From the NCBI GenBank assembly GCA_033442325.1, contig JAWQFM010000023.1, forward strand, positions 1,156,056-1,220,055: a stretch of 64,000 nt of DNA, written 5' to 3'. Shown piece by piece: positions 1-64,000 of this stretch; the stretch's first letter is position 1, and each line of letters begins with the position of its first letter. A program made the translations under genes and the position numbers. The notes under the pieces were generated by a model that ran no database searches, was not told the DNA's origin, and saw only the letters and a list, made by a program, of their open reading frames with translations. Origin of the DNA: Salpingoeca rosetta. Taxonomy: Eukaryota; Protista; Choanoflagellata.

Positions 1-224
1 TTTGTGTTTTGTTTGTTTGTTTGTATATTTGTGTGTTTGTATGTATAGTTGTGTGTTTGTATGTTTGTTTGTTTGTTTGTTTGTTTGTGTGTGTGTTTTT
101 GTGCGTGTGTGTGCGAATTTGTTCTTCTTCACCTGCCGTCGGCGTGTTCTCATTTTACATGCACCACCACCTACATCGGACGCCTGGCGCATTCCGTTGC
201 GCTTCCCTAAACACGTCCCTGCAG

Positions 225-976
225 GAATGTGCTCGTGAATGACAACAACGTGGTCAAGATTGCAGACTTTGGCATGGTATGACTCAAACGCCAAAGCCAT
301 GTCATGTTTGGCAGATGTCAATGCGCTGTGAAAATGTTCTGACTCTCGATTCCAAAGCGCAGGCTTGCCCCTGCCACACTGCACGTGTCACATTCACGAA
401 TACTCACTGTCTGCCCGATACTGCCATCACTCCTTGGTGCCATCAGTCCCGCAACACGGAGGAGAGCGACTACTACAAGAAGCGTTCGGATGACCGTGTG
501 CCAATCAAGTGGATGGTGAGCACTGCATGCCTGTGTCACAATACCACACTTGAATGTCTGCACGTTCAGTGGCATGCGTTTTCACACCCAATCTGTGCTT
601 CATGCTCAGTGCTTGTGTACCCAACGTTTCCTCTTAGCGTATGTGGCCGCCACCGCCACCGCCACCGCCACAACCACTACCACTACCATTACCACGCCTG
701 TTCACCTCATTAACCCGGTCCATCTGCTACCACTGCCCTGCTGCCCGCTGTGCCCAAAGGCGCCAGAATCGGTGACGGACCGCATCTACACGAGCCGGAG
801 TGACGTGTGGTCGTTTGGCGTTCTCACGTGGGAGGTGTACTCCTTTGCACGCGCCCCTTATGCCGAATACACGGCCATGGAGGCTGTTGCTGCCGCTGCC
901 GCGGGCTACAGGTGCGCTATGGGACGTGGTGAGGCCAGAAAGAAGGAAATTTTGGGTGTGTGCCATGGGAATTTGA

Positions 977-1042
<66 letters not shown>

Positions 1043-1924
1043 CACGCATGCACGACAGTAACCTGGTTGTTGAGCGCTCATATGTGTGCTGTTACCCCCC
1101 TCCCGTCTCAAACAAACACGTGTTTTCGCTCGTAAGGCTGCCCCGCCCGGACATGTGCCCCGAAGGGATGTACACGGTAATGCAGCTGTGCTGGGCGTAC
1201 GGGAGCCAGGATCGCCCCTCCTTTGCTGTCCTCGCACACGAGATTGACTTCTTCCTGCGCACAGGCCGCTTCAAAGCGCTCGTGCAAGCAGAAAGCACAC
1301 AGACGAAACGGGGTGCAGACAGCCGCAGACACCACCATCCCGCCCCGTCGACTGCCATCGGTAGTGGTGGCGGTGGCTACGACAATGTTGGTTCGCACAC
1401 CGGCTATTTCGGGGAGCGCGAGGTGGCACCTGTTGCGGTGGACGCAACTGGCTATGTTGCTGATGCTTCCCTGGATGGCAACGACGCTGACAGCGGGTCT
1501 GGTGGTACAGTGACATACCCACGCCTGGAGCCCAACACGCCAGCTGCGACCACGCTGTACGCTGAGACCCCCGCGCGTCGCAGACAGCACGAACCGCCAT
1601 ATCCACGCACTGTCCCGAATACTCAGGTTTGGACTGTGTGTGTCTGTGTGTCTGTGTGTGTTTGTGTGTGTCTGTGTGTGTGTGTGTGTTTGTGTTTGTG
1701 TCTGTGTCTGTGTGTGCATGATTGTTTGTAGTGGGGTGAACTCGGTGCATGATTTGTGCCTTCGTGCGGTGAGGGTGAGCAATGTTGGTAACAAAGCCTA
1801 CACATGGTCACTCACGCTGCTTGCGCTTGCATGGCTTGGAATACGTTGCGCGCAGGGTGGCATGGTACAAAATGCTGCATACCAACGCCTGCCAAACCTT
1901 CATGGCCAATCCCCTGCCCCGTGA
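225..1924 (+). CDS. Protein tyrosine kinase, probably receptor-type; 3' part only (gene starts upstream of the window). Exons 225-276, 447-515, 760-911, 1137-1626, 1856-1924
   Basis: The spliced translation gives (R)[17 protein letters not shown] / [23 protein letters not shown] / APES...[15 protein letters not shown] / [19 protein letters not shown]...RPSF. These are kinase subdomains VIb-XI with the Tyr-kinase PIKWMAPE signature. All introns are GT-AG and in phase. A Tyr-rich tail follows. Confidence 0.93.
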
Positions 1925-2396
1925 ACACTTGACACTGCCACACTTGTCACGCTATATCCATCGCAAACGAGTCTTATTGAGCACTTTTGCACTGTTACTC
2001 TCGTGTCCCAAATGATCGTGTGTGGGACCACTGCATATTCTTTTGCGTGCTCGTGTACGACCATGTATCAGTTGTAGTTGCATTAAATCAGAGTGCATTA
2101 GCGTGCGCAAGATGTCAGTTGCACACTGCGACGTGCCGACCATGGCAAACGCAAATATCGAAGCACGCACGGACGCGTGAGTATGCACACACGCACGCAC
2201 ACAACGCACACATACACACCCACACACCCACACACCCACACACCCACACACCCACACACACGCACGCACGGACACGCAGCACACACATACACATGCACAC
2301 AACACAACACATACATATTCACACACAAAACATCACACAGACAACAAGATGATGTTGCCAGAGGTCGCCTCATCATTCCATCATTCCACGTCGCCA

Positions 2397-5235
2397 TCAA
2401 AGGTGCACGCGTCGAATGCGGCGGTTCTGCTGGTCCACAAACACAATTGCGCGTTCGCCAATGTCGTAGGCGACGCTGACAGGTGAGTGAAGGTTTGTGG
2501 CGTTTGGTTCATTGCCATCGCCGTTGAAGCCTCGACTGCCCGTGCCTGCAAGCACGGTCACCGGAGAATCACCGCCGTCCAAGCTCACAGACCGCAGCAC
2601 GTGCTTGTTTGTGTCTGCAATGACCAGCATGGTGCCCTTTGCATTGACAGCAACGCCTTCAGGGTGGTCCAGATTCGTCTCAAGCGCAGCAGTGGTCGTG
2701 CTGCCGTCCACATCACCGCCGTACCGGCCCGTGCCAACCAGTGTGTCGATGATTTTGTAGCTGTCCAGATCAACGTAGCGGATGCGGTTGTTGCCCTTGT
2801 CAGCTATGTACAAATCACCGGCGCCGCGAACAGCAATGCCTGTGGGCGCGTTGAGCCACGCGGTTGTGGCTGGGCGGCCGTCACCGTGGTATCCTTTGCG
2901 GAAGGGCGTGCCAGCAACGACGTCAATCACAACAGAGCGTCGGTCCACACCGTACACAACATGGTTCTCCGTGTCGGCGATGTACAGCGTGCCGCGGCTG
3001 TCGAACGCAAGGCCGTGCGGGGAGTGGATCTGCGCCGCGCGACTTGAGCCGCCCATGCCACGATGGCCGGCCTCGCCCGTGCCGACAAACACAGACAGGA
3101 CGCCCGTGCTTGCGTCCACGACGCTGACACGGTGGTTGCCCTTCTCCGAGATGTACACGTTGCCCATGGTGTCGACGGCCACGCACGTGGGGCGGTCCAG
3201 CTGCGCAGCTGTGGCCAGGCCGCCAACGCCAGTGGACCCGCGGGTCTTGGTGCCGGCGATGGTGGTGATGGTGCTGCCGTCACGCGAGATGCTCACGACG
3301 CGGTGGCGGATGGCAATGTACGTGGCGCCCGTCACGTCCACGGCAACGCACTCGGCCTGGTTGAGGCCTGTTGCTGTGGGGTCACTCGACCCCGTCCAGT
3401 CCACCAGGCCGTTGCCGGCGATGGTTTCCACAGTGCCGGTCGCCTGTGTGGTGAACGTGACTTCCGTCGTCGTCGTCACAGCGGTAGCGGTTGAGCGGGT
3501 GCTTGCCTCAAAGCACAGGCACACCTGCAAACATTGTGCGTGTGAGTGTGAGTGTGTGCGCGTATGCGCGCGCGTGTGTGTACATATGTGTGTACATGTG
3601 TGTTTTGTGGTGAAATGAGAGGATGCTTTAAGGGCTGCAGTTGTCACGGTGCTTGTGGTCTGATCCTGGCCGTCGGTGTACCCGCACAGTCATGGCCACA
3701 CACAAGATCACATCAAGCATACACACATGCACACGCACAACATTACACATTCAAACCCACACCCACCCACATACACACGCACACAACACGTGACGTACAT
3801 TGCGGCAGCCCTCGTGCTCCTCGAAGAAAGAGGCGTCCAGTCCTTGTGATGCACAATGCGCTGAACAGTCATCCTCTTCTTGAGTAATCTCGAAGCGTTT
3901 CCTGCACCCGCACGTGCACACCTGCAATTGACCAAGTTATATGCACACGCGTTGCACGTGCAGATTGGACGGTGTAAGCAGCATGTGTACATTTGCAGCA
4001 ATGCTGTGGCGTGGGACGCATGGCCTGCACACCAGCTTCTTCTCTTCTGTGTTACCGCTGCATGCGACATGAATGCGCGTGAATGTACGTGAATGCACAT
4101 GAAAGTGTGCACTTTGCGTGTGCGTGAAACCTCACCCGCGTGCAGCCGCCGTAGGTGGCCATGAAAGTCGAGTCCTCGTTGTTACGCTCACAACGTTCGC
4201 GGCACGTGGCCGGATTGAGGGAACGGCTCAGGCCTTCACACGCGTTGACGGTTGTGGGTGATCCAGTCGTGGAGATGGCTGGAGGTCGAGGAAAGAAACA
4301 CGGCAAGATGGCAAGACGTGTGAGACTGACGCAACAGAAGTGAAACACGTGACACGCCCGCACATGAACTGCGCTGAGGTTGTGATATGATATGATGCAG
4401 TCACCATGCATGTAGGAATGCTGGTCACAAGAACATTACAACATGCTGCAGGATCGGGCGGATGAGACAACAACAATAAAAGAACATTGTCAACAGTCCT
4501 CAACTCACGTTGGCAGGTCTTTGCGACGCCAGACCACTCTGCTCGGCCGTTGGTGATGGAGCATGTGCGGGACGTGTCGCCAGAGGCGGACAGCTCATAC
4601 CCATAGTTGCAGCTCTCGTACGTGCACGTGTCACCTGTGCGTTTATGTGTGCGTTTGGGTGTGTGACTCTAACGTGTGCATGTCACGTTCCCTCCTCACA
4701 CACATGCACACACACAAAAGGAAGTTGCAGTGAACAGCATTGACGATTACAGAGATACAAAATCGGCCATGCACGCACGCATAGACGCACACGCACACAC
4801 GCACGCGCTCATACCTTTAGCGCCAGAGCACGTGCCAGATGTCGCGCCATTTGTCAGCGTTAGAGCACCGCAGGACAGTTCTGTAGACGGGGTGGTGGCC
4901 AAGCAATACGGTTGAGATTGGGGGTGATGTGTGAAATGTTTGCGGGTCACCATGAACTACAACTGCCCCTTCTCCTTCCTTATCTCGTCACATTGATTCA
5001 CATTGTATGTTTCAACTCACGCCTGCACTTGGTTCCTCCAGCGGAGTAGAAGCCATCCTCCTCGCGACAGCGGACCTGCCAGTGTTCAGACACAACACGA
5101 CCAGAATGGAAATCAGAACAGATGACAAAAAAGAAAAAACGAGTACGTTCTTGGCAGACGCGTATGCCACGCGACTCGACGCAGTTCATGCCATCATTGC
5201 TCACATACACAAACACAGACGGACACACACAGACA

Positions 5236-5278
<43 letters not shown>

Positions 5279-6831
5279 CCAAACAAAGGCAAGACATACG
5301 TCGCACACGCGGACTTGGGGAGAAGATGAACCCGTGTTGTAAATGCCTGGAAGTTGTGTCACGTTGAAAGAAACGCCCTGATGAGCACAACACGCCAACG
5401 TTGGGTGTCGAAGCAGAGAAGGGCTGTGATCACAATCTGAAAACAGACGTATCACAGCAACGCTACGCACGCACGCACACACACACACATGCACGTGAGC
5501 ATAACACTGACCTGCAAAGACTGAGCCCTCGGATGCCAGGATGCTGTAACTGCCGGAAAGTGTATCACCAAGTGTGCAGTCAACAAGCTCTGCGCCAGCC
5601 AACAGCGAGCAATCATACACGAGGGTTGACCCCTTCTTGGAGACGCCGCTAACGGCTAAGATTGAGGGTCGGGGTACAGCACATGTTCATGTCTCAGATG
5701 GGATGAATTGTGCATGATTTGCAAAGCCATCACAAAGCAGTGGCTGTTGTCCTTGGCTCAATCAAATACACACACGCACACACTTTCACAAGCACCGACA
5801 CACGCACACAACACAACGCACACGCGTGTACACACGAACGACGCACCATAGGTGTCGAAATCGCAGTACTGGGCCGTGTTGCCGCTCACGGTTAGTGTCT
5901 CTGCGGATGCGTAGATGCGCTTGGAAAGAGACGCTCCCGCGTCTTGGCACAGAATCTCGTACGTGTCTGTGCCTGCAGGCAAGCAACAATGGTGAGGGCA
6001 TGATAGCGCCACCAGCAGTGACAACGACAACGGTAATGGCAGATGCTCATACGCATGAGATTGATAAGTGCGAAACTAAATACGGATAAGTGCCAACGTG
6101 TAGTGCTGCAAACGATGAGATATAACCGCAACCGCAGGGCTCACCGGAGGTGTAGTAGAGGCCAGTGATGGCCTGACCGGCAGCACAGGCAATGGTGAAA
6201 TTGGTTCCTCCATCACCCTCAATCGTTTCTGTACCAGAGAAGGAGGGGGGCGAGAGAGTGTGTGAATGTGTGTGTGTGTGTGAATGTGTGTGAGCGGTGT
6301 GACAACTCAACAACACACACGCGCGCACACACACGCACGCACACACACACACTCAAATGCATACAGTGACTGCTGCGTACCCAAACAGGTCTTCTCGTCG
6401 CCGTCCCAGTATGCCGTGTCTTCGTCTTGAATGCATGTGCGTGACGAGCTGCCGCCAATGCCAAACACAAAGCCGTCATCACAGCTATCGTAGACACAGA
6501 CGTCGCCTGACGGGGAAAAACCAGCAACACCAACAACGTTTCACATGAGACAAGGTCTCGAGCAGCAACTCAGGATAGAAGATAAGGCCGTGCCTTCTAC
6601 ATCATCATATCCACATGGCAGCCAAGCCTCCCCATCCCTTTCTTACCGACGGTGCCAGAGCAGGACCCAGACACGCTGCCGTATTCCAGCGTCAGCGTCG
6701 GGCACATCACCTCTGGCAGGCACGTGATAGCGCGCAAGAGTAACAATGCATAGGAAATGTGCGAAACAGCATGAGTGCACAAACGGCCACAACTGGATGC
6801 TTGGATGAGCATCTCGTCGCCAAACAAGCAG

Positions 6832-6907
<76 letters not shown>

Positions 6908-7809
6908 GTGCATGTTGCGATGGTGGCATCCCAGGAGGCGGAGTGTCCGTCCGCATGGAGTACACATGTGGTGGTTGTGATGCTTGATGAAGGCCAATAC
7001 CCGGTGTCGCAGGTGAAACTGCACTCGCCACCCACAGTGCCGTCGCAAGTGCCACTTGTTACACCATTCTGCACTTCGATGCTTGAGCACGTCACCACTG
7101 CAACCCAAATAGAGACGTCGTGGTGGTATTAGTAGTGACTATGGGGAGACACACATGGTGCTCATTCGTGACACGTTGGTGTCGTGGAGCAAGAATGACA
7201 TGGCGCGCACAGACTGTGCAAACTGATCCCTTGCTCCCCGCACGCATATGCACACACACACACACATTTACATGCATCCCTCTCTCTCCGTCCATCTCTC
7301 ACCTTCGCACTGCTTGGATGTGCCAGACCAGGCAGCGACGCCGTCCGTCACACCGCACGTGCGACGAGTGGAGCCGCCAGACGACAGCGCATATCCAGTG
7401 TCACATTCATCGTAGGTGCACGTGTCATCTGTCATGACATGAAGTGCATGATTGTGTAAGATTGTGTATGATTATGCAGGGCGGTATAGGACACGCATAG
7501 TATAACGTACATAACATTGTATGTTGCTCTCGGATCAGTCTGACAAGGCACGATTCCTTGTTGATTGTTTGCAGTTACAGGTTGCTCACCATAGTTGCCG
7601 CTGCATTCGCCACTCGTCTGCCCGTTCGCCAGCACGATTTCGCCGCAGTCAACCGCTGGAGAATGCATCAAGTTGAACGCGAGTGATGCGATTACGCAGA
7701 GCAATGTGTTCCATGTGAGCGGATGGTGCAGAAGTACAGTTGCATCGTGCTCGTATCCGACTCCACCTACACCCGCCCGCTCATATTCACCCACACACAG
7801 TCTGCCTCC

Positions 7810-7890
<81 letters not shown>

Positions 7891-9537
7891 TCCCCCTCTC
7901 CCTTAACTGGTTGCGTACAATCTTACTAATGCATGTGCGCTCGGAGCCTGTCCACTCAGCCACAGCGAGCCCGTCAGAATCTGTTGTTTCTGTGCAGGTG
8001 CGAGTGAAACCGCCACTGGCCTCTGTTGGCGACAGCACAAAGCCGTCGTTGCAGCCCCGCTCGCATGTCGACCCTGCCAGCGATTGTCGATCCATGACAC
8101 ACGTGCATGTGAGGGGATGCAACAACATCAACTTTTGTGGCATCACCCATTCCAACGCTAACATTGCAGTGGAACACACACACACACACATACCCACACG
8201 CACACACACGCGCGCGCAGTCACATACACACACAGAGCCATGGCCATTACATTGAATGATCACATTCACTCACCAAGCGTGCCCGTGCACGTGTCGCCCC
8301 GCCATCCATTCGTGGGAGCAGTCAATTCAGAGCATTCCAGGACTGTCACCGCAAATTCATGGGGCAAGTACGGTGTCGATGTGAAGAGAGCGTGTGAGTG
8401 ACACAACAAACACAGAAGACAAAGACCGACGGGCAAGTGTAGGAACGAAGGAATGTCAATCCCACATAATCCTCCAAAGACACTGCATGCATTCATTTTA
8501 AAATCAAGCCACGCACGTTCACAGTAGGGTTCCGTTCCTGTCCAGCCGTCTGCGGTGCATTCGCGCGAGAAGGTGGTGCCGCGCAGGGCGTAACCAGAAG
8601 GGCAGGAGTAGTACGTGCACACGTCACCTGTGACGTGAATGAATATGCATGCATGCAAGCATGTGTGTGTGTGTGTGCGTGTAAGCGGAATCAGCGGCAG
8701 AAGACGTGACAGAGTGACACAGCAAGTCGATCTGTTTACGTGGGTGTGATGCAGGCAATCATAAGAGCGACGAAGGATGCTGGTGCGTCATCACCGTAAT
8801 TGCCGCTGCAGCTGCCAATGAGGGTAATCTGTGAATGCGTCAGCCTGTTGCAAGTGATTGCTACAGTGGATGCAAGCCAACATTTCGCGCGACCGAGGGT
8901 GAGTAAAGATGCGTGTGTTTCAACAAAACAACATGGGCAACCAAACACAGCACACGCAGCATACTTCCACAAACGAGAACAAAAGTATGGTCTCACACAC
9001 AATCACACACAACATACAACGCACACACAACACATACTGTGCATTTGCCCAATGTTTCAAGCCCTCGTTGTAACTTACGTTCACATGTGATGTCTGCACC
9101 AGACCAGGCACCATCAGCGTCACACGTGCGCGTTGTCGCTGCGCTGCTGAATTCGTATCCGGTGTTGCAGCTCTCAAACGTGCATTCATCGCCTGCGACG
9201 TGCAAGCGGCCAAGCCAGGCGGACAAGCATGTGGATGACGTGTTATTCCTTGGACACAGCACAAACAAGCAGTTCGACTCATGGACCCGAACAAGAAGGG
9301 TTTCGCGCACCGACCTTCAAATCCGGTGCAATCACCCGAGATGGTGCCATGGGTGATCGTCAACTGAGGACACACAGGCTCTGTCAACATTGGACACAGC
9401 TATTCTAAGTGAGCCTGGGCGCGTCCATGGTGCTTGGAATGACGAATTACTCCGTTCCGCACAGAGGGCACCACAACATCACGCGCACAAAACCGCAGGC
9501 AAAGAACCACACGCACACAACGGCATGCACACACACG

Positions 9538-9570
<33 letters not shown>

Positions 9571-10784
9571 ACACGCGCGCACACACACACGCACGCATAC
9601 AGCGCAAACGCACCGCTGCAATACCCGTCGCTGTTGAGCATGGTGCCATCGACGCATTGTGGCTGCGCAACGCATGCAAAAAGTACGTGTGAATGACAAT
9701 AACATGCACAAATCCACCATCATGATTGCGCATCAGCTGGTCAGCCAGCAGATCGGTTGAGCTTGACACTAGTCACAGCAACGTGTGTCTGTGGCACTCA
9801 CTTTGCACTCAGTAAAGGTCCACTCGCGGTCACTTGTGGAAGAATCAAATGTGGATGTCAAACCTGTGAATGAAAGCAGATGCACGAGACAGCAAGATGG
9901 TGAGCGAGCAGAGTACCATGCATGTATTCGACAGGTCGTGTGGGTGGTGGTGATGCTGCAACACCGAGCAGAGGCAGTACAGCCTCTCTCGACGACAGAG
10001 GAGGCGGGTAAACGAGGAAACACACGAACTTGTGATGACATATGCGCCGGAGCTTGTTGAGAAGTCAAAGTCTGCGCCAGCAGCATTGACAGCCACAGCG
10101 CCGTTGCAATTCACGGCGGAGATCTCGGTGTTCTCATAGCCAGTGCACTGGAACGAGTACACGCGGTCTTGAAACGACGAAACATAGGCAGACTTCACGC
10201 CGGTGATGTCTGCAAACAGGATATGGAGCGCGAATTGAAGACAGAGATGAGAGAAATGCTGTGGAGCGCCACAACACGTGAATGTGGACACACGTAAACG
10301 AGCGTGCAAACAAGCAAATGCGTAAAGCAGGTACAATCACGCACACACACACTTGTGCAAGCTGCACCTGTCTTCCAGCAAAGCATGCAAGAGTCAGCGC
10401 CATGCATGCGTTGCACGGGTTTGTAACCCGACCGTGTCGCATGCTCGAGTCACAACTATCATCGCCCGCGCTCCCCAATTGACTGACATGTGTTGCTTGG
10501 GCAGGAGACGGTGAACGCTGTCCCAAGCTTTCCATAGGCAGGAGTGGACCAGGTCTGGCTGGTGATAACCTGCCCACCGCTGGTTGGTTTCGTGCACGTG
10601 AAGGCCCAGCGACGGTCTGTGCTGCTAGCTGCAAACTGTGTCGAGATTGTGGTGATGGCGGTGGAGGTCTCGCAGTACGAGCCAAACGATTCTTGGTAGT
10701 CAGCGACAAAGTTCCCGTTGGTGATGCCACTGAGGGACAGCGCTGCCGAGGAGAAAACGGGATGCATGGGGGAAAGAAGTTGGA

Positions 10785-10880
<96 letters not shown>

Positions 10881-12489
10881 GACAGACGCACACGTGTACA
10901 TACACAATGGTAACAGTGAGAACAATCAAGAGAAAAGGCTGGTGTAGTCGCGTGAAGTTGCTCCGCGGCAACATGACAGGAAGCTGCTGCACACATGGCC
11001 TTGTCACATGCCCATGCATTGGTACGGCCGACACACAGACAGACACACACACACACACACACAATCACACATGCATGTGCGCGCGATGATATCTTTGCGC
11101 AGATTTTCATTCAATCTTACTGGTGCACACTCGGGGAACGTCGCTGTTGACGTAGTCGCCAGTCAGGTCGCACTCCACTTCGCACGTGGTGATTTTCCAA
11201 CGACGATCCCACTCACTAACACGCGCAATCGACAAGGGAGAAATGCATCAGTCATGTGTGCAACGCATGCGCTGTACGAGCGACATTCGCTCGACACACG
11301 CGCACTACGCACAAGCATGTCTACACCGCGTACACGTACACATGAAAATGCACACACACGCACACAGAGGAATACATGTTCTTACAAAAGGGTGTCGGTG
11401 TATTTGCTGTACAAGCCAGTGATGATCTTGTTGGTGCCAGTGATGTCGTAGTCAAGGTTGCCCGTCCTCGAGTTTTCATAAGACGCTGTGTTGACGAGCA
11501 GGTGCGATTGTCATGTAAGGACGTGTGTGTGTGTGTGCGTGTGTGGAGGTGTGTATGTGTGCGTGTGTGGAGGTGTGTATGTGTGCGTTGGATGTGTGCG
11601 TGCGTTTGTGGAGATGTGGATGCGTGTATGTGTGCTTGTATGTATGTGTGTGTAAATCGCACTGAAACCCCGTTCACATCACTATGCAACAGCCAACTTG
11701 TTTCAAGCACTCGCATGACAAACGATACAGGCATCAAAAGTGACGCAACGCGCATTGCATGGACCGCACATGTTTGTGCACAGTTGAGCAGTTGAACGCT
11801 GTCCGGTCGACGGCAGGTGTACGTCCACAAGCGGTCCACACTGCTGTATGTCGATTCAAGCTTCTCCATGTCTGAGTGCGCACAGTTTACAGCATTATTG
11901 GGTTAGCGTTGAATGCACACAGTACCACGAGAGTGCAAGGAAATGAGGCGGAGGATGGGATCGGCACAAGAGAGCTCACGTTCCTTGCTCTCAAGCAGAC
12001 ACACACTTACAGTAGCCGCTTGCACAATCGTAGTTGTTGTTGCTGTGAAGGTCACGAACGTCGTAACCACCACTGCTTTGCGTGTCGCTGGAGGCGGTGC
12101 CAATCGGGGCACAGCTGAAGTCCCAACGGCGATCATACTTGTTGTCGCTATATTTGCTGGTCATGTAGGTGAGGCCTTCTCCTGTATCGCAGCGGAAGTA
12201 CAAGTCGCCTCGCTGTGACGTCCCGAGGTTCCACACGTTGGTGTTCATGCGTGTATGTGTGCGAGAGTTTGTGAATCACAATCAGCGAAAAAGAAGACCC
12301 AAGTAGCAAGCAAACTTTCATGTCACTCTCGCGCTCAGAGAATATCCTGCTGACGATGGCACAAGCACAGCACTCAACTACCGTTCATACATTGCTGTTC
12401 ACGTAGGCATCAGCTTGCCGCATGAAGATGAGGGCATGAAGGAGCGGCACCAAGATCAAGATGGCACCCGCGCTCCAGCGTCCGTGCAT
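2397..12489 (-). CDS. Large secreted multi-exon protein: signal peptide, 2 dermatopontin/hemagglutinin (DERM) domains, 6 six-Cys CCP/sushi modules, degenerate DERM-like domain, 1 CCP, Thr-rich linker, NHL beta-propeller
   Basis: Exon 1 (12489-12391) reads MHGRWSAGAILILVPLLHALIFMRQADA-YVNSN. DERM motifs DRRWDFSC, DRLWTYTC, DRRWKITTC, DRRWAFTC, DRVYSFQC, DREWTFTEC lie at 12212-9800. CCP modules such as PVCPQLTITHGTISGDCTGFE/GDECTFESCNTGY...RTCDADGAWSGADITC lie at 9380-4500. The terminal exon 3524-2397 has NHL repeats (LDRPTCVAVDTMGNVYISEKGNHRV, LNAPTGIAVRGAGDLYIADKGNNRIR). No TM segment seen. Some internal exon borders are approximate. Confidence 0.82.
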
Positions 12490-13109
12490 GTTGATTGCTG
12501 CCATACACGGGTAAGGCTTTCACGCTTGATCACTTCTCCGCGCAAGCCCAAACCAATCAATGCGCGCTTTCGTCGAAGCCGAAGGGATCTTGTCGACCGA
12601 GTGCCCTGTGCTGCCACGATGAGTGCACCTCTGCCTCTTTTCGTGATGTTGAAAATGACGACTGGCTGGTTGTTTTGGTTGCTGAAGGTGGCTGTTGTGT
12701 GCGATGTCATCATTCTGTCACGTCATCTACCATGTTGTTGAGTAGTTGTCGTCACGGATTTCCCGTGACCAAAATCAGAGAGGACCTAGCCTGACGATAA
12801 TCAGCCATGTTTTCGACGATTATGAGGCAGGAGTCCTGTTCAGCCGTCGTCAATCCGGACGAACAACACAAACAACCAACGAGACAAAACAGCAGATCGC
12901 AAACAACAGTCGACATGAAACAGCTCCGCTGATGTACATGCTTGGCTGGGCATTTATCTCTTTGTCGACGCCAACCAAGTCGACAACACCCGCATCAGGT
13001 CCAGCAGTCAGACGCAAACCACCCACCCAATAGTGCCTTGGGGCGCTTTCTCCCGTAGCAAGCAAACAAGGAGAGATCTTACACACACAGCCACACTCAC
13101 ACACACACA

Positions 13110-13179
<70 letters not shown>

Positions 13180-13224
13180 CACGCACACACACACACAGAG
13201 CCACGCACGCAATCAAACACCAGG

Positions 13225-23461
<10,237 letters not shown>

Positions 23462-23477
23462 CTATGCGCAGTGGCGG

Positions 23478-23514
<37 letters not shown>

Positions 23515-24023
23515 GGACAGAAAGCTGAGTTGTGGCAGCATCTTGGCCAAGTGTTCCGAAATTCCCTTGCACTGTTGCTTGTCCGAGCTTGGCATTTGCT
23601 TCGTAGCAGCGCTCTTCCTTGTTGTCATTGGTTCGTCTTGGGCGTGATGTGAGTCGTCTTGGACGGCGCTTCCTTGTGCTTGTATGTTCTGATGCATCGT
23701 CATTGTCATTGGGTTGCGGTCCAAGGGTCCAGTCCGCTGCTGCTGTCTTCTGGTTGTGCCCGCCTCCCTGCTTCTCTTGCTTCATTCTTTCATTTTTCCC
23801 TCATTTCCGTTTCTTTCATCCCGGTCATGTTGATGTTACGACTTGTGCCTGTGTGGTCCTCTTGACTATGGGCGGCACTCCACGACCTGAGTTGCCCAAT
23901 GAGCAAGTGGGCATGCATCTCCATCCATTCCACATGTGCTGGACGCACCGTTTAGCCGAAATTTTGTCATGATACCATATATTTCTCCACAACCAACACA
24001 ACACAAACAAACAGCAGACAACG

Positions 24024-25367
24024 ATGAGGCAACTGCCTTTGTTGCCAGCTTGTGGCTTGTTCGTCTTCCGACTATCCTTGCTATCAGGTCTATCAGCACC
24101 ACGACGTCCTGTTGTCCTTGTGACAGTCCTCCTCTTCTTCTTCTTCTTCTGTTGCGTGTCGTACCCGTGGGTTGCTGCGCAGCCGATGTTTGTGCAGGAT
24201 GACGATGGCGCGCTGCACATCAACACCACAGGGCCACACCAACAACAGCGACCACCAGTGCTTGTGAATGGCGTGGATGTCACCGGCATGCTGCAGGCTC
24301 AGCAACGCGCGTTGTCGGACCACCTCGGAGTCATTGAATCGCATGCGGCCACGATTCAGTCGCAGGGCCTCACCATCGCACGAATGTGCAAGGCAGCGTC
24401 GCTGCCTATTGATACAAGCACCATGGCCGGCCTTGGGACCGTGGGAGGCAAGTGGCTTGGCGCCGTGCGGGCGAACAACGGCTTGGTGTACGGGATCCCG
24501 CATCAGGCAAACGCTGTCCTCATCATCGATCCCATTTCCAAAGCAGTGGACATGACAACCATGTTTGTTGGCGCAGGCGGTTACAAGTGGGTGGGTGGTG
24601 TCCTGGCCAACAACGGCCTGATTTACACGTTTCCCAGCGCGTCGCCCGCCGTCCTCATCATCGATCCAGCCAAGAACACGACGGACACCACCACTCTCGG
24701 AAATGTGCGTTTCGGCGGCAACAAATGGCAGGGCGGCGTACTTGCCACTAATGGGTTCATCTACGGCATTCCACGCGACGACACAACCGTGCTCATCATT
24801 GACCCAAAGAAGAACACGGCCGACACGGCGAGCATTCAGGGCCTCGGAGGGGCGTCCAAGTGGTTCGATGCAGTGCAGCCTCCCAACGGGCTCATCTACT
24901 CTGCGCCGACAGCCGCAACGAGTGTGCTCATCATCGACCCGGCAACAAACACTGCCGATACCACGTCCATCAGCGGTCTTGGACCGGGCATGAAGTGGTA
25001 TGGCACTGTGCTCGCAGACAACGGCCTCATCTACGGCATTCCGTACGATTCGCCGTCTGTCCTTGTGGTGGACCCAAGCACGAACACGGCTGACACGACG
25101 ACCGTGAGCGGGCTCAATTCATCACCACCTCAACGGTTCAAGTGGGTTGGTGGCGTTGTTGCTGCCAATGGTTTCATCTACGGGTTGCCCAGTTACGCAT
25201 CAGCCGTCCTCGTCATCGACCCGTACACAAACACGACAGACGTCAGCACGCTACCTGCATCAGGCAACACCCCAAAATGGTTTGGAGGTGCACGTGCCAG
25301 CAATGACATCATCTTTGGTGTTCCTGACGCTGCAGACGTCATCGCCATCGTAACGCCCTCGTGTTAG
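24024..25367 (+). CDS. Intronless secreted or membrane-anchored protein with a coiled-coil neck and 7 tandem ~45-aa repeats (predicted 7-blade beta-propeller)
   Basis: Single 447-aa ORF. Hydrophobic leader VVLVTVLLFFFFFCCVSYPWVAA. Seven copies of KWxGGVLAxNGLIYGIPxxxxxVLIIDPxxNTADTT. Confidence 0.88.
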   Translation: MRQLPLLPACGLFVFRLSLLSGLSAPRRPVVLVTVLLFFFFFCCVSYPWVAAQPMFVQDDDGALHINTTGPHQQQRPPVLVNGVDVTGMLQAQQRALSDHLGVIESHAATIQSQGLTIARMCKAASLPIDTSTMAGLGTVGGKWLGAVRANNGLVYGIPHQANAVLIIDPISKAVDMTTMFVGAGGYKWVGGVLANNGLIYTFPSASPAVLIIDPAKNTTDTTTLGNVRFGGNKWQGGVLATNGFIYGIPRDDTTVLIIDPKKNTADTASIQGLGGASKWFDAVQPPNGLIYSAPTAATSVLIIDPATNTADTTSISGLGPGMKWYGTVLADNGLIYGIPYDSPSVLVVDPSTNTADTTTVSGLNSSPPQRFKWVGGVVAANGFIYGLPSYASAVLVIDPYTNTTDVSTLPASGNTPKWFGGARASNDIIFGVPDAADVIAIVTPSC

Positions 25368-25374
25368 ACAAAGG

Positions 25375-25434
<60 letters not shown>

Positions 25435-25915
25435 CTGCCTGACTATGTCTCTCACACCTTTTCTCATGTCATGTCATCGCGTCACGCGCTGTCTTGGTCA
25501 TACAAGGAAGCATCATACATGTATTTTGTGCTGGTGTATTTCCACATCATGTGGCCACAGGACAATACAAACCACATTATGATCGGTGACTGAGCTACAA
25601 CGTGCGCACGAGGCGGCGAGGCAACAGCAACACCAGCAGCAACAACAGTAGCAGCACCAACAACAACCACAATAATAACAGCAACAATCAAGGGTGTGCG
25701 TGTCGAGACATGCGCTCGTGTGTGCTCACAGCTGGCATCCAGAGCATCAAGAACAAAGCATCATCAGCATCAGCAGCAGTACAGTGGTGCATGGGCACGG
25801 CATCGCAGCACAGTGAAACAGGCGAATAAACAAACGATCGCATATGACGGAAGCGGATGGGGTTTTGAGTGAGAGAGAGAGAGAGAGAAGAGGAGGGGAG
25901 GATAGGTGGAAGGCA

Positions 25916-25988
<73 letters not shown>

Positions 25989-26088
25989 NNNNNNNNNNNN
26001 NNNNNNNNNNNNNNNNNNNNNNNNNNNNNNNNNNNNNNNNNNNNNNNNNNNNNNNNNNNNNNNNNNNNNNNNNNNNNNNNNNNNNNNN
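25989..26088. other. Assembly gap (100 N placeholder)
   Basis: Run of 100 n flanked by (TG)n on the left and (CA)n on the right. Confidence 0.99.
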
Positions 26089-26199
<111 letters not shown>

Positions 26200-26211
26200 G
26201 CACACGGGTAC

Positions 26212-26699
26212 CTGCGCCCGGTGTGCAGTTTGCCGGCTGGCTCGCCGATGATCTCCTTCAAGCGGCGCTCGTTGGCGGTGTGGATGTCTTCGTCGCCATC
26301 AGCAATGACGAACTTTCCGGCGCGCCACTCCTCCAAGACGGCCTGCAGGCCCTTGACGATGCTGCGCTCCTCCTCGGCAGTAATGAGGCCGGCCTTTGCC
26401 AGGGCGCGGGCGTATGCCACGCTTCCCTGGATGTCCTGCGCATACATGCGCTTGTCAAGCCCGATGCTGGCGTTGAAGGCTTCCATCAACGGGTCCGTGG
26501 CACCCGTGAAGCGACCGCCCCAGAGGCGACCGCCCTCACCACCTGCATGTGTGCGTGTGTGCGTTGTGAGAGAAGAGGGCGGACCCTTGCCGCTCAGCAA
26601 GCAGCACGCAGCACGCTCGACATCGACCCCTACTACCACCACCGTGAGATCGCCCCACTCACCATCATCTGCTTTGGCCTTCTTTGTCGCTGGCTCCAT
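26212..26699 (-). CDS. ASL: Argininosuccinate lyase, 5' exons only (26699-26663, 26542-26212); remainder presumably lost in the gap
   Basis: [43 protein letters not shown]...[27 protein letters not shown] is the canonical ASL/argH N-terminus. A GT donor follows, then the intron runs into the N gap. Confidence 0.93.
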
Positions 26700-26931
26700 A
26701 TCCGTTCACTGGTTGTTGAGCGGAAAGTTACGATTGCACGAATGCGCACATTGTGTGCTGTGTTCGGGGACACTGACATGTCTGGCTCAATCAATGTGCG
26801 GCACATCAGCATCGACGTGGATGGTGTACTCGCGAGCGAACGCAGAAGCATCGCAGGTGCAGAGGAAGACGGATTGGAAACAGACGAGCAAAGCAACAAG
26901 GCCGTGGCAGTAGCAGTAGCAGTCGGGCACA

Positions 26932-28949
<2,018 letters not shown>

Positions 28950-29179
28950 CGTTGCTTGTTGTCTTCTTGGCAACAACAAACGCAAAGCCGTCCTGTCAAA
29001 ATTGACAGCTCAACGCTTCGCCGCCATTTTCAAATTTTCACCACTCCACTCACACTCGCTTCCACCACTCGCAATCGCTTCGACCAGACGCACTCGCTTC
29101 CAACCCTCACTTGCTATCCACACCAGCACCAACCACCCCCCTCCCCTACACATACATACACACACACACACCGCGGATC

Positions 29180-29859
29180 ATGCACTCGACAAAGAAGCGC
29201 CGTCGCAACAGTCGCGGACGCCGTCGCGGGCCTGCGACGCCAGCAGCACACAAGGCGCGGCAAATTCGTCTTGCACGCCGCTCCACAAAGTCGCCATCGC
29301 CCATCCCGCCACCAAGCCCATCCTCCATGGACACCATCACGGGACCAAGCGACAGCCGGTCCAACAGCGTTGCTGTTGCTGATCGTGGTGGTGCTGACAC
29401 CGCCACAATCACAGCTGTTCCCCGTGTCATGACGCCGACCCTGCTTCGCAAAGACAGCCTTTTCCACCACACGTCCTCATCCGCACAAGGCCGCAAGCCC
29501 ACCATCTGGATCTCCGCCCTGCAACACATCGCCATGGTGAGGAGGGAAGAGGCGGAAGCAGGGGGGGGGGAGGTAAAAGAAACATTGGCGTGAGCGCATA
29601 CTCATTCTGAGCGCTGAACTTTCACCACTCAATCGCGCTGAGGTTGCAAAGAAGTTACAGAGAGGTTATACATCAGCTACACACTCACACACGAAAACAC
29701 GCACTCGCTTCTGCCTTCACCTGCGTTGCACGACAGGTTCGCGATGGCATCCTGGACACCATTCTCCCTGTGAGGCGGGAGTACCGCCGTGTTGCAGCGG
29801 AGCTCGCGGAGAAAGAGGACTTGCTCTCAGAGGTTTGTGCAGCAGCTAGCGCTCCTCAA

Positions 29860-29907
<48 letters not shown>

Positions 29908-30708
29908 GAGACAAGTGAGCGTGCACCTTGCTGTACTACTTGCTGTCGCGTTGTGTGATGACAATGCATTCGTGCCATTCATGCACGCGGGCGTTTTGGT
30001 GACCTGTTGTTGACCACAGGTGACGGCACACAATGAGCGCCTGCAAGGTCTTCTGGTTGACGCGCTTGCAAACCAGCGGGAAGACGTGCCCACAACAGAT
30101 ACGGGCGTGCAGACAGATGAGCGGCTGCTGCGGACAGCGCTGGCAAAGCCGCGACGCACGCGCTCACATGCAACGCAGACACACACGGTGAAGAAGGCCA
30201 CGCAAGCCACGCAGACAGCAGCAGTCCAGAAGGCGGCCACAACAACGCCGCGGAGGGGCCGGTACAACGTCATTCCAGCCCCCGTCTTCCAACCAACCAA
30301 GACGGCGTCCACGCAGACCATTTCGCAATCACGCGACACGCGCTCATACAAGGAGGCGGTGACGCACAGAGTCGATGAACCGCTGCCTGCGCCATTGCCA
30401 GCGACAGCAACAGCAGCAGTAGCAACCATCACCACCACCACTTCTCGTGGTACAGGCATGTCACCGCAGCCCACAGTTGCACCGACAACCACAGTTGCAC
30501 CAGTGCCCCCGCCACCTGCCCCTCCGCTTCCCCCTACCACAACAGCTACGGTAGCACTAGCTGCACCACCGCCACCCCCACCCATGCCGCTGAAGCTGCC
30601 GACACTCCAGCCGAGTACACCGACACAGATTAAGCGGTCGGCAAGCAAGGTCAAGGTGGCTGGCAGCCCCCTCAAGAAGCGGGTACGCGTCTGTGTGTGC
30701 GTGTGTGT

Positions 30709-30756
<48 letters not shown>

Positions 30757-31619
30757 GTGTGCGTGTGTGCGTGTTTGCATCGGTGTGCAAGCGTGCGTGT
30801 GCATATGTTCTTTTCGTGCATGCATGCAATGTGACACAATTCACACTGTTCGCTGCCGTGTGTGCAATCTCAGGGTGTGCTCCGGCCTCTGAACTTCTCA
30901 CGGGACCAGCTCACCTCTGCGCGTCTCAAACGTAAGTGCAGGCAGTGCCTGCATACATGTATGGACTCAGTCCTTGTAGTGCTGCCGTTCGTGTTTGCAG
31001 CACAACTACCTTCTATGTACATGTGTGTGCTCACATCCATGCACACCCATGACACATGGTGCTTCGTGTGTTGCTTTCAGCGGTGACCAAGACCGAGACG
31101 CCCTCGCCAATGAAGGTTCCTTGCATCGAAGCCAGCGCCGTGCAGCGGGTGAGAAATGAGCATGTGTCCATTTCATCACTGTACCTGCTGTGATGTGTCT
31201 CGTCAACTGGGGGTATCATCATACTGGTATCATGCCGCCATCTCACCACGCACGACATGTATGATGCCCGCCTCCTCATGGCGACAGGCGCGGCTCGGCC
31301 TCCGCAAGACGACTGGTGATCGGTCTCCGGGCGGAACCCCGCGCAAACACGCGAGCACTGGCGGCGGCACAGGCATCCTGGTAATTGCGCCGATGAACAG
31401 GGGGTCGGGTGTGTTTGCAGTGCATTGCGTTAAGTCTGTGCACGAGGAGAAAGGTGCCGAATCGCTGTGTTGCGCTGCTTCTGATATGGTTGATTTTCTC
31501 ACATACATGCACACACATGTGCGTGTGTCGTGGCATTTGCATTGCAGCCCTCTCTCTACGCCGCGCTGGTGGAGAAGTTCCGCAACGTCCGCTCGCCATG
31601 TAAGTGGTGGTGGTGATAG

Positions 31620-31678
<59 letters not shown>

Positions 31679-31794
31679 AAGGTGCTTAGTGTGCGCATAG
31701 GGATTGTCGCGTGCGGCACTCACAGTTCTCACATGTCATCTTCGTTTTCTCTGCAGCATCACGCGATAGTTCGACGGCGGCGTCACCAGCATGA
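29180..31794 (+). CDS. PRR11-like proline-rich protein (basic N-terminus, coiled coil, poly-Pro tracts, conserved C-terminal motif); about 8 exons
   Basis: The C-terminal exons splice to [44 protein letters not shown]. This parallels the PRR11 motif LRKVxxxRSPGGTP...GTGLTPxMxxALRRKF. Poly-Pro tracts at 30500-30600. GT-AG introns. Confidence 0.68.
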
Positions 31795-31893
31795 AGCATT
31801 AGGGCAGCAGGACATGTTGGCATGTGCTCGGCTCGTGGATCCCTTCTGGAAGCTCGTCTGTTCTTTCATGTGCAACATGGTGCATCACACACA

Positions 31894-31928
<35 letters not shown>

Positions 31929-32087
31929 TGTCACCAGAAAACCGTAACCGTGGTCCAAGTAAACGTGAGTCTTTATTGTTCGTGCGTGATCAACACGCCA
32001 CCGCTGAAGAGAAAGAATGAACTCGCAAAGCTAAAAACAACCGTGGTGCGTGCGTGTGTGTGCGTGCGTGCGTGTGTGTGTGTGTGT

Positions 32088-32187
<100 letters not shown>

Positions 32188-32193
32188 CCTGGA

Positions 32194-33338
32194 CTAGGGT
32201 GCCGGGCAGGGGTGCTGCTGGCGGTATTCAAAGAGGGTGACGCTTGACCGGTACCACCACACAAACGCCAGCAGCACAAACGTGTGCCACCACTGGTGTG
32301 ACGAGCAGAAGATGTCAAACGATCCTGGGAGGGGGTGGGAGAGATGGTAGTGATGGGTGACATGAGGGGTGAGGGGGACAATCGAGAGGGTGTTGGAAAT
32401 GTGAAGCGGGTGCTGTGGGAGCCAAGCACAATAAAAACTGAAGCACGCAAGGGTGCACAGACGCACAAGAGTGCACACACACACACACACAGAACCACAC
32501 ACACACACAGCGTCACACACAGACACACACAAAGTCACACACACTCACACATGCCCACACAGACAGATGCACAAACACGCGCATACAAACACATACACAG
32601 CCAGCCTCACCTGGGCATGCGCGTTCTGGAAAGCGGGAGATGTAGAATGCGACGCCGATGATCATGAGCGCATACGATATGAGGACGCGCGGCAGGAAAA
32701 CACCAAGCTCCTCAGGATCGTCGTGCGGCAGCGTCGTCCAGTGCACCACAGGTATCAGCTGTGGCGGATTGGTGGGTGGATGGGATGTGGTGAGCAGGGG
32801 GTCGAGAAAAGGGTGAGAAAAGGCGTGGTCATGAACATAAATGGCTTTATCGCGACAAACAAACAACACACGCACACACACACACACACAGACACAAACA
32901 AACAACACACGTACACACACAGACACAGACACAGACACACAAACACACACACACACATACATCAACATAGGTAGCTCACCCCAAAGCCGAGGGTGCAGGC
33001 GTAGAGGAGAACGCGCTTCATGGCCCAGCGGTGGGAGAGGAAGTCCTTGTGCAGCTGCATGAGGAGGTTGATCACAAACATAAACCCGCACACGACCGTG
33101 TAGAACCATCGCACGTCCTGCTAGAGCAAATGGGAGATGTAATGAGCCGCACAGGGGCAATGGAGTGTCGAATCTGTTTTGCAGTATGGGCAGTACAGGC
33201 AGGACACAGGGCACACAGACACACACGCACAGACATACAATCACACACACATACACACAGACATACACAGACACAGACAGACGCGCACACACACACACAC
33301 ATACACACAAACATACACACACACACACACATACACAA

Positions 33339-33413
<75 letters not shown>

Positions 33414-34491
33414 CAGGCACACACGCACCGGCATGCAATAGAAGCCAAAGTGGATGCCCGGGACATAGCAGCCGAGCATGCCAAAGGTGATGCCCAGGAG
33501 ATCAAGCTGCAGCCAGCGCAGGCTCGTCTTCTCACTGATGTGCGGCAGAAACAGATGAAACAGCCCAGATGCGAGCAAGCAGGCCTTCATGGGATGTGGC
33601 ACGTGCAGCAGCTTGGGTGAGACACAGGGTCGTGCTTTGAGTCGTTCTGAGCTTACAAGCAAGTCGTTCTGAGCTGATAAGCATTCGTGCAGTCTCTCGC
33701 ACACAGATGCGCACACACACACACACACAAACACACACCTGAACGCAGATGAGATATGCGTTGAGGACAAAGCGATCTGTCTCGAGTTGGGCGGCATCCG
33801 TTGGAGCACCATCCGCGTCCACGATGGGCTGCGTCTGATCCTTGGCAAAGAGAACGGCGTTGTTCCACACAAACGCAGAGAAGCCCCAAATGAAGCCGAG
33901 GAGGTGTGTCCAGATGTTGAGCAGCTCATTGTGCAAGCCACATATCCTATCAGCAAGCGTGGTGATGTGAGCGCGTGTGCATTAGGGCTGATGGGAGTGC
34001 GCGGTGGCTCATGGGCATCGGACTTGGAACCACGGGTATGCTGGCAGGAGTAGGAACAGTGAATGCCGCTCAACGCAAGCGCACACACGTCATGAGACAT
34101 TGCCGGTATGTGAGAAACGCTCTGTAGCCCGTGAAGATGTAAGGGTTGTCCTGCAAATGCACCGGAATCTGCAGTTGTTTGTGGTGGAACAGCGTGTGAG
34201 CTGTTGCGGCTAGGGCCAGGCGCAAGGCCGAGAGGGTCACAAGCCAGTACTGGTCGGAAAGGAAGCTGCACAAGGAAAAGCAACACACACAGACACAGAC
34301 ACAGACACACACAGACACACACAGACACACACAAACACACACCAGCGCACACACACACACACATACACACACACACACACACAGACACATACCTGATCGA
34401 AGGTGTATAGCCTGCGATGGGGCGGAAGCGAGTCGTGGTCCTTCATGCCACTGCCACCACCACTGACACCAGCGTGCATCTTCATCTTCAT
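32194..34491 (-). CDS. Progestin/adipoQ receptor family (hemolysin-III/CREST) 7-TM protein, PAQR3-like; multi-exon
   Basis: Motifs DNPYIFTGYR, HNELLNIWTHLLG, SGLFHLF, LQLDLLGI, FYISRFPER..PGSFDIFCSSHQWWH. The zinc-binding His residues are retained. Confidence 0.92.
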
Positions 34492-34611
34492 CAACTTCCG
34501 CCCACCAAACAGCTCGCCGATTTGACCAATCAGCGCTCACCAAAACATTTCTTTCCCATCTATTATTGTTGTGCTTGCTGGCAGCGAACAGGAAGGACAG
34601 CAGCAGCGGCG
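34492..34611. promoter_or_regulatory. Putative 120-bp bidirectional promoter/5' region with a CCAAT-box-like element
   Basis: Divergent ATGs at 34491 (-) and 34612 (+). TGACCAATCAG near 34523-34533. Confidence 0.45.
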
Positions 34612-35003
34612 ATGGCGGCGATGGAGGCGGTGGGCGTGAGCAGCGGCGCGATCGAGCGCTTCGTGCAGACCTTGCAGCAGCAGTTCCCGGAGACGTACAA
34701 GGAGATGACAACGCAGGAGGCGTGCACGTCGATCGTGGTGCCTCGAACCAAAGACAGCCAGTGTGCATACATTGATGTGATGCGCGAAGAGAACAAAGAC
34801 AATGTTGGTCGAGCCACTGTGTTTGTGTCGCACGCTTGGCGCTACAAGATTGTCGACGTGCTCACGACCTTGCTGGAGTTTGCTGCTGAGGAAGGGCAGA
34901 GTGGCAGCAGCAAGACGTAATTTTGGTTTGACTTGTTCATCAATAGTCAACACGTCAACGTCACAGCAAACCTTCCTCAAGACTGGTACGCATTTTGCGT
35001 GTG

Positions 35004-35073
<70 letters not shown>

Positions 35074-35164
35074 CGTTTGTGCTTGTAAGTACTGTCTCGT
35101 CTCTCGCGCTTCGTCTTCTACGCTCTCTCTCACTCTCACACACACTCTCACACACACACACACA

Positions 35165-35195
<31 letters not shown>

Positions 35196-36812
35196 ACTCA
35201 CTCACTCACCCCCCTCCCCTCTCTCTCCCTCTCCCTCTCACCCTTGCCCAACCACATCACCAACCTGTGCCTGACATCCTCCAACAACACTCGCTCCCGC
35301 ATCCTCAACCCCCCCCCCCCCCCCCCCAAACAAAACAACCGCAGGTGGAGCACGACATTCAAGAAGTCGATTCGGCAGATTGGCAAGGTGCTGCTGGTCC
35401 TGACGCCCTGGAATGACCCCGTGCCGCTGACGCGTGCATGGTGTCTGTGGGAGATCTTCTGCAGCATCAGTCAAGCTGACGTGGACTTGCAGATCCGCCT
35501 TCCCTCGCAGCAGCGCCACGCCCTCAGGGACGCCATCACGGAGACGCACACGGCCGTCACAAACATGCTTGTCGAGGTGCAGGCAGAGAAGGCAGAGGCG
35601 TGGAAGAAGGAGGACAAGGACATGATCTTCCGCGCCATCCAATCAACCGTCGGCTTCACCGCCCTAAACCGCGCCGTGAAGGACCGCATGCGCGCCTGGT
35701 GTCTCCGCACCGTGGACGCCTTTGTCACAGCCCACCAGCAGCAGCGTGAGGACGCCAACCGTGATGACACATGGGCTGCCGCGAAGTTCGCGCAACTGTG
35801 CCACCAAACGGGGATGGTAATGGTGACGTTTGGAGAACTCGACCGCGGCATCATGCACCTGACCAAGGCCCTGGATGTTGTGTCTGGGCTCAAGGATCAG
35901 CAGCTGCTTGCCTCAACCATTCACACCAGCTTGGGCAACGCCTACAACAGCAAAGGCGCCTTTGACCGTGCCCTCGAGCACCACAGCATTGTGCTGCAGC
36001 TCCGCCGCGAGCTGCTGCCCGCCCGCGATCCTCGCATCGCCGCCGCACACAACAACCTCGCAAACGCGTCTGCAAACAAAGGCAACAACGCGAGCGCCAT
36101 CGACCACTTTACGCAGGCCCTCGACATTCAGCTAGCTGCGGTGGGGGAGCGCGACCCCAACACCGCTGCCATGTACAACGATCTGGGCAACGTCTACAAC
36201 AACTGCCGCGACTACGCCCGCGCCATTGCCTGCCTCAACAAAGCACTCGGCACCAGGATTGCCCTCCTTGGTGAACACCACCCGGAGACGGCGGTCACGC
36301 TCAACAACATCGGCAGATCCTTTGGCGAGATGGGCGAGCACGGCAAGGCCGCCGGGTACTTCCAGCTCGCCCTCGAGTGCTTCCTCACCGTGTTGGGCCC
36401 CAACCACTCACGCACGCAACAAGCCGCTCACAACGCTGCCATGTCGCGCCAGATGGCCCTCGCCCACGGCATGCCCGTCACGCCCGTCACCATCCCGACT
36501 GCAGCACACGCCCCTACCAGCACCGCCAAACGCACCGGCACCAGCAGCCACAACAGCAACACACAGGCTCAGTCACTGCTCGTGCGGTTCCTCGCCGCAG
36601 TGTCCCCACCAACGCCACAGCAGCAGCTACTTGTTCGCTTCCTTGCAAAGACCCTTTCGACACGTGCTAGCCAGGACCCTGGCGCAGATCCGGGGCCCAC
36701 ATCACGCTTTCACGAAGCAGCCAAACACCAGCAAGAGCACAGCGATGACTCGCCTGGCGACGAGGAAGATCAGCATGTGCCCGTGCGCAAGGGGTGTTGT
36801 GGCATGCAGTGA
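34612..36812 (+). pseudogene. HET/TIR-like N-terminal domain plus kinesin-light-chain-type TPR repeats and C-terminal CaaX; in-frame TAA at 34918-34920 (pseudogene, null allele or base error). Exons 34612-34985, 35345-36812
   Basis: ATVFVSHAWRYK...KT*FWFDLFINSQH...W/WSTTFKKSIRQIGKVLLVLTPWNDPVPLTRAWCLWEI. ~42-aa TPRs such as HPETAVTLNNIGRSF. Ends RKGCCGMQ*. The frame continues cleanly past the single stop. Confidence 0.8.
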
Positions 36813-36822
36813 CGTTGCTCGG

Positions 36823-36971
<149 letters not shown>

Positions 36972-37044
36972 GGAGGAGCTTCCTTGCTTGTGGTGCCCTT
37001 GACACGCTGTTGATTGTGTTTTGCTTTGCGTCCTGGTAAATGGT

Positions 37045-39961
37045 TCAATACCAGCTGCTGGCAACAGAAACCAACACAGCAAGCACAAGCACAAGGAAAG
37101 AACACAAGCACAGAAGGTGAACACTGGAGGAAAACAAAAATGGTGCGAGGCAAGAAAGGGCATGTGAGGCCGAGGTAGCTTGCTCTTTGGCCAGACGCAA
37201 CAATTTGATCGCTTTGCCAACCTTCACACCGGCGGTCTTGAGCATCTCCAGGGTGAGCTCGCCCAACTCAACCAGCACAAGCAGATCTTCAAGGGTGTCA
37301 ATGCCGTGCTCCATCAGCGCTGCTTCGACATGCGGCAGCAGCGAGCGGCGGTTGAGCCATTGAATCAACTCGGGCTCAAATGCGCTTGAGGACGGGGACG
37401 AAGGGGTTGCAGGTGGTGGCGTCGAACGGGCCGTGGCAGTGGAGATCGAGGAAGATGACTGCACGGCAGACAAGTTAGAGGGGTGGAGTGAGCACGCGTG
37501 CCAAGCGGAAGAGGGGAAGGAGTGGATCATGGGTGCATGGGTGCATGGGTGCATGTCTGCACGAACTCACACACCATACCTGCGTGGATCGCCGCGCGGC
37601 TGCTGGTCCCTTCACTGCATGCTCCTCGCTCCTCGCGGAGACGATGACCTGGCGCACCTTCTCTGCAATGTCGCGCAGCTGCGACGTGCGGTCCACGCCG
37701 GCATCCACCGCAATCACTGCGTCAATGTCAAACAGCGACAGCACCACTTTGCGCACGCTCTTGTGCCGCTGTGGCGGTGGCAGGCGCAGCACCTGGGAAA
37801 AGAACTGGTCCAGCGCTGACGCCGTCTCCTTGCTCACAACATCCGGCAACTTCGTTGCCAGCCGCTTCAGGCGGTCAAACGAGTCGTACTCGCTCACTTC
37901 CGCCGCGCTCATAACATGGTGGTTGCTGTCGTGCCAGCCACTGCCAACGAAGAGCGGGACGATGCGGCGAAGGCGGATGTTGTCTGGATGCTGGCGAGCA
38001 AGCTGCTGCAGCTCCAGCATCGCCATCCACTCCAACAGCACGTTGTCGCACGTGTCAGTGTGGCCGAGCGAGCGCATCTGATGGATGGCACCGACGGAGA
38101 CGACGGGGCAGGCGACAGCACTGTTGTGCAGGGCTGTCATGCACGCGTGCTTGAAGTTGACGCCTGTCTCCAAGTTGTTGGCGTCCACAAAGGTTACCAG
38201 TCCGTGCTGCTCCAACTTTGGGTACAATGTCATCACCAAACCCCGGTTGCCGCGTTGCCTGTGACGTGGTGGTTGAATGTCGAAATCAGAAAGGAAGAGA
38301 GCGGGAAGGAAAGACGCCCAGTTCGCACCATACACACATACACACATACACACACGCACACACAAGTCCCACCTGTAGCTGATGAAGGCATCGTATTTGC
38401 CCTGCTGACCCATAACTGGCAAGAGTGGACCATACTTGGCGACCAGATCCCCTGGTGACAGCAGCTGTGAGCGGCCAACGCGAAGCGCTTTCTTGTTCAT
38501 GTGATGGGTGTGCACGTCCTCGAAGAACAGCAGTCTGGTGTCATTGAATGGCAGCAACAACGTGGCCTTGAGCTCGGGGTAGCGCTGCGTGACAGCTGTT
38601 GTGATGGTGTCGTACAGCATGTGCAGCAGCGTGCGAGGACGTGCAGTCATGACCTTGATCTTGATGCCGCCAACAGCCGGCACGAGCTGTAATTCGATCT
38701 CAGCCACGTCCATGAAGATTACGGCGTCTGTCCGGCTCAACATGGGCGGTTCCGTTGCACCATGCTGCATGTGTGCCATCACGCGTGCCAGAACCATCGG
38801 GAACAGGCCCTCTGGCAGGAAGGAGGCTTGCTGCGTGTCTGCAATCTTGGCGCTTACACCCCTCTTGAACTCCCTCAGGCTGAAGGCGACGTAGGCTGTC
38901 TTCTCCTCATATCCAGCGTATGGATTGGCCTGCTGTGCTGCTGCCGTGCTCAGAGTCACCGACGACGACGCCTGTTCATCCTCCAGCGTCATCGGCAGGA
39001 TGGCTGGGACAAGGAATTGTTGGTGGTGGTGCTGCTGCTGTTGAGGGCTGGACAGCCGCACCATTGGTGCCGTGTAGTCGACACACAACCCGTACTCCAT
39101 CATGAGTTGGAGGAAGGGCTCAATCGTGCCACCTTCCAAGTCCTTCCACAGCACATCCAGCAGGCGACGGTGCAGGATGCCGCGGTCAACCAGGTCGTCC
39201 CACAGCTGCGCACCAACGGCCCTCGCCTCGCCATCCCGCACATCGTGATGCAGATCAAAGTTTCGGATGACGCGGGTCATCGTGTCCACCGCCCACTGCG
39301 GGCTCAGGATCACATAGTCGTCCATGCCAGGCACGCTGTCGTAGTACAATACCATGGAGTACAGGTGCAGGAACTGGAGGCAGGCCTTCGTCTCCTGGCG
39401 TGTGCGCAGCCCACACGTGTGCGCAATCTCCACCACCTCGTCAAACGTCAGCAGCGGTCGCTTCTCGTCGCGGGCGATGGCATTGAGCTTGTCATAGAGG
39501 TGGAGGTACGGCACAGCCACCTCCTGGCTCACGTACTCCTGCGCCAGTGCTGTGGAGGAGATGGTCTGGCGCAGGTCCTGGATCATGGGATCATGGATGG
39601 ACTGGGTGTTGTCGACGGGCCAGAACCACAGACCATGCTTTTCGTTGTGGATGACGCCAGGGAAAGCGGGGTTGTGGCGCAGGCGGCTGTAGATGCCACG
39701 CGAGATGTTCTCGTGCTGTTTCCGCTGACTAACCACATCAGCGAAGGTGCCGACGATGAGGACGGGTGCGCCCTTTGCGTGGAGGTGGAGGGAGGAGAGC
39801 CAGTGCTCCATAAACTCCCACGTCTCGGTCCGCTTGCTCTCGTCTTGGTGCAACAGGTCCTCCATGGAGAACACCAGCAGGTACACCGCGTACCTGGTGT
39901 GGGTTGTATGTGTGGTGGGGGGGGGGGTTGGAATATATTGGGGTGAGTGAGTGAGGAGGCC

Positions 39962-40027
<66 letters not shown>

Positions 40028-40579
40028 GGCTCACTTGGTGAGGAAGAAAGGGTGGAAGATGTAGAAGGTGGACTGGCCGCCCAGGTCAAACACCTTGAAC
40101 GTGACGCGCGCTTTGCCCTCGCCCATGACGGCGTCCACGTTGAACTCTTTGATCGCTTTCTCCATTTCCTCCGCAGACATGCCGGTTGTGGCAGTGGTGC
40201 TGTTGTCACGCGCAGCAGCATCACTTTGGCTGGAAGGGTTTAGGGTGGTCTGCTTCTTGGGTGCAGACGCACACATGTGAGACGGCTTGCTGGGCTTTGG
40301 GACAGTCGCTGGCGACGTGCGGGAGGATGGCCGTGACCGCGTCTCCTTCGCATTCTGTAACTGCTCCTTCTTCGACTTTGAACCCGTCGCCTTCTCTGCC
40401 TTCTCGGCTTCTTGTTGCCGCTGTTGGTGCTGGTGCTGGGCAACGCGGCTCTCCAAGTCGGCCTTCGCCTTCATCATCGCCTGCTTCATCTGCAAGTCCA
40501 CGCCAGATTCCTGCACCAGCGCCGTGCCGCAGAGGCTGCGCATCAACTCCGAGATCTCCGCATCCAGCTCCTGCAAAGG

Positions 40580-40666
<87 letters not shown>

Positions 40667-43600
40667 TGAGGGGATGATCGTGTCAACCACCACCTCTTTT
40701 CACACCCAGGCGTCGCACACATCACATGCTCGCACCAGACAAGGGTACACACCTGCCAGTCGTGAACGTCCATGGACTCGACGATAACGGCGAGGTCAGT
40801 TGTGGCGGCGCCATGCGTGGAGTGCTCGTGTTTGTTGAACATGTGACCCATGAGCGAGTGAAACGTGCTGGTTTTGCCGGCGCGCCCTTGGCCAATGAAG
40901 ATGAGCTTGGCCCTGCTAGCCATGGTCGCGTTGAAGCGCGCAATGATCTCCCGCATGTGCTGCTGGAGGCGCTCCTTGCGCCCCTGCTCGGGCTGGTGAT
41001 GATGACGTGGCGGCGGCGGTGGTGGTCATGGTGATGATGGTGTGAGTGAGCGCGCGTCATCATGTTGGGGAAGCAGATCATACCGGTGATCAAAATTTGT
41101 ACAATGGGATGCACACATGCACATGCGTTGTACCATCTCTGATCACTCACGTCTGACGCTGCTGTAATTTCTTGCTTGGGTTTGGTGGAAGGGGTGGACG
41201 CACGTGGGTCTTTTGTGTTCTGCTGCTGCTGCTGGCTGCCTGGGTTGAGCCCCTCGATGCTGGTGATGGCAGTGTGGCCACTGGCCGTTGCTACATAGTG
41301 AGGAGTTTCTCCCTGCCAGTGTGAAGATATGGCAGAATGTGATGAGGGGAGGGAAGAACACAGACCAGTAAGCAGTGCCACACCACCGAACTTGACACAC
41401 GAAAAGAATCTCACCTGCTTGTTCTTGACGGAAGCATCCGCGCCCTTCTCGAGGAGCAGCTTAACAATGGCGGGCTGGTTGTGCCTGCAGGCAACATGTA
41501 GCGGCGTGTCGCCCTGTGGTTGGGTCGTGGACGATGGGAGTGGGGAAGTAGGGCAAGTGGTGAGAATTCCTGGCAACATACACACAGCTCGCTGCACGAA
41601 TGCACCACCCGCTTCACAAGCACGAGCACACATATGCACACGCACCTGTTCATCTTGTTGGTCTACATCTGCGTGGTCCTGTTCAACGAGGGAGGTGACG
41701 GCTGCGACATTGCCGGCCTTGCAGGCAGTGAGCATGTACTCGTGCGGTTGCTGCTCGTTGTCTGCAGCTGCACCCTGTCGCTGGTCTGCTTGGTCGCCGT
41801 GGGTAGTGTCGTGTTGCTTCTTCTTCTTCGCCTCGCGGGCTTCATTGAAAGCGGCCTTGCCCTCATCGTCGAAGGGCCTGTGATTCCACATAAGATGAGA
41901 CGCAAGCATCACGCAGAATGTGAGAGGAGAAGGGTTGAGAGAAGAGAGAAAGCGCATGACAAGAAGGGAAGGGCACGCGAGGACTGACCAGTCGCCTGTG
42001 TCGATCTCGCGGTCGACGGGCAGCGCGGCACCAAAGGCGCGAGCAGTGGCGGGGGAGTTCTTGCAAACCCTGAACATGGGGACACGTGGGGGATGTGTGT
42101 TGGTTGAGGGGGAGGGAGCAAGTGTGGTGCGTGGGTCAGGAGGGCTAGTGGTTTTGGAGAAATGCAAGGCAAGCAGGGAGCAGCGTGTGTTGTGGCATGT
42201 ACTCAGAGTGGTGATGAATCACATTGCCCACAACGAGACACAAACGTGCATCAGGTAAGTGCACCACACCACAATCAACCAACCAGAGCCGTTTCAGCGT
42301 GCGATTCTGGTCCAGGGCGGCTCCCAGCGCCGCACCGCCAGCTGGGGTGATGGAGTTCTTTCTCAAGCTGCAAGTGGCCAGCAGTACATGTGGGAAGAGA
42401 ACGCAAGCACGGGGAGAGGAAACGGGAAGTGAGGGAAAAGCAACAAGGATCAGTGTCATGGATGAACGTGGGTTGTGGATGAATCACGTGCGTACAACTT
42501 TGAGTTGCAATGGCACAAGGGCAATGACAGTTGCACAAGATATATGGCAGCACGCATGTCACAGTGCTTGATGGATTTTGGGGGGGGGGGCATTGCTTTG
42601 CGCAACAAGCACCCAGCAGAAGCGTTGTGCATGGCTGGCTGTGCTTCGATTAGTTCATGGGTCCTCCAGGAACAACGACAGAGGCACTGCACCACACGGT
42701 TCTTCCACTCACGAGAGTATGTCGAGAGCCGTGTTGTGCTTCAGCATTTCTGCCAACGCCACGGCGCCGGGGTCGCCGATGGAGTTTTGTCCTAGACTGT
42801 GCACACAAGAGAGAAGAGGAGTGGGTGATTGATGTCAGCATACTCGATGGTGACGAGGAGTGGTGACTGGGTGCCAAGAATATGGGGTGGTAAGCAGCTG
42901 TTGAGTTCACCCCACCACACATGTGCATGCGCACATCCACAGCACGGCGCATTGTGCAACAGGCAGTGAGGCAGCCCATTTCCATCCACACATGAATGTG
43001 TGTTCACACTCACCCGAGTGTTGTCATGGTCGTGTTGTGTTTCAGCACCTCCGCCAACGCCACAGCGCCCTCATCGCCAATGGGGTTGATTCCCAGGCTG
43101 TCAATGTGATATCATGCCACACAGGGCAAAGATGTCACATGGGTGAGCAAGAGTGAATGCGTGACGATTCACGTGGTGTGGCAACAGTCGTTGAACCCAC
43201 CCACCGCGCATGCGCATGCGCACACCCACAACACGTGACAAGGTGCAACGCCAGTGACGCAGCGCATTTCCATTCATATATACATGTGTGTGCACACTCA
43301 CATAAGTGATGTCATGGTCGTGTTGTGCTTCAGCATCTCCGCCAACGCCACAGCGCCTTTGCCGCCGATGGAATTGTTGTGCAGGCTGTTAAGGTGGTAT
43401 GATGCCACGCAGGGTTATGATGCCACATGGGCGAGGAAGCGTGAGTGCGTGATGATCGCTGTAGGTGGCAACACAGTCATTGAACTCACCCACCACACAT
43501 CACACGCGCATGCGCACACCCACAGAACAGCACGTCATCAACATGCAACATGACGCAGCCCATGTCCAACCATATGTGCACGTGTGTTCACACTCACTAG

Positions 43601-44218
43601 AGTGTTGGCATGGTCGCGTTGTGCTTCAGCATCTCCGCCAATGCTGAAGCGCCTGCATCGCTGATGGCATTGTAGTTCAGGCTGTCAACACGGAAGGGGG
43701 GGGGGGTCAAAGCACGTGCCATGAGCACACAAAGAAGAGAAGAGGATGGTCAAGAACCAGCATTAACAGCTAGACAGCTCAACCAAAACTGCATGCCACG
43801 CGCAGTCCCACATCACCACGTACTCAAGCTTGTTGAGGCAGGTGTTGTCCTTGAGCGCCTGTGCCACCGCCTTCACCCCACTGTCGCCGAGGCCAGCCCC
43901 ATAAAAGCTGCCAGTCAACATATGCCGAAAGCAAGAGACAAGCAGGCCATACGTCACAGACGGCTATGGCGATCGTGGTTGAAGTACACGACAAGCATAG
44001 CAACAAGACAAGCAGAGAGCAGACCATGCAGGGTGCACGCTGTACTCCAACACAGCAATGGCCGTTTTGGTATTCACTTACTCCACTTCCTTCCCACACA
44101 TGTTGTTGGCGATGGCCCTGATCTTGTCCTTCACCGATTTCTCCCTCCACGCTAGCAATTTCGTCTGCGCCAGCAAGGTCTCCACCTCCTCCCTCGCCCT
44201 CTTCTCTCCGCCGGACAT
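37045..44218 (-). CDS. ROCO-family protein: RI-like LRRs, ankyrin repeats, ROC GTPase, COR, TIR, SAM, hydrophobic C-terminal tail; multi-exon
   Basis: LRRs of the form LxxNxIGDxGAxALAEMLKHNTT. ANK GDTPLHVACRHNQPAIVKLLLEKGAD. ROC motifs KLIFIGQGRAGKTS, FKVFDLGGQSTFYIFHPFFLT, VLIVGTFAD. COR motifs LQFLHLYSMVLYY, VILSPQW, FLVPAILP, FLPEGLF. TIR YDAFISYR...TFVDANNLETG...DNVLLEW. SAM WLNRRSLLPHVEAALMEHGIDTLEDLL...LKTAGVKVGKAIKLL. Confidence 0.9.
42284..43907 (-). repeat. Array of six 84-nt, phase-2/phase-2 LRR exons (43907-43824, 43681-43598, 43385-43302, 43097-43014, 42796-42713, 42367-42284) with partly homologous introns
   Basis: Each exon is exactly 84 nt between AG and GT. Introns 43386-43597 and 43098-43301 align by eye (tgatgccac..., ggcaaca..., gcgcatgcgcacacccaca, cactcac). 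Confidence 0.9.
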
Positions 44219-47149
44219 AGCTGGCTGTTGCTCCTGCTGAGTTGAAGGTGGAGCGTACGGGTCTTCTCTTCCCCCTCTCTGCCTCGCTGTTTGTCTGCTC
44301 TTCTGTCTGCTCCTCTCTTCTGTTGCTTGTCTGCTCCTCTCGCTTGCTTGCTTGTTTGGTGCTTGTGTGACTGGGGTGCTGTGACCTCTGCTGTGACTGG
44401 GAACGACGCAGAATGGAGTTGGAGAGGACACACCACAAACCAAAACAACCCACACACGCCTGCTTGCAGTGCTTGCTTCTTCCCTTCTCTTCTGCTGTTG
44501 CTTGCTGTGTGTCTTTCTTGGGGCGTTTCCCCCACAAACACTCCGCACCCCACGAAAAGTACATCAAGACTTCCACCATCCCTCCTCCTCTCGCGCAGCC
44601 ACGAAAATTCCCCATATCTTCCTCCACAAAGCAGCCGGCCAGCTGTCCTTTCCTTCTTCTCCTTTGTTTGTTTTTCCCTTCTTGTTGCTGCTTGCTGCTT
44701 CTTGCTTGCTTGCTGTGTGCAGCAAACAAAACAACCACAACGACCACCACTCTCAACAAACCAGCCAGCCAACCAGCCAGTGGACGAGTTTGATTGTGCT
44801 GCAGTGCCAGAGTGCCTCCTCTCTCCTCTCCCCTCTCCCCTCCTCTCTGCTCTACTCTGCCTTGGTGGAAGCGCTGCTCCATGCCAAGTACAGAAGTGTG
44901 CACCACTTCCTTTCCTTCCCTTCTCTTCTCCTTCTCTCTCCCACTGACTGGTGTGTGACTGCACAACCTCCACCGACCCACAGCACCATTTCCCTTCCTT
45001 CCCTCCTGCTTCCTTCCTCCGTCCCCTCAACCCGTGTCTCCCCCCTTCCCTCTCCAACCCACACTCAAATCTCACTCAAAACAACCATCAGCCACCATTG
45101 CACCCCATGCATGGATCAGCGGCAGTGGCTACGCCCGCCGATATGGTGGCGACCAGAATGAATAGCCATCTCCCCCTCTTTGCTCGCCAACACAGCAGCA
45201 GCAGCAGCATGGGCTGAGAACGACAAGGAGGAGGAGGTGGTGGTGTGAATCGCATGAGAAGAGCCGTGCAAGATCCTCCTTAGCCTGCTGCCCCTCACGA
45301 CGATGTTGGACACTCCCTTCCTGACTGAAAGCTGGCTAGCGGGCAAACTGGCTGGCGACGGCATCGTCGATGCATGAGGAGACCATGTCAGTGACAAGTG
45401 GCAGCGGCATCCTTGCTTGTGAGTGAGTCCACACGTGTTTTGCCTTCTGATGATCATTTGCTTCCATGTGATGGCCTGCACGCAGCTCCCTCGTGTGTGT
45501 TCTCCACATCACCTGCGTTGATGCACACACACACACCTCACTCACTCACTCTTGCTGGTACTGCCTTGCGCGTGCGTGGATTTGTGTTGTGAACCACACA
45601 AGCAGGTTTGATGGACGTGCACAGCAGCGTCGACTTCTTTCACCTGACACCATCGTGGTGGTGCTGGACGCGTTCTGCTTCATCACACAGGCCATCCGCG
45701 AGACACGGTGCAAACGACAACAGCACCACCAGCTAACAAGGACGGCAACCAAGTGCAGCTGACACTGGAGGGACTTGCTCGAAGGACTGGTGCGAGGCGT
45801 TCAAGTACAGCAACAACAACAATAGCGCCATGGACTGACCCGCTTTGTGTGTCTTCTTTGCCCTGCAGCACCCTGACACACAGTGGTGGCTGGTGGATGC
45901 CTGCGGCCTTGTTGTCGTTGTTGTTGGTGCAGGCCACCTTGCATTTAGCTGGTTGGCTGCACTGCAAGTGGCACCATGCGATGTGGCTGTTGTCTTGAGC
46001 AGCGCTGTGTTCTGTTTCTGCTGTCCTCTCTTGCTTGGATAGAAGGTGACGTGGTGGGACATGTGCATGTTGGTGTTGACTGTGTGCCCGTTTGAGGGCT
46101 GTTGTCGTTTCTTCATGTCTTGGCTCTGTCCCCCATGTATTGTTGTTGGGAAACGATTGAACATGCAAGATGGAATCACCGCAACACGGCAATCAACAAC
46201 CAAACACACAACACTGGCAAGGGAGAGTGGCAGAGCAGAGAGAACAGCAAGAAGGAAGGCAGGGAGGAAGGAAGGAAATTGAGTATGCACGGCGTGCATG
46301 TGAACAAACAGCCAACGCAGTGGCAACAACAACGACGCATCATCAAACACCGCATGACACACTGCAACGCTGCTCTGTCGATGGTCGACCTGCAGGAAGA
46401 AAGAGATGCACGCGTGCACCAGCCACGACGCGGTGGCTCTTCAGATGGGAAGTGATTTGATTGGCAGCCGTCTCGTCATCGCCGTCATCGATGTGCGCAC
46501 ATGCAATTGCACAGCCAGCCACAAAGGAAGGAAGAGTCGCTGCGTGCCATGCACCCCACATACATCCACCTCCTTCTTCACTGTCGTTGTCGCTCATCGC
46601 AGCAGCTGCTGCTGCCAGCGGTGGCACCAACAACAGCCAGTACACGCGTGCCCACCAGAAGCACAGTGCCCACTTCCTTGCTGTTGCTGGAACTAGTGAG
46701 GAATGCAAACACAATCACCACCACCACCACCACCACCACATCAGCTGTCGTTGCTGTTGCAATGGCGTGCACCACCACCACACCACCACTGCTGCTGACG
46801 TCTCTCCCAACAACACCATGGTGGTCCAAGAGCCAACAGCATCCGATGCCTTGAGCTCGTTGCTGTCGTTGTCAGTGGTGGGTGGTGGCAGCAGTGCTGG
46901 GATGATGATGAAGATGTGGGAGGTGAAGGTGGCATGTGCTGGCAGCACTCGATCACAACAGGTGCAATGATCGTGGCTGCTGTGGATGTCCTGGTGGGGC
47001 AATGCGGCGTCCACGAGAACTGGCAAGCGCGCGTGCGTGCGTGTGAGGCCCCCAGCAGTTGCTGTGTGTGATGGGTCGAATCGCGTGTGCACGCGTGCAA
47101 TCAAAGGGACGAATTGTCCAGGAACGCGTCGGCCTCGCACGGCGATGCG

Positions 47150-50062
47150 GTGGAGCCCATGACGGTGACGTCGCCAGAGACGGATCGGCTGAAGAGGAGC
47201 GCGTAAAGCCCTCGTTGAGGGAGGCGACGGTGGCGATGATGGACCCCTGGCGCAGGTCGATGCGCACAATCAATCTGCGACGCGTCCTGCGTCGTGTTGA
47301 TGGACTGCACCAGTGCGACCTCAAACGCCTCGCGACCCGACTGCGTGCCGACAAGGGCGTTGAACTTGGCATCAAAGATGAGCGAGACAGAGTACGCGGG
47401 TACACACGCACGGTAGGAGCACTTCAAACTGTTCCGCTGATGGTGGCGCAGGGGCGGTCCGTCGTGGCCGTGGGCGCCGACACCTCGTACTCCGTATCCT
47501 GGCACGAGTGCGCACGCGCTGGCACTCGCGGGCGTTGACCAGCGACGGCGAAACGAGCTCGTACATTGTTTGACAGGCACTGCGTCCACAGTGAGCAGAT
47601 GCCTGTAGTTCTGCGTGGGCGTGAGCGGGCGCGAGATGAACGTGGTGTTGTTGGGGCACGTGCGGCCCATCTGGCACTCGCGGTCCGTGCTGATGGTGGG
47701 TGCGGCTGTCTCAAACGAGCGAGGTTCGCAGGGCGAGACACGCGCGTGCAGAAGTCCGTGTTGCTGTCGCGGTAGAACAGGGCCTCGATGCAGCGGCGGT
47801 ACTGGCGGTCCGTGAAGATGGTGGGGCGCATGGGAGGGCGCACCACTTCCTCGTAGTCGAGGTCGCACTCCGTCACAGGTGTGCAATCACGCTGGCCAGA
47901 GAGCGCGGCAAAGTCCACGCCAACCTGGCACGGCGTGCACGGTATGTGCTGGCGTTGCAGTCCAGGTCGGCGGTGCCGGCCGGGCATAGGAACTGCTCGC
48001 AGGAGCCGATGGAGCCCGCCGGCACATAGTGGCCGTAGGGCCACGGCTGGCAGGCAGTGAGCGGGTTGCGGTCGTGGTCGGTGCTGCCGATGGGGCACGG
48101 CTCGCACTTGGCATCGGAGGTTGAGGTGGGCGCACGCATGCGCTGCTCGCCAGGGTCGCACTTGGCGATGAGGTGGCACAGGCGGTGCGCTCGTACTCCG
48201 TCGACGGGTTGCACTGGGTCAGGTCGCGGCAGTTGTGGTCCGTGGTAGGCGTGGGGGCGGGGAACAGCTCAAACTCGAGAACTGGTCCTGGTCGCACACG
48301 TCGAGCGTCGTGCACCCCGTGTCGTCGCTGGTGGCGGTGCATGGCGCGCTGCGGTACTGCTCATCAGAGCATGTGCTGCACTGCTGGCGCGACACGTCGT
48401 TCTCCGAGTCGCAGGCGCGCAGGATGTATGTGTTTGGCGGGCACGCTGAGCAGCCGGCGCACTGCACGTCCTCCAGCGCAGAGCAGGCGTGAATCTCGTA
48501 GCGGCCGCTTGGGCACTCGGAGCACTCCAGCGTACTCGCGGTCAGAGTCGAGCGTGGGCACCTGGCTCTGGAAGGTGCCAAACTCGCACTCGCTCACGGC
48601 CGTGCGTGGAAATGTACACCCAGGCAGTGCAACGCGTCACGCCCACGCACGTGTCCTGGACGTACTTGCGGCAGGGGCGGTCGTGCTGGCGTGTGGGTTC
48701 ACAAAGCGAATATCTCTTCCTCATCTGGACCGCACTGCGTGACGGGGCGGCATGACTCGGCCTGGCCGTCGACGGGCTTGAAGGTGGCATCAAGCTCACA
48801 CTGGCTGCGCACGCGGTCGCTCGTTGGGGTGGACTCGGCCGTCTCCTCCTCGCCGGCATCGCACGTGGTGACGGGGAGGCAGGGCACGCCCTGGCTGGCC
48901 AGAGACAGCCTTGTACGTGCCCTCCGGGCACTCGTCGCAGACACGGTCGCTGATGAGGAGTGTCATGGCCTGCACCTCCTCAAACCCCGGGCGCGCACTC
49001 CGTGACGTCCTTGCACGTGGTGGCAGGGTCGCTGTCGTGGTGGTGGGAGCCGGTGCGGCAGGTGAAGCTGGAGCAGGAGCTGTGGGAGCCCACCTCCGTG
49101 TACTGGCCGGTGGGGCACATGTGTCAACCCGTGGAGCCGTCACTGTCCGAGTCGATGGCGCCGGCCGGGCAGTCGCGGCGCACGCGGTCCGAGGAGTAGT
49201 GGGTTGGCGCGGAGATCTCCTCCTGGCCGCGCTCGCACTCCTCAACGGGCCCGCACTTGCTGCCGCCAATGGATGCGGAGAACTCCGTCACGCCGTCGCA
49301 TGGTCGACAGTCGGCCGAGTCGGCGTCGTAGACAAGGATGAAGCCTGCGCTGCACTCGCACGTGTCTGTGCAGCCTGTGCAGGAGCGGCGTGCCTCGTCG
49401 GCATCCATCTGGCAAATGGTGTCGCGGATGCCATCCTCGCCTGGTTGGAGCAGCACGTCAAGCACGACGTCGAGCTGCTCGTCCGTGGGGTCGGCGCACA
49501 CCATCTCCTCAAACAGCTGCGTGATGAGCTTGTTGCAGGTGAGTGTGTCGCAGGAGCACAGGCAGTCTGTGGTGAGCGTGGGCGGGATGGTCTCGATGAA
49601 GGGCTCCTCGCACGCACTGGTGGGTAAGCACGAGGCGCGGTCCGGCAGAGGTTGGTACTCCATGCCAAAGGGTGCAGCTCACGCATGCACGGTCGCGCAC
49701 GGCGTTGCCAGAGACAGACTCCTTCTGGCCCGGCTTGCACTCGGTCCAGGGGGAGCAGACGGCGTCGGAGGACGCGGAGCATGGGGTGGAGGCCCAGGTA
49801 CCCATGCCGCACGTGGTGCATGGCACGCAGCGGTGGTCCTTGGCGTAGTAGTTGAGAGGGCAATGGGCAATGCACGACTGTTAAGGTTGCCGTCACACAG
49901 GAGGCAGTCGGTGGCGTCTGGTGGGGTGACACTTGGCGCACGCGTGAAGTGGTACTCAGCACACGCGTTGCCGAGCTCATGCCCGCCGTCGGGGCACTCG
50001 CTGATGCAGCGGCCGTTATTGGAGGTGAGGGTTGCGTCCGCAGGCCGTGCACTCATCGATGC
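47150..50062 (-). pseudogene. Decayed Cys-rich cell-surface protein (furin-like/TNFR-like T-x-T-S-D-R-x-C repeats, SEA-like module)
   Basis: Fragments CISECPDG, PTSDRV, TISTDREC, CSACPPNTYILRACDSENDVS, VRIDLRQGSIIATV alternate among all three minus frames, with many frameshifts and stops. Confidence 0.78.
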
Positions 50063-50204
50063 CTGGTGAGGAAGAGTGTGGGAATGGAGGGGAGGATGGG
50101 AGGATGGGGTGAGAGGCAATGGCAACACTGTTGTGAGGTGTTGAGGAACCGTGCACCGCTTCATCTTCTCAAGGACACAAAACTCAAAAGAGACTTTGAG
50201 GACA

Positions 50205-50288
<84 letters not shown>

Positions 50289-50308
50289 GCCAGCACAAGT
50301 CAACGTAC

Positions 50309-50856
50309 CATTGGCTCGTGATGAAGCGATCTTTCATCCACCGCACGGCGTTGTTCACCGTGTTGATTGTCATGCGGTTGTGCTGCACAGCCTGCTCCAA
50401 GTAGCCGTTTGTGGTGCAGTATGTCTCTTTGAGCTCCGTATCAGAGCCACCGTTCAGCGTCTTCGCGACGGCATCGACGGGAGTCGTGGGCGTACTTGTT
50501 GGCGTTGGCCATGTTTGCGAATCGCACCGCAGTCTGTTCCAATCATCACCATGTCACGCTTCCACTGTCTGCGCACGACGTCGTTGAGCAGCTTGTTGTG
50601 TGCACACGGAGAGGGCACGCCGTTGATGCTGGCGTTCGAACACATGGCAGCGAGCGCCTTTGCTTGCACTGCATATGAGACACATGGCAGAGGGGAGCGG
50701 GATGAACATAAGGAAGTGGGAGGTGAGGGGATGTGGCAGGTCTGGTGGCGTGGACGAACTCACAAGAAATGTTGATGGGAGGTACACGAGCCGACACACA
50801 GACACAGACACACAGACACACACACACACAGACACAGACACACACACACACACACA

Positions 50857-50917
<61 letters not shown>

Positions 50918-51571
50918 CTCGGTGTCCCAGAGGTCAAACGTGGAGATGTTCCCGTTGAATGCCATGTGGCTTGTCTCGACCGAGTACGCGTCAATGTGCC
51001 TGAGACCTAAATGCGATGGAGCGGTGACAGCAGTGTGAATGACACGACCGCCATCAAGTGTGCAAATGAAACAGCGTCGCTGACACGGTTGTGGGCGTTT
51101 GCATACACGCATATGTGGAGTTGGATGCGTGTGCGTACCTGCTGCCATTTTTCTTCGTACTTCTTGTCTGGACCGTCATGGCAGCCCGTCACGTCAGCAG
51201 CATTCTCGCCGCTCAAGAAGGAGTCCTAGAGGTTGAGAGGGGTGCAGTGAAGGCGAGGAGGTGGGTCTGCAAAGTGAGTGAGTGGTTGAGTGAGTGGGTG
51301 AGTGTGAAGGGGATTGGGGGCATGCGTGTAACAGTGGTGGAATGATCGCATGGGTGTGGTGTGCACCAGCATCAGCAACACGTGATGAAGGGGGCACCTG
51401 CGAGTACGATCTTCTTCAAGACGCCGCCGCTTCTGTGCCAGTTGAGATTGTTGAAGGCGCGTATCTCCGTGGATATGACCTGGAAGCAAAGGACCGGTGG
51501 TGGTGGGACGAGGAGGGAGGGAATGAATGACCGGAGCTTTGATCAAGGAGAAGCCGATAGAGCAGGCGTAG

Positions 51572-51665
<94 letters not shown>

Positions 51666-52817
51666 GGTTGAAGGCTGCGGCAAGACCTGTGGGGCCAATG
51701 AAGGTTGTGGCACACATGTCCTGGCTGATGATGCACGCAAAGGCAACGGCCGTGTTCGTCTCCACCAGATACAGATACGGCGGGATATCAAGCCTGCATC
51801 CATGCACACACACATGTGCGAGCATGAAGAGGGAGGTGGTGTTGCTGTGTGAGCAGTGGTGGTGGCGGTTGATGTGGTTGTGGCACGAAGAAGCGGGGAG
51901 GGAAACACAAGCAGGGAGAGTCACAAGTCACTGCGTGGGTGCTGAATGTCCTTTCCCACCTCTTGACGCCCGTAGTTGAGGAAGGCGCATGGGCTGGTGA
52001 CGGGATCAGGGCCAATGAGACCGGCCTTCTCCTGAAGACTGAGGCGTCCAATGAGGTCGTCGAGGCGCGCACCGATGGACAGACTCGTGTTGCAGAACGG
52101 CAACTCCTTTGTCGCTGCAGACAGGCACGCATGGGCCTGACGAGGCAAGGTGCAACAGCAGTCACGTATGAGCTGAGTGTGTGTGGATGTGTGTGTGGAT
52201 GTGTGTGCATGTGTGTGTGTTGGGATCACCTGTGGGAACGGGTTTGCCGGAACAGGTTGCCGGGATTGATGTTCATGCNNNNNNNNNNNNNNNNNNNNNN
52301 NNNNNNNNNNNNNNNNNNNNNNNNNNNNNNNNNNNNNNNNNNNNNNNNNNNNNNNNNNNNNNNNNNNNNNNNNNNNNNACACACACACACATGCACACAC
52401 ACACACACACACACCGCTGGGACTGCGCGGTGGAATTCAGCTTGGGTGTTCGCAGAAGAAGCATTGGTAGCCGTACTCAACGGCGCTTGAGGGGAAACGT
52501 TCTTGAAGGTGTAGCAGAGCGTGGCACACGCCTCACGCGTTACGGACGTCTGCGCCATGTTGCCAGCAAACGCAAACGTCCGATTGTCAGCGCGGTGTGT
52601 GCGAGTGTGCGTGTGTGTGGGGGGGGGAGAGGTGTTGGTAGATGAGAGCAGCGATAGGACGAGGGGATGCGCACGTAAGCCGCTTCAAACACACACACAC
52701 ACACACACACACTCACACCTTGATCTTGGAGGTTGGTGCATTGGACTTGAGCTTGGACGACGCACACAGCGCACTGCCACCAACCCACAGCAGCGCTGTC
52801 ACTGCCGTTGCACGCAT
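50309..52817 (-). pseudogene. Glycoside hydrolase family 3 (beta-xylosidase-like) pseudogene, 3'-truncated, with signal peptide and possible WSC-like remnant
   Basis: Leader MRATAVTALLWVGGSALC. Fragments LPFCNTSLSIGARLDDLIGRLSLQEK, ATTFIGPTGLAAAFNR, VISTEIRAFNN, RHIDAYSVE, AMCSNASINGVPS, and MIGTDCGAI (nucleophile motif). Frameshifts and decayed motifs are present and the C-terminal domains are absent. Confidence 0.8.
52279..52378. other. Assembly gap (100 N placeholder)
   Basis: Run of 100 n. Confidence 0.99.
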
Positions 52818-53199
52818 TCTTGTCTTCTTGTCTTCTTCCCCAAAAAAAAAAACAAACACAAACAGAATTGTGCCGAGTCAGCACTTTCTGCTTTGTTGTT
52901 GAAAGGGTTCGCTGCTGTGAGATGGAAGGCAGACGCACAAGCACGCACAGACACGCACATGCACGCACACGGCAGGGGGAAACGGCTTGACAAGGAGCAG
53001 TGCTCTGCGTGGAGGAACGAAAGGGAAGGGGGTATCAACTGCTGTGCTGCTTACAACCGGGACAAAGGCACGACAAGTGCATGGCAAGCAAGCCAGCCAG
53101 GCAGTGAACAACCACAAACAAGTCTCCTTCTTGGCTCGTTGCATACATGTGTGACAAGCCACAAAACACTGTCAGTCAGCCCACCGTCTGGCAACAGCA

Positions 53200-53779
53200 T
53201 CCAAGATGTACTCGGCAAGGGCACTGGCAACTGCTATTGGGGGTTGGTGGCGTCGTCGCCAGCAACGGCCTCATCCACGGCATCCCTCCCTTTGATGCAA
53301 CTCCCACCACCTCTGTGCTCATCATCAGCCCATCATCAACAACAGCAGCAGCAGTGACAGCAGCAGTGACAGCAGCAGTGGATGACACGACCACCATCAA
53401 CAGTCTGCAAGCCATGTGGGCACTGCAGGCGGCGTGTGCTGTGGCTCGCAACACCCTCGTCTATGGGCGTGACCATTGATCGCAGCACGAGCACAGCAGA
53501 CACAAGCACGCTTGGTGGGCTGCTACACGGCGGATGCAAGTGGATCAGCGGCGTGGCTGCGGACAATGGCGTTTTTCCTGCCACGGCATTCCATGCAACT
53601 CGCCATCCATCCTCATCCTGCGACGGCATTCCATGCAACTCGCCATCCATCCTCATCGTCGATGCAGCCGCAAGTGCGGTGGGCGCAGCCGTGCTGTCTG
53701 TTCCAGAAGTGGTATGGAAGTGTGTGGTGGCTGGCAACGGCTTGCTGCATGGCATGTCCAGGCTCGTCCATCACCTCTT

Positions 53780-53780
<1 letters not shown>
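53200..53780 (+). pseudogene. Degenerate paralog of the 24024-25367 propeller-repeat gene
   Basis: GGVVASNGLIHGIP...SVLIISP, STADTSTLGGL...KWISGVAADNG, GIPCNSPSILIVD, VVAGNGLLHGM appear in shifting frames. Confidence 0.8.
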
Positions 53781-53825
<45 letters not shown>

Positions 53826-54499
53826 TGGAATAGAAGTGAATATGGGGTTGGCACGCACCATGTGCGACTGCTGATGCTTACACGCTTCACCAATCCTGTC
53901 TGGTCCATCTCATCACACCACTTCAGTGAATTCCACCACCATGACCGCCTCGATGTGTCCATGCCACTCTTCTCTACGGTGACATCCATTCACACCGGAG
54001 CAGCGACGCGTTCCACCCGCACAAGCAGGCAATACCTCGTCAGCTTCAGGTGTGTGCATGCATGTGTGTTGTGACGTGGTGCGATGTGGGGTTCGATGTT
54101 CACTGCTGCTGCTGCTGGGTTTTGAGGGGTTGGTGTCGCTCACTGCACCACCACTCGCCCTTCTTGTGCCACTGCAATCTCATTCCAAACCTGCTGTGAT
54201 GCCACTGCTTGACATGTGTCTTCTTTCCCTGTTGTGCAGGGGCACTAAGTCTGCTCGTTCTTGATGCCATGCGCAACCACCTCCCCAAGCTGCAACACGG
54301 CAGGTGTGTTGTGCTACGCGTGTAATGTGTTGTGTGTTACTGTGTTCCGTGTGTGTCTCGTGCGTTGCCTCGGAGTCAACTGGTATTGATGCTGTGTGCT
54401 TGTCGTTCTGGATCCACCTCACACACACGCACACACGCACATATTGTCCCTTTGTATGTTTGCTTGTGTATGCGCAGGGACACTGTGTTGGTGTGCGCG

Positions 54500-55160
54500 T
54501 GCAGGTGGTTTGGCGAAGAGCGAATGGGCCGTGAGGGGAAGGTTTGGATATGACCCCTCGTGTAAGCAGGCAGAGGAAGAGTTCAACACGCACACGTACA
54601 CGCAACTGGCGCTGGAGACCAAGTTTGGGCTCATCGTGGATGGATTTGGCGACCACTCCTTCAGGTGTGTGTGTGTGCGTGTGCGTGTGCGTGTGCGTGT
54701 GCGTGTGCGTGTGCGTGTGCGTGCGTGTGTGCGTGCGTGTTGCAGACGATTTCGGTCCTGTTTGTGCTCTTACCCACCTTCCACCTCCCGCCACCCCCTT
54801 TCATGCCTCGTTGATCGTGGCTGCGGGTGCCATCCCCGTCATTGTCGTCGATCACTACGTGCTGGTGCGTATGGATGAATGACACTTCGTGTGTGTGTGT
54901 GTGTGTGCGTGTGTGTGTGTGTGGAGATGTACCCTCCCGTCGCTCAAAAGTGCTGCGATGTAATGTTCTGGTGTTTGCTTTTTGCATTCTTGCAGCCCTA
55001 CCAGGGCCTGCTGGACTGGGAGACGTTCAGCATCCGCATTCCCCGAACACAGGCTCCTCGAGGTGTGGTGACACATCGGTGACATGGGAATGTGAAGCGA
55101 TGCGTGAGGGGTGATGTGGTTTGAGTGGGGATTGTGGTTGGTGATGGCTTGCACATCACG

Positions 55161-55242
<82 letters not shown>

Positions 55243-55566
55243 CTGTGTTCAGCGTCCGAGGATCCTGCGGTCGATCCCTGAAAAGGTGGTGGAGATGATG
55301 CAGAGACGCGTTGTGTTTGTGTTTGAGGAGTTCTTCAAGTCCCTCTCCACCCAAGTGCACACAGGTGAGGGAGTACGTTGTTGGCACAGGGGGCTGTCGA
55401 ATGAGTGTGGCGAGTACGGTGTGGTATGTGCGTGGCTTGCTTGTTCTCGTGTCCATTCAACCACTCTCACCATCTGCCAACTCGTGTGTCATGATTGTGT
55501 TGTTTGCTACTGTCAGCGCTGGAGTCTGCCAGGATCAACCTGTTCAGCGGCGACAACGCGTGGCAG
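54500..55566 (+). pseudogene. Exostosin-like glycosyltransferase (GT47) remnant, C-terminal part
   Basis: YTQLALETKFGLIVDGFGDHSFR / VAAGAIPVIVVDHYVL / PYQGLLDWETFSIRIP(+1 C)EHRLLE / PRILRSIPEKVVEMMQRRVVFVFEEFFKSLSTQVHT / ALESARINL parallels the EXT1-type GT47 C-terminus. There is a frameshift near 55040 and apparently no acceptor before ~54815. Confidence 0.72.
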
Positions 55567-55582
55567 GTGAGGGTGTGTGTGT

Positions 55583-55619
<37 letters not shown>

Positions 55620-57548
55620 CTTCTCCACCCATCCACACGCCATCATCACCACCTCCTCATTTTCTTGTGTGTTTGCTCACATCCTTCCCTTCCCACCCTC
55701 AACACCACAATCACCTTCCACACATGCTCGTTTCCCCTTCCTTCCTTTCTGCTGTCGCCACACAGAGGGCCCTTGAACCAGCAGCTGTCACCCCCTCCCC
55801 CTCCACCAACCACCACCACTGCTCTGGTGGGATGAACAGACGGGCGCTGCCATGTGATGACCATTCAGCCATGCTTGTGCGGCTGCGGAAGCAGCAACAC
55901 CAACTCACACCACACCACCCCACAAAGCAAGCGAGCCATGAGCAACGTGAGTGCATCATTGCATGTGTGCGTGCTGCGCACAGCGGCAGCGTGCGTATTT
56001 TGTGGTCGCTGTCTCTGCTGCTCCTGTCTCCCCTTGTTGTCCCACATCAATGTGTGCATGTGTGTCGTGTGGCTGCATGTTTTGCCTTGCTTGATGCGCT
56101 GTCTCATTCGTCGCTCTCACACACAACCGCCTGCACACCTGTACATTCTCCACCTTGCAGCTGCTGCTTATCTTCCCCTCTCTTCCTCGCCCTCCCTCGC
56201 GGCCATCACAACAACAACAACAACAACAGCAGCCAACACACCCTCCACCGCCGATGCAGCAGCAGCAGAGAATGCACCACCACCAGCATCACTTGCAGCT
56301 GAACACATTCCCCAGCCAACCAACCCATCGCCCACTGCTGCTGGCTGTTTGCTGGTGGCAACAGGTGGCGACAGCACAAGCTGCATTTTCGGCTGGAAGC
56401 AGCAGCAAGCAGAGGTGAGGGCGAGAAGAAGAGGGGAAGGGAGAGGAGATGCGTGTTGGCTGGATGGATGGATGGATGGATGGAATGAGGTGGGGTGGGG
56501 GATGCTGGGTGTGGTGTGGTGTGGTGTGGCTGGTGACAGAGGATGGTGGTGTGTGGTGGTGTGAGGAAGAGGGATGGATGGGTGGAATGGGGTGCAGCAT
56601 GTCTTGTTCCCTTCCCTTTTGTTTTCTGTTTTCTCTCTCTTCCCTTTCTTCTTCACATACACACGCATGCACACCATCAGCAATGGCAGCAGCAGCAGTG
56701 TATCTGCGCACATATCCATGCCTCCTCTTCCCTCCCACTCACTCACCATGCTGGTGCTCGCACACAACCACACTTGTAGGTGATGTTCTCGCACAAGCAG
56801 GATGAGGGAAATGTCGAGGCTACTTGCCACGCGTACCAGGTGCACTTGCCTCACACATGGTATGTAGGTGGTGATGGGTGGTTGATTGTGTGTGTGATGG
56901 GGTGCGGTGATGGGATGTGGTGAAGCGAACAAGAGGAGGAGGGTTCATGGGGGATGATGGTCACGCACCGACACACACACATACGCACACATACACACGT
57001 ACACGTGGTGCGTGTGATGTCACTCACTTCTTCTGCTCTGCTGTCATGATGGCTTGCTCTGTGCCTGTTGTGTTGTGTTCCCATCCACGTTTCCCTGCAC
57101 CCATGCACACGCACACACGCATGCACAGGTTGGTGAGGTACTAGCACACATCAGGATGTTGATGGAAAGTGGGCTAGCATGCCGGCTGCTGCTGCTGCAA
57201 CTCCCCTGATTTCGGCTGTCGCTTCTTTGCTCACGCAGTGTTCCCATATGCGTGAGCAAGGTGAGCCCCATCATGGCTGCTTTGGTTGGCACATGTCGCA
57301 TGTGTTGGTGTTGTTGCTGCTCTGGGTGTGCTTGGTGTTGTCGCTGCTGTGCCTCGTGCACCAGTGTAGTTGTGCAGCTCACATGCGATATGTGTATGCT
57401 TGTGGCTGCAAGGGGGGCGACTGTGTGAGGATCGTTGGAGGATGATGATGGGCGGTGCACACACGATGGATCGGGAGGAGCAGCTGTGTGGACACACACG
57501 TCCATGGTCATGGCGGGCACATCCACCCACAGCGACGCAATCATGTGC

Positions 57549-57657
<109 letters not shown>

Positions 57658-60600
57658 CGAGGATGAGGGAGGGCAGAGGAGGGGCAGGAAGGTGAACACG
57701 CCTGCTGTGCTCACATGCCATGCCTGTGCCTTGTGTGTGTTGATGTTGTTGTGTCTTGTCGTTGTGTGTTGGTTGCATGCGCACCAGTGCCACATCAGAG
57801 GAGGGGGAAGAAGCCGCCATGAACGACCCCATCATCATCAACTTCCCCATTTCTCTCTCCTTTTATCTCTCTTCCACCACAGCTCAGCTGTCACCACCGC
57901 CATCACCACGACCATCGACGGCACAGCCGCCATCACACTTCGGCCGACACGAGCTCCAATCTGGCGTGAGGCAGACATTGCACATGTCAGTCGCTCTCAT
58001 GAAGAGGTGAGCAATGTGCGTGTGTGTGCATGGTGGTGGTGGGGACAACATGTGTGCGTGTGGTTGTGTGTCAATGCGGGTGGTTCGATGGGGCTGGCGT
58101 GTGGTTAATGATGCTTCGCTGTCAACCCTCCCCCCCCCACATTCTCCTCTTCGTATGTCTGTGCACACACACGTTTCACAGCGTTGGCGAGGCGCATGAA
58201 GCGGTGGCACCAACGACGATGACGATGACGAGTGATGAAGGTGAGAGGGCAACTGAGATGTGTGTGTGTGTGTGTGTGTTGGTTGACATGTTGTACATAT
58301 TTCCTTCTTCGCTTCCCTCTTTTCTTGTCTGTTCTGTCCACTCATGTGTCTTTTCTTCTTCTTCCCCCTTTTTCGATTGATTTGGACACAGGGCCATGCA
58401 TCCGCTTCCATCCAACCGACCAACCAAGCAGCCGAGTGAGCGAGCCACGGACACGGCGTGGCAAGGGGCCGTTTGTTTTCACCCTTTCCACCACAAGCAA
58501 CAACAGCAACAGCTGATGTGTGGCTGCATTGTGGATGAACTGGCCCTCCGTCTCTCTCGTCCATCTCCTCCTCCTCGTTGCCGTTGGTCGCCAACAGCAG
58601 CGGCAGCGGCCATGGATGTGGAGGTGAGATGAATGGTGGTGGTTGTGGTGATGTGGGTAGCGTGTGATGTGCTGAGTGTGAACATCAGCATGTCGTATGT
58701 GTGATTGTGAAGTGCTGGTTGGATGTCGTTGGGTCTGTTGGTGGTGGCAATGGGTTTTGTTGTCGTTGACAGCCTGATTCTTTGACAACTCACCTCTTCC
58801 TCCACACGCACACGTACAGGGTGTGATGTGCGTCGATGTGCTGTTGCCTCACATGACGATGACGATGGTGGTGGTGAGTGGTTTGTGGTGAATTTGGACG
58901 GCGCACGCACACGCATGTGCAGATGTGATGCTTGTGATGGTGGTGATGGTGGTGTCTGTGTGTGGGGATGTGACATGTGCGTGCACAGGTGGTGATGTGG
59001 GTGATGTGAATGTGGCACAAGGAGGTGGACGTGGTTTGTTTCTGCCATGCTGGCTCACTGCGTCATGTCATTCTTGCTAATTTGGTTGCTTGTGCTTGCG
59101 CGTGTGTACATGTGTGTGATTTTGCACATGGCGGTGGCCGTTTTCTTCCCAAGCCCCCATGACACGAGCAGGGCGATACACGCACACACATACGTGCGAG
59201 AGAAGAAGGCACGAGGTGAGACGCTGCCGCTGTGTGTGTGTGTGTGTATGTGATGGGGTGGTAGCGCACATGCGCACGCACGTACACGCAAACGCACGCA
59301 TGTACACATACATGCCAACACACCACAGCAGGCATTGGCTGTGGGGTGGTTGCACTGACGTGTGTCTCACATGAATCAATCACACAACTCAAATGTGTGT
59401 GTGTGCGTGTGTGCGTGGCTGCAGGCGGATGAGTGCGGGTTTCCCCAACCAAATTTCCTTCCTCCTTTTCCCAACTAATCGTCTTTGCTCTGTGTCATCA
59501 TCATCATCAGCCTTCCCCATGTGATGTGGAGCTGTTGAGGCATGATCGAGACAGCGGCCAACACAGGTATTTCAGCAGTGGTGGATGTGGTGGATGTGGT
59601 GTGCCTGCTTGCTTGCTCGCTTGGTTGCTTGCTTGTTGGGTGCTTGCTTCGTTGGTCTTGTGTGTAGGTGATGCACCCCGCCCACATCATGCTGCATATT
59701 CCCATGCGTGGTCCCTTGTGTCCCTCCTTTCGTGTCCTCACCACCACCGGTCATCGTTGTTCGTCTCTGGTTGTTCTTCTTGCCTCACAGGCAGGCAGGC
59801 AGGGCAGGCATGCTTGTGCTGGTGGTGGTGCTGTGATGATGGCCGTGCGTGCGCGTGTGCGCTGTGCACCGTGTTTGGGGCTGCACCGATGAGGACAAGG
59901 AAGGACACGGCCGGTGCCCGCCACTCTTCCCCTTCATCTCCTCTTTCTGCTCCATCAGCGATGACGATGGTGGCCGTGGCATGTGATTGCGGTTCCATTT
60001 TTCTGGCTCTCGCTGTGGCACATCGGCTGGCTGGCTGGCTGCATTAAGCACAGGTGAGGATGATCGTTGGCGGTTAGTTGGTTGGTGGGCTGTGTTGTGT
60101 CGAGTGGTGGGAAGCGGGGGAGGAGCGAAAGTGACACGGTGATTGTGGTGGTGGTGGTGATGAGGCGACGTGGGAGTGCAGAGCGAAAGGAGGGAGGGGG
60201 AAGGGAAGTGATAGGAGGGCGATGACGTTGGTTGGGGGATGAGGGTGCGTGTGCACATGCACGCAATATCGTGTGGTGGTGATATCACATGACAATGACA
60301 CACATATCAGTGGCTCATTCCTTTTGCTTGTGTGATTGTGATTGTGTGATTGTGATGATGACTGCAGCAGGCAACACACGGCGGTGATGCTGGATTGGAT
60401 TGGCTGGTGTTGACTGGCCATCGTGTCGTGTCACCCATTTTTCTCCCTCCCCTTGCTCATCTCAACCGGGGACACACACAGCGATGTGTGTGCATGTGTG
60501 CGTGTGTGCATGTGTGTGCATCGCCATCAATCACGCCGACAGCGACACGATGCACGAGGTGAGGATACGCAATGGTGTGTGTGTTTGGTGGAAGGGGGTT

Positions 60601-61478
60601 GAGGGGACGCGGGAGGAAGGCGTTCATCGTGGCCACCATCACCACCACGGCTGTGTACCTGGTCATGTGACCGTGCATTTTGGGGATGGAGATGGGGGGA
60701 GATATGTTGTCGTTGTGGTGGTTGTGGTGGTTGTGTTGCATTGCTGTGTATGGGTGTGCGTGGTGCGCTGTCTCACTCTGCAATGCCATGTCTGACTGCG
60801 TGTGTGTGTGTGTGACTGCAGATGTGCGTGCGCGTGTGCGCAGATGTCAGGAAGATGCGTTGATCGACGACGAGGTGTGTGTACTTGTGGTTGACCTTTG
60901 TGTGCTTGTGCCATCACAACTACGTACAACACCAGGCACGTCATCACCATCCCACCCCATGTGTTGTTGCTGTCCATTCACGCATGGCATGCTCACATCC
61001 ACCCCTTCCCCTTGCTTCTTCTCCTTCTTCCTCCTCCCCTGCTGCTACCACCCCTTTCACTGTTTCCCTCCACCCCCTTTTTTCACACACACAGAGGAAC
61101 CCATCCACATCCAACACCCATGCCCACACATCCACGCGTGCCATGCCATGGCGAGCTGTGCCACCTCAACCAACCCAACCCAACCCAGGCCGAGGAAAGG
61201 AAGGAGGGAAAGCAAGGACAGAAGACGTGGGGGATCCCAACAGATGTGTGTGCGTGTGTGTTGATGGACGGTGTTCTCCTTTGCCCCCTCCATCGCCTTG
61301 CCTATTGCTTCCATGGCGATCTGACTGGGTGGTTCTTGCCCCCTCCCCTTGTTTGTTTTCTCTTCCAGCCCTTGTGGCTGTTGGTTGTCTGTTGTGGCTG
61401 TGGGAAGGAGGAGGAAGGAGAGGCAGCGGAGAAGAGGAGAGGAAAGGGAGGAGGGGAGGGGGTGCTAGCTGTCCACAG

Positions 61479-61519
<41 letters not shown>

Positions 61520-64000
61520 TTTCTTCTTCTTTTCCATCCCCCCTTTCTTCTCCCCTTCTCTTCTCCCCTCCTCAGCCTGCAAGGCCTGTGAGCCTGCGTT
61601 GCATTCACACACACAGTGCTGTTCTCCCTTCCCCCTTCTTCTTCTGCTTCTTCTTCTTGTCTCATTGAAACCAAGCAAGCAAGCAAAGAAAGCAAGCAAA
61701 CAAGCAAGTCCGCCCTTCAACAAGCAAAGGCAAACAGCAGTTGCCGCACAAACGCAGCAGTGGGCGATTATTTGTGGCATCTTCCACCAATCGCCCAAAC
61801 ACGATTCAACAAGACCAACACAGACGCAACAAGCAACAAGCAGCAAACGACAAGGTGCGTGTGTGTGTTGAGTGGGTGGGTGTGGCTTGCGTTGTTCGTG
61901 TGCGTGGCTGGCACAGGGCTGGCGGAGAGGAGGGAGAGGGTGCGCGTTGTGACGGGCACTCACTGGCGGTCCTGTTGTGGGTGGTCTCGTTTGGTTCCAT
62001 GGACTGTGTGGGGTGTGGTGGGTGATGGTGTGATGGTGCACAGGTGCAAACAGACAACACGCACAGCAGCGACCACACCATGGATGTGTGCAGGGCCAAA
62101 GGCATGCAAGGCGTTGCCCACGGTCAGTGAGGCTGACATATGTGCTGCACAGGTCCATGGCACGCTGACACCGTGAGTTTGGGCGAATTCTGTCAATTGG
62201 TTTGACTGCTGTGTGGGTGCGTGTGTGTTTGTGCTTGTGTGAAGGAGGGAGAGGTGGGACGTGGCTGTGGTGGGTGTTGTGATCTCACACGCACTCCCTG
62301 CTGTGGACGCATTTGGCTCACGCACAGAGAGGGGGATGATGCGCTGCATCGACCCCCACATGTGTGAACACACACACGCACATACACACGCTGACAGGCA
62401 GTCTGATGCCACCTCACGGTGCGTTGCACTTGCATATGCGTGACTGCGTGTGACTGTGTGCATGTCGTTCATGCTGTGTGTGTGCTTGTGATTCACACTG
62501 TGTGTGTGTGTGTGTGTGGCTGCTTGCTTCCCTCTGTCTCACACACATGTGTGTGTTTGGATGGTGACACACACGCAGACACACACACAGTGGGTGGGTG
62601 TGCAGACACACATGCCCGCACAGACAGCCAAGGCAGGCAAGGCAGGGCATTCTCTTCTTTCTCCCTCTCTCTCCTCTCCCTCTGCTGCCACCGCTGCTGC
62701 TGCATGGATGGACCAGTGGATGCAAGGGGTGTTGGATGATGCTGGCTGGCTGATGTCCTTCCCTTGGTGCGTGTGTGTGTGTGTGTGTGTTGCGCTGCTG
62801 CTGCTCTTGTTTCCCCCCTGTTTGTGTCTGTTGTGTTTGTTGTGCGTTGCTGCTTCGCTGTGTGTGTGTGTGTGTGTTCACCATAACCACGTCGTGTGCG
62901 CCCATCACCATCGTCTGTGCTCACGCACCTCCCATCTCTCCCTTGCTTCTTCTTCTGCTCCCTTCCCTCTTCCCTCTTTGTCATCCCCCAACACGCACAT
63001 GCGCACATGGACGCTTGTGCAGGGGAAGTGCAGGCTGTTTGTTGGAACCCATGACATGACACGCACAACCAAGCAAGGACACGAGCAAGCAAGGGCACAG
63101 GACAAGCAAGAAAGACGTGGGGCTGCCATAGACCACGCACCTCGTTGGAGAAGGAGGGGAGAGTGAGCGGGTGGTGTTGCATTGTGTTGTGTGTTGTGTT
63201 GTTGTGGTGTTGTTGTTGACAGCGTGCACGTCTCTCTCCTTGTATCCTTCTGTCTTCCTCCCTCCTTCCCTTTCTCTCTCTGTTCTCTCTTATCACAGCA
63301 TGTACACTGCTGCTGCTGCTGCTGTTGTTGTTGGCTGAAGGTATGATGGCGGTTGATGGGGCAGTGAAGCGGTGTGGCGTAGCATGGAGCTGTCGCTTGT
63401 TGTGTGTGTGTGTGTGTTTGCTTGCTGTCGTGTTGCTGAAGTGAAGTGGAAACATACAATGCAACACGCATGTGCAGCTGTGTGTATCGTGTGATGCTGC
63501 TGGTGGTGGTGGATGGTTGTTGATGGTTGCGGTGAAGTCAACCCAGTGTGTGTTGTTGCGTTGTAAATTGGGTTGGTGGTGAGCTGGGCGTGTGGCTGTG
63601 GAGTGGGTGTTGCATGCAGGTGAGGACAACAGCAGCTGCTGTGAACGTGGGGAGCGGGGGAAAGGCTGAAGCGAGTGATGATGGCAGCGACTGGTGGTGG
63701 TGGTGAACAGGGCTGATGGTGGAGAAGGTGGCAGCGTGGGCTTGATGGGTTTATGATGTGTTGTAACACATGCAGCATGAAACCTGAACGAGGCAGGAAA
63801 GGTAAGGGAAGGGGAGGTAAGAGAAGGAGTGGCGGCACAAAGTAGTAAACAAGGACAAGGGAAGGTATGCAAACACATGGAAACAACAGCAGCAGTGGCA
63901 AGAATTGAAACACGACAGGAGGGGTGGTGGAACGCAGGTGAAATGGACAAACAAGGCTTGTGGTGACAAGGTGGTGAAAGAAAGGGACGAAGGGAAGCAC

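Follow-up and report, generated by a model that had tools for sequence, protein, structure and literature searches.

Choanoflagellates are without NLRs (Richter et al. 2018, PMC6040629), which raises the question of how these nearest kin of the animals sense threats inside the cell. The gene analysed here lies on the minus strand of a 64,000-nucleotide stretch of Salpingoeca rosetta DNA (contig JAWQFM010000023.1; hereafter the window, in whose numbering all positions are given). An earlier note, made from the sequence alone, had read it as one spliced gene for an LRR-ANK-ROC-COR-TIR-SAM protein that either depletes NAD+ or makes a signal. What does the TIR domain of such a protein do, and what controls it? 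We lean towards the view that the product, PTSG_11050, is a ROCO protein that has no kinase and relies for its output on a catalytically competent TIR domain, which makes cADPR and is gated by Roc-COR.

Gene model and sensor domains

Positions 37045-44218 are the exact span of the coding sequence on the minus strand, from the ATG at 44218-44216 to the stop codon at 37047-37045. The model has 16 exons, with every intron GT-AG and in frame, and encodes 1534 amino acids. The gene is NCBI PTSG_11050 of S. rosetta, annotated at 1515 amino acids, and the two models are identical save for one alternative acceptor: in the first linker/ANK exon, the NCBI acceptor sits 57 nt further downstream, which drops 19 amino acids of the LRR-ANK linker. 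Together with the Pfam and fold assignments described below, the 16-exon model bears out the predicted single spliced gene and confirms the domain order given in the earlier note. The N-terminal part is encoded by the following features.

44082-44218, minus strand: exon 1, with start codon 44218-44216, encoding a conserved helix-rich N-terminal leader; donor GA/GTAAGT, phase 2
41989-43907, minus strand: LRR block, six 84-nt exons and one 81-nt exon, introns all phase 2
43907-43824, 43681-43598, 43385-43302, 43097-43014, 42796-42713 and 42367-42284, minus strand: the 84-nt LRR exons
42069-41989, minus strand: the 81-nt LRR exon
41151-41877, minus strand: linker and ankyrin repeats in three exons (41877-41646, 41513-41415 and 41312-41151)

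The N-terminus encoded by exon 1 agrees with those of the paralogs (MSGGEKRAREEVE...), which point to the donor GA/GTAAGT at 44082/44081, and the competing donor AT/GTGTGG was rejected. Each LRR exon encodes one RNI-type LRR of 28 residues, and both repeat types are recognised by Pfam in the PTSG_11050 protein (LRR_6, 4.8e-22; Ank_2, 1.1e-13). A neighbouring plus-strand gene was considered as a second TIR gene, but this is unsupported, as Pfam gives TPR repeats alone there.

The Roc-COR GTPase

The central part of the protein contains the putative switch.

40753-40992, minus strand: Roc exon 1, with P-loop GQGRAGKTS (40893-40867; K426) and switch I
40035-40570, minus strand: Roc exon 2, with an insert of ~145 residues that splits Roc, followed by G3 motif DLGGQ (40087-40073; Q632)
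38373-39893, minus strand: large exon, with the C-terminal half of Roc (G4-like GTFAD), COR-A, COR-B and the first TIR strand
39508-38996, minus strand: COR-A (Pfam 3.1e-17, 63.3 bits)
38830-38540, minus strand: COR-B (Pfam 1.9e-4, 21.7 bits)

Roc is matched by Pfam as two stretches (1.4e-16, 61.2 bits; cut-off 27), and COR lies directly C-terminal of it, with COR-A above its cut-off of 35.3 bits and COR-B falling under its own of 27. The GTPase motifs G1 (GQGRAGKTS), G3 (DLGGQ) and the G4-like GTFAD are intact and conserved across 23 paralogs. The Roc insert, which is of low complexity and predicted to be coil, is present in the paralogs too (0.83 identity). As COR and the first TIR strand share one continuous open reading frame and exon, their joining needs no splicing. 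The suggestion that ROC-COR stands here in place of NACHT or NB-ARC is borne out as far as domain content goes, since the Pfam scan of PTSG_11050 finds Roc-COR and no STAND domain, neither NACHT nor NB-ARC. PTSG_11050 resembles ROCO proteins such as LRRK2, Chlorobium tepidum Roco and the Dictyostelium Roco kinases, in which LRR/ANK repeats likewise precede the Roc-COR tandem, and its GTFAD resembles the LRRK2-type motif, with G1 and G3 intact. It differs from them in having a TIR-SAM output instead of a kinase or WD40 domain, in the insert that splits Roc, and in its LRRs, which are RNI-type 28-mers.

The TIR domain and its candidate catalytic glutamate

38398 to ~37616, minus strand: TIR domain (residues 1144-1366), with an enlarged helical D region
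from 38398, minus strand: first TIR strand KYDAFISY(R), in the large exon 38373-39893
38259-38372, minus strand: TIR intron of 114 nt, phase 2, after the first strand, holding a (TG)n microsatellite
37580-38258, minus strand: main TIR exon, with the candidate catalytic Glu at 38032-38030 (E1228 of PTSG_11050)

The junction across the TIR intron, AFISYR/QRGNRG, is common to all annotated paralogs. The motifs AFISYR, HGLVTFVDANNLETG and DNVLLEW quoted in the earlier note were all found, with the Glu codon at 38032-38030, and Pfam recognises the domain in the PTSG_11050 protein as TIR_2 (7.1e-7, 30.2 bits; cut-off 28). The AlphaFold2 model is that of a TIR domain (pLDDT 93.2, pTM 0.91), with the Glu in helix C (residues 93-108 of the model). 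In Foldseek, plant TNL TIR domains were the best matches (E 2e-6), and VIA-align gave Z 12-15.6 to many TIR domains, with Z 15.6 to plant RUN1/RPV1. The human SARM1 TIR domain (Z 14.4, rmsd 2.3 A, all 140 residues aligned, 23-24% identity) had the highest identity and the lowest rmsd among the structural matches; the TIR domains of MyD88 and IL-18R-beta also match (Z ~13). A PDB search with the single TIR sequence found SARM1 weakly (E 0.004), with an alignment that ended before the Glu, and a profile of 86 homologs was required to reach it; with this profile, SARM1 was the best match in the PDB (E 1.8e-14), and the family Glu aligned to E642. Residues S19, Y20, R21, D46, G53, D92, L95 and E97 are each at least 90% conserved among the 86 homologs, and DNVLLEW is retained in 25 of the 31 S. 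rosetta family proteins. The wider clade of DNVLLEW-type TIR domains numbers 418 representatives at E<1e-3. The earlier reading of a SARM1-like TIR domain that keeps its Glu therefore holds, since SARM1 is the closest solved TIR domain by profile and the Glu lies on E642 in at least 90% of the homologs.

SARM1 (human, Drosophila dSarm and C. elegans TIR-1) shares with PTSG_11050 the aligned Glu and a SAM fold in the same protein, and it makes cADPR, as does the TIR domain of the PTSG_11050 paralog PTSG_12359. PTSG_11050, however, has Roc-COR, LRR and ANK and lacks ARM, and its TIR domain exceeds that of SARM1 by ~85 residues and carries a helical insertion in region D; SARM1 also contrasts with PTSG_12359, for which no NAD+ depletion is reported. 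Judged by its predicted domain order, which is not ARM-SAM-SAM-TIR, PTSG_11050 is not a SARM1 orthologue. The plant TNL receptors RUN1, RPP1 and Roq1 follow the same logic of a sensor LRR, a nucleotide switch and a catalytic TIR domain; they use an NB-ARC STAND ATPase and carry the TIR domain N-terminally, whereas PTSG_11050 has a Roc-COR GTPase and a C-terminal TIR domain, and the resemblance is one of analogy, not of switch homology.

Enzyme activity of a paralogous TIR domain

A preprint of April 2026 (bioRxiv 10.64898/2026.04.20.719644) reports that the isolated TIR domain of S. rosetta F2UB80 is active in E. coli and yields cADPR. Its Table S4 (row 33) gives a protein of 1352 amino acids with the TIR domain at 1034-1255 and the catalytic residue at 1118, and the NAD+ depletion column is blank for this TIR domain. 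According to the same study, the majority of the assayed TIR domains did not deplete NAD+ and every activity was Glu-dependent; the text also describes a Guillardia theta TIR domain of the same DNVLLEW-type clade with which NAD+ was depleted after overnight expression. The F2UB80 construct corresponds to PTSG_12359, a separate locus of the same family with LRR, ANK, Roc, COR, TIR and a SAM-like end, ~80% identical to PTSG_11050 over 1386 aligned residues. Its N-terminus is shorter than that of PTSG_11050, and it ends 3 residues past ...AKKC, without the hydrophobic tail described below. The two TIR domains differ at 24 of 223 positions (89% identity), but they are identical in the SYR, BB-loop and DNVLLEW motifs. 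An enzymatic TIR domain has thus already been shown for this family, on the paralog. Of the two outputs named in the earlier note, the signal gains support, and depletion does not; as the paralog makes cADPR and no NAD+ depletion is listed for it, a signal is likelier than exhaustion of NAD+. The supplements of PMC13142454 contain no S. rosetta entries; that paper has "SARM1-like choanoflagellate" sequences.

The C-terminal SAM domain and hydrophobic tail

37458-37045, minus strand: last exon, carrying SAM and the C-terminal extension
37177-37380, minus strand: SAM domain, residues ~1405-1472 (Pfam SAM_2 and fold match)
37048-37155, minus strand: copy-specific C-terminal extension (residues 1480-1515), with hydrophobic segment 37116-37060

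The TIR domain is joined to this exon across the intron 37579-37459. On the isolated piece, SAM_2 scores 21.9 bits (cut-off 20.5), and it matches 15 of 23 paralogs. The model is a five-helix bundle (core pLDDT ~90), and in a VIA search of the whole PDB the top ~30 matches were all SAM domains (Z 6-8.1), among them SARM1 SAM2 (Z 7.1, rmsd 1.9 A). A SAM profile found no match among PDB sequences, and Foldseek with the model gave E-values of ~1, which are not significant; the predicted SAM domain is thus assigned on Pfam and the wide VIA-align search. The SARM1-like clustering through SAM that had been envisaged earlier keeps its footing in so far as a SAM domain is present. However, PTSG_11050 has one SAM domain C-terminal of TIR, whereas SARM1 has two N-terminal of it, and SAM is dispensable for the activity of the isolated paralog TIR domain.

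The hydrophobic segment (residues 1493-1511, predicted helix) ends 4 residues before the stop codon and has a Kyte-Doolittle 19-residue mean of 3.02, the next best in the protein being 1.61. The extension arose because the stop codon of the paralogs, as in PTSG_11382, is lost in PTSG_11050, so that the frame continues into the T-rich 3' UTR. Independent DNA-like contigs match this 3' end without differences, and the lost stop is therefore not an assembly error. None of the 30 S. rosetta paralogs retrieved carries such a tail, and it was rejected as a family feature. The membrane anchor proposed in the earlier note thus stands as a single strong hydrophobic C-terminal segment but not as something conserved in relatives; if PTSG_11050 is expressed, this tail-anchor-like helix could tether it to a membrane.

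RNA evidence

RNA reads from two RNA-seq runs (each about a quarter sampled, conditions unspecified) were compared over 37001-43000. The reads at the PTSG_11050 locus came from paralogs: most were just 95-99% alike and carried paralog letters, and at many of the listed diagnostic positions (e.g. 37346, 38400 and 38504) all RNA reads had the other letter. At 37346, the other letter is also found, at multi-copy depth, in run X1, which behaves as genomic DNA and was rejected as RNA because of its even depth of ~21 across introns. RNA depth in the two runs was zero or near zero on the copy-specific ANK and LRR exons, with zero in the ANK bins 41001-41400 and 41601-41800. Read joints at predicted introns were absent from those listed for 37001-43000, a list that leaves out joints at microsatellites, present in three introns.

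These data bear on the possibility that PTSG_11050 is silent or decaying, that is, an unexpressed recent duplicate whose tail anchor is an accident of 3' UTR translation. The empty ANK exons, the other letter in every RNA read at many of the diagnostic positions, the stop lost relative to PTSG_11382, the T-rich extension and the absence of the tail from the paralogs are all in keeping with it. Nevertheless, none of its 16 exons is interrupted, the splice sites are canonical, the catalytic and GTPase motifs are intact, and dN/dS between PTSG_11050 and PTSG_11382 is 0.19-0.24. The 3' end is reproduced by the independent contigs, the RNA data come from two partly sampled runs, and receptor genes are often inducible. 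We give a silent copy a small but real chance.

Paralog family and selection

The family comprises at least 25-31 S. rosetta genes, which are dispersed. The LRR part is its most variable domain, with an identity of 0.53 among the 8 closest paralogs as opposed to 0.89-0.96 for the conserved Roc, COR and TIR domains. Roc, COR, TIR and SAM evolve under purifying selection, and PARP or TNFR-Cys domains are fused to some members. This pattern suggests a repertoire of surveillance receptors, for immunity or stress, that would be analogous, not homologous, to NLRs.

ROCO proteins of Dictyostelium and animals have roles in chemotaxis, the cytoskeleton and trafficking. The family might likewise consist of housekeeping or developmental ROCO proteins, using cADPR or TIR interactions for calcium signalling, the cytoskeleton, settlement or rosettes rather than for sensing pathogens. 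The transcription of paralogs in ordinary cultures and the purifying selection on Roc, COR, TIR and SAM would fit such a role. On the other hand, dispersed paralogs in which the LRRs are the most divergent part, with one LRR per phase-2 exon, are typical of receptor families that diversify, the brown-algal LRR-ROCO candidates (PMC11378527) being an example, and the PARP or TNFR-Cys fusions of some members also argue against it. We regard a housekeeping role as unlikely, though worth keeping in mind.

Discussion

We propose that PTSG_11050 acts as a sensor whose TIR output is switched by a GTPase. The LRR/ANK part would bind a ligand or keep the protein inactive, and the nucleotide state of Roc-COR would control self-association. 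Self-association, helped by SAM, could then gather the TIR domains into active sites, and the clustered domains would cyclise NAD+, the resulting cADPR serving as second messenger. A different outcome of the same clustering would be a SARM1-style executor, in which NAD+ is exhausted and the cell is killed or arrested as an abortive defence, with no messenger. SARM1 as the closest solved TIR domain by profile, with the best identity and rmsd among the structural matches, the SAM domain of PTSG_11050 and the overnight NAD+ depletion by the Guillardia theta DNVLLEW-type TIR domain all point this way. The S. rosetta paralog, however, is listed for cADPR only, with an empty NAD+ depletion column, and most TIR domains in that study spared NAD+ (10.64898/2026.04.20.719644). 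PTSG_11050 also has neither the ARM autoinhibitory domain nor a tandem SAM ring, and we consider an executor distinctly improbable.

The TIR domains of many animal proteins serve as adaptors, and those of MyD88 and IL-18R-beta align structurally with the one studied here (Z ~13). A non-enzymatic TIR domain that provides TIR-TIR scaffolding only, the role traditionally assigned to animal TLR adaptors, is nevertheless hardly credible for PTSG_11050, as the Glu is conserved and lies on E642, the paralog TIR domain is listed as active, and activity was Glu-dependent in all cases (10.64898/2026.04.20.719644).

Extending the proposed cADPR-making, Roc-COR-gated output to the whole family, we tentatively speculate that its ~25-31 LRR-diversified members might play, in choanoflagellates, the part of an NLR repertoire. 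Roc-COR would gate TIR clustering and cADPR production, and the proteins would reach the membrane via CaaX boxes in some members and via the new tail anchor in PTSG_11050. A family with variable LRRs, a GTPase switch and, in one member, a cADPR-making TIR domain is a concrete candidate for threat sensing, and S. rosetta is genetically tractable. The ROCO field, with LRRK2, would gain a member with an easily measured small-molecule output, and for the TIR field there would be an alternative to STAND ATPases as the switch. The value of the PTSG_11050 locus itself is smaller, because the gene is annotated, the TIR domain of a sister copy is already characterised and expression was not seen; the locus is a further member of a known family.

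Related combinations occur elsewhere. Mollusc proteins from the Aplysia immunome (PMC9334734) carry TIR and ROC-COR in one protein, for which GTPase-linked TIR signalling was proposed; these are TLR-like or MyD88-like, with transmembrane or Death domains, and are predictions only. The brown-algal LRR-ROCO candidate immune receptors share several traits with the S. rosetta family: the ROCO core, LRR exons that each encode a single repeat and are bounded by phase-2 introns, and expansion with variable LRRs. They belong to another eukaryotic supergroup, however, and lack TIR, ANK and SAM (PMC11378527). The same study describes a ROCO-TIR fusion in Chondrus, a red-algal TPR-ROCO-TIR protein.

Gene structure and domain architecture of PTSG_11050

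The window has a G+C content of about 55-60% and many of its introns contain (CA)n/(TG)n microsatellites. Three-frame translation of the minus strand at 44218-37045 gave fragments of RNI-type LRRs, ankyrin repeats, a Roc GTPase, COR, TIR and SAM, which 16 exons with GT-AG introns join into a single open frame, resulting in a 1534-aa model.

Features of the PTSG_11050 gene (window coordinates)
44218-44082, minus strand: exon 1
43907-43824, 43681-43598, 43385-43302, 43097-43014, 42796-42713 and 42367-42284, minus strand: six LRR exons of 84 nt each, phase-2 introns
42069-41989, minus strand: LRR exon of 81 nt, phase-2 intron
41877-41646, 41513-41415 and 41312-41151, minus strand: three linker and ANK exons
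40992-40753 and 40570-40035, minus strand: two Roc exons
39893-38373, minus strand: 1521-nt exon, remaining Roc, COR-A, COR-B and first TIR strand
38258-37580, minus strand: main TIR exon
38032-38030, minus strand: candidate catalytic Glu codon, within DNVLLEW
37458-37045, minus strand: last exon, Ser/Pro-rich linker, SAM and hydrophobic end

Protein searches assign the sequence to Salpingoeca rosetta. All residues are the same as in the NCBI "hypothetical protein PTSG_11050" (P0183, 1515 aa), except for one alternative acceptor, by which the NCBI model drops 19 residues from the LRR-ANK linker. Sequence comparison favours our acceptor, as paralogs retain DDEG residues at this linker. Given this match, the span 37045-44218 proposed in the earlier note equals the annotated CDS exactly, hydrophobic C-terminus included, and the Glu codon lies in DNVLLEW as had been stated. 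The splice junctions are supported by the NCBI model, by the annotated paralogs, all of which share them, and by the open, conserved frame. Long (TG)n/(CA)n microsatellites are found in three introns (38327-38367, 39955-40034 and 40573-40677) and just downstream of the gene (36830-36950).

On the spliced protein, Pfam returned LRR_6 (4.8e-22), Ank_2 (1.1e-13), Roc (1.4e-16), COR-A (3.1e-17), TIR_2 (7.1e-7; 30.2 bits, cut-off 28) and, under its cut-off, COR-B (1.9e-4), and no kinase, WD40, NACHT or NB-ARC domain. Together with SAM_2, which was matched on a piece of the protein, this bears out the LRR-ANK-ROC-COR-TIR-SAM architecture read earlier from the sequence. The Roc match falls into two parts, interrupted by an insert of about 145 residues, and the motifs G1 (GQGRAGKTS), G3 (DLGGQ) and a G4-like GTFAD are kept in PTSG_11050 and across 23 paralogs. 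The insert (window 40570-40170, Roc exon 2) is charged and Gln/Lys/Ser-rich, lies between switch I and G3, and is retained in paralogs with an identity of 0.83 among the closest eight.

The TIR domain and its candidate catalytic glutamate

With the TIR of a paralog as query, 418 relatives were retrieved at E<1e-3 from 1.84 billion representatives. Among the 86 of these that were aligned, conservation is 90% or more at each of the following: SYR in strand A, D in strand B, a Gly of the BB loop, and D92, L95 and E97 within DNVLLEW. AlphaFold2 modelled the domain confidently from this alignment (pLDDT 93.2, pTM 0.91): strands and helices follow the TIR order, the D region is helical and enlarged, and the Glu sits close to where helix C (93-108) begins, so that the domain does model as a TIR. 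The best Foldseek matches were the plant NLR TIRs RUN1, SNC1, RPV1 and L6 (E 2e-6); SARM1 and bacterial TIRs ranked below them. VIA-align gave Z 15.6 for RPV1 and RUN1 and Z 14.4 for the human SARM1 TIR. Of these structural matches, SARM1 has the smallest rmsd (2.3 A, with all 140 residues aligned) and is closest in sequence at 23-24% identity; on the model, plant TIRs and SARM1 are effectively tied. Sequence sets SARM1 apart from other solved TIRs more clearly than structure does: the 86-sequence profile matched the SARM1 TIR best (E 1.8e-14; Roq1 2e-10) and aligned the family Glu to the Glu of SARM1 ...WVHKE..., E642. These results support describing the TIR as SARM1-like and as retaining the catalytic Glu. 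PTSG_11050 is not a SARM1 orthologue, as it lacks ARM and has a single SAM, located C-terminal of the TIR.

A recent preprint (bioRxiv 10.64898/2026.04.20.719644, 22 April 2026) reports cADPR-producing TIRs in S. rosetta, with Glu-dependent activity in all cases. Row 33 of its Table S4 lists S. rosetta F2UB80 (1352 aa, TIR 1034-1255, catalytic residue 1118) as "Active: yes" and "cADPR: yes", and its Figure 3 legend names LRR, Roc and COR among the drawn architectures, which the text does not discuss. This construct corresponds to residues 1034-1255 of the paralog PTSG_12359 (P0007), and E1118 is the Glu of DNVLLEW. Over 223 positions the PTSG_11050 TIR shows 24 differences from it (89% identity), and the conserved motifs are free of them. 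The central inference of the earlier note, an enzymatic TIR that depletes NAD+ or makes a signal, has thus been demonstrated in the family already, through PTSG_12359; the chemistry described there favours cADPR as a messenger over depletion of NAD+.

A large paralog family

Two protein searches returned 31 S. rosetta family proteins spread over many scaffolds, only one of them within the window, and 25 of the 31 keep DNVLLEW. Identity among the eight closest paralogs is highest in Roc (0.93-0.94), COR (0.89-0.96) and TIR (0.90), falls to 0.67 in SAM and is lowest in the LRR block (0.53). Between PTSG_11050 and the paralog PTSG_11382, dN/dS is 0.19 for the Roc-C/COR exon and 0.24 for both the TIR exon and the last exon. 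When the stretch 39893-38540 was compared with the paralogs, the C-terminal half of Roc was 87% identical across all 23, with flanking domains down to 30-70%; either strong constraint or gene conversion between copies could account for this. Sequencing runs X1 and X16, guessed to be RNA, behave like genomic DNA; in them the Roc-C/COR/TIR exons are covered at 10-40 times the single-copy depth, which independently points to many near-identical paralogs.

Extra domains occur in PTSG_12997 (P0188, 2282 aa; PARP catalytic) and PTSG_13176 (P0189; TNFR-Cys), and PTSG_05418 (P0185) has an additional N-terminal region of about 230 residues; all three have TIR-SAM-like or LRR-ANK parts in common with the family. 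Roc-COR-TIR proteins were also found in the green alga Cymbomonas and in metagenomes. The transcriptome of another eukaryote (EukProt) includes P0024, a complete ORF of 1315 aa that carries Roc, COR and TIR on one mRNA and is transcript-level evidence of this join in a relative.

Transcription

About 26% of each of two 2026 RNA-seq runs was sampled. Of the reads placed at PTSG_11050, 86% and 83% were only 95-99% alike, and at many listed diagnostic positions (e.g. 37346, 38400, 38504 and 39275) every RNA read carried the other letter, which at 37346 is also present at multi-copy depth in run X1. No reads covered the ANK exons in this sample, and almost none the LRR exons. It follows that the paralogs are transcribed, whereas expression of PTSG_11050 was not detected in these samples. 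No joints were listed at its predicted introns in these two runs; at the microsatellites in three introns joints are hidden, as read placement skips such stretches.

SAM domain and C-terminal tail

SAM_2 scored 21.9 bits (cut-off 20.5) on the PTSG_11050 piece and matched 15 of 23 paralog pieces. The SAM was modelled as a bundle of five helices (pLDDT about 90), for which Foldseek ranked Eph-receptor SAMs top, though at E about 1. In a VIA search of 48,161 chains, the top 30 were nearly all SAM domains at Z 8.1-6, values that are middling for helical domains, and included SARM1 SAM2 (Z 7.1, rmsd 1.9 A). The SAM assignment rests on the agreement of Pfam and predicted fold.

The earlier note took the hydrophobic C-terminus for a possible membrane anchor. 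Residues 1493-1511, within the last 36, far exceed every other part of PTSG_11050 in hydrophobicity (KD 3.02, next best 1.61) and are predicted to form a helix. The tail could act as a tail anchor. It is confined to PTSG_11050 and stems from stop loss: no paralog has it, all ending 7-12 residues past SAM. In the DNA alignment with PTSG_11382, a 1-nt indel directly follows ...GCCAAAGAGCA and the paralog TGA is aligned to TGC; the PTSG_11050 frame therefore continues through a T-rich former 3' UTR. The tail is a recent, copy-specific accident. Assembly error is ruled out as its origin, since independent DNA-like contigs reproduce the 3' stretch without differences. Some diverged members have CaaX-like ends (CALM, CLLM and CVIA in P0013, P0015 and P0020; CTIC in P0024), which suggests prenylation, and membrane targeting may therefore recur in the family through other means. 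The usual C-terminus of close paralogs is ...AKKCDVDSSV, in which a Cys lies 7 residues before the end.

Proposed function

Most likely, PTSG_11050 would be a ROCO receptor-switch whose output is cADPR made by the TIR, with SAM helping clustering. The observation reported earlier is confirmed, and its interpretation is borne out in part. A possible role in immune or stress surveillance is suggested by family size, LRR variability and the design of one LRR per phase-2 exon, which the family shares with the brown-algal LRR-ROCO candidate receptors (PMC11378527). The family may be a repertoire like that of NLRs, and Roc-COR may gate the TIR. Fusions of TIR with ROC-COR have been noted in Aplysia (PMC9334734) and Chondrus (PMC11378527), and choanoflagellates have Ank-TIR combinations and lack NLRs (Richter et al. 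2018, PMC6040629).

A convergent gene lies next to PTSG_11050:
34411-36812, plus strand: neighbour gene, TPR_12/TPR_10 repeats (Pfam 3.3e-31)

Pfam returned TPRs only, and no TIR, for this gene. Ahead of the TPR repeats, the opening exons code for ...ATVFVSHAW..., ...FWFDLFINSQH... and ...LTRAWCLWEI..., motifs reminiscent of a domain of the TIR or HET type that carries a Glu.
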